The notes under the pieces: model-generated
The model's database searches: none
What the model saw: only the letters and a program-made list of their open reading frames with translations
Told to the model about the DNA's origin: nothing
Origin: a virus
Taxonomy: Duplodnaviria; Caudoviricetes
Virus record (IMG/VR): IMGVR_UViG_3300030330_004160
Location: 121,387-185,386 of that record
Reading direction: 5' to 3' (one strand)
Length of the DNA stretch: 64,000 bases
Translations under genes and position numbers: made by a program
Shown here: positions 1 through 64,000 of the stretch, one piece after another
Layout: every line of letters starts with the position of its first letter
Numbering within the stretch: the first letter of the stretch is position 1

Positions 1-426
1 GCTGCTGACAAAACAATCGCAGGGAGCGAAACCGGGGAGTTTTATCTACTCGGAGACGTAAAAGGAAACACGATCACCCTACCACCACCCGTTCAAGGAA
101 GGTATGTGTCTTTCAAGTTCATTGAAGAACTGAGAATCACTGCGGTGACTACGACACACTTTACCCTTCAGACCGCTACAGGGTCAGTTCATCTCAAAGG
201 TGCTTGTACTATGATTTCTGCTTCTCACAATCATGATGTGGGCTCTCCATATTCTCAAGGTTCGAAAAGTACCGCCAATGATTACAAATTTGTTATCGGT
301 GGAAATGGAAACCATGACCTTGCTCATGGAAGCACGATTGACTGTATCTCTGATGGTAGCCATTGGTACTTGGATTCTCACCTTGTAGTTACCAATCTCG
401 CCGTATCAGGTGCATTCGCACAATAA
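1..426 (+). CDS. Virion structural protein, 5'-truncated (decoration/fibre-like beta-rich domain)
   Basis: Frame is open from base 1 (AADKTIAGSETGEFYLLGDVKGNTITLPP...). The TITLP...SDGSHWY pattern is typical of phage decoration/fibre domains. It precedes the neck genes. Confidence 0.4.
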   Translation, partial: AADKTIAGSETGEFYLLGDVKGNTITLPPPVQGRYVSFKFIEELRITAVTTTHFTLQTATGSVHLKGACTMISASHNHDVGSPYSQGSKSTANDYKFVIGGNGNHDLAHGSTIDCISDGSHWYLDSHLVVTNLAVSGAFAQ

Positions 427-450
427 TATATTCAAACATATTTTGTTATT

Positions 451-478
451 AGCCCACATTTGTGGGCTTTTTGTTTTT
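451..478 (+). terminator. Rho-independent terminator
   Basis: AGCCCAC-ATTT-GTGGGCT followed by a T-tract. Confidence 0.75.
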
Positions 479-480
479 GA

Positions 481-488
481 ACTATTTA
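481..488 (+). promoter_or_regulatory. Putative late-promoter motif ACTATTTA
   Basis: Same or near-identical motif at 815, 3629, 6508, 9135, 35152, 37319, 37433 and 52296, each just upstream of a gene start. Confidence 0.55.
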
Positions 489-510
489 TATTATAAACCA
501 AAGGTGATAC

Positions 511-819
511 ATGGCAAGAAGAAGAAGAATGATCCGTCGGGCAAGAAGACAAGCAAGACTGGCTCAAATCGCAGCAGAGAAAAGTCAATCAACAGTTACC
601 GTTGCAGAGATTAAAGTAGAAGCAACCCCAGAACCTGTTGTAGAAACTAAAGTAGAAGCAACCCCAGAACCCGTTGTGGAAGAGAAAGTACAAACCGCTC
701 AGACAAAGCCCAAGGCTAAGACAACTAGAAAACCAAGAGCAACCAAAAAAAGTACAACTACCACTCGCAAGAAAAGAGCGACTAAGAAAGAAAAGTCTTT
801 AACTACCAAAGAAGACTAG
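511..819 (+). CDS. Small basic low-complexity protein (Arg-rich N-terminus, K/T/A-rich C-terminus)
   Basis: MARRRRMIRRARR...KPKAKTTRKPRATKK; SD-like AAGGTG upstream. Confidence 0.6.
   Translation: MARRRRMIRRARRQARLAQIAAEKSQSTVTVAEIKVEATPEPVVETKVEATPEPVVEEKVQTAQTKPKAKTTRKPRATKKSTTTTRKKRATKKEKSLTTKED
612..683 (+). repeat. Two tandem copies of a 36-bp unit encoding KVEATPEPVVE
   Basis: taaagtagaagcaaccccagaacctgttgtagaaac / taaagtagaagcaaccccagaacccgttgtggaaga. Confidence 0.9.
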
Positions 820-843
820 TTATAGTGATCGGAGATTTTATGT

Positions 844-2133
844 ATGGCTTTCCCCACACTTACACCCACTAGTCAAACTAGTGCAGTTATATTGCCTGCG
901 ACAGGCACTTATGACGATGTTGCATCAACATTGCCCGTCGGAGTATACTCAGAGTCAGAGGATTTTTTGTCTGGTGCCGCTGCACAAGTTAATTACACTT
1001 ATAGAAAACTTGGCGGGGATGTATTAGATATTGAACTTAAGGCAGAAAATGTTTATGCCAACTATGAAGAGGCAGTCTTAGAGTATTCTTATTTGTTAAA
1101 TATCCATCAGTCTAAAAATGCACTAGGATCAGCGCTTGGAAATACCACAGGGTCCTTCTCTCACACAGGACAGTTTTCTGGATCTCTTACAGAAGATGGT
1201 CAATTTGTATCTGGGAGTGCTTCTAACAAAAGCGCTAATGTCAAATTTCCTAAAATGAAGTTTGAAATGACCACCAGAGCAGCGGATTTTTACTCCAACC
1301 AAGCGTCTATTGGCGGCATTGAGCCCATATATTCTGCTTCCTTTGATAGTGTGAGGGATAAGCAAGATTATGATTTACAATCTATTGTTGAAACCGCTGC
1401 AACTGATGAGTCCTCTCCATTTTACAACAAGGTTGATAATAAAAGAATATTCATCAAGCAGGTCTTCTATAGAACACCGCAAGCAATGTGGAGATTCTAT
1501 GGATATTATGGAGGTTTGAACGTAGTAGGCGACTTATACACCTACGGACAGTACGCAGACGATAGCACCTTTCAAGTTGTGCCAACTTGGCAAAATAAGA
1601 TACAAGCAGTGATGTTTGAGGACCACTTGTACACTAGAACTTCACATTACTCTTACGAGGTTATCAACAATAAGTTAAGATTGTTTCCAATCCCAACCTC
1701 CGAGAGCCCAGATAAGTTTTGGATTAAGTTCTCAATCAAGTCTGATGCTTTTGAGGCTAACGATGACTTTGATGATGGCATCAACGGCGTTAACAACATG
1801 GGCAACTTACCCTTTGAAAACATTCCATATGTATCAATAAACTCCATAGGTAAGCAATGGATACGTAGATTCGCCTTGGCTTTGTCCAAGGAGACACTTG
1901 GCCAAATTAGAGGAAAATTCGGAGGAAACATCCCAATCCCAGGAGACTCGGTTACCCTAAACTCCTCAGATCTGCTTTCCCAAGCGAAAGATGAGCAAAA
2001 TGCCTTGAGAGATGAACTAAAAACCATATTAGACGAGATGACATATGATAAGGTTGCCGAAAGAGACGTTGCTTTGAACGACAGTGTGAACAAAGTACAA
2101 GAAAAGATTCCTCTTCCGGTATTCGTGGGGTAG
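844..2133 (+). CDS. Neck/head-completion protein (T4 gp13-like)
   Basis: YRKLGGDVLDIEL and WIRRFALALSKETLGQIRGKF...IPGDSVTLN resemble gp13-family motifs; lies upstream of gp14/gp15/sheath-like genes. Confidence 0.7.
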   Translation: MAFPTLTPTSQTSAVILPATGTYDDVASTLPVGVYSESEDFLSGAAAQVNYTYRKLGGDVLDIELKAENVYANYEEAVLEYSYLLNIHQSKNALGSALGNTTGSFSHTGQFSGSLTEDGQFVSGSASNKSANVKFPKMKFEMTTRAADFYSNQASIGGIEPIYSASFDSVRDKQDYDLQSIVETAATDESSPFYNKVDNKRIFIKQVFYRTPQAMWRFYGYYGGLNVVGDLYTYGQYADDSTFQVVPTWQNKIQAVMFEDHLYTRTSHYSYEVINNKLRLFPIPTSESPDKFWIKFSIKSDAFEANDDFDDGINGVNNMGNLPFENIPYVSINSIGKQWIRRFALALSKETLGQIRGKFGGNIPIPGDSVTLNSSDLLSQAKDEQNALRDELKTILDEMTYDKVAERDVALNDSVNKVQEKIPLPVFVG

Positions 2134-2137
2134 ATAA

Positions 2138-2629
2138 ATGGCTGACAATAGATGGAAAAAGCCCGGAACTCCTCCTCCTCCGTTGTTTTTTGGAGATAAA
2201 GAAAGAGATCTTGTAAAGCAAGTTAATGATGAAATAATCGAAAGGGTTATTGGTCAACAAGTTCTTTATTTTCCAATTGATATGGCCCATACAAACTTTC
2301 ACCCCCTATATGGTGAGGCAATAGAAAAAACTTTTTTGTCACCCATTAGAGTCTTTGCCTTAGTTGAGTTCGCAGGGACGGAAACAGACCACCTAGACAA
2401 TGTTGGTGTTGACCGGACGTATGGCGTCACGGTTCACTTTCATAACAGACGCCTAACTGAGGATCAAGATTTATACGTTCGTGAGGGTGACTTCATTAGA
2501 TATGGCGATACTTACTATGAGATAGTTAGTTGGCAGTTAAACAGACAGTTATTCGGCCAAATACAACATACATTTGAAATCACAGCCGAATGTATAAGAG
2601 CAAGGGACGGACTTTTCAATGGCTTATAG
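2138..2629 (+). CDS. Neck protein (T4 gp14-like head closure)
   Basis: GQQVLYFPI...HPLYGE...VREGDFI pattern; synteny. Confidence 0.65.
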   Translation: MADNRWKKPGTPPPPLFFGDKERDLVKQVNDEIIERVIGQQVLYFPIDMAHTNFHPLYGEAIEKTFLSPIRVFALVEFAGTETDHLDNVGVDRTYGVTVHFHNRRLTEDQDLYVREGDFIRYGDTYYEIVSWQLNRQLFGQIQHTFEITAECIRARDGLFNGL

Positions 2630-3605
2630 ATCAATAGGACCACCAGGTCCTCCCCCCGGAGCACCACCAGTTGGCAGCGACAGCCCAAGCACAAGCAATA
2701 CAAGCGGAAAAGATAGCAAATCAGCGGACTGCAATGATGCTTCAAAAGATGCCTGTGGTGGTGCTAGTTTAATGCACCCGTCAACCTTGGAAACCATCGA
2801 CACAGGTTTTTACAGTTTTATTGATGAAAAGTTTGACATCTCAACTGAAACTAACGACGGATGGAAAAAGGTTCCGGTTATTTGGGTGGGTGCTGAAAGA
2901 GCATTTCAAATCAAGAACGACTGGAGAATCAGAACTTCTGACGGTCAGGTAATATTGCCTGTTGTAACGATAGAGAGGACCTCAGTCACTAAAGACCCAA
3001 CCTTTAAGGGTGGCGTCCAAGCAAATGTTTTAAATAATATCTTAGAACCTAGGGGCTATCGTGGTGGTGGGTTGCCTATTTCACAAAGAATAAATCAAGA
3101 GCGAACTAGAAATTTTGCAAATGCCGATCAAAAAAGAAGATTCGGCGCAAATGATAATATTGACAAGAAATTTGAAAAACAAAACAAAAAGATTGTATAT
3201 GAAACAGTTTATATGCCGGTGCCTACATATATAAACATAATATATTCCATAACGCTGAGGTCAGAATACCAACAGCAACTAAATACTATGCTAACACCAT
3301 TTATCACAAGGACAGGACAGATCAATTCCTTCTCCTTTACACAAGATGGCCATAGATTTGAAGCCTTCATTCAACAAGACTTCTCACAAAACAACAACCT
3401 CTCCAATCTTGGCTCAGATGAGAGAATGTTTATGTCTAAAGTAGACATCAAGGTACTTGGATACTTGATTGGCGATGGGAAGAACAACGCAGAGCCGCAA
3501 ACAACAGTTCAAGAAACTGTTGTTGAAATTAAGACTATTAGAGAGAGAACTATTTTCGGTGATGAAAAACCATGGAGAACCGATAATAAGAAATATAGAG
3601 AGTAG
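2619..3605 (+). CDS. Tail terminator/sheath stabiliser (T4 gp15-like)
   Basis: KVPVIWVGAER, LPVVTIER and PVPTYINIIYSI motifs; immediately precedes the sheath. Confidence 0.65.
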   Translation: MAYRSIGPPGPPPGAPPVGSDSPSTSNTSGKDSKSADCNDASKDACGGASLMHPSTLETIDTGFYSFIDEKFDISTETNDGWKKVPVIWVGAERAFQIKNDWRIRTSDGQVILPVVTIERTSVTKDPTFKGGVQANVLNNILEPRGYRGGGLPISQRINQERTRNFANADQKRRFGANDNIDKKFEKQNKKIVYETVYMPVPTYINIIYSITLRSEYQQQLNTMLTPFITRTGQINSFSFTQDGHRFEAFIQQDFSQNNNLSNLGSDERMFMSKVDIKVLGYLIGDGKNNAEPQTTVQETVVEIKTIRERTIFGDEKPWRTDNKKYRE

Positions 3606-3628
3606 ATAGTGTTTTAGTACATTTTCAT

Positions 3629-3636
3629 ACTATTTA
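3629..3636 (+). promoter_or_regulatory. Putative late-promoter motif upstream of the sheath gene
   Basis: ACTATTTA followed by SD AAGGAG and ATG at 3673. Confidence 0.55.
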
Positions 3637-3672
3637 TTACGAGAAATAACATATTTAAGGAGAGTTGCTTTA

Positions 3673-6504
3673 ATGCCTACGAAATTTGATTTTATATCCC
3701 CCGGAGTCCTTCTCCGTGAAATTGACCAGTCTACATTGCCACCAGCAGTAGAAGAAGAGGGCCCGATTATCATCGGTAGAACCCGAAAAGGTCCAGCAAT
3801 GAAGCCTATCAAGGTTAGAAGTTTAGACGATTTTATTGCTACGTTTGGGCGCCCAGTGCCAGGAGGCGCCACCAACCTCGGAGACGTTTGGAGAGACGGA
3901 AATACCGTTGGTCCAACTTATGCCTCATATGCAGCACAATCTTGGCTTGCTTCTGGCAATTCACCAGTCACAATGGTTAGGCTGTTGGGAGAAGAACTTG
4001 TCGCTGGTACGGCTGGATGGAAAACATCTGGTAGTGCCAACTCTGTTCTGGCTCAAAACGGTGGTGCTTACGGGCTGTTTTTGATTAACTCCGGTACCGC
4101 TGGTACTGAAATGACCGGTACATTGGGTGCTGTCTTTTATATAGATAGTGGCGAACTTAAGTTGAATGGTAATGACATGCACGGCCATCCCTTCGAAGGA
4201 TCAGCCGGGTTTGTAAAAAGTAGCAACACCAACGAGTTTAGAATCGACATCGAAAATGCTTCTGGTAATAATGTAGACAAAATAGTTTTCAACTTCAACA
4301 GAAATGATGAAAAATACATCAGAAACGTTTTTAATACTAACCCAATGCTTGTTAACAGCGCAATGAACGCTTCGCCAAAAACATACTGGCTTGGAGAGTC
4401 TTACGAAAGATCAGTTTCTTCTAAGGTTTCCTCAACAGGCGCAGGGAATCAGTATGCTATCTTGCTTCCACTGGAAAGTGGTTCTGCTAACTGGGGTCAC
4501 AACAAGCAGGGAATGAAATGCGCCTACAGTGGTTGGACTTTCTCTCAAGACTTTGGTGATGCTGGGAGTTATCAGCCTGAAGATTGTCAGCGTCTTTTCC
4601 GAGCAATCGCTCTCCACGAAGGAGAAGAGATTCAAAAAGAAGTCGTTATTGCGATTGAAAATCTTAAACTTCCAAGCAACCCGTCTGTGGATAACTTTAG
4701 TACCTTCACTCTCAAAGTGCTAGACTTTAACTCAGGGCTGATGCTTGAAGAATACAGCAATCTGAATATGAACCCTGCATCTCCAGATTATATTTTGGCA
4801 AGAATTGGAGATATGTATCAAGAGTGGGACAACACTAACAGAAGATATAAAATGTATGGAGACTTCCCAAATGTTTCCGATTACATCAGAATTGAAGTCA
4901 ATAGCGCCATTAGCGAAGAAGGCCCAGATAACAAGCAGGCTCTGCCGTTTGGATTCTACGGACCACCGAAGCCAAGAGGCTTTATGCTCGCGTCTGGTTC
5001 TCAAGCCGCAAGATTTGAAGCGGGTTCACCTGATGATCCTCACGTATGGGTTGAGGGAATTGGAAGCACTCCCACTACCCCTGGTGATGGTTCCGATAAC
5101 TTCATCACCGGAACAATGACCGCATATTCCGCAGCATTTGAATGGCCAACGATTCCTTTGAGGACGAATGGTAGTGATGGATATTCCAACAATCCTTACA
5201 AGGTTTACTGGGGGATTCGACCCACTATTGATGCTAACTCAACCTTAAAAGACCCTGATTATGTTGACTATATTAGAAGATGGAATGCTCCAAACTACAG
5301 TTACACCACAGGTCTTGCCACAGAATACAGTTTTGTTTTCTCTTTGGATGACATTATTGTTGATAGTTCTGCTGGCACCGTTACCTATACCTCTGGTTCT
5401 AGAAAAGCCGGAACTTCACAAACTGCTCTCAAGGGAGTTACCAATAGTTCCACTAACGATGGACTTATCGATCTCAACGTCAAGCAGTTTGTTATGCCAC
5501 TGTTCGGTGGATTTGAAGGGCTTGACATCACAGAGAAAGAGCCTTTCCGCAATGCAATAGTTGCTGACGGAACTGAGTCAACAAACTATCTTCTTTACAC
5601 CGTTAATAAAGCGATTGACAGTGTGGCAGACCCAGAGGTCGCACCAGCCAACCTGATGTTGATTCCTGGTATTCACCAAGCAGCAATCACAAACCGCTTG
5701 ATCAATACTTGTGAGAGAAGAAAAGACTGCTTGGCCATTATTGACCTCCAAGGCGACTACGTCCCAGCAGTTGAATCAACTGACACAGCGGCTACTCGCA
5801 GAGGTTCTGTGCAGACGGCAGTATCTACTCTTAGGGGAAGAAACTTGAACACAAGTTATGCTTGTTGTTTCTATCCATGGGTTCAGATTACCGACAATCT
5901 CAATGCTAGCGAAAGAGTTTGGATTCCTTCCTCCGTCGCAGGACTTGGGGCAATGGCTCAGTCAGAAGCAAAGAGTGAAGTTTGGTTTGCACCGGCTGGG
6001 TTTAACCGAGGAGGTCTTGGAAACCTCGGTGGCGCTCGTGGCCCAAGAGTTGTACAAGCAAGACAAAGACTTGATTCAAGCGAAAGAGATGATCTTTATG
6101 AAATAAACATCAATCCAATCGCAACCTTCCCGAATGAAGGGGTTGTTATCTTCGGACAGAAGACACTTCAAGTTACCCCATCTGCTTTAGACAGAATCAA
6201 TGTGCGTCGTCTGCTGCTGTTCCTCAAGAGCAAGGTTAACGTTATTTCTAGAAATCTTCTGTTCGACCAGAACGTTTCTTCCACATGGGCAAGATTCACC
6301 TCACAGGTTGAACCCCTTCTCTCAGATGTTCAAGCAAGGTTTGGTATCACGGAGTACAAACTGGTTCTTGACGAAACCACTACAACGCCTGATTTGATCG
6401 ACAGAAACATTATGTATGCTAAGATTTTCCTTAAGCCTGCACGAGCGATTGAGTACATTGTTGTTGACTTTATCATTACAAGATCTGGTGCGGATTTCGC
6501 CTAG
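3673..6504 (+). CDS. Contractile tail sheath protein
   Basis: N-terminal SPGVLLREIDQS; C-terminal WFAPAGFNRG, INPIATFP, FGQKTL, LDRINVRRLL and KPARAIEYI. Confidence 0.95.
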   Translation: MPTKFDFISPGVLLREIDQSTLPPAVEEEGPIIIGRTRKGPAMKPIKVRSLDDFIATFGRPVPGGATNLGDVWRDGNTVGPTYASYAAQSWLASGNSPVTMVRLLGEELVAGTAGWKTSGSANSVLAQNGGAYGLFLINSGTAGTEMTGTLGAVFYIDSGELKLNGNDMHGHPFEGSAGFVKSSNTNEFRIDIENASGNNVDKIVFNFNRNDEKYIRNVFNTNPMLVNSAMNASPKTYWLGESYERSVSSKVSSTGAGNQYAILLPLESGSANWGHNKQGMKCAYSGWTFSQDFGDAGSYQPEDCQRLFRAIALHEGEEIQKEVVIAIENLKLPSNPSVDNFSTFTLKVLDFNSGLMLEEYSNLNMNPASPDYILARIGDMYQEWDNTNRRYKMYGDFPNVSDYIRIEVNSAISEEGPDNKQALPFGFYGPPKPRGFMLASGSQAARFEAGSPDDPHVWVEGIGSTPTTPGDGSDNFITGTMTAYSAAFEWPTIPLRTNGSDGYSNNPYKVYWGIRPTIDANSTLKDPDYVDYIRRWNAPNYSYTTGLATEYSFVFSLDDIIVDSSAGTVTYTSGSRKAGTSQTALKGVTNSSTNDGLIDLNVKQFVMPLFGGFEGLDITEKEPFRNAIVADGTESTNYLLYTVNKAIDSVADPEVAPANLMLIPGIHQAAITNRLINTCERRKDCLAIIDLQGDYVPAVESTDTAATRRGSVQTAVSTLRGRNLNTSYACCFYPWVQITDNLNASERVWIPSSVAGLGAMAQSEAKSEVWFAPAGFNRGGLGNLGGARGPRVVQARQRLDSSERDDLYEININPIATFPNEGVVIFGQKTLQVTPSALDRINVRRLLLFLKSKVNVISRNLLFDQNVSSTWARFTSQVEPLLSDVQARFGITEYKLVLDETTTTPDLIDRNIMYAKIFLKPARAIEYIVVDFIITRSGADFA

Positions 6505-6539
6505 GCAACTATATATTATTAAAAAGGAGAATTTTATAA

Positions 6540-7103
6540 ATGGCATTTTGGACTACAGAAGCGCAGATGAGCACCAAGGATCCTAAAAGAGGATTTCGTT
6601 TTAGAGTGCAATTTGACGGGTTGGTTGTTGGACCTATCGTATGGTTTGCAAAGAAAGTAACTAAGCCCAACTTTACGATTACGGAATCTAAGCATTCTTT
6701 CCTTAATCACAACTTTTACTACCCTGGTAGAGTAGAATGGCAGGAGATTTCTCTTACTTTGGTTGACCCTGTTTCAGTTGACGCTGTTAGAAACACCAAC
6801 GACATGATTCAAAAAGCCGGCTATAGAGTACCAAATACTCCCCAAGACTATGAAACAATGTCCAAAGGTAAAGCAAAGTCAGCCATGGGCCCAGTTGAGA
6901 TTGTACAACTAGATTCTGATGGCAATGCTTTGGAAACTTGGAAACTTAAGAACTCCTTTATTAAGTCTGTTAAATATGGAGAACTTTCGTATGAAGATGA
7001 TAACCTTACCGAGATTGAACTTGGCCTGCGTTATGACTGGGCTGTTTGTGTCACCAACAACGGTGTTAACGCCTCAGAATCCTTCTTCGATACGCAAGCA
7101 TAG
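6540..7103 (+). CDS. Tail tube protein (T4 gp19-like)
   Basis: YYPGRVEWQEISLT, LETWKL, YGELSYE and LRYDWA motifs; follows the sheath. Confidence 0.85.
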   Translation: MAFWTTEAQMSTKDPKRGFRFRVQFDGLVVGPIVWFAKKVTKPNFTITESKHSFLNHNFYYPGRVEWQEISLTLVDPVSVDAVRNTNDMIQKAGYRVPNTPQDYETMSKGKAKSAMGPVEIVQLDSDGNALETWKLKNSFIKSVKYGELSYEDDNLTEIELGLRYDWAVCVTNNGVNASESFFDTQA

Positions 7104-7109
7104 TGAATA

Positions 7110-8057
7110 ATGCCTTGGTGGGATAGTACTGTAAATCAGCCAAAGACAAAGTCACGTTTTATCGTGTTCTTTGGCGATTTCTTTCTACCAAATATTAAAA
7201 GCGTTACCAAACCAACAGTACAGTTTGAGACGAAAAGTTACAAGTTGATGAATCATCACTATAACTACCCAGGCACAGTGAAGTGGGATCCGATACAGAT
7301 CAAGATGGTTTGTATGAATCCTTTCGATGTTAGAGATAGCGATGGAGATATTCGCAAAAAAGGTCTAGATACAGCGGATATGTTGTGGGAAATGATCAAG
7401 AATACTGGCTATTACTATCCCGACACAAAAGAGCACAGCCTTTCCAGAACTGGTAGAGAAAGGACTACAATTTCAACACCAGAAAAAGCATCATCTATTG
7501 CTAATGGCTTCGGCGCTGGTCTGTATGGCGGAACAGGATATCAACCAGGCGGTGCACCATCAAATACTTTTCAAAGAGTCAAGATTATACAAATGTCTAC
7601 TGGAACCAACCTTTTTGATATTGAAGGCGCTGTTCCCTTCAAACCAAACAGAAAAACTCCAATAAATCCAGTTGAGCAATGGGAGTTGATAAACCCCCTG
7701 ATAAAGTCGATTAACTTTGGCGATTTGTCGTATGATGATGATGGTTTCGTTGAATATACGATTGACATAGTGTATGATTATGCCAAATACAACAAAGATG
7801 ATCTAGAGGGAGCGATACCTGTTGCTTTTTACGAAGAGTGGCAGTCCTTCTCTTCTGGTCAAGCGCAAGCACTCCAAGAGCAAGCCCAAGCGTTAGCAGG
7901 AACAGCCGCTGTGGCAGAAGATATCGAATCCGCTCCGACCACCCAGCGCAGAGCAGCCCAAAGCGAAGTTGACGCACTGACTGATGATATCTTCGGCGAT
8001 ACATCTGATATTTTAGGCAGTGGTCCTCCCACAGATTTAAACATTCAATATCCTTAA
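7110..8057 (+). CDS. Second tube-fold protein (tube paralogue/baseplate tube initiator)
   Basis: YNYPGTVKWDPI, EQWELINP, FGDLSYD and IVYDYA parallel the tube motifs; acidic C-terminal extension. Confidence 0.7.
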   Translation: MPWWDSTVNQPKTKSRFIVFFGDFFLPNIKSVTKPTVQFETKSYKLMNHHYNYPGTVKWDPIQIKMVCMNPFDVRDSDGDIRKKGLDTADMLWEMIKNTGYYYPDTKEHSLSRTGRERTTISTPEKASSIANGFGAGLYGGTGYQPGGAPSNTFQRVKIIQMSTGTNLFDIEGAVPFKPNRKTPINPVEQWELINPLIKSINFGDLSYDDDGFVEYTIDIVYDYAKYNKDDLEGAIPVAFYEEWQSFSSGQAQALQEQAQALAGTAAVAEDIESAPTTQRRAAQSEVDALTDDIFGDTSDILGSGPPTDLNIQYP

Positions 8058-8083
8058 ATAAACTTTTTTTCATAGAGGTGTAA

Positions 8084-8920
8084 ATGAGAAACAATGAACT
8101 CCGCTCCGGTGCTAGGCCAAGCACTGAAAGCGATGGACCTAAGATGCCAAATCCAATGGATTTCATCACACCAACACAGTTCGTAGATCTGCCCTCAGAA
8201 GGCAGACTCTATCCTGTGGGCCACCCACTACACAATCAAGAAACGATTGAGATTCGCTTCATGACAGCAAAAGACGAAGATATTCTGACTTCAAGATCTC
8301 TTTTAAAGAAGGGTATCGCAATTGATCGTCTGATCGCTAATCTTGTTGTTGATGAAAATATCAACCCATCGTCTTTGCTAGTCGGAGACAGATACGCAAT
8401 ACTTGTTGCCGCTAGAGCATCAGCATATGGACATTTTTATGAAACAACAGTTAACTGTCCAGCCTGCAATGAGTCATCCGATTACACTTTTAACCTTTTA
8501 GAACCGAAAGTCTATAATGGTGATGATTATGAAGATTACAGTATCACAAAAAATGATATTGGCAATTATGTAGTTACATTGCCATACACTAAATTACTAG
8601 TTGAAGTAAGAATGTTGACCGGGCATGATGAGGTCAATATGATAAAAAAAATACAAAAAATAAATAAAAACAAAACCGATATTTCTATCTCTGACCAAAT
8701 GACATCATATGTCGTTGCGGTCAATGGTTACAAAGAAGCCAATGTTATTAATCATGTTATTAAAAACATTACAGCAACCGAGTCTCGTTACCTTAGAAAT
8801 GCCTACAAAAGCGTTACACCCGACCTTAAGGTTAGTGGTGACTTTGAGTGCCCGTCCTGTGGCCATGAACAGGACTTGGAGGTGCCCTTCGGGGCGGACT
8901 TTTTTTGGCCTGACCGATGA
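8084..8920 (+). CDS. Tail assembly chaperone/baseplate hub assembly protein (T4 gp26-like)
   Basis: VDLPSEG, MTAKDEDIL, two CxxC motifs (CPAC, CPSC), C-terminal DFFWP. Confidence 0.75.
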   Translation: MRNNELRSGARPSTESDGPKMPNPMDFITPTQFVDLPSEGRLYPVGHPLHNQETIEIRFMTAKDEDILTSRSLLKKGIAIDRLIANLVVDENINPSSLLVGDRYAILVAARASAYGHFYETTVNCPACNESSDYTFNLLEPKVYNGDDYEDYSITKNDIGNYVVTLPYTKLLVEVRMLTGHDEVNMIKKIQKINKNKTDISISDQMTSYVVAVNGYKEANVINHVIKNITATESRYLRNAYKSVTPDLKVSGDFECPSCGHEQDLEVPFGADFFWPDR

Positions 8921-8924
8921 TTAC

Positions 8925-9095
8925 ATGGAATATGTTTATGAGCAGTTCTTTCTGTTAAAGCACCATGGTGGTTGGTCTATTTTTGAACTTTACAACCTTC
9001 CTATAGGGCTACGCAAGTGGTTTCTTAATCGAATGATTAAAGAATTTGAGAAAGAGAAGGAAAAAGTTGAAGAGGCCAAAAACAACAGGAGATAG
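8925..9095 (+). CDS. Small tail-chaperone C-terminal ORF (T4 gp51-like/GT-type extension)
   Basis: EQFFLLKHHGGWSIFELYNLPIGLRKWF; lies between chaperone and tape measure; frame is open back through the T7 run at 8900-8906. Confidence 0.65.
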   Translation: MEYVYEQFFLLKHHGGWSIFELYNLPIGLRKWFLNRMIKEFEKEKEKVEEAKNNRR

Positions 9096-9098
9096 GTG

Positions 9099-9130
9099 AT
9101 GCCCAAGGGAAACCTTGGGCATTTTTATTT
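9099..9130 (+). terminator. Rho-independent terminator
   Basis: ATGCCCAAGG-GAAA-CCTTGGGCAT followed by a T-tract. Confidence 0.8.
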
Positions 9131-9167
9131 ATAAACTATTTATTTCAAGAAAGCATGAGGGCTAGAT

Positions 9168-11657
9168 ATGTCGCAAGGTGACGGAACGCAAACTCCCACT
9201 ATTGAAGTATCAGAAGCACAAGTCGAATCGATTCAGGAAATGAATCGTAACCTGAACATCGGCATTGAGCGAATGATCGAACAAAAGAAGATCGAACAAG
9301 AACGCTTGAAGATCTCTGGGGATTTATTAGAACAAAGAAAGGTTGAACTTGATATTGCCGATGGCATTGTAAAAAAGCTACAAGCCGGATTGGAAGAAAT
9401 TAAGAAAACCGCTCCACTAAATAAAGATTCCATCAAACAAATGAAAGATGGTGTAGAAGCATTGGCTCAATATGCACCAAAATACGCAGCAGCGGTCACC
9501 GCACAGGCCGACGCCATTCAAGACCATATAGAGCAGATGCTGGAATTAAAAGAGAACTCTGAGGAAAGACTTGCGGCGGAGAAAAAATTAAGAGATATGT
9601 ACAAAGAAATGGACGATCTCTTAGAAGAGTCTGGTGCCAAACTTGATGATGCGTCAAAGAACGCACGATCACTTACGAGTGAACTGTCAGGTGTTGCGAA
9701 GTTTTTAGGAATCAGCGCAAAACACTCAGAAAATGTTAGTGGTAAAATCTTCGACATGATCGTTGACCTTTCCACTGCGGATAGTGAAGAAAAGATAAAA
9801 AATATGGGAAAGGCTCTGAGGAATATGGTGAGACCTTTGAACTTGATCACCTTTGCCATTGATAAGTTTTTCAAACTTGCGATAGATATCGACGATGCAG
9901 GAAGGGCATTTCAATCAGCAACCGGTTTCACAGGAAACTTTAATGAAGTTTTAAATGAATCTTTGGCTAACACAGCCAAGATGGGAGCCACAATAGCAGA
10001 TCAATCTGCCGCTTTGAAGTCTTTAGCCGACAACTACACTGGATTTGAAAAATCGAATAATACTCTAAACGCAGCCTTGATGGAAAATGTTGTAACTATG
10101 AGCAAGTTTGGCGTTACAATGGACACAACAGCCGAAAATATAAACTTTTTTGATCAAGTGATGGGAATGGGCACTGATGCTGCGATGAAAATGTCACAGG
10201 AAGTTGTTGCTGCTGGAAATGCGATAGATGTCTCTCTTACAACAATGGCCGAGAACCTCAAGGCAAATCAAAATCTAATAGCGGAGTTTGGATCTCAAGG
10301 GGTCGCACAGTTTAAAGATTTGGCCGCTCAGTCAAAACTAACTGGTCTAGCCATGGGAGATTTAATCAGAGTCGCAGAAAACTTTGATACTTTTGCAGAC
10401 GCTGCGACTCATACAGCAAAGTTAAATGCTGTCTTGGGGACAAACCTGAGCGCTGTGGGCATGATCAATGCCTCTCATAGTGATCGAATCAACATGTTGA
10501 GAGAAGAGATAAACTTCCAAGTTGGAGCATTTGAAAATCTAGATCGATACACCAAGAAACTTATCGCCCAACAAATGGGAGTCAACAGTGTAGCCGAAGC
10601 CCAAAGACTGTTGAATATGGATACGGGCAAATATCTAGAATATCAAAACAATTTAGAAGACTTTACCGCTACACAAGAAGAACTAGCGCAAGTTGCCATG
10701 AAGTTTGTTCCTGTGTTGAAGCAGATAGAAGCAGCCTTGAATGCTGCATTTGCCGAAAATCCAGATTTGATAAAGAATGTCGCTGCTGCCGTACAAGCAT
10801 TGGTTGACGTCGTCGTGTTTTTCGTCGACACTGTAATACCAGTGCTTTTAGATTACTGGCCTCTTGTGATAGGCGGCTTCATTTTATTTAAAGGTGTTGG
10901 AACAATGGTGGCAGGAGTCTTCGCAGTAATGTCCTCAGCACTGGGGGCGTTTATTACATCGTCAGCCGCCGCTCCGGCTGCTGCTGGGACTGTGGGAGCA
11001 TCCATAGAGGGCTTGGGTGTTGCAATTGGATCCGCAGGAACTGCGGCACTCGCTGGGGCAAAAGGGCTAGCCATAGCAGCCGCTGCGTTTGGCGTGATTG
11101 GTGGAGTTGTTGCTCTTATATTGCCATCAATGGTTGAAATGTTTACATTGATTGTGGAATCACCTCTTGCGCTGTTCGAAGCCGCTGCCGCTTTTGCGGT
11201 TATGTCTGGTGCATTTGGGATAATGGGAGGAGCCGCTCTATTGGCCATTATCCCAGTTACTGGTTTCTTGGCAGTTTTAACTGGATTTCTTTTGCAAAGC
11301 AAAGTACTCAACTTCAGCAGCGTGGCGCAAGACCTTAGAATTCTTGGAACCAGTTTCAGAGATATAGGGGAAGGTGCCGAAAAATATACTCAAGCATTAG
11401 GCGCGATTATGTCACTTAAGAGTACAATTGGTGACTGGGGCGGTGATATTTTAATGGCCTCCTCCGAGGGAGACAGAACATCAATATTTGCTGGTAGTTC
11501 TGATGTGTTTAATAACCTGACTGGTGTGAACAATGTCAATGTAAAAGTTGACATGCCGCAACTTAACCTACCAGATATCAAAGTTGAGGTAAAGATCGAC
11601 GGCACCCTGCTGGATGACAGACTAGCCAGAGTGTCAGCAAACTGGACCAAGCAATGA
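9168..11657 (+). CDS. Tape measure protein
   Basis: 829 aa, Ala-rich and coiled-coil-like with hydrophobic C-terminal segments; directly follows the chaperone pair. Confidence 0.8.
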   Translation: MSQGDGTQTPTIEVSEAQVESIQEMNRNLNIGIERMIEQKKIEQERLKISGDLLEQRKVELDIADGIVKKLQAGLEEIKKTAPLNKDSIKQMKDGVEALAQYAPKYAAAVTAQADAIQDHIEQMLELKENSEERLAAEKKLRDMYKEMDDLLEESGAKLDDASKNARSLTSELSGVAKFLGISAKHSENVSGKIFDMIVDLSTADSEEKIKNMGKALRNMVRPLNLITFAIDKFFKLAIDIDDAGRAFQSATGFTGNFNEVLNESLANTAKMGATIADQSAALKSLADNYTGFEKSNNTLNAALMENVVTMSKFGVTMDTTAENINFFDQVMGMGTDAAMKMSQEVVAAGNAIDVSLTTMAENLKANQNLIAEFGSQGVAQFKDLAAQSKLTGLAMGDLIRVAENFDTFADAATHTAKLNAVLGTNLSAVGMINASHSDRINMLREEINFQVGAFENLDRYTKKLIAQQMGVNSVAEAQRLLNMDTGKYLEYQNNLEDFTATQEELAQVAMKFVPVLKQIEAALNAAFAENPDLIKNVAAAVQALVDVVVFFVDTVIPVLLDYWPLVIGGFILFKGVGTMVAGVFAVMSSALGAFITSSAAAPAAAGTVGASIEGLGVAIGSAGTAALAGAKGLAIAAAAFGVIGGVVALILPSMVEMFTLIVESPLALFEAAAAFAVMSGAFGIMGGAALLAIIPVTGFLAVLTGFLLQSKVLNFSSVAQDLRILGTSFRDIGEGAEKYTQALGAIMSLKSTIGDWGGDILMASSEGDRTSIFAGSSDVFNNLTGVNNVNVKVDMPQLNLPDIKVEVKIDGTLLDDRLARVSANWTKQ

Positions 11658-12985
11658 TCAACACATACGCAAAGGAAAAGAACGCTCAGATCTACTTCGC
11701 CTCCGACAAAATGGGCAGCGTGTCTTTCCCAGCGTTTATAAACTCTTACTCAATAGAGGCAGATTACTCAGTGTCTTTGGAAAAAAAAGCAAGTACAAGT
11801 AATATACCGTCGGTTTCACAAGGGGTGACCCTTTTTAGATACAAGGTGGCACTAGATATTCCCTGTGCATCCGTCAGCGAGGCGATGACTAACTACAAAA
11901 ACTTACAAAACTTATTAGATTACATCAAGCACCCAAACAACCCAACTAGTTGGAGAGATTACACATCTTACACCTATGTTCTGCTGTCCAATCTAATACA
12001 CAATGGCCTATATACTGGCCCGACAAGCAGAACTGCAACTTCAGCGGCTTCTATTAAAAAATATGGTGCAAAATGCATCATAAAAACAATGGAGTTCAAC
12101 CCGGATGTTGAATCGGGCTTTTTTGACTACAAAGATGGCAAAACCGGCATGTTTTACCCAAAAGCGTATACCGTGAGCCTAGACTTATTATTGATACCTA
12201 ATTTTGTAAGCAAAGAGCAGCAAAAACTATCAATCACAGCAATGAATAAACAAGAAACCAATGGCAAAGTTGCTTTTGCGGATAAAGATACAAGATATTG
12301 GCCTTTTGGAATCAAGGTATTTTCTCTAAACACCTCAAATGATATCACAAGAGGAAAAAATGGAACAGATTCATCGGAAAAATATGCTGTGGAGAAAGGT
12401 GCAATGATCGGCATAGCCCATAAGGAGTATGATTACCACACTGTTTTTGAGGCTTTCTTGAGAGACTACAATTTTAAACGAGAAGCGCAGATCAAACCAG
12501 TGATCAATGAGAATGGCCAAGTAACACAGTTCAATATCGGGTCAGGTCTAAAGGATTCTACTTATAGTTTAAATTTTGACTGTGTTGCTCACTCTGTTAA
12601 TGAGGCGCTAACAAACTTGGTTAAACTCCAGTACCTTGTGCGCTTTCCAATCAAAGACAAGGAAAAAAAACTAGGTGGCGAGGTCATCGTGTACTTCCAA
12701 AATCTAATATCTAAAAAGCACAGACCGGCATTTGGCAAACGTCTAACATTAGACAAGATACAAAAATATGGTGTAATGTGCGCTGTGACTGGGTTTACTG
12801 TCGCTGTTGATAATGACATGGGCTATTTTGATTACAAAGGTTTCTTTCTGCCGAAGGTGTTGACTGTTTCGCTTAGTTTGGTTATCACAGACCCTAAAGC
12901 AGTAAACGAGCCAATGGGCTCAAGCGGGAGTGGAAAATTCAAGAAGTGCAAAGACCCGAAAACTGGTCGTTGGAAAAAATGTTAA
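11654..12985 (+). CDS. Baseplate/tube-initiator-like protein with an internal tandem duplication
   Basis: Two homologous halves (SVSEAMTN/SVNEALTN, KYGAKC/KYGVMC, GFFDYK/GYFDYK, YPKAYTVSL/LPKVLTVSL); follows the tape measure gene. Confidence 0.5.
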   Translation: MINTYAKEKNAQIYFASDKMGSVSFPAFINSYSIEADYSVSLEKKASTSNIPSVSQGVTLFRYKVALDIPCASVSEAMTNYKNLQNLLDYIKHPNNPTSWRDYTSYTYVLLSNLIHNGLYTGPTSRTATSAASIKKYGAKCIIKTMEFNPDVESGFFDYKDGKTGMFYPKAYTVSLDLLLIPNFVSKEQQKLSITAMNKQETNGKVAFADKDTRYWPFGIKVFSLNTSNDITRGKNGTDSSEKYAVEKGAMIGIAHKEYDYHTVFEAFLRDYNFKREAQIKPVINENGQVTQFNIGSGLKDSTYSLNFDCVAHSVNEALTNLVKLQYLVRFPIKDKEKKLGGEVIVYFQNLISKKHRPAFGKRLTLDKIQKYGVMCAVTGFTVAVDNDMGYFDYKGFFLPKVLTVSLSLVITDPKAVNEPMGSSGSGKFKKCKDPKTGRWKKC

Positions 12986-13000
12986 GGAGTACAATAAAAG

Positions 13001-13327
13001 ATGCCAAAATATGTAAAAAGAACAAAAGCGTTGAATAATGACGAACTGTATGAAGAAATGTTTGAGGATAGAAACATCACAGGCGGAATCACCCAATACA
13101 AGACTAAACTAATCGGACAAGATTTTAAAAATATTAAAACAGAAACCATTAGGCATGTTTGGTCAATGGGTGATCGGTTCTTTAAGTTGTCCCACAAGCA
13201 CTATGGAACCTATGACTTTTGGTGGGTTATTGCGCTATTTAATAGCGTTCCAACTGAGGCCCATTTAAACTACGGAGATGTTATCTACATCCCGGTAAGA
13301 CCATTGCAGTTGGTAGCAGAGGTATAA
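13001..13327 (+). CDS. Baseplate wedge protein, LysM-like (T4 gp53-like)
   Basis: GDRFFKLSHKHYG..FWWVIALFN...GDVIYIP. Confidence 0.75.
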   Translation: MPKYVKRTKALNNDELYEEMFEDRNITGGITQYKTKLIGQDFKNIKTETIRHVWSMGDRFFKLSHKHYGTYDFWWVIALFNSVPTEAHLNYGDVIYIPVRPLQLVAEV

Positions 13328-13328
13328 A

Positions 13329-16300
13329 GTGGCAGACGAAAACATATTACAATTAAATAGCGTACAATACAACAAAGATATTAAACGATTTGTCGATAGA
13401 GTGAGCAGAAATAAACCTGTCTTGAGGCGACAATATAAAGATTTGTTTGAAAAATACAGCCAATATGACAAAGTAGTGTCAGTATACACTTCTCTTATCA
13501 CGGGAGAGCAGGACATCGACACAAGTACGGAAGTATCGCCTAGAGATCTGCTATCGAAAGCAGAGACAATCGCAAGTTCTATTTCTAATGATGAAAATTT
13601 AAAAAAAAGCTTTATAGAATGGTTCAAAAGAAGTAATCCTGCCCCCGGTATGACTGAGGAGCAGGCGGGAATTGTTTACACCGCATATTCTAAAGAAAAT
13701 AGTCAATATGTATCGAAATGGTATTTTGGCGGAGATGACTACGACACCGCAACAGCAGCAAGTACAGGAACGCTAATGAAGATACCAGAAGGGAGCCCTC
13801 TTTGGCTCCTTCGATGGAAGGAAGTGCCGATTGATATCATTATCGCCGGAAGTGGATTACACTATCCCCCAGATGATGCCAGCACTTTAGAGATGGTGAT
13901 ACCTTTTTGGGATGCAAAGGCACCTGGTAATGCTACGGCGAACGGAAACAGATTAATACAAGAATTCACAACAGAGCGAGGTATTCAAGATGATCTAGAT
14001 GCACTGGACAATGTCCCAGAGGATCAACTGCCATATGAAGACGCCGAAGCCAACGCAGAGTTTTTGCAACAACAAAAAGCAGCCCTATATGCTCAAGCGG
14101 CAACCGGTGCTCAAGGTTTAAATGAATATGTTGCTAACATACCTAAAGATAAAATAGAAAAGAAAGTCCAATGGTGGGCCACTCATAAGCAATGTATCTT
14201 ACTTTCTGGCTTGGAGAAACTGTCCCAAGGCGTTTCTGTCCCGGCCAGACAAGCACTTATCGACAGTGGCATCCAACCCTATCAAGGAAAATTGTTCCCA
14301 GTCAAAGCCGGCAAGGCAGAAAGGTTTATAAACGAACTAACTTTATCAGACAAGATTAACAATTACCTAGGTCCGGATTGGCCTGCTGATTGGTTTACTT
14401 TCGTATTGCCAAAGGTTAGGCTAAGTCTGATCAAGGCAGAAGGAGCCGGCCTCAGAGAGTGGGACTTTACCTCCATTAATGATGATAGCAATGTCAGCAG
14501 CCTAGGCTGCGATATAACTGCTGATAGATTGGCCCAAAATGCTGCCATCTTGGGAGAAGAGGGAGCCGGCCAGCACGTTATTTTTGAATCTTTTACATAC
14601 ACAATGAACGGTTCCGACCCTTCAACTTCCAGAAAAGATATATCTGCAACATTAAAAATTAAACTAACCAGTTTAGAATGGCTTAATACCGGCATCTTAG
14701 TTGACTCCCTCGGACCAGATGGAGAAATGAGTAAGAAAGAATTTAAAGTAGTTGATCTTTTGCTCTACCCAAGCAGTAGAAAAAATGCAAGAGGCTATGG
14801 CCAAGCGTTTAAAAATCAATATGATCCTTCATATAATAGATTGCGTGCTGTAATATTCAACGAATTGGACAAGCCAAAAGCAAAAATGGTTATGTCCGAA
14901 GAGGAACTATCAGATCACGAAAAAATGTTTAATGATACTACGATGGTTTTAGACTTGGCACTGGTGGATCATGAATTGTCAATAGATAAATCAAAAGATG
15001 AAATCTCTGTCTCTTTATCTATTGAGTATGCCGGATATTTTGAAACAACATTTTCTGCTCCGTATATGGACGGGCTTGCAAGCCCTGAGATTATCAAAGA
15101 GAGAAAGAGAAGACAAAGTAAATTAGATGAAGCCGTCGATCTTGAGTGTACAATTTCACAGTTAAACGCTATACAGAGAAACCTTCAAAGGGCTGTAAGG
15201 GCAGAAGCAATTTTGGCAAGAAGATCTATTATGGAAAGATTGATCGAAAGAAAGAAGATATATAAAATTAATTTTAATATTGCAAACATTGCATCATATC
15301 TTTTGTCCTCGGACGAAGTCCCAGATGATATTGAAAGAGTATGGCAAGAAGCCGAGGTTGAACTTAGTTCCGTGGGATCAGACACCGATATTACTTCACC
15401 CACAGACGATTCCGGAACAGACATTGAAGCATCCACCTCTCCTGCTGGTAAAGTAGAAGAAATACAGAAAGCAACTCAGAGAGGCCAAGCCGGAGAAGAC
15501 GCTATAGAGGAAATCTATTATTTCTTCTTGGGCGATCTAATAGAAATCATATCTGATGTTATGTATGCCCACACTGAAACTGTGAAGTTTGGTAAAGGAG
15601 TCCCAATGGCTGATGAAATTAGTATGTTAAATGCTAGATTTATCACATCAACATTCAACTATAGAAAGTTGGTGACCGATTATTCTCCAAGCACAAGCGC
15701 AGCAGAAGACGACGACGGAGCCTTAGGAACCGGAACAGCCGCAGAATCAGGCGAAGAAGCCGAGCCTGATGGCGATACTCCTGCCTCTCCCAAGAAGACT
15801 GGTGGAGGTAAAACTGTTGGAGAAGAATTGCATGAAATCAACATTGCTGATATTCCTATTTCGGTCGATTATTTCAAGGCATGGTTTAAACAAACTGTTA
15901 TCGACAAAGAGAGAACATATTATCCTGTCATGACCATGGTACGAGATTTAGCCGAAGTTGTTATAACAAACATGTTAAACGAGGTATGCTTTGGAGCCAG
16001 AGGGGCCGGTGCTAAACTAAAGTTTAGAGTGTCTCACCACTCATCTGCTGAAAGAGTGATTGAGCGTGCGTACACTGGTCAGAGAAAAGCCACCTTAAGT
16101 TTCAACGGACTATCTAAGCCTGTTTTGGTCAAGAATCCATTCGCACACGCCATGGACTATTGGAACTATATAGTTTTATATTGCCACGAACACAACATAT
16201 ATGACCCAGAGTTTGGACGAGATAGTTATGACGTTGGCGGCAAAATCGATTATCACTATAAAGAGTTTATCCCCCACCTTCTTGTCGGAGAGAATGTTGA

Positions 16301-16856
16301 TGGAGCAGTTATTTCTGCCAACTTCTCAAAGACAGACACTCCTTTTCTGAAGGAGGCAAGATATTTTGACAGTTCAGGAGGAAGTTTGATCCAATTGGCA
16401 AATGTTTATGATGTAGGTGGAATGAAACTGCATCATAATACTTTTTGCTACCCTGGACAAATGACATGGATTGAGTTCCAAGAACTTCTATATTGTGGGG
16501 GCGGACCAAGCACGAGAGGATCAATAGCAAACCAGTTGGGACTTGGAGGTTATCACCTTATGAAAAAAGTTACTGGGACTCTGTACCCTAACAACAAAGG
16601 TGAAACCACAGTAGATGCTACTTGGGCTTACTCTGGTGCTGACCCTGTTAGAAGAAAGACTGGAGATGCGACTTCTATCTCTGCCAATCCAAAATGCGAT
16701 GAAAACATTGAGGTAACGGATCAAGAGGCAACTGAGTTAGAACTTGAAGCCAGTAACCAACAAACACAAGATTACCCAACTGGAGTTCCGGAATCAGCCG
16801 GAGGTGGAGGCGTTCCGGATATCACTAGTGCACCAGATGTGACAGGAGGACCATAA
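13329..16856 (+). CDS. Large baseplate hub-like protein
   Basis: 1175 aa; C-terminal YPGQ...LGLGGYHLMKKV resembles hub (gp27/gpD-like) proteins; synteny. Confidence 0.45.
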   Translation: MADENILQLNSVQYNKDIKRFVDRVSRNKPVLRRQYKDLFEKYSQYDKVVSVYTSLITGEQDIDTSTEVSPRDLLSKAETIASSISNDENLKKSFIEWFKRSNPAPGMTEEQAGIVYTAYSKENSQYVSKWYFGGDDYDTATAASTGTLMKIPEGSPLWLLRWKEVPIDIIIAGSGLHYPPDDASTLEMVIPFWDAKAPGNATANGNRLIQEFTTERGIQDDLDALDNVPEDQLPYEDAEANAEFLQQQKAALYAQAATGAQGLNEYVANIPKDKIEKKVQWWATHKQCILLSGLEKLSQGVSVPARQALIDSGIQPYQGKLFPVKAGKAERFINELTLSDKINNYLGPDWPADWFTFVLPKVRLSLIKAEGAGLREWDFTSINDDSNVSSLGCDITADRLAQNAAILGEEGAGQHVIFESFTYTMNGSDPSTSRKDISATLKIKLTSLEWLNTGILVDSLGPDGEMSKKEFKVVDLLLYPSSRKNARGYGQAFKNQYDPSYNRLRAVIFNELDKPKAKMVMSEEELSDHEKMFNDTTMVLDLALVDHELSIDKSKDEISVSLSIEYAGYFETTFSAPYMDGLASPEIIKERKRRQSKLDEAVDLECTISQLNAIQRNLQRAVRAEAILARRSIMERLIERKKIYKINFNIANIASYLLSSDEVPDDIERVWQEAEVELSSVGSDTDITSPTDDSGTDIEASTSPAGKVEEIQKATQRGQAGEDAIEEIYYFFLGDLIEIISDVMYAHTETVKFGKGVPMADEISMLNARFITSTFNYRKLVTDYSPSTSAAEDDDGALGTGTAAESGEEAEPDGDTPASPKKTGGGKTVGEELHEINIADIPISVDYFKAWFKQTVIDKERTYYPVMTMVRDLAEVVITNMLNEVCFGARGAGAKLKFRVSHHSSAERVIERAYTGQRKATLSFNGLSKPVLVKNPFAHAMDYWNYIVLYCHEHNIYDPEFGRDSYDVGGKIDYHYKEFIPHLLVGENVDGAVISANFSKTDTPFLKEARYFDSSGGSLIQLANVYDVGGMKLHHNTFCYPGQMTWIEFQELLYCGGGPSTRGSIANQLGLGGYHLMKKVTGTLYPNNKGETTVDATWAYSGADPVRRKTGDATSISANPKCDENIEVTDQEATELELEASNQQTQDYPTGVPESAGGGGVPDITSAPDVTGGP

Positions 16857-18155
16857 ATGGCGAGAGACTTTAAAGGTAAAAACAATTTCAAATCGGCAAA
16901 ATCCCTATGGGTAACTCGCTTAGATTATTTGGCGAATGCATACCCAGAAGGAAACGGCAGAGGCGGAATACAAGTCAAAGATTTAGACTTCTTTGAGCAA
17001 ACCTATTATGGAATGATAGACACCAGAGATCAATCGATAATACCAAATGAAGACTTTATTGTACCAATCGATGTAACTTCTTCTAGAGCAGCGGCTTCTG
17101 CTCCTCGGGCTATGGATTTTGTTGTCAATGCCTTTAATGATTTAAAAAATCTTTTTGAAAGGGCTTGCCGTGCTCAAATATTATCTAAGAGGAATTCATT
17201 GTTTGCTCCTTTGCAAGCCACAAGGGCCTATACCCCTCCCAAAAAAGACTATGAAAAGTTCTTAAAGAGAGTCTTGACTAGATTTAATTCTGAAATCATA
17301 CCTAAAATGTATGATATTAAAAAGATAATCACATTTGATGATTATGTCAAGACATTTATAAATTATTTATCAAACAATCCAAATGATCATGTTATAACCC
17401 TGAGTAAATGGTGTCGCTCAAGCCTCTCCGGAGTACTACACTCCGGGCTTGCGATTGATATAGCGGGGCTAAGTTTTGGGGACGATCAACCAAAGATATC
17501 TTCGATCATAGACGATGAAATGTTTCCTTTTTACAAAAACGCTGTTTTGAATGGCGGCTTTGCTATGATGAGAAACAATCCAGGCATATTGATTGCTGAT
17601 TTGCAATCTCCGGCTATGACACCTTATTTGTCAAATAATCTTGGGATAACAGATCTAACTTCTTTATTTAATACAAAGTATATTAATACTGTATATATTG
17701 AAAGAAATATATTAAGTTTATTATTATATAGATATTATAATTTCTTTGTTATTACAAATCCTATGTCTAAAGAATTGACTGTATGTAATGGTATAACTAC
17801 TCAATCATACACTATGAGACCACAAATGCCACTACAACAAATGATAGAAACTTACAAGGAAGATTATTGGATGGACGTTCAGATAGAACTTAAAAACATA
17901 GAGGACAAGACTGGTTTCTCCAGAGGAAAAATAAACCATATTAAGAAAAAAGCAAAAAACCTTCTCAAAACAGTTGACAGTCAGAGAGCCTCAGGTTATA
18001 TTATTAAGGAATTCGGAAATCAGACTTGGAATAAGCCATATGGCTATGGAGATTATTTAAAAGATAAAAGGTCCCAAGGTAGAGAGGCGCCACAACCGTC
18101 ATCCCAACCAACAGGACCCGGAGGATCATCAGGAGGTGGTGGTTCTTCATACTAA
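16857..18155 (+). CDS. Hypothetical protein, probably virion-associated
   Basis: 432-aa ORF abutting the hub-like gene; G/S-rich tail. Confidence 0.5.
   Translation: MARDFKGKNNFKSAKSLWVTRLDYLANAYPEGNGRGGIQVKDLDFFEQTYYGMIDTRDQSIIPNEDFIVPIDVTSSRAAASAPRAMDFVVNAFNDLKNLFERACRAQILSKRNSLFAPLQATRAYTPPKKDYEKFLKRVLTRFNSEIIPKMYDIKKIITFDDYVKTFINYLSNNPNDHVITLSKWCRSSLSGVLHSGLAIDIAGLSFGDDQPKISSIIDDEMFPFYKNAVLNGGFAMMRNNPGILIADLQSPAMTPYLSNNLGITDLTSLFNTKYINTVYIERNILSLLLYRYYNFFVITNPMSKELTVCNGITTQSYTMRPQMPLQQMIETYKEDYWMDVQIELKNIEDKTGFSRGKINHIKKKAKNLLKTVDSQRASGYIIKEFGNQTWNKPYGYGDYLKDKRSQGREAPQPSSQPTGPGGSSGGGGSSY
17974..18002 (+). promoter_or_regulatory. Sigma70-like promoter upstream of the family-A polymerase
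   Basis: TTGACA-17-TATATT. Confidence 0.5.
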
Positions 18156-18165
18156 CGGAGGACAA

Positions 18166-19365
18166 ATGACACCATTTCAGATTATTGATGATAAGAGAGA
18201 TTGTTTTGGAGTATACACAAATGGCAACTTTATATACGATGTATCCGACCTTCCTTTCGATGGGGGAGTTACATGGAGTTGGTCTAGCCATCTCAGCGGT
18301 CGCTCTCATTATTATGGTTATATACTTAGCGGCGGAAAGACTATTTCCGAGGCATGCCCAGAACATCTTAAAGAAAGGCTCACGCTCAGACAAAGAAAAA
18401 TAAAATCTTTTATCAATTCGTTTATCCAAGCCAAGATAAAGATTGATGACGCTTGTCTTTTTGACCTGATTCCCTCTCAGCATCTCAAGCACTACCTTGA
18501 GGTCAAGAATCAGATTTGCCATGAGGTTTTCACAAATTCAAAGGCTCCAAAAAACTATTCTCTTCTGCATGACATTTATGAGATGATCAACGATATTTCG
18601 CTTCATCCTTTAAGGCTAGATTGGGAACTTTTAGAGCGGCTGGCGCTGAAAGATATGAAAGCAAAATCGTTGTTATCCCGCTTTAAAGGCAGCAGACCAA
18701 CGATCAAGTATGACCTCTATGGGACGGTCACTGGCAGACTGAGTATACAAGAAGGTAGTTTCCCAATATTGAATGTTAAGACTGAAAACAGAGGAATTCT
18801 TACCCCTTGTAATGATGCCTTCCTTGAGTTGGACTACAATGCAGAACAAATCAGAACTTTGTTGTCTCTTTCCAAAAAAGAGCAACCAAATGAGGATATA
18901 CATGAGTGGAATCGCAAAAATGTGTACCGAGGCTTTGGCACACGAGACAAAGCAAAGAAAAGATTCTTCGCTTGGCTTTATGACGACAATTCCGATGATC
19001 ATCTTACCGAGAGGTTCTACGACAGAGATAGCGTCTTAGAAAGGCACTACCATCAAGGCGTTATTAGCACCCCATTCGGCAGAGAAATAGAGTGTGACAA
19101 ATTCCACGCTCTAAACTATTTAATACAGAGCACAGCATCGGATAACTGCCTATCTCAGGTAAGCAAAATCCATCGATTTTTGAAGAATAAAAAGACGAGA
19201 ATAGCATTTGTTATCCACGACTCAGTTGTTATTGATTTAGCCAAGGATGAAACTTACTTGATACCTCAAATAAAAGAGATTTTTGAGGATACAAGTCTCG
19301 GGAAGTTTCCCGTCAACATGAAGTTGGGTAAGAACTATGGCTATTTGAAGGAGTTCTCATGGTAA
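18166..19365 (+). CDS. Minimal family-A DNA polymerase (polymerase domain, no recognisable exonuclease)
   Basis: TVTGRLS; motif A LDYNAEQIR; motif B RDKAKKRFFAWLY; NYLIQSTASD; motif C IHDS; SD GGAGG before ATG 18166. Confidence 0.8.
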   Translation: MTPFQIIDDKRDCFGVYTNGNFIYDVSDLPFDGGVTWSWSSHLSGRSHYYGYILSGGKTISEACPEHLKERLTLRQRKIKSFINSFIQAKIKIDDACLFDLIPSQHLKHYLEVKNQICHEVFTNSKAPKNYSLLHDIYEMINDISLHPLRLDWELLERLALKDMKAKSLLSRFKGSRPTIKYDLYGTVTGRLSIQEGSFPILNVKTENRGILTPCNDAFLELDYNAEQIRTLLSLSKKEQPNEDIHEWNRKNVYRGFGTRDKAKKRFFAWLYDDNSDDHLTERFYDRDSVLERHYHQGVISTPFGREIECDKFHALNYLIQSTASDNCLSQVSKIHRFLKNKKTRIAFVIHDSVVIDLAKDETYLIPQIKEIFEDTSLGKFPVNMKLGKNYGYLKEFSW

Positions 19366-20159
19366 TAATAGGATTAGGTGGTTCTGGTAGGGCTATTAGC
19401 AAAGAGTTCAAGAAATGGGAACAATATAGAGTTATTACACCCAAAATACCCGAATATCAGACTGCTGAGGAGTACGAAAAAAATACTCCCAACTTTAAGC
19501 AATCATTTAAAGGAGTCAAAGATGAGATATGGTTTATCGTTTGTGGAACTTCGAAGGAAGCGGCATGCTCTCTACGCATCATGGAACAAATCAAGCATTG
19601 CAAGATCAAGGTACTTTATGTCTACCCTGAGGTCGATTTTCTATCTCCCGGAGCCCAAAAGAGACACAGAGTGGTATTTGGTGTCCTCCAAGAATATGCA
19701 AGATCAGGTTTGTTGGATTCTATGTATATCGTCTCTAACGAAACAATTGAAAAGATGCATGGAGGAGGCACAATAAGCAATCATTATGGTAGAATTAATG
19801 AGACAATAGCTAGCACAGTGCACTATTACAATATTTATAGAAATACTGACCCTGTCATGGGATCAACCCATCAGCCAAGACATATTGATCGAATCAGAAC
19901 ATTTGGTTTGCTTGATATGAATAAAAATGAAGAAATCTTTCTATTTCCCCTTGACAAGCCGACAGGAATATGCTATATTTATAATATAACGAGGGATGAT
20001 TTGGACAACAACAATACACTTCTTACTAATATGAAAGAGAAGACCAAAATTAATGTTATAAACAACATCAATTCTTCGTTTTCGATATATGAGACCGAAT
20101 ATGATCAAAACTTCTGTCATATGGTAGCATATACACACTTTGTTCAAGAAGAAAAATAA
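19359..20159 (+). CDS. Divergent tubulin/FtsZ-family (PhuZ-like) protein
   Basis: N-terminal IIGLGGSG nucleotide loop, VLYVYP and YIVSNE; the GGGTGSG signature is degenerate. Confidence 0.55.
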   Translation: MVIIGLGGSGRAISKEFKKWEQYRVITPKIPEYQTAEEYEKNTPNFKQSFKGVKDEIWFIVCGTSKEAACSLRIMEQIKHCKIKVLYVYPEVDFLSPGAQKRHRVVFGVLQEYARSGLLDSMYIVSNETIEKMHGGGTISNHYGRINETIASTVHYYNIYRNTDPVMGSTHQPRHIDRIRTFGLLDMNKNEEIFLFPLDKPTGICYIYNITRDDLDNNNTLLTNMKEKTKINVINNINSSFSIYETEYDQNFCHMVAYTHFVQEEK

Positions 20160-20168
20160 ACTTTTTTC

Positions 20169-20196
20169 TTGACAATATAGCCAAATCGGTTATATT
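20169..20196 (+). promoter_or_regulatory. Sigma70-like promoter
   Basis: TTGACA-16-TATATT in an intergenic region. Confidence 0.7.
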
Positions 20197-20244
20197 ATTA
20201 AAGAGAGACAAACTCTCACCTATTCTAAACAACATGGAGGATAT

Positions 20245-20493
20245 ATGAATAGCAACTACACAACTTACACTGGCACCTTTCTTACTCGCTCTGGTCGTTC
20301 ACGCAAGATGACCTTTATTAAAGGTGCTGATATCCCTGCGGGATTTGCTACTGGCAAAGCCCCACGCATCGCTGAGGGATCTGAGATTGTATATGACATC
20401 GAACACAATGGATTTCGTGTGTTCAACTGGAATACGGTACAAGGTTCCGTAACTGAAGGAAAAATTAATTATTCGTTTGACAATAAACGTTAA
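20245..20493 (+). CDS. Small WYL/DUF2693-like beta-barrel protein
   Basis: GTFLTRSGRSRKMTF...VYDIEHNGFRVFNW; strong SD GGAGG. Confidence 0.5.
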   Translation: MNSNYTTYTGTFLTRSGRSRKMTFIKGADIPAGFATGKAPRIAEGSEIVYDIEHNGFRVFNWNTVQGSVTEGKINYSFDNKR

Positions 20494-20588
20494 ACACATT
20501 ATATTGCAATTAGCGGGGGGCGATATTTGGCCCCCCGACTTTAGGGTGTATCCCCATAATGACCATTAAAACATAGGAGAAAACAAAA

Positions 20589-21356
20589 ATGGCACTTAAT
20601 ATCGAAAAAATGAGACAAAAACTTGAAGCATCCCGCAATGGTGGGAAAGTAAAGAATACTGGATTCAAATGGCGCCCTTCTGAAGGCGACCAAACCGTCC
20701 GCATTCTACCAACCTCAGATGGAGATTCTTTCCGAGAGTTTCACTTCCACTACAATGTAGGGAGGAACCCTGGCATCCTCTGCCCAAAACGAAACTACGG
20801 AGAAGAATGTCCTATTTGTGATTTTGCATCCAAACTATGGCGTGAAGGTGTTGAAAACAACAACGAAACAGCCAAAAAAGAAGCAAAGAAATTGTTCGCT
20901 CGCAAGCGATACTATTCTCCAATCATTGTACGTGGAGAAGAGAGTTCTGGTGTCCGAGTGTGGGCCTACGGCAAAACTGCCTATGAAACCCTCCTTGGAT
21001 ACGTTTTAGATCCCGATTATGGTGACATTACAGACCCAGAAACTGGAACTGATATTGTTCTTAACTACACAGTGCCTGGAACCCCTGGTTCATTCCCCAA
21101 AACAGCACTCAAGCCCCGTCGTCGTCCCTCAATTTTATGTGATGATATGGTAGATGACTGCGCTGCACTTCTTGATAGTGTCCCAGACGTTGAAACCCTT
21201 TTTGAACGAAAGTCCACTCAGGATATCCAAGGTCTGCTGGATGAATACCTGTCCTCCGATTCCTCCTCCGAAGCCTCCTCCAGAGAGACACACAAATATA
21301 AGAGTAACGCAACCTCAAAGGTAGACGCTGCTTATGCTGAACTGATGAATGACTAG
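20589..21356 (+). CDS. Single-stranded DNA-binding protein (T4 gp32-like)
   Basis: VRILP, FHFHY, CPKRNYGEECPIC zinc site, YGDITDPETGTDI, acidic tail. Confidence 0.85.
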   Translation: MALNIEKMRQKLEASRNGGKVKNTGFKWRPSEGDQTVRILPTSDGDSFREFHFHYNVGRNPGILCPKRNYGEECPICDFASKLWREGVENNNETAKKEAKKLFARKRYYSPIIVRGEESSGVRVWAYGKTAYETLLGYVLDPDYGDITDPETGTDIVLNYTVPGTPGSFPKTALKPRRRPSILCDDMVDDCAALLDSVPDVETLFERKSTQDIQGLLDEYLSSDSSSEASSRETHKYKSNATSKVDAAYAELMND

Positions 21357-21379
21357 CATCTATGCGTGTAGAGTCTATG

Positions 21380-21409
21380 GCCCCGAGACTTAAAACTAGG
21401 GGCTTTTTT
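21380..21409 (+). terminator. Rho-independent terminator
   Basis: GCCCCGAG...CTAGGGGC followed by T6. Confidence 0.65.
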
Positions 21410-21425
21410 AATTTCGGAGGACAAT

Positions 21426-21911
21426 ATGGGAGCGACACACTTATCTGATAGAAGTAATTGGCAGAAAGGCGCAAGGATAGTAGGAGACGCAGGAGAGAAT
21501 GATTTTATATATCATCTACGTCCCTTGTTACCTTCTTCTTATGTGATTAGACACAAGCCAGAAAAGCTTGTAATCTACAGTAGCAACAAAGGGATTAAAC
21601 TTGATTCTAAAATAGTAAATACCGAGACAGGAAAATGTCTCTTTATTGAGAAAAAGACTGGTAATAACGGTGGCAATGCTCATGAGAGAGTCTACAAGTT
21701 TATGTCTCCATCTTTAAAAAGAAAAATTATAAAAGAACACAATGCTGTAGATCAACCTTTTTTTCTTGTTTTTTCTGGTAAGACTTTCCAAGGACAAAAA
21801 TATCAAGATGAACTTGAGTTGCTCCTTGAGGAAGAGAACTATATCATAATGGAACAAGGCTTCAGCAATATAGCAGAAGCAGCAAATAAAATCACGGAGG
21901 TGCTAGGATGA
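21426..21911 (+). CDS. Putative type II restriction endonuclease, EcoRI/MunI-like
   Basis: KLD...IEKK (PD-(D/E)xK-like) and GNAHER motif; overlaps the adjacent MTase. Confidence 0.6.
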   Translation: MGATHLSDRSNWQKGARIVGDAGENDFIYHLRPLLPSSYVIRHKPEKLVIYSSNKGIKLDSKIVNTETGKCLFIEKKTGNNGGNAHERVYKFMSPSLKRKIIKEHNAVDQPFFLVFSGKTFQGQKYQDELELLLEEENYIIMEQGFSNIAEAANKITEVLG

Positions 21912-22768
21912 AACCATTATTTATGTGGGCAGGTGGCAAGAATAAAATGCTAAAGAAATATGCAAAGCATTTACCAACCAGCGTAGAACATTATGTTGAG
22001 CCATTTCTTGGTGGCGGCGCAATGTTTATTTGGGCGTATAAACTCAACCCAGAAGCAGAGTTTGTACTTAATGATTATAACGAATCAGTTATGGCTGTCT
22101 ATCGGGCGATTAAGAATGATATTAATCCATTTATTAAGAGAATGGACGAACTCCAAGAGAAGTATATGCCGTTAGATAAGGCAGCCAGAAAAAAGTTTTA
22201 TTATGACTTGCGAGAAGAACACGCATTTGATTATAAAAAGTGGACGAGAACAGAAGAGGCAGCAAGTCTGTACTTCTTGATGAAGACCGGATTCAACGGA
22301 ATCTGGCAGATTAACAAAAACACAGGTGGAAGGTTTGGAACTCCATCTGGTCTTCTCAATCAGAAGACGAAGGTGTATGATAAGGACAATGTCCTTGCTT
22401 GGCACAAGGCGCTACAAAGGTGTAAACTTATGAGCGGAGATTATAAAGAAACATTCCCCGAGGTTAAATCAAACTCTTACGTATTTCTAGACCCACCATA
22501 CAGAGGCTCATTCACTCAATACGGAGTAGACTTTGACGACAAGATGCAGAATGGAGTTATTAAATATCTTAATGATTCAACCGCTTTGGGAGCATATGCC
22601 TTGATGTCCAATCGTGATGTTGGCGATGGTTTCTTCGAAGCCAGAGTTGGCAAAAATGACATCGTTTATTTCGATGTAACTTATACAGCAGGTCGTCGCA
22701 AAAAAGAAGCAGACGGTAGCCATAGTGCAAAAAAAGCAAGAGAAATCTTGATGATAGGAAAGCAATAG
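21908..22768 (+). CDS. DNA adenine methyltransferase (Dam/D12 family)
   Basis: WAGGK, EPFLGGGA, GFNG, LDPPY. Confidence 0.9.
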   Translation: MKPLFMWAGGKNKMLKKYAKHLPTSVEHYVEPFLGGGAMFIWAYKLNPEAEFVLNDYNESVMAVYRAIKNDINPFIKRMDELQEKYMPLDKAARKKFYYDLREEHAFDYKKWTRTEEAASLYFLMKTGFNGIWQINKNTGGRFGTPSGLLNQKTKVYDKDNVLAWHKALQRCKLMSGDYKETFPEVKSNSYVFLDPPYRGSFTQYGVDFDDKMQNGVIKYLNDSTALGAYALMSNRDVGDGFFEARVGKNDIVYFDVTYTAGRRKKEADGSHSAKKAREILMIGKQ

Positions 22769-22776
22769 GAGGTAGA

Positions 22777-23148
22777 ATGACAGCACAAGCACATATGAAA
22801 GAAACTTATTATAACGATGAAACAGAGGAAACTTACAATACATTTCAAGAGTTTCTAGAGTCAGTGGACAAGTATTGGTGGTATCACAATATTGGCACAA
22901 GCGATTCTTGTGATGACGACCGGTACTTTAAATTAGTCCACGAAGAAGTCCTTGAATCGTACCTTGATTTTAAAAGAGGTTATAAAATGATCCAATATAT
23001 ATACGAAGCCTTAGATGGCTCTTATTGGGGAATTGAATTAACCAACTATCATCATGGTGAAAATGATTTGGACCACAACACAACTGTCTGGAAACAGTTT
23101 AACAAAACCAAAAGAAGAGTAACTATTACCGAATGGAAGGAGGTATAA
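22777..23148 (+). CDS. Hypothetical protein
   Basis: 123-aa ORF with SD AGGAGG. Confidence 0.6.
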   Translation: MTAQAHMKETYYNDETEETYNTFQEFLESVDKYWWYHNIGTSDSCDDDRYFKLVHEEVLESYLDFKRGYKMIQYIYEALDGSYWGIELTNYHHGENDLDHNTTVWKQFNKTKRRVTITEWKEV

Positions 23149-24261
23149 TTGGGAAAAGTATTACAAATGGCGGTTAAGCCGGGAAAGATTGACATTTCAG
23201 CAATGAAAAAGTTTGTCAATAAGAAAGTGGGACTTGACGTAGCACACGACCTACGACAGGACAATCCCACAACAGTGAAACAGTGGATCCCCACGGGATC
23301 TAGATGGTTAGACTCTATTATATGTAGAGGGAGATATGCGGGTATCCCCGTTGGGAAGATTACCGAGATTGCCGGACTCAGTTCAGCAGGTAAATCTTTC
23401 ATGGCTGTACAAGTAGCAGCCAACGCCCAGAAGATGGGCATGTTCGTGGTGTATTTCGACGCAGAGAGTGCTATTGATCCAATGTTCCTGACCGATGCTG
23501 GTGTGGACATTAATGAGAACTTTCTCTATATCCAAGCAGTATCTGTGGAAAAGACACTTGAGACTATTGAAGACATGATGAGCGAATGGCCAGATCAGCA
23601 GTTTCTGTTTATTTGGGACAGTATCGCAGCAACGACAGCGGAAAAAGACCTTGAGGGAGACTTCAACCCTCAGTCAAGTATGGCGATGAAGCCGAGAATT
23701 TTCTCCAAAGCATTTCCAAAATTGACGATTCCTTTGGCGAACCAGCAAAGTTCCCTTCTTCTGATCAATCAGTTGAAGACGAATATCACAAGCAATGTAG
23801 CAGAGGCCATGACGACACCTTACATCGCACCAGGTGGAAAGGCTATCGAATACTTCAGTTCATTGCGGATTTGGCTCACCAAGCGGAAAGCAAAGGCTTC
23901 TTTCGTTACTGATGACTCAGGGTACCGTGTAGGTTCCGAGGTTAAAGTAAAAGTTCAAAAGTCTCGCTTCGGCTCCGAAGGTCGGGAATGTACATTCAAG
24001 ATTCTTTGGGGTCACCATGTAGGTATCCAAGATGAAGAGAGTTGGCTTACAGCGATTCGTATGGCCAAGTCAGATAGATATAGAACCGCAGGTGCATGGA
24101 ACTATATCAAAGACAAAGACGGCAAAGAGTACAAATTTCAAGCGAAAGATTGGAAGAGTAAACTCACTGATGAGAAGTTCAGACAAGCCGTGTTTGATAT
24201 CATGGATGAAGAAATCATTATGAAGTTCGACTCGCAAGAGAAGGACATTACAGTAGAGTGA
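23149..24261 (+). CDS. recA: RecA/UvsX recombinase
   Basis: IPTGS..LD, Walker A GLSSAGKS, FDAESA, IWDSIAA, INQLK, PGGKAI; TTG start after GGAGG. Confidence 0.9.
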   Translation: MGKVLQMAVKPGKIDISAMKKFVNKKVGLDVAHDLRQDNPTTVKQWIPTGSRWLDSIICRGRYAGIPVGKITEIAGLSSAGKSFMAVQVAANAQKMGMFVVYFDAESAIDPMFLTDAGVDINENFLYIQAVSVEKTLETIEDMMSEWPDQQFLFIWDSIAATTAEKDLEGDFNPQSSMAMKPRIFSKAFPKLTIPLANQQSSLLLINQLKTNITSNVAEAMTTPYIAPGGKAIEYFSSLRIWLTKRKAKASFVTDDSGYRVGSEVKVKVQKSRFGSEGRECTFKILWGHHVGIQDEESWLTAIRMAKSDRYRTAGAWNYIKDKDGKEYKFQAKDWKSKLTDEKFRQAVFDIMDEEIIMKFDSQEKDITVE

Positions 24262-24284
24262 GCCCATGTGGCTCCTCATTTTTG

Positions 24285-24310
24285 CCCCTCGGGAAACCGA
24301 GGGGTTTTTT
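24285..24310 (+). terminator. Rho-independent terminator
   Basis: CCCCTCGG-GAAA-CCGAGGGG followed by T6. Confidence 0.85.
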
Positions 24311-24312
24311 AT

Positions 24313-24340
24313 TTGACAAATGCGGAGGATATGTTATATT
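24313..24340 (+). promoter_or_regulatory. Sigma70-like promoter
   Basis: TTGACA-16-TATATT. Confidence 0.7.
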
Positions 24341-24359
24341 ATAAGGACAAGGAGGACTT

Positions 24360-25331
24360 ATGGAAGAGAGAAAAAATAGAGTAATCTTAATTGATGCTCT
24401 TAACATGTTTATACGATCTTATGTGATCAACCCTACCTTGGATGCCAAGGGTAGGCCGATAGGTGGAGTAATCGGCTTTATGAAGTCATTACAGAAGGTT
24501 TGCAGGGAACTACGACCTCATGAGGTTATTGTTTGCTGGGATGGCCTAGGAGGCTCGCAGAAGAGAAAGGCACAAAACAAGAACTACAAGGCTGGACGTA
24601 AGCCACTACGATTCAACCGTAGAATGATTGAACTTGACCCCGAGGCTCAAGAACAAAATAGAATTTATCAACTCATAAGACTTCATGAGTATCTCAATGA
24701 GATGCCTGTGATACAGTTGACAGTTGATGGAGTTGAGGCTGATGATATTATTGCCCACGCCGTAAACCACAGCAAATACACAGATTGGGAGCGAATCATT
24801 ATATCTAGCGACAGAGATTTCTTTCAGTTATGCAATGCTGGCACAGTGGTGTATCGCCCAATACAAAACGAGGTCATCACCAGAGGGATGCTTACAATGA
24901 AAGAGGGCATCCACCCATGCAACTACGCTCTAGCGAGAGCCATTGTTGGAGACAAGTCAGATAACCTTCCAGGGATCAACAGAGTCGGTATGAAGACGGT
25001 CGCTAAAATATTTTCATTCCTTGAGGAAGCGAAGCAGTACGACGTTGAAGATATCATCAATCACTGCGAATCTGTTGAGAAAAAGGCAGCAACACATAGG
25101 AACATTATAGAAGGCAAAGAAATCATTCAAAAGAACTACAACCTGATGCAGTTGTATAGCCCTTTGATTTCCTACACAAACAAAAAATCTATTGATTACA
25201 ACATCAATGAGTTTGAGCCCGAGTTCAATAAAACAAATATTTTTAAGATGTTGATTGAAGACGGACATGCATCATTTAAGTTAGACAATCTTTATGCTAT
25301 CATGAAAAGTATCACAAGGAGGAAAAAATGA
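24360..25331 (+). CDS. 5'-3' exonuclease/flap endonuclease (Pol I N-terminal domain, T4 RNase H-like)
   Basis: LIDALN, YKAGR, VEADDII, SSDRDFFQL, GDKSDNLPGI. Confidence 0.92.
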   Translation: MEERKNRVILIDALNMFIRSYVINPTLDAKGRPIGGVIGFMKSLQKVCRELRPHEVIVCWDGLGGSQKRKAQNKNYKAGRKPLRFNRRMIELDPEAQEQNRIYQLIRLHEYLNEMPVIQLTVDGVEADDIIAHAVNHSKYTDWERIIISSDRDFFQLCNAGTVVYRPIQNEVITRGMLTMKEGIHPCNYALARAIVGDKSDNLPGINRVGMKTVAKIFSFLEEAKQYDVEDIINHCESVEKKAATHRNIIEGKEIIQKNYNLMQLYSPLISYTNKKSIDYNINEFEPEFNKTNIFKMLIEDGHASFKLDNLYAIMKSITRRKK

Positions 25332-25930
25332 AAGCAATTCTTAAAGTATCGCCACTTATCAAAGATTATGAGTTACGATATAAACCAGTAATTATTACGG
25401 TTAATGAGTTTACCGAAAAATCAGCATTAGAATTTTCAACAAAGATGACGTTGGCACATAACACAGGCCAACCACTTATACCAATTGTTATTGATTCGTA
25501 TGGAGGTCAAGTTTACTCGCTAATGTCTATGATAGCCGAGATACGCTCCGCTAGCCTTCCAATCGCCACTATAGTGCAAGGTAAAGCAATGTCCTGCGGG
25601 GCCGTGCTGACAACCTTTGGAGCACCAGGGATGCGATATATGGATCCTGATGCGACATTCATGATTCATGATGTTAGTTCTATGGCTTGGGGCAAGATTG
25701 CGGAGATGAAAGCAGATGTTGAGGAAGCCGGCAGGTTAAATGAAAAAATCTTTACTATGATGGATAGAAACTGCGGCCAGCCTGATGGCTTTTTTATGAA
25801 AAAGTTAAAAAAGAAAGACAGAGCAGATTGGTATCTTGATGCCAAAAAATGTAAAAAATATGGTATTATTAATCATTTAAAGATGCCAACTATGAAAATC
25901 AGTGTAAACTGCGACATCACGGTGAAATAA
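25328..25930 (+). CDS. clpP: ClpP-family protease (copy 1)
   Basis: IDSYGG, GKAMSCG (Ser), FMIHD (His), DWYLDA (Asp). Confidence 0.8.
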   Translation: MKAILKVSPLIKDYELRYKPVIITVNEFTEKSALEFSTKMTLAHNTGQPLIPIVIDSYGGQVYSLMSMIAEIRSASLPIATIVQGKAMSCGAVLTTFGAPGMRYMDPDATFMIHDVSSMAWGKIAEMKADVEEAGRLNEKIFTMMDRNCGQPDGFFMKKLKKKDRADWYLDAKKCKKYGIINHLKMPTMKISVNCDITVK

Positions 25931-25995
25931 ATAAAAGTACTGCTTGACAGAGGTCAGCCAATCAGTTAATAGTTATATATGCTTAGGAGGAAACT

Positions 25996-27351
25996 ATGGA
26001 GAGAAAGAACGAGACAATGATGAGGTTCGGAACGACGTTTCAAGAGAACCTATGTCAACTTATTTTAGAGGATCGCCCATTTTGTGATCAAATAGAGGAG
26101 GTGTTAGATGTTGAGTTTTTGGAGTTGCGGTATTTGCAAGTTTTTGCGAAGACAATATTTAACTATCGATTGAAATACGGAACTCATCCAACTTATGATA
26201 TAACTGCTACTATGTTGAAGTCTGACCTTAAAGCAGAGAACGAGGCTGTAAAAAAGCAAGTGCGAGATTACTTTACTCGCATCATGTCCGGCGAAGTCAA
26301 GGGAACTGAGTATATTAAAGACCGTTCCCTTGACTTTTGTCGTAAGCAAGTGTTGAAAGGCGCCATGATGAAGTCGATTGGTCTTTTGAAAACCTCGTCC
26401 TTTGACGAGATTCAGAAAATTATCGATGACGCACTTAAGTTAGGCACTGATAACAATTTCGGTCACGATTTCCTTAAAGATTTTGAACAAAGATTTCTTG
26501 TTAAGTCCCGAGACCCCATATCCACAGGTTGGAAAAGAATCGACGAGATTTGCAAAGGAGGTATTGGCAAAAGAGAACTTGGTGTCGTTATCGCACCCAC
26601 TGGTGCTGGTAAATCTATGGTGCTCTGCCATCTCGGAACACAGGCACTAAAAGAAGGAAAGACTGTTATACACTATACTCTAGAACTCGCAGATTCTGTT
26701 GTAGGCACTCGTTATGATTGCTGTCTGTCGGGCGTTTCTCTACGTGACCACAAAATAAATAAAGAAAAAATATTTGATGTGGTATCTGAAGTAGATGGTC
26801 ATCTAATTATTAAGGAATACCCGACGAAGTCTGCTTCGACTAACACAATCAAAACTCATATCGAAAAACTGAAGAAACGTGGTATTGAGCCTGATATGAT
26901 TATTGTCGATTACGCTGACTTACTGAGACCAGTCAGAAACACAAGCGAAAAGAGGCATGATTTGGAGAATATTTATGAAGAACTTAGAGCGATTGCTCAA
27001 GTTTATGATTGTCCCTTATGGACTGCTTCGCAAACAAACCGCTCTGGTTTAAATGCTGAAGTTATTACCATGGAAGCAATATCTGAAGCATTTAATAAAT
27101 GTTTTGTTGCGGATTTCATTTGTTCTCTATCAAGAACAGTTGAAGACAAGAATGCCAATACAGGCAGAGTGTTCATAGCGAAAAACAGAAACGGACCAGA
27201 TGGCTTGGTATTTCCAGCATTCGTGGATTGGTCTAATATTCGTATCAAGATACTAGAGAGAAACAACGGGGAAGAGGGCGCTCCTGTTGAGTCAACAAAA
27301 GAAGCCCTTGATTTTCTTAAGAAAAAATACAAAGACATGAGGAATAAATAA
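25996..27351 (+). CDS. Replicative DnaB-like helicase (gp41-like)
   Basis: Walker A APTGAGKS, YTLEL, IIKEYPT, IVDYADL, TASQTNR, KNRNG. Confidence 0.92.
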   Translation: MERKNETMMRFGTTFQENLCQLILEDRPFCDQIEEVLDVEFLELRYLQVFAKTIFNYRLKYGTHPTYDITATMLKSDLKAENEAVKKQVRDYFTRIMSGEVKGTEYIKDRSLDFCRKQVLKGAMMKSIGLLKTSSFDEIQKIIDDALKLGTDNNFGHDFLKDFEQRFLVKSRDPISTGWKRIDEICKGGIGKRELGVVIAPTGAGKSMVLCHLGTQALKEGKTVIHYTLELADSVVGTRYDCCLSGVSLRDHKINKEKIFDVVSEVDGHLIIKEYPTKSASTNTIKTHIEKLKKRGIEPDMIIVDYADLLRPVRNTSEKRHDLENIYEELRAIAQVYDCPLWTASQTNRSGLNAEVITMEAISEAFNKCFVADFICSLSRTVEDKNANTGRVFIAKNRNGPDGLVFPAFVDWSNIRIKILERNNGEEGAPVESTKEALDFLKKKYKDMRNK

Positions 27352-29207
27352 TGGACGTAGCAAGTAAAATTTTATCAGACATCACAGTGCATATGAAATA
27401 TGCAAGATACTTAGACGATGACAACAGAAGAGAGAATTGGAATGAGTTGGTTACTAGAAATATGCAAATGCATATCAAGAAGTATCCGCACTTACAAGAC
27501 GAAATAGAATCAGCGTATCAATACGTATACGACAGGAAGATACTGCCTTCAATGAGATCAATGCAGTTCGCCGGCAAACCAATATCAGTCAGCCCTAATC
27601 GTGTGTTCAACTGTGCATATGCTCCTGCTGATGATCTCCGAGTATTTGGAGAGATTATGTTTCTTCTGCTTGGGGGAACTGGTGTTGGATTCTCTGTACA
27701 AAAACATCACGTTGAGAAACTCCCTCCAATACGCAAGCCGAATGCGAAAAGGTCGCGACGTTTCTTGGTTGGGGATTCAATCGAAGGATGGGCAGACTCT
27801 ATCACAGCGCTTATTAAGTCTTATTTTAAGGGCACATCAAAAGTTCGTTTTGATTTTTCTGATATCCGTCCCAAAGGTGCACGCCTAGTTACAAGTGGAG
27901 GCAAAGCACCCGGCCCACAGCCACTTCGTGAGTGCCTCGTTAAGATTGAGGGCCTTCTTGATGCAAAAGAAAGCGGAGACCAACTTAAACCAATTGAAGT
28001 TCACGATATTGTCTGTCACGTTGCAGATGCTGTCTTGGCTGGCGGTATCCGTCGTGCTGCTCTTATTTCTTTGTTTAGTGTCGATGATGAAGATATGCTT
28101 GCGGCTAAAGCAGGAAATTGGTGGGAGACTAACCCGCAGAGAGGTCGTGCTAATAACTCTGTTGTTGTTATGCGTCATAGGGCTGACCAAGAACTGTTTC
28201 TAAATCTTTGGGAAAGAATAAAGGCATCCGGCGCAGGAGAGCCTGGCATCTACTTTACGAACGATAAGGAGTGGGGCTGTAATCCGTGCTGCGAGATTGC
28301 CCTCCGTCCCTTCCAGTTTTGTAATCTTACGGAAGTAAATGTTAGCAACGTTGAGACACAAGAGGAATATAACGCTCGTGCAAAAGCAGCCTCCTTCGTC
28401 GGAACACTCCAGGCTTCCTATACTGATTTTCACTATCTAAGACCAGTATGGCAGAGAAACACTGAAAAAGATTATCTGATTGGAGTTTCCATGACCGGAA
28501 TAGCCTCGGGTAAAGTATTGGAACTTAACATGAAAGAGGCCGCTAACGTTGTTAAGAAAGAAAATGAGCGTGTGGCTACAATGCTTGATATCAAGCCGGC
28601 TGCTCGCTGCACCACAACCAAACCTGCTGGTACAACTTCGCTTGTTTTGGGAACTTCATCGGGTATCCACGCTTGGCATAATGATTACTATATCCGTCGC
28701 ATTAGAGTGGGTAAAAATGAAGCAATATACAAATATCTAGAGCAGAACCACCCTTCTTTGATTGAGGACGAGTTCTTCAGGCCACACGATACAGCGATCA
28801 TCTCAGTGCCACAAAAATCACCAGAAAACGCAATAACTCGCAACGAAAGCGCACTTGATTTACTTGAGAGAGTCAAAAAAGTTCACACCGAGTGGGTAAA
28901 AACAGGCCACAGAAAAGGACAGAACTCTAATAATGTTTCTGCAACTGTGACAGTTAAGCCTGATGAGTGGAGTAGTGTTGGTGAATGGATGTGGAAAAAT
29001 AAAAAGTTTTATAATGGATTGTCTATCCTGCCACACTCCGACCACACCTATAAGCAAGCACCGTTTGAGGACTGCACAGAAGAGGTGTATGAAAAAATGT
29101 TAGCCACTTTAATTGAGGTTGATTTAGACCAAGTGGTAGAGATGGAAGACGAAACAGATCTTAAAGGAGAGATTGCTTGTGCCGGAGGTGCGTGCGAAAT
29201 CTTTTAA
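27351..29207 (+). CDS. nrdJ: Class II (B12-dependent) ribonucleotide reductase
   Basis: PSMR, FNCAY, GGTGVGFS, NPCCEI, FCNL, KPAGT, YKQAPFE, C-terminal ACAGGACE; no beta subunit nearby. Confidence 0.88.
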   Translation: MDVASKILSDITVHMKYARYLDDDNRRENWNELVTRNMQMHIKKYPHLQDEIESAYQYVYDRKILPSMRSMQFAGKPISVSPNRVFNCAYAPADDLRVFGEIMFLLLGGTGVGFSVQKHHVEKLPPIRKPNAKRSRRFLVGDSIEGWADSITALIKSYFKGTSKVRFDFSDIRPKGARLVTSGGKAPGPQPLRECLVKIEGLLDAKESGDQLKPIEVHDIVCHVADAVLAGGIRRAALISLFSVDDEDMLAAKAGNWWETNPQRGRANNSVVVMRHRADQELFLNLWERIKASGAGEPGIYFTNDKEWGCNPCCEIALRPFQFCNLTEVNVSNVETQEEYNARAKAASFVGTLQASYTDFHYLRPVWQRNTEKDYLIGVSMTGIASGKVLELNMKEAANVVKKENERVATMLDIKPAARCTTTKPAGTTSLVLGTSSGIHAWHNDYYIRRIRVGKNEAIYKYLEQNHPSLIEDEFFRPHDTAIISVPQKSPENAITRNESALDLLERVKKVHTEWVKTGHRKGQNSNNVSATVTVKPDEWSSVGEWMWKNKKFYNGLSILPHSDHTYKQAPFEDCTEEVYEKMLATLIEVDLDQVVEMEDETDLKGEIACAGGACEIF

Positions 29208-29223
29208 GTAAAATAGTTACTGT

Positions 29224-29439
29224 ATGGGGAAACTATACAGGACTGTTAAGAGAGGCGATTTAATAAGGTTCACTGCTCGGGGATATAGAAAACAAAAGAT
29301 ATTGGCTCTAGTAATAGAGGCATACCATTATCATGACATTCCCGAGAAGTTTGAGTCGCTTTTTTATGTATATCTGATAACTTTTGATGATATGATGTTC
29401 ATTGAACCACAGGATTTTTTAGACTTGGAGGTATTGTGA
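29224..29439 (+). CDS. Small SH3/KOW-like hypothetical protein
   Basis: VKRGDLIRF...DLEVL, same terminal pattern as the array family. Confidence 0.45.
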   Translation: MGKLYRTVKRGDLIRFTARGYRKQKILALVIEAYHYHDIPEKFESLFYVYLITFDDMMFIEPQDFLDLEVL

Positions 29440-29720
29440 AATTTAGTCCTAAAAACAGACATTTGTGGGTTACCCCACACGAAGAAAAGCAAGAGGAAGG
29501 TGAAAATCTTAAGATTTTAGTACCGACTGACTATGAGAAGCCAAAGTCCCCATATGTTATGGCCACGGTAATGAAGGCTTCGGATGACTGCACTATACTT
29601 GGAATTGCTCCCGGCAATAGAGTTGTTGTTGAGAGAAGAATGTTGCATAATCTTGAAATTGAAGGCAAAAACATCTATTTAGTATTGGAAAACTACGTTT
29701 ATGGGAGGATTGATAAATGA
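29436..29720 (+). CDS. groES: Co-chaperonin GroES-like
   Basis: FSPKNRHLWV...ILVP...ATVM...PGNRVV...IEGKNIYLVLENYVYG matches the Cpn10 pattern and size. Confidence 0.65.
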   Translation: MKFSPKNRHLWVTPHEEKQEEGENLKILVPTDYEKPKSPYVMATVMKASDDCTILGIAPGNRVVVERRMLHNLEIEGKNIYLVLENYVYGRIDK

Positions 29721-30424
29721 AATTGAATAAACAAACACTAAAAAATATGATACAGGAAGTGATCGAAGAAGGAAGTATGAGAAGCATGCTATTGGAAAGT
29801 CCAATCCTCACAGAAACAACTTTCAATAGAATTAAGGATAAAATTGACAACAGCGATATCCCTTTTATCGTAATTTCTGCTGATCGTCACGAATATGATC
29901 GCATTGAGAATAACAAAAGATACAAAAGCTTGAAAAAAGATCTTAAAGCTTTGGGTATCCCATTCGCTGAGGTTCAAGGTTCTTGGATTGAAAAAGCAGA
30001 AGATGGAAGCGAACATAGAGTTATTGAGAAATCTGTTGTCGCTTACGAAGAAGACAGAGCAGATGTAGACCCAGTCAATATTGACCTCTGGACAGTTGGC
30101 AAAGAGTTGTGTGCTAAGTATAAGCAAGATGCTTTTATTTATGGTGAGGTTTCTAATAAAACCAAGCAGCGCCACATTAATGCCTATGATGAAAACGGAC
30201 AACCAGTTCAGTATGGCGGCCCATGGAACACACTCCAGCCAATTGAGAAAGATGCATCATTCTGGTCAAAGGTCAGAGGCTCAACCTTTGTGTTCGATCA
30301 AGGACCAAAGATTCAGGAAGTTGTTGAAGTTGAGGCTCCGAACTCTGTAATTGAAGCATATGCACTTGCCGCTCAGTATGGCAAGAATGTCAAGTTTGTC
30401 CGGAGGGCAAATGAAGAAAGTTGA
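29717..30424 (+). CDS. Putative head-internal protein (DUF3293-like core)
   Basis: N-terminal MKLNKQTLKNMIQEVIEE; ISADR...EN..R...L..DL...G...EKS...KYKQDA. Confidence 0.45.
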   Translation: MKLNKQTLKNMIQEVIEEGSMRSMLLESPILTETTFNRIKDKIDNSDIPFIVISADRHEYDRIENNKRYKSLKKDLKALGIPFAEVQGSWIEKAEDGSEHRVIEKSVVAYEEDRADVDPVNIDLWTVGKELCAKYKQDAFIYGEVSNKTKQRHINAYDENGQPVQYGGPWNTLQPIEKDASFWSKVRGSTFVFDQGPKIQEVVEVEAPNSVIEAYALAAQYGKNVKFVRRANEES

Positions 30425-31121
30425 ACTTTATGGAGATGATATAGGATATGTTGAGTATATTGACCATATGGGCACCGATACTACTGTCGTTAATGCTGCT
30501 CGTGTATCTTTTGGTAAACATAAGGAAGTAATGGACGAGAAGGATGAGAAACTGATAAAGTATCTCATCAAGCACCGTCACACTTCTCCATTCGAACATT
30601 GCTCGGTGACCTTTCGGTTCACCGTTCCTTTGTTTGTGAGATCTCAACACCACAGACACAGAACATGGGCGTATAACGAAATTAGTCGGAGGTATACAAG
30701 TTATGACATTCAATTCTATGAACCAAAACAATTCAGGGCCCAACATAAGTCTAACCGACAGGCTAGTGTACTTGACAGTGGCGTTAATCCTGTCCTATAC
30801 CCTGATTTGGCTGATATGGACTTCGGCGTAAAGGCATCCGATGTTGTAAAAACACACCATAAAAAGTCTCTTGGTCTTTATCAACTACTTATTAATAGAG
30901 GTGTGTGTCGGGAGCAGGCTCGTGGAGTCCTGCCTCAAAATATGTACACTCAATATTACGGAACGGTAAACATGTCAAATCTTTTGAAGTTTGTTGACTT
31001 GAGAACTCATGAGGGAGCACAATGGGAGATAGCAAAAGTAGGAAAAGCCTGCCTTGATATCGCGATGGATCTATGGCCAGTTTCCATTTCCGCTTGGAGT
31101 GAGATGCGAGGTGGATCCTAG
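30411..31121 (+). CDS. thyX: FAD-dependent thymidylate synthase
   Basis: AARVS, HTSPFEH, RHRTWAYNEISRRY, REQARGVLP, AQWEI. Confidence 0.95.
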   Translation: MKKVELYGDDIGYVEYIDHMGTDTTVVNAARVSFGKHKEVMDEKDEKLIKYLIKHRHTSPFEHCSVTFRFTVPLFVRSQHHRHRTWAYNEISRRYTSYDIQFYEPKQFRAQHKSNRQASVLDSGVNPVLYPDLADMDFGVKASDVVKTHHKKSLGLYQLLINRGVCREQARGVLPQNMYTQYYGTVNMSNLLKFVDLRTHEGAQWEIAKVGKACLDIAMDLWPVSISAWSEMRGGS

Positions 31122-31392
31122 ATTTAAGAAGGGAGACCTTGTTTATTTAAATCGGTTCGGCAAAGTTATGCTGTACCCATCATACCAAGATGTCGTAAGT
31201 ATTGGCCTAATAATGACCGATGCCTACGACATTTTTTATCCAGATGCTTATGATGAGAATTATTTAGAGTATTGGGGATATGATATAATGTTTGGAGACA
31301 AACTAATTACATTAATACCTGAAGAGTTTATTATTAGACCGGGAGAAGTAGATGAAACGGATACTGAAGAATTGGAAGACCTATTTAAATGA
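31111..31392 (+). CDS. Small SH3/KOW-like hypothetical protein
   Basis: FKKGDLVYL...IGLI; start uncertain. Confidence 0.45.
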   Translation: MDPRFKKGDLVYLNRFGKVMLYPSYQDVVSIGLIMTDAYDIFYPDAYDENYLEYWGYDIMFGDKLITLIPEEFIIRPGEVDETDTEELEDLFK

Positions 31393-31888
31393 AGGCGGTG
31401 TAACGATACAAAAACACACAGGTCGTGGCGGAAGATTTTCTAGAGAGGTTTTTAGAGATCATTTGAACTTTTATCTCGGCGGAACATATCAACAGTTTCA
31501 AGATATTGGTGAGATCTTGCAAAAAATTAAAGCAAGTGACCAAGAAAAACAAGCAATGGCCGATGATCTTGGTGGTATGATAAACTATTATAATACCAGA
31601 GGAGCGATTGAGTATTTCGATGGAGAACCTTTAGAGGTAGTATCTGTGGCTAGAATACGTGAACTTCTGAATATTCTGGCTGCACAAGGCTTCGAAGCCA
31701 TCAATCCAACCAACCCAAAAACAATCGAAGAGTTTTATGTTATGGGCAAAGACTTGACCGCACCACGATCCCAACCCCTCCCGCAAGCACCCTCATCAAA
31801 GACAGAGCCACAGAAAAGTCGCTTGGGCCAGACAGCAGCCATGAGTTACGATGACATTATGAAGTTGCAGCAAAAGAGGAAGCGTTGA
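31352..31888 (+). CDS. Hypothetical protein, putative head-internal
   Basis: N-terminal MKRILKNWKTYLNE. Confidence 0.45.
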   Translation: MKRILKNWKTYLNEGGVTIQKHTGRGGRFSREVFRDHLNFYLGGTYQQFQDIGEILQKIKASDQEKQAMADDLGGMINYYNTRGAIEYFDGEPLEVVSVARIRELLNILAAQGFEAINPTNPKTIEEFYVMGKDLTAPRSQPLPQAPSSKTEPQKSRLGQTAAMSYDDIMKLQQKRKR

Positions 31889-32682
31889 GGGGCCATGTTT
31901 ACCAATACGATACTTTGGTATGTGGCGGCGGGATTAACACTTTGCTATATTGTTTCCATACGGCATCGCCATTAGTGTTAACAAGCCCGTGTAACATTTT
32001 CCATTTTGAGACAATCAAAGGAGATTTTTCATTCTTAGGACTGTCTGATAAAGAGGTTCTGTCTGTTGAGTTGTGGAATAGGTTGTACATGATATTGTCC
32101 TTGTCTGGCAAGATAGTCAACCCTATACCAGCACAGAATCTCCGTATGGAACGAGGCAAGATGGTGTACATCACAGATAGAAATAAAAGAATCACAGCAG
32201 AATATAACAAGATGCTCAAATTTGAGCAAGAACAGAAAGAGTGTATGGTATACGATTGGTTTGCCGTCAAATCTGGTGGAAAACATGACTTTGAAAAACT
32301 CAAAGACCCTGAAAATTTTTTCGTTCAACTTTTGAGATTTCACCCCTCAATGAGGAAAAATGTAAATGGCATCAAAGATGTGGTCGCTGTGTCCAAGGTA
32401 AACAAAGAAAGCATCACAGATTTTGACCATTCAGAGACAATGGCCCGACTTAAAGCCACCAAGATGATGAAAGCCGCCGGTATTCGCGGCAGAAGCAATG
32501 GCACCAATAAGAGGGGCCACAAACTTCACTATGCGATAAAGTTAGAACACTCACACAGAGAAATAATCCCGAAAATTAAATATCGCATGTCGATAAAGAA
32601 AATATTAGAAATAAAACCCAACAAGGGGGAGATGTGGAATTTGACGAAAAACCTTTTCATTCGGAAAACTCGTTCCATTTAG
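31885..32682 (+). CDS. Hypothetical protein with Rossmann-like N-terminus
   Basis: YDTLVCGGGINTL resembles the start of an FAD-binding fold; the remainder is unrecognised. Confidence 0.4.
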   Translation: MRGHVYQYDTLVCGGGINTLLYCFHTASPLVLTSPCNIFHFETIKGDFSFLGLSDKEVLSVELWNRLYMILSLSGKIVNPIPAQNLRMERGKMVYITDRNKRITAEYNKMLKFEQEQKECMVYDWFAVKSGGKHDFEKLKDPENFFVQLLRFHPSMRKNVNGIKDVVAVSKVNKESITDFDHSETMARLKATKMMKAAGIRGRSNGTNKRGHKLHYAIKLEHSHREIIPKIKYRMSIKKILEIKPNKGEMWNLTKNLFIRKTRSI

Positions 32683-33548
32683 CCGGAGTGATACCAATAG
32701 CCGGACAGCCACTGGAATACAACATGGATTGGCCCGACTGTATGATGCCAATAGCACCGAACTATACCATGATTGAGGCTTCAATATATGAGTGTGCTAT
32801 GGCGGGATGTGAAACAATCTGGTTGATTTGCAATGATGACATTTCGCCACTCATTCGCTATAGAATCGGAGACTATGTCGAAGACCCAGTATGGGCATCT
32901 AGAAAATTTGAAAAAAATCCAAGAATGGTTCGCTCACAAATTCCAATATTCTATGTCCCTGTGCATCCGAAAGACCGAGACAAAAGAGATTGTTTAGCAT
33001 GGAGTGTTATTTACGGTGCTCTCTCTGCTTTAAAAGTGTCTTCAAAAATAAGCAAATGGTTGATTCCCGATAAATATTATGTCTCATTTCCATACAGCAT
33101 ATATCCCGTTGAGGAGATCCGAGAACACAGAAAAAAGATTTCTTCAAAAAAGAATTTTTACATGCGTTTTGACCAAAACACGGTAGAAAATAATAAATTT
33201 ATGTCATTTACTTTCGGAAAAGATGAATTTATTAAATATAGGAGAGTAATTAGAAAAGAGGGTACTGGCTTATATACTTCGGATTTGAACGAAAAAGGCA
33301 TGCCCCACGCCAAACTTCCAATAGAAGAAAGGTGGTCCGCAAGGTTTTTTGAGTTAGAGCAAGTGTTTAGAGATTTAGATTTAGAAAACGCAACAGTTTT
33401 TGAGCCTAGTTGGTATTACAACTTGGGCTCTTGGGAGGAGTATAAGCACTTTTTGGGTTCTAATGAGTCACATCAAGTGAAAAGACCTTGGGAGAGGATA
33501 TTGAAATATAGAGAATTTAATCCAATAGGAGTTGATCGGGAGGACTAG
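32634..33548 (+). CDS. Nucleotidyltransferase-like (NTP_transferase/GT-A fold) protein, divergent
   Basis: AGVIPIAG...MMPIA...MIEASIYECAMAGCETIWLI mirrors the sugar-phosphate nucleotidyltransferase N-terminus. Confidence 0.5.
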   Translation: MEFDEKPFHSENSFHLAGVIPIAGQPLEYNMDWPDCMMPIAPNYTMIEASIYECAMAGCETIWLICNDDISPLIRYRIGDYVEDPVWASRKFEKNPRMVRSQIPIFYVPVHPKDRDKRDCLAWSVIYGALSALKVSSKISKWLIPDKYYVSFPYSIYPVEEIREHRKKISSKKNFYMRFDQNTVENNKFMSFTFGKDEFIKYRRVIRKEGTGLYTSDLNEKGMPHAKLPIEERWSARFFELEQVFRDLDLENATVFEPSWYYNLGSWEEYKHFLGSNESHQVKRPWERILKYREFNPIGVDRED

Positions 33549-33550
33549 TA

Positions 33551-35152
33551 GTGTTGAGATTTTTATTTCTGTCTTTGTTCGCATGCAATGATTATGTGAT
33601 GAGCAAGAAGGTGGTCGAAGAGCCGCCAATAGAGGAGGGTCAGCCGGATATCATGGTACTTCCGGCAGAAATAAACTATGGCCATCTACTGTCGGGTCAC
33701 GAAACCGGCAGCGAGACGATCTCGGTTATTAACACTGGCGATGCGACACTGATTGTTTCCAATGTTACAATAGATGACGGCACTGGCTTCTTTCTTTCCG
33801 CAATAAGCGACCAATCTATAGAGCCAAGTGAAAGTGCTGAAATCGATCTAACTTACATACCAGAAACTTATGAGGAGAGATCGGTTAATATTCATATTTT
33901 TTCCAACGACGAAGATGAACAAGTAGTGAATGTTCCTGTTACGGGATTTGGAGACGCACCGGTTATCGTCGCCAACCCAGTGAACGCTGAAATGTTAGAT
34001 GTTGAGGTAGGCTGTGAGGACGAGGTTGAGATTGAAATAGCAAACGCTGGCAATGTTGATCTTGAAATTAGTGGCCTCATTCATAGTGCCACCACTCCTG
34101 TGGATATGGAATACGTTAATGATAATGATTTTCCAATCGTCATACCTCCGACTGAAAAGAAAACAATAAGAGTTCGGTACATACCAGACGATCTAGTGCC
34201 AGATACTTCAGAAGTGGCTTTGCACTCTAATGATCCAATGAATAGCGTATTCAAAGTATACCAGCACGGAACAGCAGTGTTTGCTAAAACCACAACAGAA
34301 TTTCATGTTCAAGCCGAGATTATAAAAACAGATATTATTTTTGTCGTTGACAATTCGGGCTCAATGCATGTGTTCCAAAACGAAGTGGCCAACAACATGA
34401 ACATGTTTATGAATGTTTTTATAAACTTTGGAATAGATTATCAAATAGCAGTCATAACAACGGATGATGAGAAGTTCATAGGCCCAGTAGTAACGCCGCT
34501 GTCACCAGACCCTGTATACGATATAGCAGTCCAGATAGCCAATGTGGGGACCAACGGCTCCGCACATGAGCGTGGCCTCTTATATTCATATAGAGCGACT
34601 CAGCCCGGAGCAGATGCTGGCCCGACTTCTTCTTTTTTGCGTTCGGATGCATTGCTCGTGTTCGTATACATTTCAGATGAAAGAGACTACTCTTCCGGCA
34701 ACTGGACTGACTACGCAAATTATTTCAACAGCCTCAAGGGCGACCCAGCAAAAGTAATAGCCCACGCTGTGGCAGGAGACTATCCAAACGGTTGCAGTTG
34801 GACTGATCCAAACACAGGCTACACTAGGCCAATACAATACGGCGCAGGATACTATGATATCGTTCAGTATTACGGAGGCCAATATTATTCTCTTTGCGCT
34901 ACAGATTGGGGACAACAGATGCAGTCACTGGCTCTCAATTCTGTGGTGGTGTTAGACTACCCTTTGGAGGAAGAAGGAGTAATAGAGAGTTCTATTTCAG
35001 TTACTATCAACGGTCAGTCAAGTTCCGACTGGTCATACGATTTTGATACAAATTCTGTCATTTTGTCACAAAACAATGCACCAGAAGAGGGTGATGAAAT
35101 TGAAATAACTTATTCAATTTACGGTTGCATGGAAGAGGACTCAGGCCAATAA
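33551..35152 (+). CDS. Lipoprotein with two Ig-like (choice-of-anchor D/ASH) domains and a vWA domain
   Basis: Lipobox LFAC; repeats INTGDATLIVS / ANAGNVDLEIS ending SNDED / SNDP; MIDAS DIIFVVDNSGSM, ITTD, SDE. Confidence 0.8.
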   Translation: MLRFLFLSLFACNDYVMSKKVVEEPPIEEGQPDIMVLPAEINYGHLLSGHETGSETISVINTGDATLIVSNVTIDDGTGFFLSAISDQSIEPSESAEIDLTYIPETYEERSVNIHIFSNDEDEQVVNVPVTGFGDAPVIVANPVNAEMLDVEVGCEDEVEIEIANAGNVDLEISGLIHSATTPVDMEYVNDNDFPIVIPPTEKKTIRVRYIPDDLVPDTSEVALHSNDPMNSVFKVYQHGTAVFAKTTTEFHVQAEIIKTDIIFVVDNSGSMHVFQNEVANNMNMFMNVFINFGIDYQIAVITTDDEKFIGPVVTPLSPDPVYDIAVQIANVGTNGSAHERGLLYSYRATQPGADAGPTSSFLRSDALLVFVYISDERDYSSGNWTDYANYFNSLKGDPAKVIAHAVAGDYPNGCSWTDPNTGYTRPIQYGAGYYDIVQYYGGQYYSLCATDWGQQMQSLALNSVVVLDYPLEEEGVIESSISVTINGQSSSDWSYDFDTNSVILSQNNAPEEGDEIEITYSIYGCMEEDSGQ

Positions 35153-35165
35153 CTATTTATGTTGT

Positions 35166-35810
35166 ATGTCTTGGGTCATTAAGTATAAAAAGTATAAAAA
35201 ACTTATTAAAGAGTTGCTGTATCACTATTCTGAACTTGAGTTTCAAGAAGAAGTGCTTAAAGAAGCGCACCATGTGTTCGAAGAGTATCAACATGAATAT
35301 GCTGCGAAGAAGAACATAAATCTTCAAGAACTTCAAACAAAAAACAGTCAAAGGATAGACGAAATAGTCCCTCAACCAAAGCAAGCAGAAGTTGATGAAG
35401 AGGGTCTTGTCGTTGTCAATGAAGCCACTGATGAGGACAAAGAGCAGATAAAAAAGTTTGGTAAAGTCTACAAAATGATCGCCAAAAAGATCCACCCAGA
35501 CAAGTTTGCAAATAGACTTCGCACCGAAGAAATCGAAGAAAAGGAAGAGTTATTTAAGAGAGCCTCAGCCGGATTTGAATCCAGAGAATGGGGAAAAATG
35601 CTAGATGTGGCCGAACAGATTAATGTTAAGCCGGCAAATGCCGACGAGTTGTGCCCAGAGATTCGCAAGGAAATTATAAAAGTTAAAAATAAAGTAGAAC
35701 ACAATTCGAATATGTATAGTTGGAAGTTGTACCAATGTGAGGACAATGAAGAATGTAAGGAACTTTTAATGGCTGACTTTTTTAGAAGATTATTTAACTA
35801 TAACCCTTGA
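35166..35810 (+). CDS. J-domain (DnaJ-like) protein
   Basis: YKMIAKKIHPDK with the HPD motif in a helical context. Confidence 0.7.
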   Translation: MSWVIKYKKYKKLIKELLYHYSELEFQEEVLKEAHHVFEEYQHEYAAKKNINLQELQTKNSQRIDEIVPQPKQAEVDEEGLVVVNEATDEDKEQIKKFGKVYKMIAKKIHPDKFANRLRTEEIEEKEELFKRASAGFESREWGKMLDVAEQINVKPANADELCPEIRKEIIKVKNKVEHNSNMYSWKLYQCEDNEECKELLMADFFRRLFNYNP

Positions 35811-35854
35811 CGAAACAACTTTTTGTTTCATAGTTACATTATGGGAGCAAAAAT

Positions 35855-36280
35855 ATGGGATTAATTTTAGGACTGCTATACGCAAATTTTCTAGAATGGT
35901 TCGTTCATAAATACATCTTCCATAAACTTGGCAAAAAGAGAGGTTCAATCTGGGCCTATCATTTGAAGGAACATCACAAAACTGCCCGAAAAAATAACTT
36001 TATTGACGAAAAAGTTAGCAAAATAGAAATATTCGGGATGATATTTTTGGTTTTAATACACTTGCCTTTTTTATGGATTAGTGTTGGGTTTTTTGCCGGT
36101 ACAGCCATTTATGCCGTTGCATTTAAGATAATTCACGAGTACCAACATAGAAATCCAGAATTTACAAAGAAGTATATGAGGTGGCACTGGGAACACCACA
36201 TGAAAGATAGCAACAAAAACTTTGGCGTTGTGGCCTGCTGGGCGGATCATTATTTGAAAACAAGAAAAAAGTATCAATAA
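35855..36280 (+). CDS. Fatty-acid hydroxylase/sterol desaturase family membrane protein
   Basis: His boxes EWFVHKYIFH, HLKEHH, HEYQH, HWEHH; NFGV; transmembrane segments. Confidence 0.8.
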   Translation: MGLILGLLYANFLEWFVHKYIFHKLGKKRGSIWAYHLKEHHKTARKNNFIDEKVSKIEIFGMIFLVLIHLPFLWISVGFFAGTAIYAVAFKIIHEYQHRNPEFTKKYMRWHWEHHMKDSNKNFGVVACWADHYLKTRKKYQ

Positions 36281-36284
36281 GCAC

Positions 36285-36312
36285 TTGACAACTCTCTTGT
36301 TCATGTTATAAT
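36285..36312 (+). promoter_or_regulatory. Sigma70-like promoter
   Basis: TTGACA-16-TATAAT. Confidence 0.8.
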
Positions 36313-36332
36313 ATATACATGTTGGAGAGAGA

Positions 36333-36521
36333 ATGACTAAAGAAGAGTTAGCGACATATCAAGCACAATGGCTGCGACTCAAGGGCTTGCTGCGAGAAGT
36401 CAAGATGATGCGTCTCGGAGGCAACGGTGATCCTTTGTATGCCCAAGACATGAAAAAAGTTGAGGAATCATTGACAGCCTGCTTAGAACAACTTAGAGTA
36501 AGAATAGAGGAAGCGCTATGA
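36333..36521 (+). CDS. Hypothetical protein
   Basis: 62-aa ORF with SD GGAG after a promoter. Confidence 0.55.
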   Translation: MTKEELATYQAQWLRLKGLLREVKMMRLGGNGDPLYAQDMKKVEESLTACLEQLRVRIEEAL

Positions 36522-36658
36522 AAGAAGTAATGAAAATAGCCATAGTATTAAATTTATTCCTAGCGTTCATCAGTCTATTGATGGGTGACTGGAGCATGCT
36601 TGTTCTCAATCTAATGTGTTGTTGGCTCTGTTATATCGGACACCAACAAAACCAGTAA

Positions 36659-36733
36659 GCACCCGTGGTGAAAGGGATATCACAGTGGCCTTCTAAGCCA
36701 TTATTCTAGGTTCGAATCCTAGCGGGTGTACCA
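36659..36733 (+). tRNA. tRNA-Arg (anticodon UCU)
   Basis: Acceptor GCACCCG/CGGGTGT, anticodon arm GTGGC-CTTCTAA-GCCAT, T-loop GGTTCGAATCC, encoded CCA. Confidence 0.92.
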
Positions 36734-36758
36734 TTATTTATTAACATATGGAGGAAAA

Positions 36759-37130
36759 ATGAATATTTTATTTGCTATTATAATGATGGGCTGTCGTCAT
36801 GACCCAAAAGTAGAAGAAAGCGGAGACGCACAACCCCAGATTCCGGCTATGTCTGAGTGTGGTCAACTGGTGCTTGAAGAGGGAACTCCGACAGCCTTTG
36901 ATGATTGTTTTGAGGGTCAAGGCGATACCGGTTGGTCCTGCGAGACCTGTGGGTATTACTCCGACGTTGCTTTGTCACAAGGGGCGTTTGATTGCATTAC
37001 TTGTTACGAAGGGTACGAGATCGACGTAGTATTCCCAGATTGCACTGGCTTTTGCGTACCGGAGGGTACGGCGGAAGATCCCATTGGCACTAATGAATGT
37101 GTCCCAGTATCTGATTGTGTGAGAGACTAA
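36759..37130 (+). CDS. Cys-rich putative lipoprotein
   Basis: MNILFAIIMMGC lipobox; about 10 further Cys; SD GGAGG. Confidence 0.6.
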   Translation: MNILFAIIMMGCRHDPKVEESGDAQPQIPAMSECGQLVLEEGTPTAFDDCFEGQGDTGWSCETCGYYSDVALSQGAFDCITCYEGYEIDVVFPDCTGFCVPEGTAEDPIGTNECVPVSDCVRD

Positions 37131-37344
37131 CTTAACTAACTTTATTTGGAGGTAACATGAATAAAGAAAAAATCAACAATGCCATATCCTATACCTTGTC
37201 AAATCCTTTTGAGGCTTTCATGGGCGCTAGCCTATGGGTAATCGCAATGTCAGCAGGAATATCAGTATTCCTCTATGCGTTGAACTTTGGATATTATTTA
37301 ATCAAGACAGCGCTACCAACTATTTAGTTTAGGAGGTGATGGCC

Positions 37345-37407
37345 ATGTCAAATGAAAAATGTAAATGCTGCGAATGCTGTTCATGCGAATGTGAAAACTG
37401 CTGCTAA
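37345..37407 (+). CDS. Metallothionein-like micropeptide MSNEKCKCCECCSCECENCC
   Basis: 9 Cys in 20 aa; SD AGGAGGTGAT at 37331-37340; ACTATTTA motif at 37319. Confidence 0.65.
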   Translation: MSNEKCKCCECCSCECENCC

Positions 37408-37453
37408 ACACAACAGAGATTCTTTTAAAAACACTAATTATTAGTGAAATTTC

Positions 37454-37475
37454 ACCCTCCTTGTGAGGGTTTTTT
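37454..37475 (+). terminator. Rho-independent terminator
   Basis: ACCCTC-CTTGT-GAGGGT followed by a T-tract. Confidence 0.6.
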
Positions 37476-37489
37476 ATTATGGAGGTAAT

Positions 37490-37786
37490 ATGAAATTTAT
37501 TAATGGTTTAATCGCTTTTGTTTTTATTGGCATCCCGGCGATTCTTTGGTGGGCTGATGTGTGGGTCACGGGAACAACTCCCCAAGCCAAAGTCCAAGAG
37601 GTTTCCGAAAATTTGGAAATCAACACTCTTATGCAAGATATGTACGCACATCAAGATTTGGTTGATGCGTTCAATAAAAAAGAGATAAGCCGCAGCGAGT
37701 ATATTCGTGAGATGGAAAAACTTAAAAAGAAGATTGAACGTGAGGGCAAGAAAACCAAAAAGAAAGTAGAAAATTCTTTAGAATAG
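37490..37786 (+). CDS. Hypothetical membrane-anchored protein
   Basis: N-terminal TM helix; SD GGAGG. Confidence 0.55.
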   Translation: MKFINGLIAFVFIGIPAILWWADVWVTGTTPQAKVQEVSENLEINTLMQDMYAHQDLVDAFNKKEISRSEYIREMEKLKKKIEREGKKTKKKVENSLE

Positions 37787-37838
37787 TCTTGACAAAATCT
37801 TACTATGTGTTATAAATATAGATAACTTGGAGGTTAAT

Positions 37839-38804
37839 ATGAATCCGTTTGATGCTTTGGGCACTAAAATAAGAGATAAGGGCATTGTCAACGCCCATGC
37901 TCATTTTGATAGGGCTTACACTCTAACAAAAGAAGACATGGAAAATGTCGTATACAAACAACTTGAAGAGAAATGGAGAGTTGTAGACAAATATAAAAGA
38001 AATGCAACGACAGCAGACTATTATAAAAATATAACTTCAGCCTTGGCCTCTCAAAGAGGTTTTGGTGTTAACACTTGTCTTTCATTTATTGATATCGACC
38101 CAGTGGTCAAAGATAAAGCCATAACGGCGGCAGTTCAAGCCAAAGATTTTGCGAAGATGTACAACATGGAATTTAAGATTGCTTGTCAAACTCTTAAAGG
38201 TATTTTAAATCCAAAATGTCGTATGATGATTGAGAAGCATTTAGAAATGAATAATATCGATGTCATAGGCTCACTACCAGCAGCGGATGTTTCGCAAGTA
38301 GATCACTTGGATATCATATTTCGCCTAGCAAAGAAGTATAATAAAAGAATTCATGTGCATGTTGATCAATTAAACGATTCACGACAACGAGAGACAGAAC
38401 TGCTAGCACGCAAAACAATGCTCCATGGATGGGAAGGTAAAGTCACAGCAGTCCACAGCATTAGTCTTGCTGCTCACCCGAAGCATTATAGAGAAAAAGT
38501 ATACTCCATGGCTAAAGACGCTGGTCTTAGTTTTGTGTGCTGTCCTATCGCTTGGATTGACCATCGACGCAGCGAAACAATGTCTGTGACGCACAATGCG
38601 ATTACTCCTGTTGATGAAATGATAGAGCATGACTTGGTTGTTGCCTTGGGAACTGACAACATTCATGACATTTATAAGCCTTACAACGATGGCAACATGA
38701 TGACCGAACTTCGATTTCTTCTGGAGGCCCTGCATATCTATGATGATGACGTTTTAACGCAAATAATAACAGAGAACGGCAGAAAAGTAATATCAGATAT
38801 CTAG
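37839..38804 (+). CDS. Cytosine-deaminase-like metal-dependent amidohydrolase
   Basis: NAHAHFDR, HVHVDQ, AVHSISL, GTDNIHD; TTGACA promoter at 37789. Confidence 0.8.
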   Translation: MNPFDALGTKIRDKGIVNAHAHFDRAYTLTKEDMENVVYKQLEEKWRVVDKYKRNATTADYYKNITSALASQRGFGVNTCLSFIDIDPVVKDKAITAAVQAKDFAKMYNMEFKIACQTLKGILNPKCRMMIEKHLEMNNIDVIGSLPAADVSQVDHLDIIFRLAKKYNKRIHVHVDQLNDSRQRETELLARKTMLHGWEGKVTAVHSISLAAHPKHYREKVYSMAKDAGLSFVCCPIAWIDHRRSETMSVTHNAITPVDEMIEHDLVVALGTDNIHDIYKPYNDGNMMTELRFLLEALHIYDDDVLTQIITENGRKVISDI

Positions 38805-38814
38805 TTACTTTAGG

Positions 38815-39003
38815 ATGCTATGGAAAGAACTGCGATGTATTAAGGAATTGGCAGGCATTGAAAAAGGAACTCTTGCGTGTGTTTTCCGAGATGTGCCGGG
38901 AGAAAAATTCATATGGATATATGTAAACCATTCCATATATAATGTACGACAGTTTAAAATTCCAAAAAGTATTTTAAAGGAACACTTTGCATGTTTAAGT
39001 TAG
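38815..39003 (+). CDS. Hypothetical protein
   Basis: 62-aa ORF just after a CTAGTTA motif. Confidence 0.45.
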   Translation: MLWKELRCIKELAGIEKGTLACVFRDVPGEKFIWIYVNHSIYNVRQFKIPKSILKEHFACLS

Positions 39004-39194
39004 GAGATTTAGTTAGATATGTGCCCTACAACTCCGAGACGCCAGGATCATGGATCATGTATGGAGGCATTGGAATCATAGTCGCCATTCTCCCAGATAT
39101 GCAGAGCAGCGTTCAAGTATATAAAGTAAGATGGCTTGAAAATATGGAGGAGTCGCTACTTCCAGGTGATTTTTTGAAAATATTGGAGATTTAA
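38991..39194 (+). CDS. Small SH3/KOW-like protein (array family outlier)
   Basis: MFKLGDLVRY...GIGIIV...YKVRW...FLKIL. Confidence 0.6.
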   Translation: MFKLGDLVRYVPYNSETPGSWIMYGGIGIIVAILPDMQSSVQVYKVRWLENMEESLLPGDFLKILEI

Positions 39195-39487
39195 TGAAAT
39201 TAGACCACATTGCTGTCAATGTTGAAAACATTGAAAGAAGTATAAAATGGTATGTTGAAAATTTACAAGGAAAAATCCTTTACCAAGATGAAACTTGGGC
39301 ACTTTTAAGAGTACAGGAGACAAAGATTGCTTTGACCATGGCATCACAACACAAGCCGCACATTGGCTTTAGGGTTGAGCACTTGATGGATTTTGATAGA
39401 GAGGAGATCAAAAGACATAGAGATGGTTCAAGGTACGTATATAGAGAAGACCCTGACGGTAACGTCATTGAGTGGGTTTGTTATTAG
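39194..39487 (+). CDS. VOC/glyoxalase family protein
   Basis: LDHIAVNV...SIKWY, HIGF, DPDGNVIE. Confidence 0.85.
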   Translation: MKLDHIAVNVENIERSIKWYVENLQGKILYQDETWALLRVQETKIALTMASQHKPHIGFRVEHLMDFDREEIKRHRDGSRYVYREDPDGNVIEWVCY

Positions 39488-39667
39488 GAGGTAACTATGA
39501 ATGGAGGCATTTATCGGATATTGGGCATTGGCATGCATCGCATTGATGTTTACGATGCCATTGACCGCTTTGGCGATAACCGCACGTCGCAACAAAGCAG
39601 CAGATGAAAGACTACAGATTGCTATTTTGAAAGCAATCGCAGAGCATCAAAAAAAACTAAATAACAC

Positions 39668-39696
39668 TTGACAAAACTGAATCCTCGGGATATAAT
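39668..39696 (+). promoter_or_regulatory. Sigma70-like promoter of the DnaE gene
   Basis: TTGACA-17-TATAAT. Confidence 0.8.
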
Positions 39697-39718
39697 ATTG
39701 TATACTTTGGAGGAAGTT

Positions 39719-42700
39719 ATGAGTGATATTAAGTTTGTTGGGCTTCACGCTCATTCCGTTGCAGGTTCCCCATTTGATGGGTTTGGTTTTCCTCAAGACC
39801 ATATGGACTTTGCTTACGAGAATGGGTGTGGCGCCCTTGCGTTGACAGACCATGGTAACATGAATGGTTTGTCTTATCAAGTCCTCCATGCTAAGAAGAT
39901 GGCCAAAGAAGGTAAAGACTTCAAGCCCATCTTTGGTGTGGAGGCTTACTTTATTCCGTCTGTCTCGGAATGGAAGGAAAGATACGAGGAGCACAAGGCA
40001 GACAAAAAGAAAGCCAAGAAGTTGGATAAGGTCCAATCTGGAACAACGATTGAAAACGAAGGTGAAACAAAGAGTAAAGGACGTTCCGAACTCAATAGAA
40101 GCCGCCACCTCGTTCTTCTTGCGATGAACCAAGAAGGTCTTAACAACATCTTCAAGCTTGTCTCCGAGAGTTATACTGGAGACTATTTTTATCGCAAACC
40201 GAGGATTGATTATGATTTACTTTCAAAATATTCTAGCGGCGTCATTGGGTTGTCTGCTTGTCTTGGTGGTGTTTATGCTGGTAATTATTGGGAACACCGT
40301 GAAGAAGGGGCGGAGGCTGTTCTTGAGGCTATGCGGGAAACAACAAGACGCATGGTTGAGATCTTTGGTGACCGCTGGTATGGAGAACTCCAATGGAACA
40401 ATGTCCCAGAACAGCACGCACTGAACCAGTTCATTATTAAAGTCTGTGGTGAGATGGGCGTAAAACTAGTCTCCACTGCCGACAGTCATTACCCTGACCC
40501 GAATGCTTGGGATGACCGAGAGTTATACAAGCGACTTGGTTGGCTTGGGAAAGGAAAGCCTGAGTGGCTGGACATGACTCTTCCTGTCTCTGTTGAGGAG
40601 ATTGGGTATGAACTATATCCCAAGAATGGCCAACAAATGTGGGATGCCTATAATTATTACAGCAAGGAATGTGGAGCAGAGTACGATGATCAACTCGTTA
40701 TGGATTCGATTGAAGAAAGCCATCGTATTGCTTTTGAACGAGTCGATAGATTTTACCCTGATGACACTGTTCGTCTTCCAGATTTTGTTGTACCTAGCGG
40801 CTATAATGATAATGACTGGTTGAAGCGGCTTTCCTCCGAGGGACTATTCAATATTCTAAAAAAGAATAATTTGATTGACAATAAGAAAACTGTCGCTGAA
40901 TACGAAGAGCGACTCAACCATGAACTCAAAGTCATAGCAGACCGAGGCTTTTCGAAGTACTTCCTGACTATGAAAGCAATCACGGATAGAACAAATGACA
41001 TTCAACTTTCGGGACCTGGCCGAGGGTCTGCTGCTGGTAGCCTTGTTGCTTATGCTCTTGGCATTACTCAAGTGGATCCAATTAAGTATGGACTTCTTTT
41101 CTCACGTTTCCTTCGTGCGGACGCTACTGATTATCCTGACATTGATTATGATGTATCGGATCCTATGGTCTTGAAGGAACACCTCATTGCAGAGTGGGGC
41201 AACAACACTGTAGTTCCAATCAGCAACTTCAACACTTTACAGTTGCGGTCACTTATCAAGGACATATCAAAACTATACGACGTGCCCTTCACAGAGGTTA
41301 ACATGGTGACGAACAAAATGCTCAGAGAGGCCACGCCTCGTGCGAAGGCAGACCATGGCATCAAGGCAGGAGTGTACACACCAACGTTCCACGAGGTTAT
41401 TAAGTACTCCGACTCGCTCCAAAATTTTTTCCATAACTACCCAAAAATCAAGGAACATGTTCTCGGAATCGTTGGGCAGATACGCTCAGTGTCCCGTCAC
41501 GCAGGCGGCGTGGTGATTGGGGAAGAACTTGATAAGCACATGCCTCTTATTGCATCGAAGGGTGTGCGGCAAACTCCGTGGTCCGAAGGACAAAACGTGC
41601 GACACTTGGAGCCACTCGGCTTCATTAAGTTTGATATCTTGGGACTCTCAACACTTCGAATGATTGAAGGTTGTATCGAAAGAGTTCTCCGTCGGCATCA
41701 TGGCATTGACAATCCAAACTTCGCAGACATAATAAATTATTATAACAAAACTCTCCACCCAGATGTGTTGGATATTGACAACCAGAAAGTGTATGAAGAA
41801 GTCTTCCATAAAGGCAAGTTTGCAGGAATCTTCCAGTTCACCGAGACCGGAGCACAGGCACTGGCCACAAAGGCACAGCCCCGAAGCATCATCGACCTTT
41901 CGGCGATTACATCAATCTATCGTCCGGGTCCGCTGTCTGCTGGGGTAGATAAAGACTACATCATGGCAAAGAATAATCCACATTCGATTCCATACTTGAA
42001 CGATACGGTACGAAATATTACCGAAGAAACCTACGGTTTCCTCATCTTCCAAGAACAGATTGCGCTCCTAGCCCACAAGTTAGGCAAAGACCTTACACTT
42101 GACGAAGGTAACCTATTACGCAAAGTTCTGACCAAGAAAGGGACAGGAAAAGGTGCCGAGGTTAAGATGAAGATACACGATAAGTTTATCGCTGGTTGCG
42201 TTGAGAAAAGGATCCCGGTCAAGCGAGCCGAGAAACTTTGGCAAACATTCGAATACTTCTCTGGCTATGGATTCAACAAGTCTCACGCCGTCAGTTATTC
42301 GATGATATCATATCAGTGCGCTTGGCTATATTATCATTACCCAGCGGAATGGATGGCATCTTTCCTTGATAGAGAGCCCGAAACTCGCAAGGAAAAGGCA
42401 ATCAATATCGCCAAGTCGCATGGCTTTGAGATTGACAACCTCAATGTTAATACTTCGGGTATGCATTGGGAGATACTTGACAACCGTCTCGTCGCTCCGC
42501 TCACAACCATCAAAGGTCTTGGGGAGAAAGCCATCGAACAGATTCTTGCCAACCGTCCATTTCAAAAGATTGAGGACTTCCTTTTCAACGAGAACATCGT
42601 GTACAGCAAACTTAACAAGAAGGCACTTGATGTTCTTATCCGAGCAGGTGCGATGGAGGATCTCATCGACGATAGGTTCACAGGAGATAAGCACTTCTGG

Positions 42701-43159
42701 TCGGCGGTGTGTGTTGACCGCCCAAGGAAGCCGAAGAACCTTGTCGACAACATTGAGACTTACAAGCCCGAAGGATCATTCACAGAAGAAGAGACTATAT
42801 CGTTCATCACAGATTTGACGGGAATGTTCCCATTCTCTCTGGTGGTTACGCCGGACGTTGAGGACAGACTGGCTGACCTTTGTGTGCCGCCAATCTCAGA
42901 GTACGACCCAGACTTAATGTTATGCTGGGTTATCCCAAGAGAGATTTTGCTCAAGAAAACTAAGAGAGGCAAGCCATATTATCAGGTTGAAGTCATTGAT
43001 TCAAACTCAAAGATGACCCGTATCCGCTGTTGGGGCATCGACCCCGAGAGAGATATTCTTCATATCAATCGCCCGTATCTTATGAGACCGACATATAATG
43101 AGGACTGGGGATTCTCAACCCGAGGACCCGTTGGAAAAACTTGGAAATTGTTAGGGTAA
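39719..43159 (+). CDS. dnaE: DNA polymerase III alpha subunit (family C)
   Basis: PHP domain LHAHS/TDHGN, GRGSAAGSL, PDIDYD, HAGG, KFDILGL, RPGP, YGFNKSHA; SD GGAGG before ATG 39719. Confidence 0.95.
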   Translation: MSDIKFVGLHAHSVAGSPFDGFGFPQDHMDFAYENGCGALALTDHGNMNGLSYQVLHAKKMAKEGKDFKPIFGVEAYFIPSVSEWKERYEEHKADKKKAKKLDKVQSGTTIENEGETKSKGRSELNRSRHLVLLAMNQEGLNNIFKLVSESYTGDYFYRKPRIDYDLLSKYSSGVIGLSACLGGVYAGNYWEHREEGAEAVLEAMRETTRRMVEIFGDRWYGELQWNNVPEQHALNQFIIKVCGEMGVKLVSTADSHYPDPNAWDDRELYKRLGWLGKGKPEWLDMTLPVSVEEIGYELYPKNGQQMWDAYNYYSKECGAEYDDQLVMDSIEESHRIAFERVDRFYPDDTVRLPDFVVPSGYNDNDWLKRLSSEGLFNILKKNNLIDNKKTVAEYEERLNHELKVIADRGFSKYFLTMKAITDRTNDIQLSGPGRGSAAGSLVAYALGITQVDPIKYGLLFSRFLRADATDYPDIDYDVSDPMVLKEHLIAEWGNNTVVPISNFNTLQLRSLIKDISKLYDVPFTEVNMVTNKMLREATPRAKADHGIKAGVYTPTFHEVIKYSDSLQNFFHNYPKIKEHVLGIVGQIRSVSRHAGGVVIGEELDKHMPLIASKGVRQTPWSEGQNVRHLEPLGFIKFDILGLSTLRMIEGCIERVLRRHHGIDNPNFADIINYYNKTLHPDVLDIDNQKVYEEVFHKGKFAGIFQFTETGAQALATKAQPRSIIDLSAITSIYRPGPLSAGVDKDYIMAKNNPHSIPYLNDTVRNITEETYGFLIFQEQIALLAHKLGKDLTLDEGNLLRKVLTKKGTGKGAEVKMKIHDKFIAGCVEKRIPVKRAEKLWQTFEYFSGYGFNKSHAVSYSMISYQCAWLYYHYPAEWMASFLDREPETRKEKAINIAKSHGFEIDNLNVNTSGMHWEILDNRLVAPLTTIKGLGEKAIEQILANRPFQKIEDFLFNENIVYSKLNKKALDVLIRAGAMEDLIDDRFTGDKHFWSAVCVDRPRKPKNLVDNIETYKPEGSFTEEETISFITDLTGMFPFSLVVTPDVEDRLADLCVPPISEYDPDLMLCWVIPREILLKKTKRGKPYYQVEVIDSNSKMTRIRCWGIDPERDILHINRPYLMRPTYNEDWGFSTRGPVGKTWKLLG

Positions 43160-43163
43160 GTAC

Positions 43164-43191
43164 TTGACAAAGTTAGAGAATCGGTTATATT
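43164..43191 (+). promoter_or_regulatory. Sigma70-like promoter
   Basis: TTGACA-16-TATATT. Confidence 0.7.
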
Positions 43192-43214
43192 ATTAACATC
43201 AACAAGGAGGAAAT

Positions 43215-43505
43215 ATGTTGTACAATTTTAAAAACAAAGAACAAGTCGTGGTTATGGCCACAGCAGATGAGGCAAAGACTAAAGAACAGCACATGGCTGA
43301 CTATATTGCCTCACTAAAGGCCATTGAAGAAGCGATGGAACCATTCAAAGAGCAAAAGCGAGAACTCAAGGGCGAGTACGTTGAGAACGGCTGGCTCACC
43401 AAAGAAGACATTAGTCTTACCGTTAAGGCATATCGTCTTCTCAAAGATGATGTGGACATTGGTGCGCTCATCGATATCTATGAGTCCTTGAAAGGAGGAA
43501 AGTGA
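43215..43505 (+). CDS. Small dsDNA-binding protein (T4 DsbA/GapR-like)
   Basis: Helical YIASLKAIEEAME..KEQKRELK.EY.ENG pattern and size. Confidence 0.5.
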   Translation: MLYNFKNKEQVVVMATADEAKTKEQHMADYIASLKAIEEAMEPFKEQKRELKGEYVENGWLTKEDISLTVKAYRLLKDDVDIGALIDIYESLKGGK

Positions 43506-43506
43506 G

Positions 43507-44103
43507 ATGAACAAAGCCGAAATCAATGAACTGCAAAGCATACTCCAGCGGCTTTTTGAGTTTCAAGTCAAGGTGGACACCAACTTGCTGCACAATTATA
43601 AATGGAGAGAGGTGCTCCAAGCAGGAGCAGCATCAGAGGTGTTCCCTGGCTTTGAGTCCACACCTGGGGTAAATGGGATTGATTTCACATCATCTAATGT
43701 TACAAAGGGTGAACTTAAATCCTGCAAGGGCCGCAAACTTAAAAATGGAAACTGGTCGAAGAACAGTGTGAAATTTGAGTTTGATAAACAGAATGATAAT
43801 ATCCGCCGGGTAGAAACTCTAAGATATAACGGATTGATGTTTTCAATGTTTCATAATGAAAAAATAGTTTTCAACTTTGTTATTAAATCGCCAACAGCCC
43901 TTAGGCAGTTCACTGCGCTGGCAACTTACAAGCAGCAAGAGTTTATTAAAGAAATGAACCAATGCAAAGCGGCAAACAAGAAACTACCCAGAGATACGAT
44001 TGTATTCTATTACAATGATTTGTTGGCCATAACGAACGCAGAATATTACATTAACGGGAAGAGAGCCACAACAGCACAGTTCAAACAACTTTTTGGAGAA
44101 TAA
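43507..44103 (+). CDS. Putative restriction endonuclease (PD-(D/E)xK)
   Basis: WRE...GIDF...GELKS; abuts an MTase gene. Confidence 0.5.
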   Translation: MNKAEINELQSILQRLFEFQVKVDTNLLHNYKWREVLQAGAASEVFPGFESTPGVNGIDFTSSNVTKGELKSCKGRKLKNGNWSKNSVKFEFDKQNDNIRRVETLRYNGLMFSMFHNEKIVFNFVIKSPTALRQFTALATYKQQEFIKEMNQCKAANKKLPRDTIVFYYNDLLAITNAEYYINGKRATTAQFKQLFGE

Positions 44104-45159
44104 ATGAAAATTAAAACAGTACCATACAAAGGCTCAAAGAAAAGATTACTTGAGTCGATTCTCAAAATCTCAGAAGAGATTGAGTTTGATACATTCTTCG
44201 ATGGATTCTCCGGAACAGGAGTGGTGTCAGCGTATATGAGAAGCAAAGGCTACACTGTCGCTGCGAATGATAAGATGGCCTCTTGTTGTTTGTTTGGCGA
44301 AGTGTTTCTGAATGGATTCGATAAGACAATAGTGCAAGCACATCTAGACAAGATTAACAAAATCACACCAACGGAAGGATGGCTAACGCAGAACTATTCT
44401 GGTGAAGCAAGTCGTGTTATTCGTGGGACCAAAGGTAAGATTGAAAGTAGACCTAAGGGATTTACCAAGTCGAATACAATGAAAATAGATGCCGCTAGGG
44501 ATTATGTTGAGACTCTCCCCGATTCTTTGGAGAAGAACGCACTAATATTTTCTATTATTCTAGCAGCAAACAAAGTTTTCAACAACACTAGTGACCAGAA
44601 GTCCTGCTTCAAGAAGTGGATTCCAGCAGCCCTAAAAGATGTAGTGTTTGAAATGCCCACCAATATTGAAGGCCCTATCGGAAAACAATATAACGATAAC
44701 ATTTTAAATCTAAATAGACCTAAAGCAGATGTAGTCTATCTAGACCCGCCGTATACGACAGGGGTTTTATACGACGCTAGTTACCATTTAAACGACAGTA
44801 TAGCAAAATGGGACAAGCCAGACTTGGACCACAGTTATGCTATTCCTCGTCCAAAGAGTGTAGCATTTCGAAAGAATAAACAAAAAGCAGGAACCTTCTA
44901 TTATAAGAAGGAAGCCAAGCGAGAGTTCGAACAACTATTAACTTCTTTCGAATGTAAGAGGATCATCTTGTCTTACAGCGATGCTCCCAGAAATGTTTTA
45001 AGTTACGAGGAACTCGCCGAAGTGTGTAACAAAGTAGGATCTCTAAAGATCCTTACCAAAGATCATAAGATTTGTATGCAAGCAAAATCTTTAAACAAGA
45101 TCTCAGAAGAATTGAAAGAATTCTTTTTCATCATTGATATAAAACAGGAGAAGAAATGA
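44104..45159 (+). CDS. DNA adenine methyltransferase (D12/FokI-type)
   Basis: YKGSK, FDGFSGTG, KIDAAR, YLDPPY, LSYS. Confidence 0.9.
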   Translation: MKIKTVPYKGSKKRLLESILKISEEIEFDTFFDGFSGTGVVSAYMRSKGYTVAANDKMASCCLFGEVFLNGFDKTIVQAHLDKINKITPTEGWLTQNYSGEASRVIRGTKGKIESRPKGFTKSNTMKIDAARDYVETLPDSLEKNALIFSIILAANKVFNNTSDQKSCFKKWIPAALKDVVFEMPTNIEGPIGKQYNDNILNLNRPKADVVYLDPPYTTGVLYDASYHLNDSIAKWDKPDLDHSYAIPRPKSVAFRKNKQKAGTFYYKKEAKREFEQLLTSFECKRIILSYSDAPRNVLSYEELAEVCNKVGSLKILTKDHKICMQAKSLNKISEELKEFFFIIDIKQEKK

Positions 45160-45623
45160 TACTTGAATATGCAAAAGTTAGATCTGATGCGATTGAGCCC
45201 TCACGGGCCAACCCATCTGATGCTGGGCTTGACGTGTTCTACTGCCCGTCAACTCTTGATTGGAGCGGAATAACAATCAACCCAGGTGAAAGTAAGATAG
45301 TTCCGACCGGGCTTCGCTTTGGAGTTCCGCACGGATTCATGCTGGAGGTCAAAAACAGAAGTTCAGTCGCTGCCAAGAAAAGTCTGCTTGTCGGCGCTTG
45401 TGTTGTTGACCCAGGCTACGATGGAGAGTTGTTTGTAAACCTTCACAATGTAGGCAATGGCGAGCAGTTTGTCGCTGCTGGTGATAAGATAGCACAAATT
45501 GTTATGATCCCTGTGGTCCACTTCAGGGCTTGTGAGAGCGAGTCAGGAGATCTCTACAACTGGGAGCAGATTGCAATCTCTGAGAGAGGCGATGGAGCCT
45601 TGGGGAGCACCGATGAGCAATGA
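45156..45623 (+). CDS. dut: Trimeric dUTPase
   Basis: DAGLD, RSS, VVDPGYDGE, GDKIAQ, RGDGALGST. Confidence 0.95.
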   Translation: MILEYAKVRSDAIEPSRANPSDAGLDVFYCPSTLDWSGITINPGESKIVPTGLRFGVPHGFMLEVKNRSSVAAKKSLLVGACVVDPGYDGELFVNLHNVGNGEQFVAAGDKIAQIVMIPVVHFRACESESGDLYNWEQIAISERGDGALGSTDEQ

Positions 45624-45957
45624 AGAACAAAAGCCTAATGTCTGGCTTATAGACATTGATGGGACTGTTTGCGAGGATATTCCAAATGAACAGTCCCATC
45701 TGTTCCCATCTGCTTATGTCTACGAGGGAGCACTAGAAAAGGTCTTAGAACTCCAGAAAACTGGGGACATTTTCTTTTTCACCGCTCGTCGAAGCGAACA
45801 CGCAGAGGCAACAGAGGAGTGGCTTACGAGGCACGGCTTTCCGTTTGAGAGGGTAATCTATGATAAGCCGCGAATCAAGAAAGGCCAGACGTACAACTGG
45901 GTAGACAATAGGTTTGTCCTAGGGCATTGGGTTCCACGAGGTATAACACAGTTATGA
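45613..45957 (+). CDS. HAD-superfamily phosphatase
   Basis: IDIDGT, FTAR, TEEWL, DKPR, VDN. Confidence 0.8.
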   Translation: MSNEEQKPNVWLIDIDGTVCEDIPNEQSHLFPSAYVYEGALEKVLELQKTGDIFFFTARRSEHAEATEEWLTRHGFPFERVIYDKPRIKKGQTYNWVDNRFVLGHWVPRGITQL

Positions 45958-46217
45958 ATAGAGCACAAAGAAGAAAACTAGGACTCAAGAAAGATCCCCA
46001 AAAGAAAATAGAAAAACAAATGGGGCTTTTTGATAAACTTCCTGACCATTGTCTTGCATGTCAAAAACCTTATGACAAGACAAATAAACAAATGGCAATG
46101 AGATGGACCGTTGTCGTCAAGGAGCAAGACGAAGAAACACCGGTTAGGCTTTATTGTGACGTGTGTTGGGACACTGCCCAAAGAGTGCTCAGAGAATATA
46201 ACGAGAGTGGTAAATAA
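45954..46217 (+). CDS. Small zinc-finger-like protein
   Basis: MNRAQRR start; CLAC...CDVC. Confidence 0.55.
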   Translation: MNRAQRRKLGLKKDPQKKIEKQMGLFDKLPDHCLACQKPYDKTNKQMAMRWTVVVKEQDEETPVRLYCDVCWDTAQRVLREYNESGK

Positions 46218-46253
46218 TAAGTCTAGCAAACTAAATATTGGTGTAATCTTCAC

Positions 46254-46583
46254 ATGTCCGAACAACAATCTAAAAAAAAGAAAATCGTCTTTGATGATAC
46301 TGACATTCGTCACGCTCAACTCAAGGTAAGGCTTCAACACGATGGCCTATCCCAGGCTGAGTTTTTTCGCTGTATGATAACTGGATATATCAACAAGGAC
46401 CAGACTTTGTTACAATATGTCCAAGACTACAAAGCCACCAAGAATATTCAGAGTAAAACAAAACGAAAGAAGATACAGAAAGATATTGAAGTTGGAGATG
46501 ACCTGATGGCAAAGTTTGGCATCAAAGAGGATGAGATTGAAAATATTTTTGATCTAATAGCAGAAGAGCATCCGGATCTATAA
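46254..46583 (+). CDS. Hypothetical protein (possible ribbon-helix-helix DNA binder)
   Basis: KKIVF...HAQLKVRL..DGLSQAEFFR. Confidence 0.4.
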   Translation: MSEQQSKKKKIVFDDTDIRHAQLKVRLQHDGLSQAEFFRCMITGYINKDQTLLQYVQDYKATKNIQSKTKRKKIQKDIEVGDDLMAKFGIKEDEIENIFDLIAEEHPDL

Positions 46584-46661
46584 AAAAACATATTTTTTGG
46601 TGTTTTTCTTGTTCTGCGTTATAATTACTACGAATAATGTATTAAAGGAGTTTATTCTATT

Positions 46662-47255
46662 ATGGCCAAGAAAACTTTACTTAACGAAGCAACGGTTCGT
46701 CGCTTCATGGGACTTGCTGGAATGCAAGCAAACGTAGTCTCCAGTCATCTCAAGGAAAATTATGCTGAGATGGAAGAAGATTACATGGAAGAAGGACAGT
46801 ATATGGAGGATGATGAAGATCCCTCTGATGATGCTGAAGCACCTGAAGTGGATGATGTCGCTGTAGACGTTGAAGATGAAGAAGACGCTGCTGACGAAAT
46901 GGACGCGGGAGAAGAACCAGAGGCATCTATTGATGAAGATCAGATTGCCGCCGCTATGGAGGCCCTCGCTGATCTAGAAGCCCTTGTAGAGCCCCTTGCC
47001 GCTGCTGCTGGGCTTGACATGGATGACGAAGGCGACATGGCAGATGACGAACCAGAGATGGACATGCCTGATATGGATATGCCTGACATGGCTGCTGATG
47101 CTGAGGCTGAAGCCGATGCTGAGATGGCCGCTGATGAGCCCGAAGCAATGGACGACGACGCTGTTGTAATGGAAGTTGCTAAGAGAGTTGCTCGTCGCAT
47201 CCTCAAGGCACGCAAAGCACAAGCGATGCTTGATGAGGCGCTTGGCAACAAATAA
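46662..47255 (+). CDS. Highly acidic scaffold/internal head protein
   Basis: D/E/M/A-rich core; LLNE and LKE sites; terminal VMEVAKRVARRI helix. Confidence 0.55.
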   Translation: MAKKTLLNEATVRRFMGLAGMQANVVSSHLKENYAEMEEDYMEEGQYMEDDEDPSDDAEAPEVDDVAVDVEDEEDAADEMDAGEEPEASIDEDQIAAAMEALADLEALVEPLAAAAGLDMDDEGDMADDEPEMDMPDMDMPDMAADAEAEADAEMAADEPEAMDDDAVVMEVAKRVARRILKARKAQAMLDEALGNK

Positions 47256-47256
47256 T

Positions 47257-47285
47257 TTGACAATCATCTGATTGCGTGTTATAAT
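47257..47285 (+). promoter_or_regulatory. Sigma70-like promoter
   Basis: TTGACA-17-TATAAT, followed by a terminator-like hairpin at 47288-47313. Confidence 0.65.
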
Positions 47286-47327
47286 GGAAGGCGGGGGTAA
47301 CCTCGTCTTTTTTATTTGGAGGTTAAA

Positions 47328-47699
47328 ATGTTATTCTGGGTTCAAGTTTCGCTGGCTTTCGTGGCCGGCATTATTTGGAGCAAATTTTGGAGCAATCTAG
47401 TGTACAGCGGATTCTCCATTATAATGATGAAGAAGACACAGTTAGAGTGCCTCAAGATAATGGACCATGTCAACACTTCGATGGAGTTGGCAATGGACAT
47501 GAAATATAAACATCTAGAAAAGGCAGATTTTAGTGAAAGAAACCTTGAAGGTGAAAAAAAGCTTGATCAACATGTTCTTAACGGAATGAGAAATAACATG
47601 GTGAGTACCTTGGTAGTATCAATGCCTCGCTCGCATGTTAGTATCGCTAAATATGATGATTGGGATAGTGCAATGAAATTTCTTAAGGAGAACAAATGA
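47328..47699 (+). CDS. Hypothetical membrane protein
   Basis: N-terminal TM helix; SD GGAGG. Confidence 0.55.
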   Translation: MLFWVQVSLAFVAGIIWSKFWSNLVYSGFSIIMMKKTQLECLKIMDHVNTSMELAMDMKYKHLEKADFSERNLEGEKKLDQHVLNGMRNNMVSTLVVSMPRSHVSIAKYDDWDSAMKFLKENK

Positions 47700-48349
47700 G
47701 CAAGAAAAAAATAAAAAGAGCAAAGCATCTGGAAGAAGATGAGCCGACAGAAGAGGAAGCAAGCGAAGGACATGAAAGTGACCCAATCGATCCGTTTGGA
47801 GCCCTATTTAGTGGCATGGAAAAACCCGACCTAAGAACCATTGGTCTCTTCGGGGAAGTCAATGAAGAAAGATCCGCTGAACTTATTATTGGTTTAATCA
47901 TGATGTGTGAAGAGGGCGAAGTGGAAGAAAAGAAAGATATTAAGTTTTACCTCTCAACCTATGGTGGCAACGCTGATGATATGTTTGCCCTGTATGATAT
48001 GGTTAATTATGTTAAGGCCAAGGGGTATGACGTGCAAACAATCGGTCTTGGCAAAGTAATGTCCGCTGGTGTGCTATTGCTCTCCTCTGGCACCCCTGGA
48101 AAGCGTAGAATAGGGAAGCATTGTAGAGTCATGATCCATGCATGCAATGCCGGCAATATGGGCAACATTTATAACTTACAGAATGAAATGGAAGCAATCA
48201 ACGACCTACAGGAAAAATATTCCAATGCAATTGTCGAAAACACTTCCATGACTAAGCGCCAATTAAAGAAGCTTTTAGAGCGAAAAGTAAATATTTACCT
48301 TACAGCAGACGAAGCAATTGAATATGGAATTGCTGACGAGATTATATAG
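47696..48349 (+). CDS. clpP: ClpP-family protease (copy 2)
   Basis: LSTYGG, GKVMSAG, VMIH, YLTADEAIEYGIADEI. Confidence 0.85.
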   Translation: MSKKKIKRAKHLEEDEPTEEEASEGHESDPIDPFGALFSGMEKPDLRTIGLFGEVNEERSAELIIGLIMMCEEGEVEEKKDIKFYLSTYGGNADDMFALYDMVNYVKAKGYDVQTIGLGKVMSAGVLLLSSGTPGKRRIGKHCRVMIHACNAGNMGNIYNLQNEMEAINDLQEKYSNAIVENTSMTKRQLKKLLERKVNIYLTADEAIEYGIADEII

Positions 48350-48361
48350 GAGAGATATTAG

Positions 48362-49246
48362 ATGGATAAGATATTTTATAATGAAGCCTCTTCGACCAAA
48401 CTAGGCTGGAAGCCTGAGTGGTTTGGTGCAACTGAGATTGATGAGGTTTTGGTTCGCAATGCAAAGAAGTTTCAAAAAGAGCACGGACTAACCGCAGATG
48501 GGCTTATCGGCCCTACGACATTCCGCCGCATCTGGACCCAGCGAGAGTCAGAGATTGAAAAGTATCAGCCATCTACTCTTTCTGCTGCGGATGGAGGGTT
48601 CATCCTTTACAACAATGATTACCACGAGATTAAGTGGGACAAGGTTGTGTTGCCCTTCAACCGTGGTGGGAAGAAATTCTCCAAGGGTTATAAGCGAGTC
48701 ATGACGAAGCGCAAGCCTAACATGTTCGTCACCCATTGGGACGTGTGTTTGAGTGCTGACTCGTGCTTCCGAGTTCTTGAACGAAGAGGGTTGAGTATTC
48801 ACTTCACCATCGACAATGACGGAACCATCCATCAGTATCTTGATCTCAACCACATTGCCTACCATGCCGGTTCATCCAAATGGAACAAGGCTTCCATCGG
48901 AGTTGAGATCTCCAATGCCTATTATCCAAAGTATCAGAAATGGTACGAGTCTAATGTTGGCAAGCCTCGCCCTGTGGTTGAAGGAGCGAAGGTTCACAAC
49001 AGATCCATGGAGACACACCTTGGCTTCTACCCCGAGCAGTTAGCCGCACTGAAGGCTTTGTATCGTGCAATCCACGAAGCCACAGGAATCCCCTACTCTA
49101 CACCATCAACCAACACAGTGAGCCGCCCTTGTGTGCTTGGCTCATATAATGGGTTCATACACCATTATAACCTGACCCGCAACAAGATCGATTGCGGCGG
49201 ACTAGATATTGCAGCCATCATGGAGGAGTTAAAGAATGAGCGATAA
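48362..49246 (+). CDS. N-acetylmuramoyl-L-alanine amidase with peptidoglycan-binding domain (endolysin)
   Basis: FQKEHGLTADGLIGPTT; VTHW, SIHFTIDNDGTIHQ, AYHAG, SIGVEI, HHY..K.DC. Confidence 0.88.
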   Translation: MDKIFYNEASSTKLGWKPEWFGATEIDEVLVRNAKKFQKEHGLTADGLIGPTTFRRIWTQRESEIEKYQPSTLSAADGGFILYNNDYHEIKWDKVVLPFNRGGKKFSKGYKRVMTKRKPNMFVTHWDVCLSADSCFRVLERRGLSIHFTIDNDGTIHQYLDLNHIAYHAGSSKWNKASIGVEISNAYYPKYQKWYESNVGKPRPVVEGAKVHNRSMETHLGFYPEQLAALKALYRAIHEATGIPYSTPSTNTVSRPCVLGSYNGFIHHYNLTRNKIDCGGLDIAAIMEELKNER

Positions 49247-50729
49247 GCATATAATTGAAAAGTTAGTTGAAGAGGCGATGGACGACGTATTGTCCGAAGC
49301 CGCAGCCCCTCCAACAAAAAAAGAAATATCAAAACTGCTGTCCCTGTTCCAGATCAACGAAGAAGCATGGGGCCAGAAAGGAAGTTACGACAGAAGCATT
49401 ATGTCCAAGTATGTATCAAAACTTTCGGCAAACATGAAAAAGTTCAATGAATATTCAGAAGGCGATGAGGCAATGTATTTTGCTGATCGCATTCGAATGT
49501 TAACGAGCGAACCAAAAGGAAAATGTGAGACCATTGAAGAGCACATTTCCAGACTTTCTTTGCTGAACTCATTGCAGATCGTTTTGAATGACTTCGGTCC
49601 TTCCGGTGCTGGATTCATCGCAGAGTCATTCTTTGCGGCTCTCTTCGATGGAGTTAAGGTCAATGTTGGTGGTGGAGGTATTGAAGATTTGTATTATGCC
49701 TCCGATTCCGACAAGATCGGATTCAGCATGAAGACTTTCAAAGAAGGTTCAACAGAGTTTGGTGGCTCCCGAGCATCGTTTGGTGCAAGTTTCGGGATGC
49801 CTGTTTTAAGGCAGGTGTTGAGGTTAACTGATCAAGGTCAGATCGCCAGAGAAAAGGGAGGCACGCCCAAGTTACATAGAAAAGGATACGGTTCAATACC
49901 AGAAGAGTTCTTTACACAAGATATGGATGGCGCCAAGCCGGTTATTTATAAGGTTGAGGCAGATAAGATCGTTAAGGTTGATTATGCTTATGTTAATAGT
50001 CTCGTGAAAGCGACGACTAGCCAAGCAAAAGCGAGAGCAGCCTTTGCTGAACTGAGCAATCTTTATTACAAGTACGAACCAAAGGCCAAAGCCACCGTAC
50101 AGGAAAAACTACCGTCGACAATGTTTTATATTATCAACGAGAAGATAAAAAAAGCAGGAGAAATCCAAAGTATGAACTTCTCTATCACAAAGGTATTGTC
50201 GCCCACAGATGACGATGTTAAGAAAGCCTTCGGGGTAAATGTTAAGAATCTTCAAGATCCTAACAATCCTAAGCAGGAGAAGAAAGGAAATAGAGACTAT
50301 GTTGTTATCTCTGGTGGCGGAAAAGGTGGCGACACACAGTTCAAAGTGCAGATGGATAAGTTCTATGCTGATATTGGCGGCTCCGTACAGAAGGATAAGA
50401 TAAAAGTAGACTTCAAACTGGAAGACTATGCTAATGATAATCTCGGAGATATGAAGGATAAGTTCGTTCAACTTGAAAACTGGTACGTTGCCTTTATTGA
50501 TAATCTTACAAACTATCTCACAGATTTAAAAAACAGACCAGAGGTTGTTAGCCAAGTCACCAAGTTTGATTCAGTCGCTCCGCAGATCACAGCAAAACAA
50601 TGTGCCGGTGCAGCGGCAGCAACAACAGCCCCAGCCCCAGTAGCAGAAACAATTTCAGAAAATAAGCAAAAAGCACTTGACAAATTGATAGAAGAGGTTA
50701 TATTAGAGAGTATACTGGAGGTTAAATGA
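49236..50729 (+). CDS. Hypothetical protein with PD-(D/E)xK-like core, putative head-internal
   Basis: GFIAESFFAAL...IEDL...SMK; terminal helices IEKLVEEAM and LDKLIEEVILE. Confidence 0.4.
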   Translation: MSDKHIIEKLVEEAMDDVLSEAAAPPTKKEISKLLSLFQINEEAWGQKGSYDRSIMSKYVSKLSANMKKFNEYSEGDEAMYFADRIRMLTSEPKGKCETIEEHISRLSLLNSLQIVLNDFGPSGAGFIAESFFAALFDGVKVNVGGGGIEDLYYASDSDKIGFSMKTFKEGSTEFGGSRASFGASFGMPVLRQVLRLTDQGQIAREKGGTPKLHRKGYGSIPEEFFTQDMDGAKPVIYKVEADKIVKVDYAYVNSLVKATTSQAKARAAFAELSNLYYKYEPKAKATVQEKLPSTMFYIINEKIKKAGEIQSMNFSITKVLSPTDDDVKKAFGVNVKNLQDPNNPKQEKKGNRDYVVISGGGKGGDTQFKVQMDKFYADIGGSVQKDKIKVDFKLEDYANDNLGDMKDKFVQLENWYVAFIDNLTNYLTDLKNRPEVVSQVTKFDSVAPQITAKQCAGAAAATTAPAPVAETISENKQKALDKLIEEVILESILEVK

Positions 50730-52300
50730 AAAAGTATAACAACGGGCAAGATCTTAACTCTAAAATCTTAAAAGGAGCAAACATTCTTGCCGACAACGTA
50801 GGGTCAACTCTCGGCCCACGAGGGAGAAATGTAATTCTCTTCCACAAAGATCAAGGAACTCCCGTCATTACAAAGGACGGGGCAACTGTTGCGGACTTCG
50901 TTGAACTTGACGACCCATTCGAAAACGTCGGAGCACAGATTATCAAACAGGCTGCTGCACAAACCAACAACACTGCTGGCGATGGGACAACAACCTCAAC
51001 GGTTCTCGCAAGAGGAATACTAACCAGAGCGCAGAAGTATCTCATGGCAGGGGCTAGCCCCATTGAGTTGAAGAGAGGCATCGACAAGGCAGTGGTGGCC
51101 ATTGTTGACGAACTAAGCAACAAGGCAATACCAATCCGTAGCGAACAAGACATCAAGCACATCGCCACAATCTCTGCGAACAATGATGCAGCGATTGGGA
51201 CACTCATTGCCAATGCTGTGGACTCTGCGGGTAAAGATGGAAGCGTTATTGTTGAAGAGGCGAGGTCTCTTCAGACATCATTGGATCTAATCGAAGGATT
51301 CAGGTTTGACTCAGGATTTGTTTCCAACTCATTTATCACAAATGAAAGATCAGGCACTGTTGAGTATGAAAACCCTTTGATTTTGGTGACCGATGAAAAG
51401 ATTGAGCATGTTGAACAAATCATGCCGACACTTGAACTTACAGCCAGAGATAATCGTCCTTTGATTATTGTCGCCAATGACTTTGAAGGTCAGGCTCTGG
51501 CTGCACTTATTATGAACACAGTCCGAGGAACACTGAAGGTGACTGCTGTGAAATGTCCACGTTATGGTGAAGAAAGGCGCAAGATAATGGATGATCTATG
51601 TCTTTCTATTGGAGGCACATACATGACAAGGGCAAATAGTTTAACTCTCAAAGATGTAAAACTACAGCATTTTGGACAGTGTAAAAAAGTTTCTATTTCC
51701 AAGACATGGACAACAATTATAGGAGGTAAAGGGAATGAAGAATCAATTGACGAGAGAATTAACAGTTTAAAAGTAGAGATACAGAACACCGACTCGCTAC
51801 CTGAGTGCGAAAGAATTCAAGAACGCATTACAAGGCTAGCCAGCGGCGTTGCTGTCATTCGTGTCGGAGCAGCCACTGAAGTTGAGATGATAGAAAAGAG
51901 GCATCGAATTGATGATGCCTTGGAAGCCGTAAGGTCCGCACAGGAAGAAGGCATCATCACAGGCGGAGGTACTGCTCTGATGCGAGCCTCTCAAAGCTTA
52001 TCTGTTGAAACAGATAACGATGAACAAGCCATGGGAGTTAGCATAGTCTTAGAGGCTGTTGAAGAGCCGCTGAGGCAGATGGCACTCAATGCTGGTGAGT
52101 CACCAGATATTATTGTTAACAAGGTGACCTCAACAAGACCACCATTCGGTTACAACTTCGTGACAAATGAGATTGAGAATTTATATGAAAATGGAATTAT
52201 AGACCCAGTCAAGGTTTCTAGGTGTGCTTTGGAGAACGCAGCATCAGTTGCTTCAACCCTCATCACAACTAACTACGCAATTGTTCATCCTGGCGACTAG
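50726..52300 (+). CDS. groEL: Chaperonin GroEL
   Basis: TLGPRGRNV, ITKDG, GDGTTT, ATISAN, GAATEVE, GGG, GIIDP; TTGACA-16-TATATT at 50677. Confidence 0.97.
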   Translation: MKKYNNGQDLNSKILKGANILADNVGSTLGPRGRNVILFHKDQGTPVITKDGATVADFVELDDPFENVGAQIIKQAAAQTNNTAGDGTTTSTVLARGILTRAQKYLMAGASPIELKRGIDKAVVAIVDELSNKAIPIRSEQDIKHIATISANNDAAIGTLIANAVDSAGKDGSVIVEEARSLQTSLDLIEGFRFDSGFVSNSFITNERSGTVEYENPLILVTDEKIEHVEQIMPTLELTARDNRPLIIVANDFEGQALAALIMNTVRGTLKVTAVKCPRYGEERRKIMDDLCLSIGGTYMTRANSLTLKDVKLQHFGQCKKVSISKTWTTIIGGKGNEESIDERINSLKVEIQNTDSLPECERIQERITRLASGVAVIRVGAATEVEMIEKRHRIDDALEAVRSAQEEGIITGGGTALMRASQSLSVETDNDEQAMGVSIVLEAVEEPLRQMALNAGESPDIIVNKVTSTRPPFGYNFVTNEIENLYENGIIDPVKVSRCALENAASVASTLITTNYAIVHPGD

Positions 52301-52311
52301 TTATAAGTGCT

Positions 52312-52587
52312 ATGCCACCTGAACAACAAAATCAAATCGCCGAACTTCAAGTTCTCATTTTGGAACTCAAAAATCAAATTGAGAGAATGGACGAGAGGCA
52401 GGAAGAAATGCTTGATGATATCAAAATGATCAAGAAGGCTGTGTATGATCCCAACGAGGGATTGTACGCTCGCCTTCGTGACTTGGAACAATGGAAAGAA
52501 ACGACTTCCAAAGTTATGTGGATGGTAATAACCACAGTAGTTGGGCTAACAACGGCCACAATATATAACTTGCTTATTTCTCAATAA
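52312..52587 (+). CDS. Coiled-coil protein with C-terminal TM helix (XhlA/holin-like)
   Basis: Coiled coil followed by VMWMVITTVVGL. Confidence 0.4.
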   Translation: MPPEQQNQIAELQVLILELKNQIERMDERQEEMLDDIKMIKKAVYDPNEGLYARLRDLEQWKETTSKVMWMVITTVVGLTTATIYNLLISQ

Positions 52588-52591
52588 GCAC

Positions 52592-52620
52592 TTGACAAAA
52601 CTATATAAATCGTTTATACT
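52592..52620 (+). promoter_or_regulatory. Sigma70-like promoter
   Basis: TTGACA-17-TATACT. Confidence 0.7.
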
Positions 52621-52640
52621 ATAATATACCCGGAGGTAAA

Positions 52641-53054
52641 ATGAACGTAAGAATTAGTTATGGGACCGAACTGGAAGGCATCCCTGACAAAATAGCAGAC
52701 ATGCTAAATAAACCAGATAGAATTTTAAGCAGAAGCAGAGACAAACTTGATCTAGCAATAGAAGTCATGCTGGATAGTGATGGCAAATATGCCGGCACTG
52801 CGGTGCAAATGTTGGATGACCTTAGACAGTCTTTGGCTGCTGCTGACCAAGTTTTAATGGAAGCGCAAACAATCTTGGAAGGTTATGCTAGTGCAACAAC
52901 GGCTCAACCCGATCCAGAGCCTATTCTTGAACCGGAGCCTGTTCCTGAGCCGCAAGAGAGCATAAGATACAAAGATGTGCCCAAAGGTAAAGACGCCGTC
53001 AGGTACGGACCTAGGCCAGATGAGATGGAGAAAAGCAATGTTTCATCAAGGTGA
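52641..53054 (+). CDS. Hypothetical protein
   Basis: 137-aa ORF with SD GGAGG. Confidence 0.6.
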   Translation: MNVRISYGTELEGIPDKIADMLNKPDRILSRSRDKLDLAIEVMLDSDGKYAGTAVQMLDDLRQSLAAADQVLMEAQTILEGYASATTAQPDPEPILEPEPVPEPQESIRYKDVPKGKDAVRYGPRPDEMEKSNVSSR

Positions 53055-53265
53055 TTTAGTACATGTACCAGAAAATGTAACCCTTTACTCATATGTTGCC
53101 GACCGGCAAATTGTGTGGCCAACCGATACTTCAAAAAAGCCTCATCTCGCAATATTCTTAGAGTATTGTGATATGAAATATGCTTCTGTTGTGACCGAGA
53201 GTGGAGACCGCTGGATTGTTGAAAAGAGTGACATCTTCTTCAAGGAGTCGCAAAATGCTCATTAG
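53038..53265 (+). CDS. Small SH3/KOW-like protein
   Basis: MFHQGDLVHV. Confidence 0.5.
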   Translation: MFHQGDLVHVPENVTLYSYVADRQIVWPTDTSKKPHLAIFLEYCDMKYASVVTESGDRWIVEKSDIFFKESQNAH

Positions 53266-53536
53266 ATTTATTTCATTAGATAAGGCGATCAATGGCGACT
53301 ACCAGTTAAGAGAGATTATGATTAACCCCAAGCATATAGTAATGGTTCAAGAAGAGCCGTCATTCAAGCGTCTAATGGAGGAAGGGAAGTTGCCAAACGG
53401 CCTACTGCCAGAAGTGCGCTTTAGCAGTGTGACTGTTTTAGATTCCCCTTACCATAAAAAGATTGTAGTCGTAGGTTCAGCATTAGAAGTTGAATCTAAA
53501 ATTTATAACAAATCAAAACAACTGTTGAGGGGATAA
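53255..53536 (+). CDS. FlbD-like small protein
   Basis: INPKHIVMVQE...IVVVGSALEVESKI resembles the FlbD family. Confidence 0.4.
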   Translation: MLIRFISLDKAINGDYQLREIMINPKHIVMVQEEPSFKRLMEEGKLPNGLLPEVRFSSVTVLDSPYHKKIVVVGSALEVESKIYNKSKQLLRG

Positions 53537-53781
53537 TGGAATATTATATTATTTATGGATGGTCTGACTGCCCCTTTTGCGAAAGTGCCGTGGAACTATT
53601 GCAGAACACAAATGAAAGACACATGGTAGTAAATTTAGACCATGATGACATATTGCTTGAATATTTTAAAAAAACTTATGATTGGCCAACTGTGCCTATT
53701 ATCATAAAAAAACAATCGGATGAGTCCACTACTACCCTCATAGGGGGGTATACCGACCTTTGCAAATACTTGGAGAAATAA
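53536..53781 (+). CDS. Glutaredoxin
   Basis: CPFC, TVP, IGGYTDL. Confidence 0.92.
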   Translation: MEYYIIYGWSDCPFCESAVELLQNTNERHMVVNLDHDDILLEYFKKTYDWPTVPIIIKKQSDESTTTLIGGYTDLCKYLEK

Positions 53782-54107
53782 TGAAAGTTGACAAACCTTG
53801 GGGCCATGAAATAAGGTGGGCCATAACTGATAAATATCTGGGCAAGATTTTAAGAATCGAACCAGGACAGAAACTATCAAAACAATATCATGAGGTCAAA
53901 GATGAAAGCATTTATGTCTTAGAAGGAGTGTTGGTGCTGGAAGTGGGAGATGAAAAAAGAATAATGCTCCCCGGCTCTGCGTACCATATCACGCCGGGCA
54001 CAGTCCATAGATTTGCGGCACCATCAGATGGCTGCACATTGGTGGAAGTCTCCACTCCGGAGATAGATGATGTAGTCAGATTGGAAGATGAATATGGTCG
54101 TGCATAA
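53781..54107 (+). CDS. Cupin (mannose-6-phosphate isomerase C-terminal-like)
   Basis: VDKPWG, LSKQYH..K.E, HRF, EVST...DVVRLEDEYGR. Confidence 0.85.
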   Translation: MKVDKPWGHEIRWAITDKYLGKILRIEPGQKLSKQYHEVKDESIYVLEGVLVLEVGDEKRIMLPGSAYHITPGTVHRFAAPSDGCTLVEVSTPEIDDVVRLEDEYGRA

Positions 54108-54121
54108 ATAAAAAATACACA

Positions 54122-54167
54122 AAAGCCCCCGAGCCCTGCGGATTTTTCCGTGGGGCTTTGTTTTTTT
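54122..54167 (+). terminator. Rho-independent terminator
   Basis: AAAGCCCC...GGGGCTTT followed by a T-tract. Confidence 0.55.
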
Positions 54168-54197
54168 CGCCTACTTATTTATAGGGGGAAAATATGG

Positions 54198-54902
54198 ATG
54201 ACTTATTTATTAGGATTATTGGCGTTACTTTCGTGTGACGTTGGGCTGCAAGCAGATTCTGACGGGGTTTCTGTAGAGGTACAGCAGGTTGCCAACTATG
54301 GCAACAGGGGACTAAAGAGATCATTTGACTCTGCGGTTCAACTTACAACTTATCAAGACGGAGAAGCCATCGGAACAGCATCCGGTGGCTATTTTATTTA
54401 TAATGGACACAAATTTATATTAACTGCGGCTCATGTTGTTGACGGTGGTGATGAATTTGTAGCCCACGAAAGGTATGGTATAGAAACTGTGAAGTGTAGG
54501 GTACTGTATGTTAATAGAGTATACGATATAGCAGTTATTGTTCCCGAAGGGGATTTTAAGACAATGAAGCCAATAAAGTTTACATACGACTATAGCATGA
54601 AGAGAGGAGAGCCGCTTTATTATACTGGATATCCTTCTGAAATGCAAGAGATAACGATGCAAGGTTCTTTTGCTGGTGATCTTGATGACTATTATCTGAT
54701 TCAATCATCGGCTTGGATGGGCTCCTCTGGCTCACCAGTGTTTGATGGGCAAGGCAGAGTCATTGGAGTTATTAGTGGGATTGTTATAGGCTGGACACCT
54801 TATGGAACACCACAGTTAGTTAACAATATGGTAGTAGTAAGTCCAATGTGGGCGATAAGCAACAGTTATCTTAAACAAATACTTAAAGATGGAGCAGATT
54901 AA
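54198..54902 (+). CDS. Trypsin-like serine protease, putative lipoprotein
   Basis: LTAAHV, YDIAV, GSSGSPV; lipobox LLSC. Confidence 0.85.
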   Translation: MTYLLGLLALLSCDVGLQADSDGVSVEVQQVANYGNRGLKRSFDSAVQLTTYQDGEAIGTASGGYFIYNGHKFILTAAHVVDGGDEFVAHERYGIETVKCRVLYVNRVYDIAVIVPEGDFKTMKPIKFTYDYSMKRGEPLYYTGYPSEMQEITMQGSFAGDLDDYYLIQSSAWMGSSGSPVFDGQGRVIGVISGIVIGWTPYGTPQLVNNMVVVSPMWAISNSYLKQILKDGAD

Positions 54903-55119
54903 AGTAGGTACTTTAATTGAGGACATGGGTAAGATTGGCATGATTCGAAGAATCATAGATGCTGGTGCATTGGAACATCTGCACCCTGTCGTCAAGTGGC
55001 GAATGAATTACGAAATATATTACTATGATGGTGTGGTGGGGTACCTAGGCTTGGACTCCCTCCAGCGTTTGGTCGATGGAGGTTCAATTAAAGTCATCTT
55101 TGTGCCAGAAGACTCTTGA
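54889..55119 (+). CDS. Small SH3/KOW-like protein (divergent)
   Basis: IKVGTLIED.GKIGMI...YEIYYYDG. Confidence 0.5.
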   Translation: MEQIKVGTLIEDMGKIGMIRRIIDAGALEHLHPVVKWRMNYEIYYYDGVVGYLGLDSLQRLVDGGSIKVIFVPEDS

Positions 55120-55144
55120 CAACTAGTTAGTAGTGTGCTATATT
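55116..55144 (+). promoter_or_regulatory. Sigma70-like promoter
   Basis: TTGACA-17-TATATT. Confidence 0.65.
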
Positions 55145-55166
55145 AGCATTATGAAAAGGAGTTGCA

Positions 55167-55373
55167 ATGCTTATTGAGAACAAAACATCTCATCTAACAA
55201 AGTCAAAATTCGCAGAAAATTGGATGATATTATACATGACCGTTAATCTGGTCAAGTTATTAGAAAACAATGTAGGCTATGAAGATGATGAGATGACAAA
55301 GGAAATATTAAATATTACTTTGAATGAACTTTTCAAAAGTGTTTTAAAGCTAGACAATGGAATATGGAATTGA
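55167..55373 (+). CDS. Hypothetical protein
   Basis: SD AAGGAG. Confidence 0.5.
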   Translation: MLIENKTSHLTKSKFAENWMILYMTVNLVKLLENNVGYEDDEMTKEILNITLNELFKSVLKLDNGIWN

Positions 55374-55626
55374 AGTTGACGAATTGGTAACAATCGAAAT
55401 GATCCAGAAGGGTCATTGGCTTCCAGGTACATTGTTAGATTTAACCGGTCAAATGTTTATGGTGATAGGCTATAACTATTGGGGCTGGATTGAAGACTGC
55501 GATGATGAAAATGTGTATTACGATGTGGTATTGTACCACATTGAAACTGGCTGGTACATAGATTTTCCATTGGCTACTGTGCTGTCATATTCAAAAGTTT
55601 TAGGAGAAGATGATGAAAAAGGGTGA
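55357..55626 (+). CDS. Hypothetical protein
   Basis: 89-aa ORF in a chain of overlapping genes. Confidence 0.5.
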   Translation: MEYGIEVDELVTIEMIQKGHWLPGTLLDLTGQMFMVIGYNYWGWIEDCDDENVYYDVVLYHIETGWYIDFPLATVLSYSKVLGEDDEKG

Positions 55627-55870
55627 TAGAGTTAAGTTGACGAAGTTGATCTCTGAAGATGCAAAAGACTGGCTAATGTCTGAGGGTGAGTTCGACGTGC
55701 TTAAACAGCACCTCGGCAAAATCGGCAAGATAGCACACGTCCAGAAACATTATGAGGGCAAGACCGGAGTTAACTATTTTATTGATGTTGAGTATTCTTC
55801 GGGTTATAAATTGTGGAGGGTCAACAAACTTGCTTTTGAACTGGTTGAGTTTGATTTTGACTATGTTTGA
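55610..55870 (+). CDS. SH3/KOW-like array protein
   Basis: MKKGDRVKL...FELVE. Confidence 0.6.
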   Translation: MMKKGDRVKLTKLISEDAKDWLMSEGEFDVLKQHLGKIGKIAHVQKHYEGKTGVNYFIDVEYSSGYKLWRVNKLAFELVEFDFDYV

Positions 55871-56058
55871 TGAAGCAAGGCGATTTGGTTGTGCATAAAA
55901 AATATGGGGTCGGTGTTGTGTTAGAAGTAAAAGAAATATACTCATCATGGGGTCATCCCAATGTTTGGTATCAAGTTTTATTTGCGAGCGATCTAAACAG
56001 ATCAAATCCTTGCTGGATGGCGGCACAAAACTTGGAGGTGATAAATGAGAGTGGGTGA
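55867..56058 (+). CDS. SH3/KOW-like array protein
   Basis: MKQGDLV...GVGVV...YQVLF...LEVINESG. Confidence 0.7.
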   Translation: MMKQGDLVVHKKYGVGVVLEVKEIYSSWGHPNVWYQVLFASDLNRSNPCWMAAQNLEVINESG

Positions 56059-56224
56059 TCTGGTAAGATTAAACCGAGAGTTCTTCGGAGGAGACCCTCC
56101 AGCAGACATTGGTTTAATTGTGAGACAACTCGTCCCCAGACGAGGTAATATGTTCTTAATATTATGGAACGACGGAGAGGTCGAACCATTCCATGAAGAC
56201 GATTTGGAGGTGGTCTGTGTTTAA
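56045..56224 (+). CDS. SH3/KOW-like array protein (not in ORF track)
   Basis: MRVGDLVRLNREFFGGDPPADIGLIV...ILWNDG...DLEVVCV. Confidence 0.7.
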   Translation: MRVGDLVRLNREFFGGDPPADIGLIVRQLVPRRGNMFLILWNDGEVEPFHEDDLEVVCV

Positions 56225-56399
56225 GGAAGGAGATTTAGTTAGGATTGATTGGGACGAGGGAAATAAAAAACTCGGCCTTGGAATTGTATTGAAAAGATAC
56301 AAGCATCATGATACCCCCCTGCTGGTGTGGTGGACCCGAGCGTGCACTCGTGGCTGGGAAGATGCTGAGATGCTTATTAAAGTGGAAGACGGACAATAA
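56217..56399 (+). CDS. SH3/KOW-like array protein
   Basis: GTG start after GGAGG; FKEGDLVRI...LGIV...VWW. Confidence 0.65.
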   Translation: MFKEGDLVRIDWDEGNKKLGLGIVLKRYKHHDTPLLVWWTRACTRGWEDAEMLIKVEDGQ

Positions 56400-56433
56400 A
56401 TGTCCTGGACTTATGGCTCAAAAGAGTTATGTT
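56391..56433 (+). promoter_or_regulatory. Palindrome promoter cassette 1
   Basis: GGACA-ATAAA-TGTCC, TGGACT-16-TATGTT, SD GAGGAGG. Confidence 0.7.
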
Positions 56434-56456
56434 GTTATTATACCGAGGAGGAAACA

Positions 56457-56747
56457 ATGAATCAATTTGAGATTGGAGATCTGGTACAAACCGAAAGCGG
56501 CAGTCATATTGGCGTAGTTTTTGAAAAAGACTCAGAGAGTCCTTCTTATATTCATTATAGCCTGATAACCCCTTGGTACAGAGTCCTCTGGAATGACGGT
56601 GATATAACCGATGAGGATGGACAAGACATGATACTTTATAAAGGAGGAGATGATCATGGGAATGAAAGCAGATGCGAGGAAGCACAAGAAAGCAGACAAG
56701 AAAGTAGCGAGGGAAGCAATGATGCGACTACTTGCGGACAATGTTGA
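56457..56747 (+). CDS. SH3/KOW-like array protein
   Basis: MNQFEIGDLV...IGVV...YRVLWNDG. Confidence 0.65.
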   Translation: MNQFEIGDLVQTESGSHIGVVFEKDSESPSYIHYSLITPWYRVLWNDGDITDEDGQDMILYKGGDDHGNESRCEEAQESRQESSEGSNDATTCGQC

Positions 56748-56982
56748 GAGTCGCTTTAATGTAAGGTTCGACTCAGACTTCGGCGGACCTACGATGAACA
56801 TCATGGTCGAACGAGAAGAGGGGATTGATTGCAATGGCGATACTCCTTACAAAAAATGGCAAGACAGACCCTCTCCCTTCATGGGGTGGAGGGTGGTGTA
56901 CTCTCATTACCCGCACGGATATCTTGCGGTGTTCTATGATACCGATGGCAACTACAAAGTGACAGCGGAAGCGGAGGCATAA
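56656..56982 (+). CDS. Hypothetical protein
   Basis: SD AAGGAGG; ORF of about 108 aa. Confidence 0.55.
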   Translation: MGMKADARKHKKADKKVAREAMMRLLADNVESRFNVRFDSDFGGPTMNIMVEREEGIDCNGDTPYKKWQDRPSPFMGWRVVYSHYPHGYLAVFYDTDGNYKVTAEAEA

Positions 56983-57140
56983 TGAAGATCGGTGATCTGG
57001 TGAGACTTACCTACACTGGGCTGCTCGGTATAATTGTATCAGCCGAAGACGAACATGGCTGGTATAAAGTGCTGGACTTTAACGGCACTGAATGGGAGTG
57101 TAATGGAATGACTTTGGTGGTTATCAATGAAGGTGGGTGA
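56982..57140 (+). CDS. SH3/KOW-like array protein (not in ORF track)
   Basis: MKIGDLVRLTYTGLLGIIV...YKV...LVVINEGG. Confidence 0.7.
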   Translation: MKIGDLVRLTYTGLLGIIVSAEDEHGWYKVLDFNGTEWECNGMTLVVINEGG

Positions 57141-57330
57141 TCTTGTAACATGGTGCAACGCTCATTATAGATCGCACACCTACGCACAGCCAACAAGGAT
57201 AGGTATTGTGATTGAGGTAGATATACCCTCATGGGATGCTGCCCGAGTGGTGGTTAGGGTCCGGTGGTCGGACGGACATTGTTTTGATTATTTAGCGAGT
57301 GATTTAGAAATAATAAATGAAGGTGGGTGA
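57127..57330 (+). CDS. SH3/KOW-like array protein
   Basis: MKVGDLVTW...IGIV...VRWSDG...DLEIINEGG. Confidence 0.75.
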   Translation: MKVGDLVTWCNAHYRSHTYAQPTRIGIVIEVDIPSWDAARVVVRVRWSDGHCFDYLASDLEIINEGG

Positions 57331-57496
57331 TTTGGTTAAAGTGATTGGTGCTGTTCTTATTTCCGATGGCTACATTGGAATAGTGGTGAAGGCATATCCC
57401 AAATCTGATTTATATGTTGGAGTGTTCTTTCCCGACACAGGCAAAATCCAGTATTTCCACAGAGACACATTGGAGGTGATAAATGAAGGTGGGTGA
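57317..57496 (+). CDS. SH3/KOW-like array protein (not in ORF track)
   Basis: MKVGDLVKV...IGIVV...VFFPDTG...LEVINEGG. Confidence 0.7.
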   Translation: MKVGDLVKVIGAVLISDGYIGIVVKAYPKSDLYVGVFFPDTGKIQYFHRDTLEVINEGG

Positions 57497-57722
57497 CTTG
57501 GTTAGATACAGGAACTACCCTGTTCCTACCATAGGGGTGGTTGTTGATGCCGCCCGGACAGGATCTTATGTCGGGGTTATGTGGTCGAAGCACCCTTGGA
57601 AAAATGCCCAAGGCAAGACTTACCATCATCGCTTTGATTTGGAATTGATAGAAACGGACAATAAATGTCCTGGCAAAGAACACGAGATAGAATATATTAC
57701 TAGTACAACAACGGAGGAATAA
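57483..57722 (+). CDS. SH3/KOW-like array protein
   Basis: MKVGDLVRY...IGVVV...VMW...DLELIETDNKCPG. Confidence 0.75.
   Translation: MKVGDLVRYRNYPVPTIGVVVDAARTGSYVGVMWSKHPWKNAQGKTYHHRFDLELIETDNKCPGKEHEIEYITSTTTEE
57656..57698 (+). promoter_or_regulatory. Palindrome promoter cassette 2
   Basis: GGACA-ATAAA-TGTCC, TGGCAA-16-TATATT, leader ACAACAACGGAGG. Confidence 0.7.
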
Positions 57723-58069
57723 TGGCTTATTTAAGAAAACAAGACACAGTATACTTTTTGAACGATGGTCGACCGGTCTTCTCTTTGGTAGAGAAGGTAG
57801 CCTTTCGAAGGTATCTCTCAAAGAAGATAGACCCAAAGACAGGCAAGGGCAAGATGAGGTCCATGCCGTATGCTATTTGTAAAGTCTATTCATCAGAGGA
57901 CACTACCATCCCCACAGGAGCAGAGTTTCTGATACCTGGCTATAAACTGCGGAACATTACAATGAAAGGAGACAAGATCCTTGTCTTGGACAAGACATAT
58001 GTAGCCGAGTTCAAAGAACAATATGGCAATGAATGGGTTAGCAAGTTGATCAACGAGGAGCGAAAATGA
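57722..58069 (+). CDS. Hypothetical basic protein
   Basis: 115 aa; SD GGAGG. Confidence 0.6.
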   Translation: MAYLRKQDTVYFLNDGRPVFSLVEKVAFRRYLSKKIDPKTGKGKMRSMPYAICKVYSSEDTTIPTGAEFLIPGYKLRNITMKGDKILVLDKTYVAEFKEQYGNEWVSKLINEERK

Positions 58070-58905
58070 GAAGAATGAAATGGGGGAAGGGCACTGTATC
58101 ATGTGGTCTTTGTCATGCCTTGGGGCACAATATAAGGAGTTGTCCTCACTTGGAAGAAGTGTTGATGGAAGCAGAACTAATCTCCGAAACTACTGATGGG
58201 GATATAGGTCGCCCACATAAATACAAGCCGTACCAACACATCAGAGCCCTATGGGAAAAGAAAAAGAGAGAAAAAAGAAAACCAAGACCAGAGTCAGCAA
58301 AGCCCCGCAGGTGTAGTTTTTGTAAGATGGAAGGGCACACCAAGCGGAACTGCACGTTCAAGTCGGAGGTCAAAGATATTTTCTATGAGGCCAATGCTGT
58401 ATGGAGAGCGGCGTTCCTCAAGAGAGCCAAGGAAGTTGGCTTGGGCCCAGGTGCTCTCATAAAAATAAAAAGATTCCAAGCCTACTCTGGTGCTACCGGT
58501 GGGTGGGGGGTCTACAAAAATGTCATTAGTCTTGTGACAAGCGCAGCATGGGATGAACTAACATTCATGAATAGTTATGGCGACCACTGGCAATATCAAT
58601 CACTGTGGTTGATTGAACATCATTTGGCAATCCCCGACAACAATGTCAAAGTCAAAATAGGCCAGCCGGAACTTAAACAATTCTTCGGCGCACTTTTTTA
58701 TGCTGACCCGTTACATAATAAAGGCATTAAAACCATAGAGATTATTAACAAGGCTCCGATGCCTTTAGATGATGCGTGGGTATACAATAAAGAAGTGAAA
58801 GAACTTGACTGGCTAATAGCACAGCACTCGTTGGGAGAACTTGAGCGTGATTATGCCATCATACCTTTGGCCGAGAGCATAATCAAAAATGGAATACGTC
58901 CATGA
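58066..58905 (+). CDS. Protein with two CCHC zinc knuckles
   Basis: CGLCHALGHNIRSC and CSFCKMEGHTKRNC (CX2CX4HX4C). Confidence 0.7.
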   Translation: MRRMKWGKGTVSCGLCHALGHNIRSCPHLEEVLMEAELISETTDGDIGRPHKYKPYQHIRALWEKKKREKRKPRPESAKPRRCSFCKMEGHTKRNCTFKSEVKDIFYEANAVWRAAFLKRAKEVGLGPGALIKIKRFQAYSGATGGWGVYKNVISLVTSAAWDELTFMNSYGDHWQYQSLWLIEHHLAIPDNNVKVKIGQPELKQFFGALFYADPLHNKGIKTIEIINKAPMPLDDAWVYNKEVKELDWLIAQHSLGELERDYAIIPLAESIIKNGIRP

Positions 58906-59120
58906 CTTACGGCTTCAACATGGGCGACTTGGTCTGGTGCGGACTCTCCCGTCCCAAAATGGGAGTCATTGTCGGCTTTGATTCGTCAGCGTTTGGCTAT
59001 CTTCAAGCCGTTCTTGTCGTGTGGATTATTGAACTTGGTGACTCCTATCGCTTCCTTGCTGAAGACTGTCGGGTTGTTGACCCGGACACAAATTGTCCTG
59101 GCGGACTTCCAAAGATGTGA
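58902..59120 (+). CDS. SH3/KOW-like array protein
   Basis: FNMGDLVW...MGVIV...VVW...DTNCPG. Confidence 0.65.
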   Translation: MTYGFNMGDLVWCGLSRPKMGVIVGFDSSAFGYLQAVLVVWIIELGDSYRFLAEDCRVVDPDTNCPGGLPKM

Positions 59121-59126
59121 TACATT
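59084..59126 (+). promoter_or_regulatory. Palindrome promoter cassette 3
   Basis: GGACA-CAAAT-TGTCC, TGGCGG-16-TACATT, SD AAGGAGGTG. Confidence 0.7.
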
Positions 59127-59150
59127 ACTACCATACCAAGGAGGTGCTGA

Positions 59151-59330
59151 ATGAAAGTAGGTGATTTGGTTAGAGACACAAAGGCTGAATGGCGGGGCTT
59201 TGGAATTGTTGTGAAGACAGGCAAGTTCGGCATCAATGATACACTTTTAATCTCCGTCATCTGGCCTTGCGATGGAGGAGTCAGAACTTGTGGACCACCG
59301 GGTAGATACGAGGCGGTAAAATGCGGATAG
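59151..59330 (+). CDS. SH3/KOW-like array protein (not in ORF track)
   Basis: MKVGDLVRDTKAEWRGFGIVV...VIW. Confidence 0.7.
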   Translation: MKVGDLVRDTKAEWRGFGIVVKTGKFGINDTLLISVIWPCDGGVRTCGPPGRYEAVKCG

Positions 59331-59509
59331 GTGACTTGGTGAGATGCTGGCGATGGGGAATTCCTGAAATGAGCGAAATGTCTTTAGGAGTTATTGTTGG
59401 CTTTAATGAAAAGGGCGAAGGTGGAAAAGACTTCGTTCATGTTTTTGTCGGTGATGAAGTTATTATTTTTATGCACTTTGATGTGGAGGTGATAAATGAA
59501 AGTGGGTGA
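59321..59509 (+). CDS. SH3/KOW-like array protein
   Basis: MRIGDLVR...LGVIV...DVEVINESG. Confidence 0.7.
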   Translation: MRIGDLVRCWRWGIPEMSEMSLGVIVGFNEKGEGGKDFVHVFVGDEVIIFMHFDVEVINESG

Positions 59510-59750
59510 TTTGGTAAGGTTTAATGAACTTGGTGTTGAGTGGTACATGAATCTTTGTGATTTTGAAGATGACGATGAGGGCTTTGATCAATTCCTTCGT
59601 TTCTCCGTGGTTGGTATTGTGTTGGGTGAAGTGGAGATCAAGGAATTTCTCCTGCCCTCATCAACCGAGCGGCGCATATTGTGGTCTTATCCGCGCCTGT
59701 ATGAAGAGGTCGATGAGCGTTACATTGAGGTGATAAATGAAAGTGGGTGA
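59496..59750 (+). CDS. SH3/KOW-like array protein
   Basis: MKVGDLVRF...VGIV...ILW...IEVINESG. Confidence 0.7.
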   Translation: MKVGDLVRFNELGVEWYMNLCDFEDDDEGFDQFLRFSVVGIVLGEVEIKEFLLPSSTERRILWSYPRLYEEVDERYIEVINESG

Positions 59751-59922
59751 CTTAGTGAGATGGAAGAACCGAGGCACACAATTTGATTACATGATAGGAG
59801 TGCTGCTGGATATCTACACAGACGGAGCAGGACGAGAAAGGTGCAATATTCTCTGGACCTGCGAGAGAGAAAGAGAAGACTGGATACCGCTTGATATACT
59901 GGAGGCATACAATGAAGTTTAA
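59737..59922 (+). CDS. SH3/KOW-like array protein
   Basis: MKVGDLVRW...IGVLL...ILW...LEAYNEV. Confidence 0.7.
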   Translation: MKVGDLVRWKNRGTQFDYMIGVLLDIYTDGAGRERCNILWTCEREREDWIPLDILEAYNEV

Positions 59923-60151
59923 GGTAGGCGATTTGATATTTGACAAGGACTTCCCTGAAGACGGCATGGCTCTGGTGATAGAGGTGAGAGAGCCAAAGAA
60001 CCGACGAGGGAGATGGTGGAAGATGGAAAACGGCTATCGGTGCTTGGAAACCCTCACAGGCAAAACCAACTGGTACACGGTTGGATATGTGGAGGAAGAA
60101 TGTGAAATGGTCAAAGCGGACACAAACTGCCCTGGACTAAAAGAAAAATAA
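59912..60151 (+). CDS. SH3/KOW-like array protein (paralogue of 61157..61393)
   Basis: MKFKVGDLI...EPKNRRGRWWK...ADTNCPG. Confidence 0.7.
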   Translation: MKFKVGDLIFDKDFPEDGMALVIEVREPKNRRGRWWKMENGYRCLETLTGKTNWYTVGYVEEECEMVKADTNCPGLKEK

Positions 60152-60160
60152 AGATATATT
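60118..60160 (+). promoter_or_regulatory. Palindrome promoter cassette 4 (drives uvsE)
   Basis: GGACA-CAAAC-TGCCC, TGGACT-16-TATATT, SD GAGGAGGTG. Confidence 0.7.
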
Positions 60161-60184
60161 ACTACCATACCGAGGAGGTGTGTT

Positions 60185-61096
60185 ATGGAACTTGGATATG
60201 CTTGTATCAATATGACCTTGTCCAAAGGTAAGCCAAGAGTTACCACGAACAGGACAATGATTAGACGGACCTTCGATGCTAAGGGTCTACCCTATGCTTC
60301 GGAGTTGTTCCTACAGAACTCTCTTGATTTATTGCGAATACTCAAGTGGAATCAGCAGCGGAACATCAAGTTCTTCCGGCTGTCCTCACAGATTGTATCG
60401 TGGGCATCAGAGTATGAACTCACGGACTTGCCCGACTACGACAAGATTGAGGAGGTGCTGTTCAAGTGTGGGCTGTTTATCGAAGAACATGGTATGCGGG
60501 TGACCACTCATCCCGACCATTTTGTCAAACTTGCTTCGCCCAAGAAAGATGTGGTCGACAATGCTATTCGTGACTTGGAGATTCACGGCGAGGTCTTTGA
60601 CTTGTTGTGCCTGCCTCGTTCACCATTCGCCAAGATCAATATACATGTGGGTGCTGCCTATGGTGACAAGCCTATGGCTCTTGATAACTTCTGCCGTAAC
60701 TTCCACCGACTATCAGACTCCGTCAAGTCTCGCTTGACTGTGGAGAACGATGACCGAGCGTCGCTGTATTCAGCCAAAGAGTTGTATGACTTGGTATACA
60801 AGCGCATCGGCACACCGATTGTCTTTGACTATCACCACCACAAGTTCAACACTGGCGGGCTATCAGAGCAAGAGGCTTTGGAGGTATCCGCTTCCACTTG
60901 GGGTGATATTACTCCCGTCACTCACTACTCACAGTCTCGGTCTGTGGAACACAACGATCCCAAGATCAAAGCCAATGCCCACAGCGATTCCTACTGGACA
61001 CCAGTGCAGACCTACGGTCTTGATGTTGATGTGATGTTGGAGTGCAAACACAAAGAACTCGGTCTATTCAAGATGCGAGAACTACTCGGACAATAA
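60185..61096 (+). CDS. uvsE: UV damage endonuclease
   Basis: LGYACIN, FFRLSS, HPDHF, INIHVG, LTVENDD, FDYHHH, HYS, AHSD, MLECK.KE. Confidence 0.93.
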   Translation: MELGYACINMTLSKGKPRVTTNRTMIRRTFDAKGLPYASELFLQNSLDLLRILKWNQQRNIKFFRLSSQIVSWASEYELTDLPDYDKIEEVLFKCGLFIEEHGMRVTTHPDHFVKLASPKKDVVDNAIRDLEIHGEVFDLLCLPRSPFAKINIHVGAAYGDKPMALDNFCRNFHRLSDSVKSRLTVENDDRASLYSAKELYDLVYKRIGTPIVFDYHHHKFNTGGLSEQEALEVSASTWGDITPVTHYSQSRSVEHNDPKIKANAHSDSYWTPVQTYGLDVDVMLECKHKELGLFKMRELLGQ

Positions 61097-61130
61097 ATGT
61101 CCTGGACTTTTCTTGGAAACTGGATACATT
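61088..61130 (+). promoter_or_regulatory. Palindrome promoter cassette 5
   Basis: GGACA-ATAAA-TGTCC, TGGACT-16-TACATT, leader ACCAACAACGGAGG. Confidence 0.7.
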
Positions 61131-61156
61131 ATTTATACCAACAACGGAGGTGGTGA

Positions 61157-61393
61157 ATGAAGTTTAAGATAGGTGACTTGCTATACGACAGGGATTACCC
61201 TGAAGATGGCTTTGCTTTGGTTGTTGAGGTGAAAGAGCCAAAGAACCGAAGAGGGAGATGGTGGAAGAACTCTAATGGCTATCGCTGCTATGAAATACTG
61301 ACAGGAAAATACGCTTGGTACACCACCGGCTACATAGAGGAAGAGTGCGAAATGGTCAAAGCGGACAATAAATGTCCTGGACTAAATGATTGA
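61157..61393 (+). CDS. SH3/KOW-like array protein (paralogue of 59912..60151)
   Basis: 58 of 78 residues identical to the 59912 copy by manual alignment. Confidence 0.7.
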   Translation: MKFKIGDLLYDRDYPEDGFALVVEVKEPKNRRGRWWKNSNGYRCYEILTGKYAWYTTGYIEEECEMVKADNKCPGLND

Positions 61394-61405
61394 AAAGGTT
61401 AGATT
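61363..61405 (+). promoter_or_regulatory. Palindrome promoter cassette 6
   Basis: GGACA-ATAAA-TGTCC, TGGACT-16-TAGATT, leader ACCAACAACGGAG. Confidence 0.7.
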
Positions 61406-61429
61406 AGATATACCAACAACGGAGATAAC

Positions 61430-61621
61430 ATGACTGATAACAAAAACGAGGTGACTATCACCATCAATGTGAGCGATTCGCTCCTTAATACTTTTGCTAA
61501 TCTTTTGATTTTAGCCAACGTACCTGCTCCCCAAGTACTGGGGCTACCCCCTGGTATGGCCGTTGCGAAACCGCCACAAAACAAAGCCCCTATCGGCTTT
61601 AAAGCACAGGTGAAGAAATGA
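61430..61621 (+). CDS. Hypothetical protein
   Basis: 63 aa; SD GGAG; ends in a PIGF motif. Confidence 0.55.
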   Translation: MTDNKNEVTITINVSDSLLNTFANLLILANVPAPQVLGLPPGMAVAKPPQNKAPIGFKAQVKK

Positions 61622-61878
61622 GTTATAAAAACAAAGAAGAATCAAAATGGAAAATTGGTGACTTGGTAACTCTTTCATCGGCAGGACTACGAACAGACCA
61701 GAACAGAGGTTTGACCAAGAGGAATGAAGATGGAAGGTTAGTTCCATATGGATTTGGGATGGTCACCAATGTCCTCAATTGTAGGCTTGAAAGATGGCCT
61801 GTTCGCTGCCGATGGATCGCAGGACCACAAGAGTTTGCAAGTTTTGCTGATTATGAATTGAAGAGGTACAAAGTATGA
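61618..61878 (+). CDS. SH3/KOW-like array protein
   Basis: SKWKIGDLVTLS...GFGMV...DYELKRYK. Confidence 0.7.
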   Translation: MSYKNKEESKWKIGDLVTLSSAGLRTDQNRGLTKRNEDGRLVPYGFGMVTNVLNCRLERWPVRCRWIAGPQEFASFADYELKRYKV

Positions 61879-62087
61879 AGAAATCAAAATGGAAGGTAGG
61901 CGATTTAGTGACCCTATCCGCAGCAGGTAGGAAAAGCCAACAGAATTATCAGGTGCTGGGAGGCTTCGGCTTGGTGGTACACGTATCAGACCATTGGAGC
62001 GACAACTACCCTATTCGTTGTCACTGGATTGGAGGCGAAGTGGAGTTTCAAACATTCAAGGACTACGAACTGAAAAGATATAAGTAG
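61875..62087 (+). CDS. SH3/KOW-like array protein (tandem paralogue of the preceding gene)
   Basis: SKWKVGDLVTLS...GFGLV...DYELKRYK. Confidence 0.7.
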   Translation: MKKSKWKVGDLVTLSAAGRKSQQNYQVLGGFGLVVHVSDHWSDNYPIRCHWIGGEVEFQTFKDYELKRYK

Positions 62088-62129
62088 GACACAATCTGTC
62101 CTGGACTATTTATCTGGGGCGGATATATT
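62087..62129 (+). promoter_or_regulatory. Palindrome promoter cassette 7
   Basis: GGACA-CAATC-TGTCC, TGGACT-16-TATATT. Confidence 0.7.
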
Positions 62130-62153
62130 ACTACCATCAACAGCGGAGATAAT

Positions 62154-62303
62154 ATGAAGATTGGTGACTTGGTTAGAGACTTAAAGGACGGCAGGATTGC
62201 CGTGGTGATTGGAACTCATTCTACGGGATACCAACGGGTTCGATTCGTTGATAGTGCCGACAGAGTATGGAGAGTCCATCTGAATGACTTGGAGGCAGTA
62301 TGA
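62154..62303 (+). CDS. SH3/KOW-like array protein (not in ORF track)
   Basis: MKIGDLVRDLKDGRIAVVI...RVRF...DLEAV. Confidence 0.7.
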   Translation: MKIGDLVRDLKDGRIAVVIGTHSTGYQRVRFVDSADRVWRVHLNDLEAV

Positions 62304-62464
62304 AGTTTAAGGTAGGCGATTTGATTATAAGGAAGAGTGGTGGACTGCTGGCTATAGTGGTAAACACCGATAGGCAGGACAGAGGCATTATAAAGGTTCA
62401 GTTTTATGGAGGCTGGGACCCTGAGTGGTGCGACCAACCGGTGGACGCTTGGAGGCATCAATGA
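62300..62464 (+). CDS. SH3/KOW-like array protein (not in ORF track)
   Basis: MKFKVGDLIIRKSGGLLAIVV...KVQF. Confidence 0.65.
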   Translation: MKFKVGDLIIRKSGGLLAIVVNTDRQDRGIIKVQFYGGWDPEWCDQPVDAWRHQ

Positions 62465-62560
62465 AAATATTAATTGATAGGCGAATGTTGTTGACTTTCG
62501 CCGCAGCAGATGCGGTCTTCTGGTTCTCATTGGGAGCATTTATATTTTCAGGAGGTTGCG

Positions 62561-62752
62561 ATGGAATATAAGGTAGGCGATTTGGTTAAAGACTTGAGTG
62601 ATGGTGAGATGATGATAATAGCGAAGATAAGACAGCCATCAGAAGATGACCCAAGAAGGATATGCTGCTGGTCACCGAAACACAGCGACTTCTACTGGTA
62701 TGACCACGAGGATATGGATTATTGGTTGAGGGTGATAGAATGTCCTGGATAA
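62561..62752 (+). CDS. SH3/KOW-like array protein
   Basis: MEYKVGDLVKD...LRVIECPG; SD AGGAGG. Confidence 0.65.
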   Translation: MEYKVGDLVKDLSDGEMMIIAKIRQPSEDDPRRICCWSPKHSDFYWYDHEDMDYWLRVIECPG

Positions 62753-62805
62753 GAAGAAACAGACAGAATAATAATTGGTATTATATAAAACAAAGAGAGG
62801 AACAG

Positions 62806-63096
62806 ATGAAATACAGACAAGTAACATGCAAAGATGGATTTACAATGTCGGTCCAAGCAGGCGAGAATCTACATTCAAGCCCCAAGCAAAACTCTGCGGA
62901 GCGGTACGAAGAAGTGGAAATAGGCTACCCCTCCGCAAAAGAGAGTTTAATACTGGAATATGCCGAAAGACCTGAAACTCCAACGGATACGGTTTATGCC
63001 TATGTGCCGGTACATATTGTTACCCTTGTAATTGCCAAGCACGGAGGCATCGTAAGTGGGGAGGTTCCACCGGGAGTTATAGCACTCCCAGCATAA
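62806..63096 (+). CDS. Phage hypothetical protein
   Basis: CKDGFTMSVQAG...VEIGYPS...PTDTVYAYVP resembles a motif seen in other phage hypotheticals. Confidence 0.6.
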   Translation: MKYRQVTCKDGFTMSVQAGENLHSSPKQNSAERYEEVEIGYPSAKESLILEYAERPETPTDTVYAYVPVHIVTLVIAKHGGIVSGEVPPGVIALPA

Positions 63097-63098
63097 AC

Positions 63099-63142
63099 GG
63101 ACAGAAAATGTCCTGGTGCCCTACTGGAGGAGGGGGTATATT
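63099..63142 (+). promoter_or_regulatory. Palindrome promoter cassette 8
   Basis: GGACA-GAAAA-TGTCC, TGGTGC-17-TATATT, leader CAACAACGGAGG. Confidence 0.7.
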
Positions 63143-63163
63143 ACTAACATCAACAACGGAGGA

Positions 63164-63415
63164 ATGATGAACGATAAAGTAGAAGCAATGCAAGAAGCAA
63201 TAGAATTTATCCAGAGAACTTGGCTCGGAAGTTTTCAAGGAAGTTGGGAAGGCCCAGTCAATGACTTTGTCGGCGCAACCATAGGCGAAGAGATAACCAT
63301 CGAAGATGTGCAAGCCATCGTGGAAGCATACAAGTCGGGAGAATGGACACCAGTTCAAAATATTGATGGAGATATTGAGAACGGAAGGCTGACAAAAGTT
63401 AGAGTTTGGAAATGA
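63164..63415 (+). CDS. Hypothetical protein
   Basis: SD GGAGG; follows a promoter cassette. Confidence 0.55.
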   Translation: MMNDKVEAMQEAIEFIQRTWLGSFQGSWEGPVNDFVGATIGEEITIEDVQAIVEAYKSGEWTPVQNIDGDIENGRLTKVRVWK

Positions 63416-63687
63416 GACGAGTGAAAAAAACATATCTAATTAACCTCGTGTGTATTGCGGGTGTATATTATGCCTTGTTTATGGCAAGCACTATTAAAAA
63501 CTGGAGGAAACGTGTACGGAACAAAGATACAAAGAGCCCAATTGACCGCTTCAAATATAGCCACCCTGATAGCCCTGCAAGTTGTGTTGGATGCTATCGA
63601 CAGGGAACCGGACGAAGAGACGAGAGCCTATCTCAATGAGAGAATGAAAGAACTATTCAAAGACCCCATGTGCGCTGAAGCCTGACC

Positions 63688-63730
63688 GGACACAAACTGT
63701 CCTGGACTATTTATCTAAAGCGGATATACT
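63688..63730 (+). promoter_or_regulatory. Palindrome promoter cassette 9
   Basis: GGACA-CAAAC-TGTCC, TGGACT-16-TATACT, SD AAGGAG. Confidence 0.7.
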
Positions 63731-63752
63731 GTTAGTATGAAAAGGAGAGAAC

Positions 63753-63917
63753 ATGGAGTGGATAGGCGAGTTCATAGAGTGGGCCGGATTTTACGGCATC
63801 GTTACAGAGGTTGTTGAAACTAACCATCACACTGGCTCTGTCATTTTGAGAGTTCATTGGACAGATGGTGGAACAAGCACCATGTACGCAGACGAACTAA
63901 CGAGGTTTAAGGAATGA
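63753..63917 (+). CDS. SH3/KOW-like array protein, divergent (not in ORF track)
   Basis: MEWIGEFIE...YGIVTEV...RVHWTDG...DEL. Confidence 0.6.
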   Translation: MEWIGEFIEWAGFYGIVTEVVETNHHTGSVILRVHWTDGGTSTMYADELTRFKE

Positions 63918-64000
63918 AAGTAGGTGACTCGGTGAGATATAAACATGATGGCACAATGGGTGTTATCTTCTACATCAACCCGGAAGGAGGCACTATTAAA
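63914..64000 (+). CDS. SH3/KOW-like array protein, truncated by the window end
   Basis: MKVGDSVRYKHDGTMGVI. Confidence 0.6.
   Translation, partial: MKVGDSVRYKHDGTMGVIFYINPEGGTIK

What the first reader, a model, noticed from the sequence alone, without database searches (positions are those of the whole stretch)
55610..64000. Array of about 23 paralogous, hypervariable SH3/KOW-like mini-proteins: a possible diversified phage binder arsenal
Seen: 23 ORFs of about 50-100 aa start at 55610, 55867, 56045, 56217, 56457, 56982, 57127, 57317, 57483, 58902, 59151, 59321, 59496, 59737, 59912, 61157, 61618, 61875, 62154, 62300, 62561, 63753 and 63914; eight of them are missing from the ORF track. Most share the framework MK(V/I)GDLV - variable loop - G(I/V)(V/I)V - variable loop - (Y)xVxW/F - xxG - (D)LE(V/I)I, while loop length and sequence differ widely. 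Outliers occur at 29224, 31111, 38991, 53038 and 54889, and the array runs off the window end. Established: this strand pattern matches small SH3/KOW/Tudor-type beta-barrels, which are generic protein or nucleic-acid binding scaffolds. Inference: one scaffold expanded more than 20-fold with variable loops in a probable early region suggests a repertoire of binders for host takeover, anti-defence or decoy roles. I do not recognise this as a characterised system.
Basis: partly seen in the sequence, partly recalled or inferred. Interest (0 to 1): 0.88.

Follow-up and report, generated by a model that had tools for sequence, protein, structure and literature searches.

The report
Expanded SH3-like mini-protein cassette array
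An uncultured 185-kb marine phage carries at least 33 very different copies of one tiny barrel-shaped protein, encoded as overlapping gene cassettes behind repeated host-type promoters and gained, lost or swapped even between close relatives; what each protein binds is still unknown.

Summary
A profile built from the ORFs finds 33 members in the 185,386-bp genome. All are on the + strand, none among 1,117 minus-strand ORFs, none in a reversed control. The array resumes at the contig start (31 members in about 16 kb).

Two AlphaFold models (pLDDT 86 and 94) give the same five-strand SH3/KOW/Tudor/PsaE-like barrel. No Pfam family fits.

The LEVINE(S/G)G tail is the ribosome site, start and MKVGD of the next gene. 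The D(N/T)KCPG tail is a promoter palindrome read in frame.

Five complete related phages carry 12 to 36 copies with no one-to-one orthologues, although interspersed non-family genes stay orthologous. A close relative (73-93% nt) shares 27 orthologues but differs by at least five cassette gains, losses or swaps at the junction or promoter repeats.

dN/dS is 0.18, and loops (0.19) match framework (0.15). The proteins are constrained, not hypervariable alleles.

This scan found the same family earlier in at least seven other marine phage genomes. Function remains inferred: early accessory binders.

The parts
55867..56058 (+). mini-protein member, 63 aa
   Evidence: HMM E=4.6e-16. The N-terminus also scores 25.8 bits on Pfam CarD_TRCF_RID.
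56045..56224 (+). member, 59 aa
   Evidence: HMM E=1.4e-10. Overlaps the previous gene by 14 nt.
56217..56399 (+). member, about 60 aa from a GTG start
   Evidence: HMM E=1.2e-12 for ORF 56193-56399. Its end runs into the promoter palindrome at 56391.
56457..56747 (+). member with an acidic C-terminal tail, 96 aa
   Evidence: HMM E=2.4e-12.
56982..57140 (+). member, 52 aa
   Evidence: HMM E=3e-9. Has a 72% identical orthologue in L002.
57127..57330 (+). member, 67 aa (first structure model)
   Evidence: HMM E=7.1e-17. AF2 pLDDT 86 with a five-strand barrel. Orthologues at 73-86% identity in metagenomes.
57317..57496 (+). member, 59 aa
   Evidence: HMM E=2.9e-13. Replaced by a different cassette in relative L002.
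57483..57722 (+). member, 79 aa; its tail reads through promoter cassette 57656
   Evidence: HMM E=6.6e-16; promoter motif.
58902..59120 (+). member, 72 aa
   Evidence: HMM E=2.5e-16.
59151..59330 (+). member, 59 aa
   Evidence: HMM E=1.7e-9. Relative L092 has one extra cassette inserted just upstream.
59321..59509 (+). member, 62 aa
   Evidence: HMM E=4.2e-9.
59496..59750 (+). member with a long acidic loop, 84 aa
   Evidence: HMM E=1.8e-5, the weakest member.
59737..59922 (+). member, 61 aa
   Evidence: HMM E=7.9e-14.
59912..60151 (+). member, 79 aa; recent paralogue of 61157
   Evidence: HMM E=8e-18. 74% identical to the 61157 gene.
61157..61393 (+). member, 78 aa; a duplicate flanked by two promoter cassettes and absent from relative L092
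   Evidence: HMM E=8.3e-16. Absence in L092 and flanking repeats shown.
61618..61878 (+). member, 86 aa ('ELKRYK' subfamily)
   Evidence: HMM E=8.4e-11.
61875..62087 (+). member, 70 aa ('ELKRYK' subfamily; second structure model)
   Evidence: HMM E=2.1e-12. AF2 pLDDT 94.3. Best solved match is PsaE: Z 9.0, rmsd 1.7 A, 60 residues aligned.
62154..62303 (+). member, 49 aa
   Evidence: HMM E=9.8e-11.
62300..62464 (+). member, 54 aa
   Evidence: HMM E=2.5e-11.
62561..62752 (+). member, 63 aa
   Evidence: HMM E=3.1e-15 for ORF 62510-62752.
63753..63917 (+). member, 54 aa
   Evidence: HMM E=6.1e-9.
63914..64000 (+). 5' part of a member, cut by the contig end
   Evidence: It reads MKVGDSVRYKHDGTMGVIF... 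It does not join in frame to the member fragment at the contig start. Relative L092 has 1.2 kb with about six more cassettes at this point.
55610..55870 (+).
   Evidence: HMM E=3.1; no Pfam or PHROG hit.
29224..29439 (+). solitary member outside the array, 71 aa
   Evidence: HMM E=1.4e-7.
38991..39194 (+). solitary member outside the array, 67 aa
   Evidence: HMM E=1.7e-10.
56391..56445 (+). promoter cassette: GGACA-N5-TGTCC hairpin, then TGGAC-type -35 and TAYATT -10
   Evidence: One of 16 copies genome-wide, all + strand and all inside the array region, against about 1 expected by shuffling.
57656..57710 (+). promoter cassette
   Evidence: Palindrome motif; sigma-70-like hexamers CTGGCA-17-TATATT.
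59084..59136 (+). promoter cassette
   Evidence: Palindrome motif; hairpin of -11.4 kcal/mol.
61088..61140 (+). promoter cassette
   Evidence: Palindrome motif; left boundary of the extra 61157 gene.
61363..61415 (+). promoter cassette
   Evidence: Palindrome motif; right boundary of the extra 61157 gene.
62087..62140 (+). promoter cassette
   Evidence: Palindrome motif; TGGACT-16-TATATT.
63099..63152 (+). promoter cassette
   Evidence: Palindrome motif.
63688..63740 (+). promoter cassette
   Evidence: Palindrome motif; TGGACT-16-TATACT.
60185..61096 (+). UV damage endonuclease (UvdE) gene embedded in the array
   Evidence: The orthologue in L092 carries Pfam PF03851 UvdE.
57722..58905 (+). 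two non-family genes (115 aa; 279 aa with two CCHC-type Cys/His motifs) interspersed in the array
   Evidence: No Pfam hit. Both are conserved in the distant relatives at 24-55% identity, unlike the mini-genes.

Best explanation
Shown. The region is a hyperplastic accessory module of an uncultured 185-kb marine myovirus. It encodes one family of free-standing small beta-barrel proteins of 50-90 aa with an SH3-like fold. The genome has 33 copies, 31 of them within about 16 kb that spans the contig ends. The genes form short operons behind about 16 repeated cassettes, each a hairpin followed by a sigma-70-like promoter. Inside an operon, each gene's last codons carry the ribosome-binding site, start codon and first five codons of the next gene, in a 14-nt overlap. 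Each paralogue is under purifying selection along its whole length, loops included. The repertoire changes by gain, loss, duplication and replacement of whole cassettes, with breakpoints at the junction repeat or the promoter repeat.

Inferred. The overlaps probably couple translation of successive genes. The genes are probably transcribed early by host RNA polymerase. Each protein probably acts as a small single-domain adaptor that binds one particular host or phage macromolecule through its own loops. Together they would form an exchangeable set of host-takeover or counter-defence accessory factors. The set each phage lineage keeps would be tuned to its hosts.
For: - Family membership and strand specificity.
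- Fold: AF2 pLDDT 86 and 94.3 with the same five-strand topology. Matches are to KOW, Tudor, PsaE, NdhS, PetP, YorP and R67 DHFR barrels at Z 7-9 and TM 0.6-0.76.
- Real coding genes: 23 gap-free orthologue pairs against L092 give pooled dN/dS 0.18 over 1,266 codons, with framework 0.15 and loops 0.19.
- Junction dual coding and SD codon choice.
- Promoter cassettes: 16 copies against about 1 expected, all + strand and all confined to the array. Sigma-70-like hexamers and a strong terminator at 54131 lie upstream of the module.
- Clade-wide expansion: 14 or more, 36, 12, 22 and 33 copies in five complete relatives.
- Orthology control: no one-to-one orthologues between these genomes, while interspersed non-family genes remain orthologous at 24-74% identity.
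- Strain-level turnover: 27 orthologues but at least 5 indels or replacements against L092, bounded by GGAGGT..ATGAARGT or by the promoter repeat. A cassette swap is also seen in L002.
- Precedents for small non-essential beta-barrel phage proteins acting in host interaction: PMC11578894 and PMC12152347.
Against: - No binding partner, expression data or phenotype exists for any member. Early timing rests only on promoter resemblance.
- The host is unknown.
- The SH3-like fold does not point to any particular ligand class.
- pI values range from 4.0 to 9.6, so no single kind of ligand is indicated.
- There is no sign of positive selection in the loops, which an arms-race binder set might be expected to show at the allelic level.
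Confidence: 0.5

Rival explanations
1. The mini-proteins are nucleic-acid-binding regulators of the KOW, LSm, Tudor or CarD-RID type. They would modulate host or phage transcription, RNA stability or translation early in infection, rather than acting as protein-protein adaptors.
For: The best fold matches include NusG/Spt5 KOW domains and Tudor or chromo domains. One member scores above the Pfam cut-off on the CarD/TRCF RNA-polymerase-interacting domain, though only over 22 residues. T4 early proteins GoF, MotB.1 and Frd.2 have LSm-like folds, and a GoF mutant stabilises an mRNA (PMC12152347).
Against: Most members are acidic (19 of 33 have pI<6). No Pfam nucleic-acid-binding family is matched by more than one or two of the 33 members. 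More than thirty different regulators of one type in one phage would be hard to explain.
Confidence: 0.2
2. The array is mainly a by-product of recombination-prone repeats. The junction and promoter repeats would drive duplication and exchange, and most copies would be nearly neutral passengers with little individual function.
For: Breakpoints lie exactly at the repeats. Copy number ranges from 12 to more than 40 among relatives. There are recent duplicates (59912 and 61157 at 74% identity; 61618 and 61875 at 47%). A chimeric or broken copy sits at the contig ends.
Against: dN/dS is 0.18 in both framework and loops across 23 orthologue pairs. All copies keep open frames, SD sites and the fold-defining residues. 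Neutral passengers in a size-limited capsid would decay quickly.
Confidence: 0.12
3. The conserved N-terminus MKVGDLV is a capsid-targeting or processing tag, as in the T4 internal proteins. On this reading the family is a set of injected virion proteins.
For: A conserved N-terminus followed by a variable body in a hyperplastic locus recalls the T4 internal-protein locus (my own knowledge, not tested here).
Against: The N-terminus is modelled with pLDDT 94-96 as strand 1 of the barrel, so cleavage would destroy the fold. Its conservation is partly forced by the overlap with the upstream gene's stop codon. The promoters look like sigma-70 early promoters, not late ones.
Confidence: 0.05
4. The array is an actively diversifying hypervariable system in which the loops are under ongoing positive selection or targeted mutagenesis.
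For: Loop length and sequence differ widely between paralogues.
Against: Between orthologues the loop dN/dS is 0.19, not different from the framework value of 0.15 (bootstrap interval for the difference -0.03 to 0.11). Diversity is old and is reshuffled as whole genes.
Confidence: 0.03

Closest known systems
Hyperplastic regions of T4-type phages with PeSL (promoter-early stem-loop) cassettes (Arbiol et al. 2010, PMC2839356)
   Same: Both have clusters of small non-essential genes of unknown function. Both have many copies of a short cassette made of a stem-loop plus a strong sigma-70-like promoter. In both, insertions, deletions and replacements between close relatives are bounded by these repeats.
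   Different: Here most cargo genes belong to one protein family rather than being unrelated ORFans. A second, intragenic recombination joint exists: the dual-coding stop/SD/start overlap. The hairpin is short (5-7 bp, -6.6 to -11.4 kcal/mol), and neither terminator function nor mini-circles were tested.
T4 early LSm-like fold proteins GoF, MotB.1 and Frd.2 (Kim et al. 2025, PMC12152347)
   Same: These are small early phage proteins with a small beta-barrel fold and unknown natural function, present as several copies per genome.
   Different: T4 has three copies with no recognisable sequence similarity and with extra C-terminal parts. Here 33 copies are recognisable by sequence, consist of the barrel alone, and are arranged in coupled operons.
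Gp54 of Escherichia phage Bas11 (Zhang et al. 2024, PMC11578894; Pfam PF25180)
   Same: It is a 66-aa non-essential phage beta-barrel protein of unknown function with a long strand1-strand2 loop. Its nearest solved structures are SH3 domains. It takes part in phage-defence interplay, being sensed by CapRel SJ46.
   Different: Gp54 is a six-stranded barrel. The PF25180 profile finds nothing in this genome at E<=10. No immune sensor is known for the present family.
Single-domain SH3-like proteins PsaE, NdhS, PetP and B. subtilis SPbeta YorP
   Same: They have the same size and topology. Matches are PsaE Z 9.0 with rmsd 1.7 A over 60 residues, YorP TM 0.71 and NdhS Z 7.1. All work as small peripheral adaptor subunits or have unknown function.
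   Different: There is no sequence-level relation: PF02427 and PF09629 find nothing in the genome at E<=10. The phage has no psbA and no evidence of a cyanobacterial host.
Host-takeover module of Bacillus phage SPO1 (my own knowledge, not checked here)
   Same: It is a dense block of about two dozen small early genes in many short operons with strong promoters and ribosome-binding sites.
   Different: The SPO1 genes are unrelated to each other, and no cassette junction is known there.

Membership tests
SH3-like small beta-barrel fold (KOW/Tudor/chromo/PsaE-type) | Five antiparallel strands forming a closed barrel of about 55-70 residues | tested here: met
   Two AF2 models (pLDDT 86 and 94.3) have five strands in the same order. 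Fold matches have Z 6-9 and TM 0.6-0.76.
Pfam KOW (PF00467) | Score above the gathering cut-off (22.3 bits) | tested here: not met
   The best member reaches 12.8 bits, E=0.11. Only KOWx_SPT5 is hit, by 1 of 33 members at E=0.021.
Pfam CarD_TRCF_RID (PF02559) | Full-domain match above 23 bits | tested here: inconclusive
   One of 33 members (55867) reaches 25.8 bits, but only over profile positions 2-23 of 57.
PsaE (PF02427) | Sequence match to the PsaE profile | tested here: not met
   No match in the genome at E<=10. The structural match alone is Z 9.0.
YorP (PF09629) | Sequence match to the YorP profile | tested here: not met
   No match in the genome at E<=10. Structural TM is 0.71.
Gp54 phage antiviral trigger (PF25180) | Sequence match to the profile | tested here: not met
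   No match in the genome at E<=10.
Gp54 phage antiviral trigger (PF25180) | Six-stranded barrel | tested here: inconclusive
   The models here have five strands. No direct structural comparison with PDB 9axb was obtained.
PeSL-type regulatory cassettes of T4-type hyperplastic regions | Repeated unit of a stem-loop followed by a sigma-70-like promoter, confined to a region of small accessory genes | tested here: met
   There are 16 copies, all + strand and all inside the array region. Hairpins fold at -6.6 to -11.4 kcal/mol. TGGACT-16-TATATT hexamers are present.
PeSL-type regulatory cassettes of T4-type hyperplastic regions | Indels between close relatives bounded by the cassettes | tested here: met
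   The extra gene 61157 in this genome is flanked by two cassettes and is absent from L092.
PeSL-type regulatory cassettes of T4-type hyperplastic regions | Promoter and terminator activity; formation of mini-circles | not testable with these tools
   This needs reporter assays and PCR on phage DNA.
Diversity-generating or hypervariable loci | Excess of non-synonymous change in the variable loops between alleles | tested here: not met
   Loop dN/dS is 0.19 against 0.15 for the framework.

The most novel reading that the evidence does not exclude
A large clade of uncultured marine phages maintains a plug-and-play library of miniature SH3-like binders. Each cassette would encode a constrained single-domain protein that neutralises or redirects one host factor or defence protein. 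The dual-coding junction and promoter repeats would be the means by which phages trade these binders, so a genome's repertoire would record the hosts and defences it has met. If so, this would be a new and abundant class of phage counter-defence or takeover proteins, and a natural scaffold library for protein engineering.
Probability: 0.25. Interest if true: 0.85.

Novelty: new variant of a known kind. Interest (0 to 1): 0.62.

Why it matters
A profile search of 1.84 billion representative proteins finds 1,278 representatives at E<=0.001. Many of the best hits are free-standing 50-70-residue proteins like these, and none of the relatives checked carries a name or a Pfam family. The family fills up to a tenth of the gene count of a widespread group of 185-200-kb marine phages.

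The case shows how a phage can expand and reshuffle one protein scaffold using two kinds of short repeat. One of these repeats lies inside coding sequence and is read in two frames.

If the proteins prove to be specific binders of host factors or defence systems, they would be a large untapped source of anti-defence proteins. They would also be a natural minimal binder scaffold. If they are not, the array is still a clear example of cassette-type genome plasticity outside the T4 model phages.

Tried and rejected
- Megablast of the region against GenBank phages gave no match. tblastn of one member against the same collection gave no match at E<=0.01.
- The nearest isolates by DnaE, GroEL and tail sheath are only 27-47% identical, so no cultured relative or host can be named.
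With one member it found nothing in IMG/VR. With the AAA protein it found nothing in GTDB genomes.
- PHROGs gave only weak hits to families of unknown function.
- A profile search against PDB sequences gave a best hit to chromodomains at E=0.025, which is not significant.
- The cyanophage idea, raised by the PsaE, NdhS and PetP fold matches, was rejected. The genome has no psbA and no PsaE profile match.
- Gp54 and YorP membership were rejected at the sequence level.
- I did not run a complex prediction, because the report makes no claim that particular proteins bind each other.
- The multi-domain hits of the profile search (Mind bomb, SLH and PDZ proteins) are generic SH3-like domains, not members of this family.

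Full report
**Setting**

The window is the last 64 kb of a single 185,386-bp viral contig. The contig encodes a contractile tail sheath, a DnaB-type helicase, a class II ribonucleotide reductase, a DnaE-type polymerase and a GroEL. No GenBank phage is close. DnaE, GroEL and sheath reach only 27-47% identity to isolates, and megablast of the region finds nothing. IMG/VR holds 235 contigs with a related GroEL; the 80 kept have 61-72% identity and include five complete genomes of 184-201 kb. Some family members are also recorded from Tara Oceans assemblies. The phage therefore belongs to an uncultured marine clade. Its host is unknown.

**Checking the observation**

I built a profile from clear members and iterated it over all 1,796 ORFs of 30 aa or more in the genome. 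It converged on 33 members at E<0.01.
- All 33 are on the + strand. None of the 1,117 minus-strand ORFs matched, and reversed sequences gave no hit.
- The ORF at 55610 is not significant (E=3.1).
- The ORF at 63914 starts with MKVGD but is cut after 29 codons by the contig end.
- The solitary outliers at 29224 and 38991 are members. Those at 31111, 53038 and 54889 are not significant.
- The array continues at the start of the contig with ten more members between genome positions 141 and 6842. In all, 31 members lie in about 16 kb.

The two contig ends both fall inside mini-genes and do not join in frame. A close relative has 1.2 kb with about six further cassettes at exactly this point. Sequence is therefore probably missing between the ends, and 33 is a lower bound.

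**Shared features: protein or DNA**

The alignment shows the pattern MK(V/I)GDLV, then a loop, G(I/V)(V/I)V, a loop, Y.V.W, a loop, and LE(V/I). Profile matches cover positions 8-67 of the domain in relatives.
- In coupled genes the tail LEVINE(S/G)G-stop is TTG GAG GTG ATA AAT GAA RGT GGG TGA. This string contains the Shine-Dalgarno site GGAGGTG, the ATG and the first five codons (MKVGD) of the next gene, in a 14-nt overlap.
- Glycine 4 is GGT where it overlaps the upstream stop codon and often GGC where it does not.
- The tails D(N/T)(K/N)CPG are the palindrome GGACA-N5-TGTCC-TGG read in frame.
- The LE(V/I) strand itself is also present in the two solitary members, so it is a protein feature as well.

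**Regulatory layout**

The palindrome occurs 16 times in the genome, against about one expected. All copies are on the + strand and all lie within the array region. Each forms a 5-7-bp hairpin of -6.6 to -11.4 kcal/mol. Each is followed by a sigma-70-like promoter such as TGGACT-16-TATATT, then GGAGG and ATG. A strong terminator at 54131 precedes the module. This is the same layout as the PeSL cassettes of T4-type hyperplastic regions (PMC2839356). Early transcription by host polymerase is inferred from it and is not shown.

**Fold**

AlphaFold2 with paralogue alignments gave pLDDT 86 for the 57127 protein and 94.3 for the divergent 61887 protein. Both have five strands in the same order. The second has short helices in the strand1-strand2 loop.
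- Structure searches return only SH3-like small barrels: Spt5/NusG KOW, Tudor, chromo, NdhS, PetP, R67 DHFR, YorP and HspQ at Z about 7.
- For the second model, PsaE scores Z 9.0 with rmsd 1.7 A over 60 residues, and YorP scores TM 0.71.
- In viral and metagenomic structure libraries the nearest neighbours are unnamed viral proteins.
- No Pfam family is matched by more than two of the 33 members. Profiles of PsaE, YorP and Gp54 find nothing in the genome. There is no psbA.

The family fits no named Pfam family.

**Evidence that the genes are real**

A 58.5-kb contig from an NCBI assembly (L092) is 73-93% identical in DNA across the region. It shares 27 orthologous mini-genes at 64-99% amino-acid identity. 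I analysed the 23 gap-free pairs and left out the first and last five codons of each gene, where the overlaps lie.
- Pooled dN/dS is 0.18 over 1,266 codons.
- Conserved framework positions give 0.15 and the remaining positions (loops) give 0.19.
- The bootstrap interval for the difference is -0.03 to 0.11.

Each paralogue, loops included, is therefore under purifying selection. The large loop differences are old differences between paralogues, not allelic hypervariation.

**Turnover**

The five complete distant relatives carry at least 14, and 36, 12, 22 and 33 members in the stretches I fetched, with the same LEVI(N/S)E(S/G)R junction.
- Between these genomes no member has a recognisable one-to-one orthologue. 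The best cross-genome scores (20-43 bits) equal those between paralogues within a genome.
- As a control, the non-family genes scattered through the same region do keep orthologues at 24-74% identity. These include an AAA ATPase, a vWA-metallopeptidase protein, and the 115-aa, 279-aa, 110-aa and 69-aa ORFs.
- Against the close relative L092 there are at least five events:
  - one extra cassette upstream of 59151 in L092;
  - one extra gene plus promoter (61157) in this genome, a 74% identical duplicate of 59912 on the far side of uvdE;
  - 1.2 kb of extra cassettes in L092 at the contig ends;
  - four extra cassettes in L092 after genome position 1726;
  - one replacement (the gene at genome 1399).
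- Homology ends at GGAGGT..ATGAARGT or at the promoter palindrome.
- A second relative (L002) swaps the cassette after 57127 at the junction and carries an unrelated 51-aa insert upstream of 56982.

**Distribution**

A profile search of 1.84 billion representative proteins gave 1,278 hits at E<=0.001. Many of the best hits are free-standing proteins of 50-70 aa, and several inspected begin MKVGDLV and end LEVI(N/S)E... Multi-domain hits are generic SH3-like repeats. Every source name is 'hypothetical protein' and none of the relatives listed has a precomputed Pfam domain.

**Function**

Nothing computed here identifies a ligand.
- pI ranges from 4.0 to 9.6, with an acidic majority.
- The fold is a general adaptor scaffold.
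- The layout (many short operons behind host-type promoters, and non-conserved content between relatives) resembles host-takeover or accessory regions.
- Published cases of small, non-essential phage beta-barrel proteins link them to RNA stability (PMC12152347) or to defence sensing (PMC11578894).

I therefore favour early accessory adaptors with distinct specific partners (about 0.5). A nucleic-acid-binding regulator role comes second (0.2), largely neutral cassette proliferation third (0.12), a capsid-targeting tag fourth (0.05) and active hypervariation last (0.03).

**Earlier notes of this scan**

Two other first-stage notes on this same stretch describe the promoter cassette and the dual-coding junction. 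My tests agree with both. The scan has also followed up the same MKVGDLV mini-gene arrays in at least seven other marine phage genomes and reached the same general conclusion. The PeSL comparison and the Gp54 lead came from those notes. I checked both here.

At 33 or more copies it is the largest count given in the notes returned by the look-up.

Noticed in passing
window 63914-64000 and L001 1-151 (contig ends): Both contig ends lie inside mini-genes, and the two fragments do not join in frame. Relative L092 has an intact version of the second gene plus 1.2 kb of extra cassettes between them. The assembly probably broke or collapsed in the repeat-rich array.
   Followed up: partly
window 59912-61393: The uvdE gene (UV damage endonuclease) is flanked by two 74% identical mini-genes and three promoter cassettes. 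The right-hand copy (61157) and one promoter are absent from L092, which suggests a recent duplication by recombination between promoter repeats.
   Followed up: yes
window 58066-58905: A 279-aa protein with two CCHC-type Cys/His motifs (CGLCHALGHNIRSCPH and CSFCKMEGHTKRNC) has no Pfam hit. It is conserved at 24-29% identity in all five distant relatives and present twice in two of them.
   Followed up: partly
L001 3232-5553 (genome start): A MoxR/AAA_5 ATPase and a DUF2201 protein (putative metallopeptidase plus vWA-like domain) sit in the middle of the array region. They are 59-74% identical across the clade, the best-conserved genes of the module.
   Followed up: partly
window 53783-59172 versus 59151-63927: Identity to relative L092 jumps from 73-76% to 92-93% at about position 59150. 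This mosaic boundary suggests recent recombination between lineages inside the array.
   Followed up: no
window 54131-54158 and 55116-55144: A strong intrinsic terminator (12-bp stem plus T-run) is followed about 1 kb later by a near-consensus sigma-70 promoter (TTGACA-17-TATATT with TG). Together they appear to mark the upstream border of the accessory module.
   Followed up: no
window 61618-62087; L087 10686-10898; L089 14736-15077; L090 9025-9216 and 11616-12017: The 'LSAAG...ELKRYK' subfamily is the only branch of the family with recognisable relatives in the distant genomes (up to 42.7 bits). It has a helical insert in the first loop and may have a more conserved role.
   Followed up: partly
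L001 1796-2515: A 239-aa protein has a DUF7674-like N-terminal part and a C-terminal stretch (YEVGQLVMIRK...) that resembles the mini-protein barrel. It may be a fused relative.
   Followed up: no

Follow-up and report, generated by a model that had tools for sequence, protein, structure and literature searches.

The last part of this stretch of phage DNA (hereafter the window: 64,000 nt, C1:121387-185386 of a 185,386-bp record) is packed with small genes, and one short inverted repeat recurs there beside promoter after promoter, raising the question of whether it serves as a protein-binding site controlling these genes, as an RNA structure, or as a site for recombination. The 185-kb record derives from an uncultured marine phage, which carries T4-like genes (gp32, gp25, T4_baseplate, prohead core protease, and a gp55-like late sigma) together with a DnaE-like replicase. 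Neither the array DNA nor the tape-measure protein matched any GenBank phage, and DnaE relatives reached only 31% identity, so no annotated relative exists. Host searches returned no bacterial relative for the vWA lipoprotein and, for GroEL, only two Cytophagales MAGs at 44-53% identity; a Cytophagales host is unlikely for a phage with TTGACA promoters and strong SDs.

The GGACA-N5-TGTCC repeat described in an earlier note proved real at every coordinate listed there, with eight exact copies in the window against 0.01 expected from shuffles, and with both the TGCCC variant at 60118 and the degenerate GGTGA copy at 62731 recovered (Table 1). The note's remark that the dyads lie only beyond 56 kb stands for the window, which holds no others, but the window end falls inside the array, which runs on through nine further dyads at C1:495-8370 (eight exact, plus a GGTCA variant at C1:1726). 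Genome-wide, 16 exact, 2 one-mismatch, and 1 degenerate dyad form one ~16-kb arc of small genes wrapping the record ends, with none elsewhere in the 185 kb, and all lie on the + strand, as the note had seen for its own part (a reversed-pattern control gave zero). The dyads thus mark a dedicated gene set, as proposed: one contiguous group of ~19 transcription units, each cassette-headed unit comprising 1-7 overlapping small genes. The plain promoters noted upstream were also found, with 21 instances of TTGACA-N16-18-TAnAnT on the + strand elsewhere in the genome. A copy number and clustering far beyond chance, in a single orientation, argue for a cassette that carries a protein operator.

Table 1. 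Dyad-bearing cassettes and neighbouring features, in window coordinates.
Feature	Position	Strand	Elements	Genes and remarks
76-aa Tudor/SH3-like protein	54889..55119	+		upstream border of array; single-copy
Plain promoter without dyad	55116..55144	+	TTGACA-N17-TATATT	heads the array's first operon (55167-56399)
Exact dyad sites	56391, 57656, 59084, 61088, 61363, 62087, 63099, 63688	+		
Cassette 1	56391..56456	+	dyad 56391-56405; -35 TGGACT 56406-56411; -10 TATGTT 56428-56433; SD; ATG 56457	heads unit of ~7 small genes reaching 57722
Cassette 2	57656..57721	+	dyad 57656-57670; -35 TGGCAA; -10 TATATT 57693-57698; ATG 57722	115-aa protein, then 279-aa protein with two CCHC knuckles; dyad within 3' end of preceding ORF
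Cassette 3	59084..59150	+	dyad 59084-59098; -35 TGGCGG; extended -10 TGnTACATT (hexamer 59121-59126); ATG 59151	heads five overlapping mini-genes of MKVGDLVR type
Cassette 4	60118..60184	+	dyad 60118-60132 (right arm TGCCC); -35 TGGACT; -10 TATATT 60155-60160; ATG 60185	UvdE UV endonuclease
Cassette 5	61088..61156	+	dyad 61088-61102; -35 TGGACT; -10 TACATT 61125-61130; ATG 61157	dyad spacer contains UvdE stop codon
Cassette 6	61363..61429	+	dyad 61363-61377; -35 TGGACT; -10 TAGATT 61400-61405; ATG 61430	63-aa protein (conserved in G001 and G002), then two mini-genes
Cassette 7	62087..62153	+	dyad 62087-62101; -35 TGGACT; -10 TATATT 62124-62129; ATG 62154	late-type motif ACTATTTAT overlapping -35 and spacer
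Degenerate copy	62731..62805	+	left GGTGA, right TGTCC, then TGGATA; no clean -10 at standard distance; ATG 62806	probably a decayed cassette
Cassette 8	63099..63163	+	dyad 63099-63113; -35 TGGTGC; 17-bp spacer; -10 TATATT 63137-63142; ATG 63164 or 63167	
Cassette 9	63688..63752	+	dyad 63688-63702; -35 TGGACT; -10 TATACT 63725-63730; ATG 63753	also carries ACTATTTAT; array continues beyond it into C1:1-8370

All 18 full copies place the inverted repeat immediately 5' of a sigma70-like -35/-10 pair, followed by an SD and start codon. The cassette runs from the upstream stop codon through AC(C), GGWCA, five A/T-rich bp, TGWCC, and the -35 hexamer, then, after 16-17 bp, to TAnAnT (often with TGn upstream), an A/C-rich leader, GGAG, and ATG, and at ~85 bp one cassette occupies the entire intergenic region. 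As first described, TGG directly follows the dyad in nine of nine full window copies (TGGACT in six), and TAnnnT comes after a 16-bp spacer in eight and after 17 bp at 63099, before the leader, a GGAG-type SD, and the start codon. The layout recurs in 128 unique cassettes of relatives; among these, no indel separates TGWCC from the -35, and the dyad end and the -10 are 22 nt apart in 98 and 23 nt apart in 29, while the spacer, the flanks, and the sequence between -35 and -10 vary freely. The phasing is not absolute, since a few relatives' copies sit 9-30 bp 5' of the -35. If transcription starts ~7 nt after the -10, the dyad would span about -49 to -35 with its centre at -42/-43, which agrees with the earlier placement near -42, adjoining the -35, for the 127 of 128 copies at 22-23 nt, the start site being assumed. 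Four window dyads are translated as D-N/T-K/N-C-P-G where the upstream ORF ends; a peptide motif was rejected because a stop codon precedes the dyad in most copies and in relatives.

The -35 was called non-consensus in the note, and in this genome it is: 19 of 19 cassette -35s start with TGG and match TTGACA at 2-5 of six positions (several at only 2-3), whereas the 21 dyad-less promoters have it perfect. However, in the relatives L162, L140, and L181 the same dyad stands beside consensus TTGACA/TTGACT-N16/17-TATATT, so TGGACT is a derived, weakened -35, and the dyad supplements the -35 instead of standing in for a missing one.

The cassette is conserved in at least six other complete relatives and many fragments, with the same architecture in five genomes (G001, G002, G006, G007, and G008) whose DnaE is 54-73% identical to that of this phage, although its conservation overstates independent selection because the copies have a common origin and undergo gene conversion. 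At this promoter position the dyad is one of three upstream modules found among sister lineages, the others being an A/T-tract and tandem TTGACA repeats. Traces of exchange were found in this genome, where the cassette at C1:1119 is a mosaic of those at C1:182474 and C1:185074, and in the relatives L232 and L185, between which cassette-bounded units are permuted, with 16 of 39 block ends inside cassettes, where 6.6 would be expected (p ~4e-4), and with a crossover between -10 and SD in one chimeric cassette. The suggestions that synteny would break at the cassettes and that these act as recombination blocks were thus borne out in L232/L185, as with the promoter-early stem-loop (PeSL) cassettes of the T4-type phages RB49/phi1, PST/T4, and nt-1/KVP40 (PMC2839356, PMC4122927), and modules appear to be swapped at cassettes among related phages.

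We put at roughly 55% the probability that these are mobile cassettes of the PeSL kind bearing an operator for a dimeric protein, which would co-control the ~19 units, likeliest by activation, and shuffle as homology patches. The cassette anatomy, its conservation, the lack of hairpin covariation, and the shuffling in relatives are observed; from them we infer protein binding, the direction of regulation, and its timing. The promoters would be read by host sigma70-type RNA polymerase, with the 15-bp dyad as duplex operator for a putative dimeric sequence-specific protein, phage-encoded or host. Half-site centres lie 10 bp apart, the standard geometry for a dimeric HTH-type protein, and with two GGWCA half-sites one helical turn apart and a centre near -42, the dyad is, judging from its sequence, most likely the operator of such a dimer. 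Because the operator is shared, one factor could co-control the ~19 units of accessory small genes. Activation through contact with sigma region 4 or alpha would be the likeliest mode, as a site at -42 touches the -35 and degraded -35 hexamers are tolerated here. Further, as same-orientation repeats of ~85 bp, the cassettes would offer homology patches where gene units are exchanged and reordered.

Class II-type activation, as the earlier note proposed, is plausible from the geometry but not required, given that the dyad also adjoins a consensus -35 in relatives, and a shut-off repressor fits too. The promoters of L162, L140, and L181 should need no activator, which counts against activation. 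The dyad may instead be a repressor operator beside strong early promoters that host RNA polymerase reads unaided, where a phage early protein bound next to every -35 would shut the early array off or insulate its units from read-through; we regard this as unlikely, if a serious alternative. Several relatives do combine a consensus -35 and a near-consensus -10 with the dyad, and small-ORF arrays with repeated sigma70 promoters are the early class in T4-type phages (PMC2839356, PMC4122927). Additional GGACA half-sites also lie close to the -10 in some G001 and G002 cassettes. However, sites at -42 in E. coli promoters are typical for activators, and such a centre without -35/-10 overlap would be unusual for a repressor; the -35s here are systematically degraded yet retained in 19 copies, and genome scans found no repressor. 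Activation is thus favoured over repression as the likely effect of the candidate operator.

The proposed dimeric co-activator, host or phage, gains from the dimeric form of the site, but the factor itself was not found: Pfam and PHROG scans of ~170 small ORFs gave no transcription factor, genome-wide scans for HTH_3, Sigma70_r4, and Sigma70_r2 gave only the homing-endonuclease HTH and the gp55-like late sigma (the HTH of this GIY-YIG enzyme being the only recognisable one in the genome), and neither phyletic profiles over 5 and then 12 genomes nor protein atlas look-ups revealed a regulator. A literature search for the motif found nothing relevant. The 76-aa protein at the array border, modelled as a Tudor/SH3-like barrel (pLDDT 80, fold matches weak only), is shared by all dyad-bearing phages examined, yet dyad-less sister phages have it as well, and it was excluded as the dyad's specific partner.

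The only ORF whose presence exactly matches that of the dyad is a 72-aa Smr-like gene adjoining Mre11-Rad50, with HMM matches of 1e-36 to 1e-39 in five of five dyad-bearing complete genomes and in none of six dyad-less ones; G012, which is dyad-less and nested inside the dyad clade, lacks it at the syntenic site. Pfam Smr was the top match for five of five members (best 4.1e-5), and an AF2 model with pLDDT 90.9 had Smr domains as top Foldseek matches (TM up to 0.80). We take this co-occurrence as a possible lead only. Were the dyad primarily a recombination site, exchange or gene conversion between cassettes would begin with its recognition by this Smr protein, and the promoter linkage would be secondary. 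This reading, which we consider improbable, draws on the exact co-occurrence, on the shuffling observed at cassettes, and on the PeSL authors' own speculation about such a helper protein (PMC2839356). Against it, the co-occurrence amounts to essentially one independent loss event picked from ~230 ORFs, the strict zero-bp phasing with the -35 is left unexplained, and the observed crossovers lie in the -10-to-SD part of the cassette rather than at the dyad. Smr domains belong to a nicking-endonuclease family and are not known to read specific duplex sequences. It is similarly doubtful that the dyad is a duplex site of the phage's own Smr protein, which would mark or tune the array promoters and nick there; if so, the phage would encode its own system for directing recombination to promoter cassettes, whereby accessory-gene modules would be shuffled and homogenised.

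A dyad acting as an RNA or single-strand hairpin, either as terminator or attenuator of the upstream unit or as a processing or stabilising site in read-through mRNA, has little probability. Its position directly after the upstream stop codon is that of the PeSL stem-loop, a demonstrated terminator in RB49 (PMC2839356), folding z-scores are about -2 to -3, and in some relatives a U-rich stretch follows (e.g., TTGCTTTTTT). Yet half-site position 3 was canonical in 111 cases, broken on one side in 26 (as GGTCA or TGACC), and compensated in only 3, against ~1.8 expected under independence, so the arms evolve independently as GGWCA. The stem is otherwise invariant over deep divergence, unlike true hairpins, which co-vary, though invariance at positions 1, 2, 4, and 5 partly follows from how the copies were collected. 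Further, the predicted RNA hairpin has a 5-bp stem of about -6 to -8.6 kcal/mol, no U tract follows it in this genome, and the copy at 60118 does not fold; in silico, the dyad falls short of an intrinsic terminator (a G+C-rich stem of ~7 bp or more plus a U tract), while a genuine terminator of this phage (24283-24312) has a long GC stem, -19.5 kcal/mol, and a U6 run. A selected hairpin or terminator was rejected for its missing covariation and weak folding energy, and the earlier preference for a dimeric DNA-binding factor over an extruded hairpin finds support in the same counts. Least convincing is an UP-element-like structural enhancer without a dedicated factor, in which alpha C-terminal domains would read A/T tracts at ~-42 and ~-52 and gene conversion would keep GGWCA/TGWCC uniform as lineage-specific filler: the A/T-rich spacer and AAAC flank do coincide with the established proximal and distal UP subsites, the A/T-tract module of a sister clade (L294, L295, L309, and L310) occupies exactly the dyad position, and A-rich sequence precedes the plain promoters of this genome, but the invariant part is the G/C-containing arms and the variable part the A/T spacer, perfect dyad symmetry is not expected of alpha-CTD sites, and the arms stay identical across genomes with 54-73% protein identity.

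Among known systems, the PeSL cassettes are the closest kind, sharing an intergenic inverted repeat just 5' of a sigma70-like promoter with SD and start codon, numerous copies of one orientation among small ORFans of hyperplastic regions, and module exchange through crossovers that fall between -10 and SD or ATG. PeSL stems are, however, G/C runs of variable sequence and position that act as terminators, whereas here a fixed, invariant 5+5+5 dyad lies at zero distance from the -35, forms a weak hairpin without a U tract, has uncompensated variants, and does not resemble a terminator in silico; the phage itself combines T4-like modules with a DnaE-type polymerase. Class II sites (CRP/FNR at -41.5, lambda cI at OR2 for PRM at -42, Mu Mor and C at -43.5) are likewise dimer-type sites near -42 touching a sigma70 -35, which is weak in this genome, but the GGWCA half-site with N5 matches none of them, the relatives have consensus -35s, and here the site is multiplied ~19-fold in the array of a lytic-type phage. 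T4 MotA middle promoters and the nt-1 PmSL also join a phage-specific element to a sigma70 -10 and can sit in a shuffling cassette, and MotA elements so joined define a temporal class; unlike the dyad, the Mot box lacks symmetry, has its centre at -30, and takes the place of the -35, and Pfam tallies of this phage contain no transcription factor. The stoperators of cluster A mycobacteriophages (20-30 copies per genome of asymmetric 13-mers bound by the immunity repressor) are also short, protein-site-like intergenic repeats oriented with transcription, but they are spread genome-wide and not phased with promoters.

Large lytic phages keep their most variable and least understood genes in such arrays, and here an invariant operator-like site spans an array of ~19 units and is conserved in a clade of uncultured marine phages, so that the dyad can serve directly as bait for the factor that times the array genes. 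These findings carry the PeSL concept of regulatory cassettes that also join exchangeable modules past the classic T4-type phages, and suggest that what is a terminating stem-loop in PeSLs can elsewhere be a protein site. A clade with three alternative upstream modules is, moreover, a natural experiment in the turnover of phage promoter architecture.

The window spans C1:121387-185386 of a viral record of 185,386 bp that is rated complete. It holds eight exact copies of the dyad GGACA-N5-TGTCC, where shuffling that preserves dinucleotides predicts 0.01, together with a variant and a degenerate copy; the array crosses the end of the record, and nine further copies follow there. The genome total is 16 exact, two one-mismatch and one degenerate copy, all on the + strand of a single arc of small genes of ~16 kb, with no real copy found outside the arc and a reversed-pattern control over the genome giving 0. 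Each of the nine full window copies has TGG directly on its 3' side (TGGACT in six) and TAnnnT 16 bp beyond the -35 hexamer (17 bp at 63099); a leader rich in A and C then leads on to a GGAG-type SD and the start codon. The sites, flank, spacing, leader and SD described in an earlier note from the sequence alone, as well as the shared orientation of the copies, were all borne out. Units of the arc comprise 1-7 overlapping or abutting genes, and apart from the cassettes, which leave 33-70 nt between genes, the arc has no sizeable gaps. At 57656, 59084, 60118 and 61363 the ORF on the 5' side continues across the dyad, giving tails like ...DNKCPG... or ...DTNCPG...; at the other copies a stop codon lies ahead of the dyad or within its spacer.

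Coordinates of dyad copies and of genes discussed in the text (bare numbers, window positions; C1, whole record; L128 and L132, individual stretches)
Feature	Position	Strand	Remark
Ninth window copy of the dyad	60118	+	TGCCC arm variant
Degenerate copy of the dyad	62731	+	left arm lost, no clean -10
Nine further copies of the dyad	C1:495-8370	+	eight exact and a GGTCA variant at 1726
gp55-like late sigma gene	C1:53810-54532		
tRNA-Arg(TCT) gene	36659-36733		sole tRNA found in the window
76-aa protein gene	54889-55119		single-copy; upstream border of the array
279-aa protein, two CCHC zinc knuckles (C-x2-C-x4-H-x4-C)	58066-58905		kept in all relatives
UvdE UV-damage endonuclease	60185-61096		within the array, own cassette
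MoxR-like AAA+ ATPase and DUF2201 (metallopeptidase plus VWA-like) protein	C1:3232-5553 (L128)		own dyad cassette each
72-aa protein, predicted Smr domain	C1:93418-93636 (L132:13418-13633)		between a primase-like gene and Mre11-Rad50

The dyad cassette is present in at least six other complete relatives (16 exact copies in G001 and 9 in G002; 12, 11 and 7 copies of the GGWCA pattern in G006, G007 and G008) and in many fragments of relatives, including L135, L140, L143, L162, L181, L185 and L232, with DnaE identity of cassette-bearing relatives to the phage of only 54-73%. The order of parts is constant across them: stop codon, AC(C), dyad, -35, 16-17 bp, -10 (often TGn-extended), A/C-rich leader, SD and ATG. 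The -35 itself differs by lineage, being TTGACA or TTGACT in L162, L140 and L181, TCGACA in G001, TTTACA in the L232 group and TGGACT in this genome (G000). Given these differences, the dyad is added to a sigma70 promoter and does not substitute for the -35, and the TGG-type -35 of this genome is a derived form; the idea that the dyad takes the place of a missing -35 fails in L162, L140 and L181. Cassettes are absent from G003, G004, G009, G010, G011, G012 and G014, and in cassette-less genomes orthologous genes such as those for the MoxR-like ATPase and DUF2201 protein, which are kept in all relatives, lie behind plain promoters (as in G003 and G004). The dyad position is occupied by an A/T-tract module, AAAAA(C/G)TTTnTCTTTTTnC, in L294, L295, L309 and L310, and by tandem TTGACA direct repeats (TTGACA-N5-TTGACA-N9-TTGACW) in G003, L314 and L324; in G004 the conserved stretch 5' of the promoter codes for the C-terminus of the gene before it, whose TGA stop falls within the TTGACA -35 of the promoter that follows. 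Many array genes of G004 (L103-L104, ~39-55 kb) end in a conserved ...TKIVA-x-x-P tail. A second inverted repeat, CCTCGAC..GTCGAGG, lies over the -35 and spacer of the cassettes at 10965, 12740, 16424, 19402 and 21061 of G001 and at 93789 of G002, and cassettes with this repeat may hold a third GGACA half-site right upstream of the -10.

With a transcription start 7 nt past the -10, the dyad would span -49 to -35 with its centre at -42/-43, the class II activator position used by CRP and FNR, by lambda cI at PRM and by Mu Mor and C. TGG opens every cassette -35 of this genome, and several of these hexamers agree with TTGACA at just 2-3 of six positions, while those of its 21 dyad-less promoters are perfect TTGACA; given this difference, reliance of the cassette promoters on a bound factor would fit the degraded -35s. 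Two observations count against a strict activator reading, namely that the dyad stands beside consensus promoters in some relatives and that a few copies in relatives lie 9-30 bp 5' of the -35. Activation would be the most likely mode, with a shut-off repressor that binds the dyad as its main rival; we infer both the direction of regulation and the timing of the cassettes.

Spacing and variation were counted over 128 unique cassettes. The distance from the dyad end to the -10 is 22 nt in 98 copies and 23 nt in 29, with no indels between TGWCC and the -35; sequence is free to vary in the dyad's 5-bp spacer, in its flanks and between the -35 and the -10. Since copies were gathered by dyad similarity, the constancy of arm positions 1, 2, 4 and 5 is in part a product of how the set was built; repeated copies are also related by descent. 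The dyad varies most commonly between A and T at an arm's third position: 111 arm pairs are canonical, 26 are one-sided (GGTCA..TGTCC or GGACA..TGACC) and so lose the central pair of the 5-bp stem, and 3 are compensated (GGTCA..TGACC) versus ~1.8 expected under independent arm variation. Base pairing of the arms is thus not under selection, and each arm represents a GGWCA half-site. Half-site centres are 10 bp apart around an A/T-rich core, the textbook spacing for a dimeric helix-turn-helix-type protein on one DNA face. The earlier reading of the palindrome as a dimer site is supported by this geometry, while the consensus -35s of relatives speak against the strictly activating role that went with it. 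Folded in silico as RNA, the dyad reaches -6 to -8.6 kcal/mol without a U tract, and the 60118 variant forms no hairpin; a genuine terminator of the same phage (24283-24312) reaches -19.5 kcal/mol with a U6 run. An extruded or RNA hairpin was rejected on the lack of compensation among arm variants, the weak fold and the missing U tract.

The source phage is an uncultured marine myovirus for which no GenBank relative was found; it carries T4-like modules (gp32, gp25, baseplate, prohead core protease and a gp55-like late sigma) and also encodes a DnaE-type polymerase, GroEL and RNR. Three upstream motif classes occur in its genome. Plain promoters of the form TTGACA-N16-18-TAnAnT, A-rich on their 5' side, number 21 on the + strand and precede genes for replication and metabolism as well as the array's first operon (55116), in agreement with the earlier note's statement that genes upstream of the array use plain TTGACA; dyad cassettes are limited to the small-gene arc; and a late-type motif, aCTATTTAt (36 on the + strand versus 6 on the - strand), often lies 12-64 nt 5' of structural genes. 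This late-promoter-like motif also lies at 62106 and 63707, over the -35 and spacer of two dyad cassettes, and because of this overlap expression of the units they head may be early as well as late. No tRNA genes were found in C1:1-20000, and the 279-aa CCHC protein had no Pfam or PHROG match.

ORF scans of the phage genome yielded no recognisable transcription factor; the sole HTH is that of a GIY-YIG homing endonuclease, and the sole sigma-like protein is the gp55-like one. The gene for the 76-aa protein borders the array in 11 contigs, and protease-anchored loci with this gene have dyad cassettes in 28/40 cases, versus 0/16 without it. Since 12 loci carry the gene without cassettes, the protein was rejected as a dyad-specific partner. 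Its model is a Tudor/SH3-like barrel that weakly resembles RNAP-binding Tudor domains, with the CdnL/CarD N-terminal domain, Mfd and the UvrD C-terminal domain among its weak fold matches; the homologue in some relatives has an extra Pro-rich linker and a very basic tail. A 63-aa mini-protein (55867-56058) aligns to positions 1-22 of Pfam CarD_TRCF_RID with a score above cut-off (24.9 bits), a hint that MKVGDLVR-type mini-proteins may stem from RNAP-interacting Tudor domains. The only ORF that tracks the dyad exactly across 12 genomes (11 informative) encodes a 72-aa protein, with HMM matches of 1e-36 to 1e-39 confined to the five dyad-bearing genomes; in G012, nested in the dyad clade of the DnaE tree, the primase-like gene and Mre11-Rad50 flank the syntenic site but the gene itself is missing. 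The 72-aa protein is predicted to be a minimal stand-alone Smr domain: Pfam Smr is the top match for 5/5 members (best 4.1e-5, below cut-off), the AF2 model has a pLDDT of 90.9, and Foldseek ranks Smr domains best (TM up to 0.80). As the co-occurrence amounts to roughly one independent loss and was picked from about 230 ORFs, we treat the Smr protein only as a lead to the dyad factor. An HNH gene is inserted after the Smr gene in this genome.

The suggestion that cassettes double as recombination blocks, with synteny breakpoints of relatives falling at them, was upheld by several patterns. The cassette at C1:1119 is a mosaic, its first 20 nt past the dyad equalling the 182474 cassette and its -10-to-ATG part the 185074 cassette, with unrelated flanks. 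L232 and L185 have blocks in common at 68-94% nucleotide identity with cassette-bounded units reordered, and block ends fall inside cassettes in 16/39 cases versus 6.6 expected (p about 4e-4), several of them 5-11 nt upstream of the dyad. One L185 cassette is chimeric; the crossover lies past the -10 and ahead of the SD, as described for PeSL (promoter-early stem-loop) mini-circles of T4-type phages (PMC2839356). The UvdE unit is preceded by a cassette of its own here and in L162 and L140, among differing neighbours, and lies outside the array behind plain promoters in G002, G003 and G004.

Layout, genomic setting and shuffling are common to PeSLs and these cassettes, whereas the stem-loops of PeSLs have G/C stems that vary and that were shown to terminate transcription; protein binding to PeSLs was a speculation of their authors (PMC2839356, PMC4122927). 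The earlier observation stands and its interpretation is partly supported: judged from sequence, the cassette is a PeSL-type element whose inverted repeat bears the signature of an operator.
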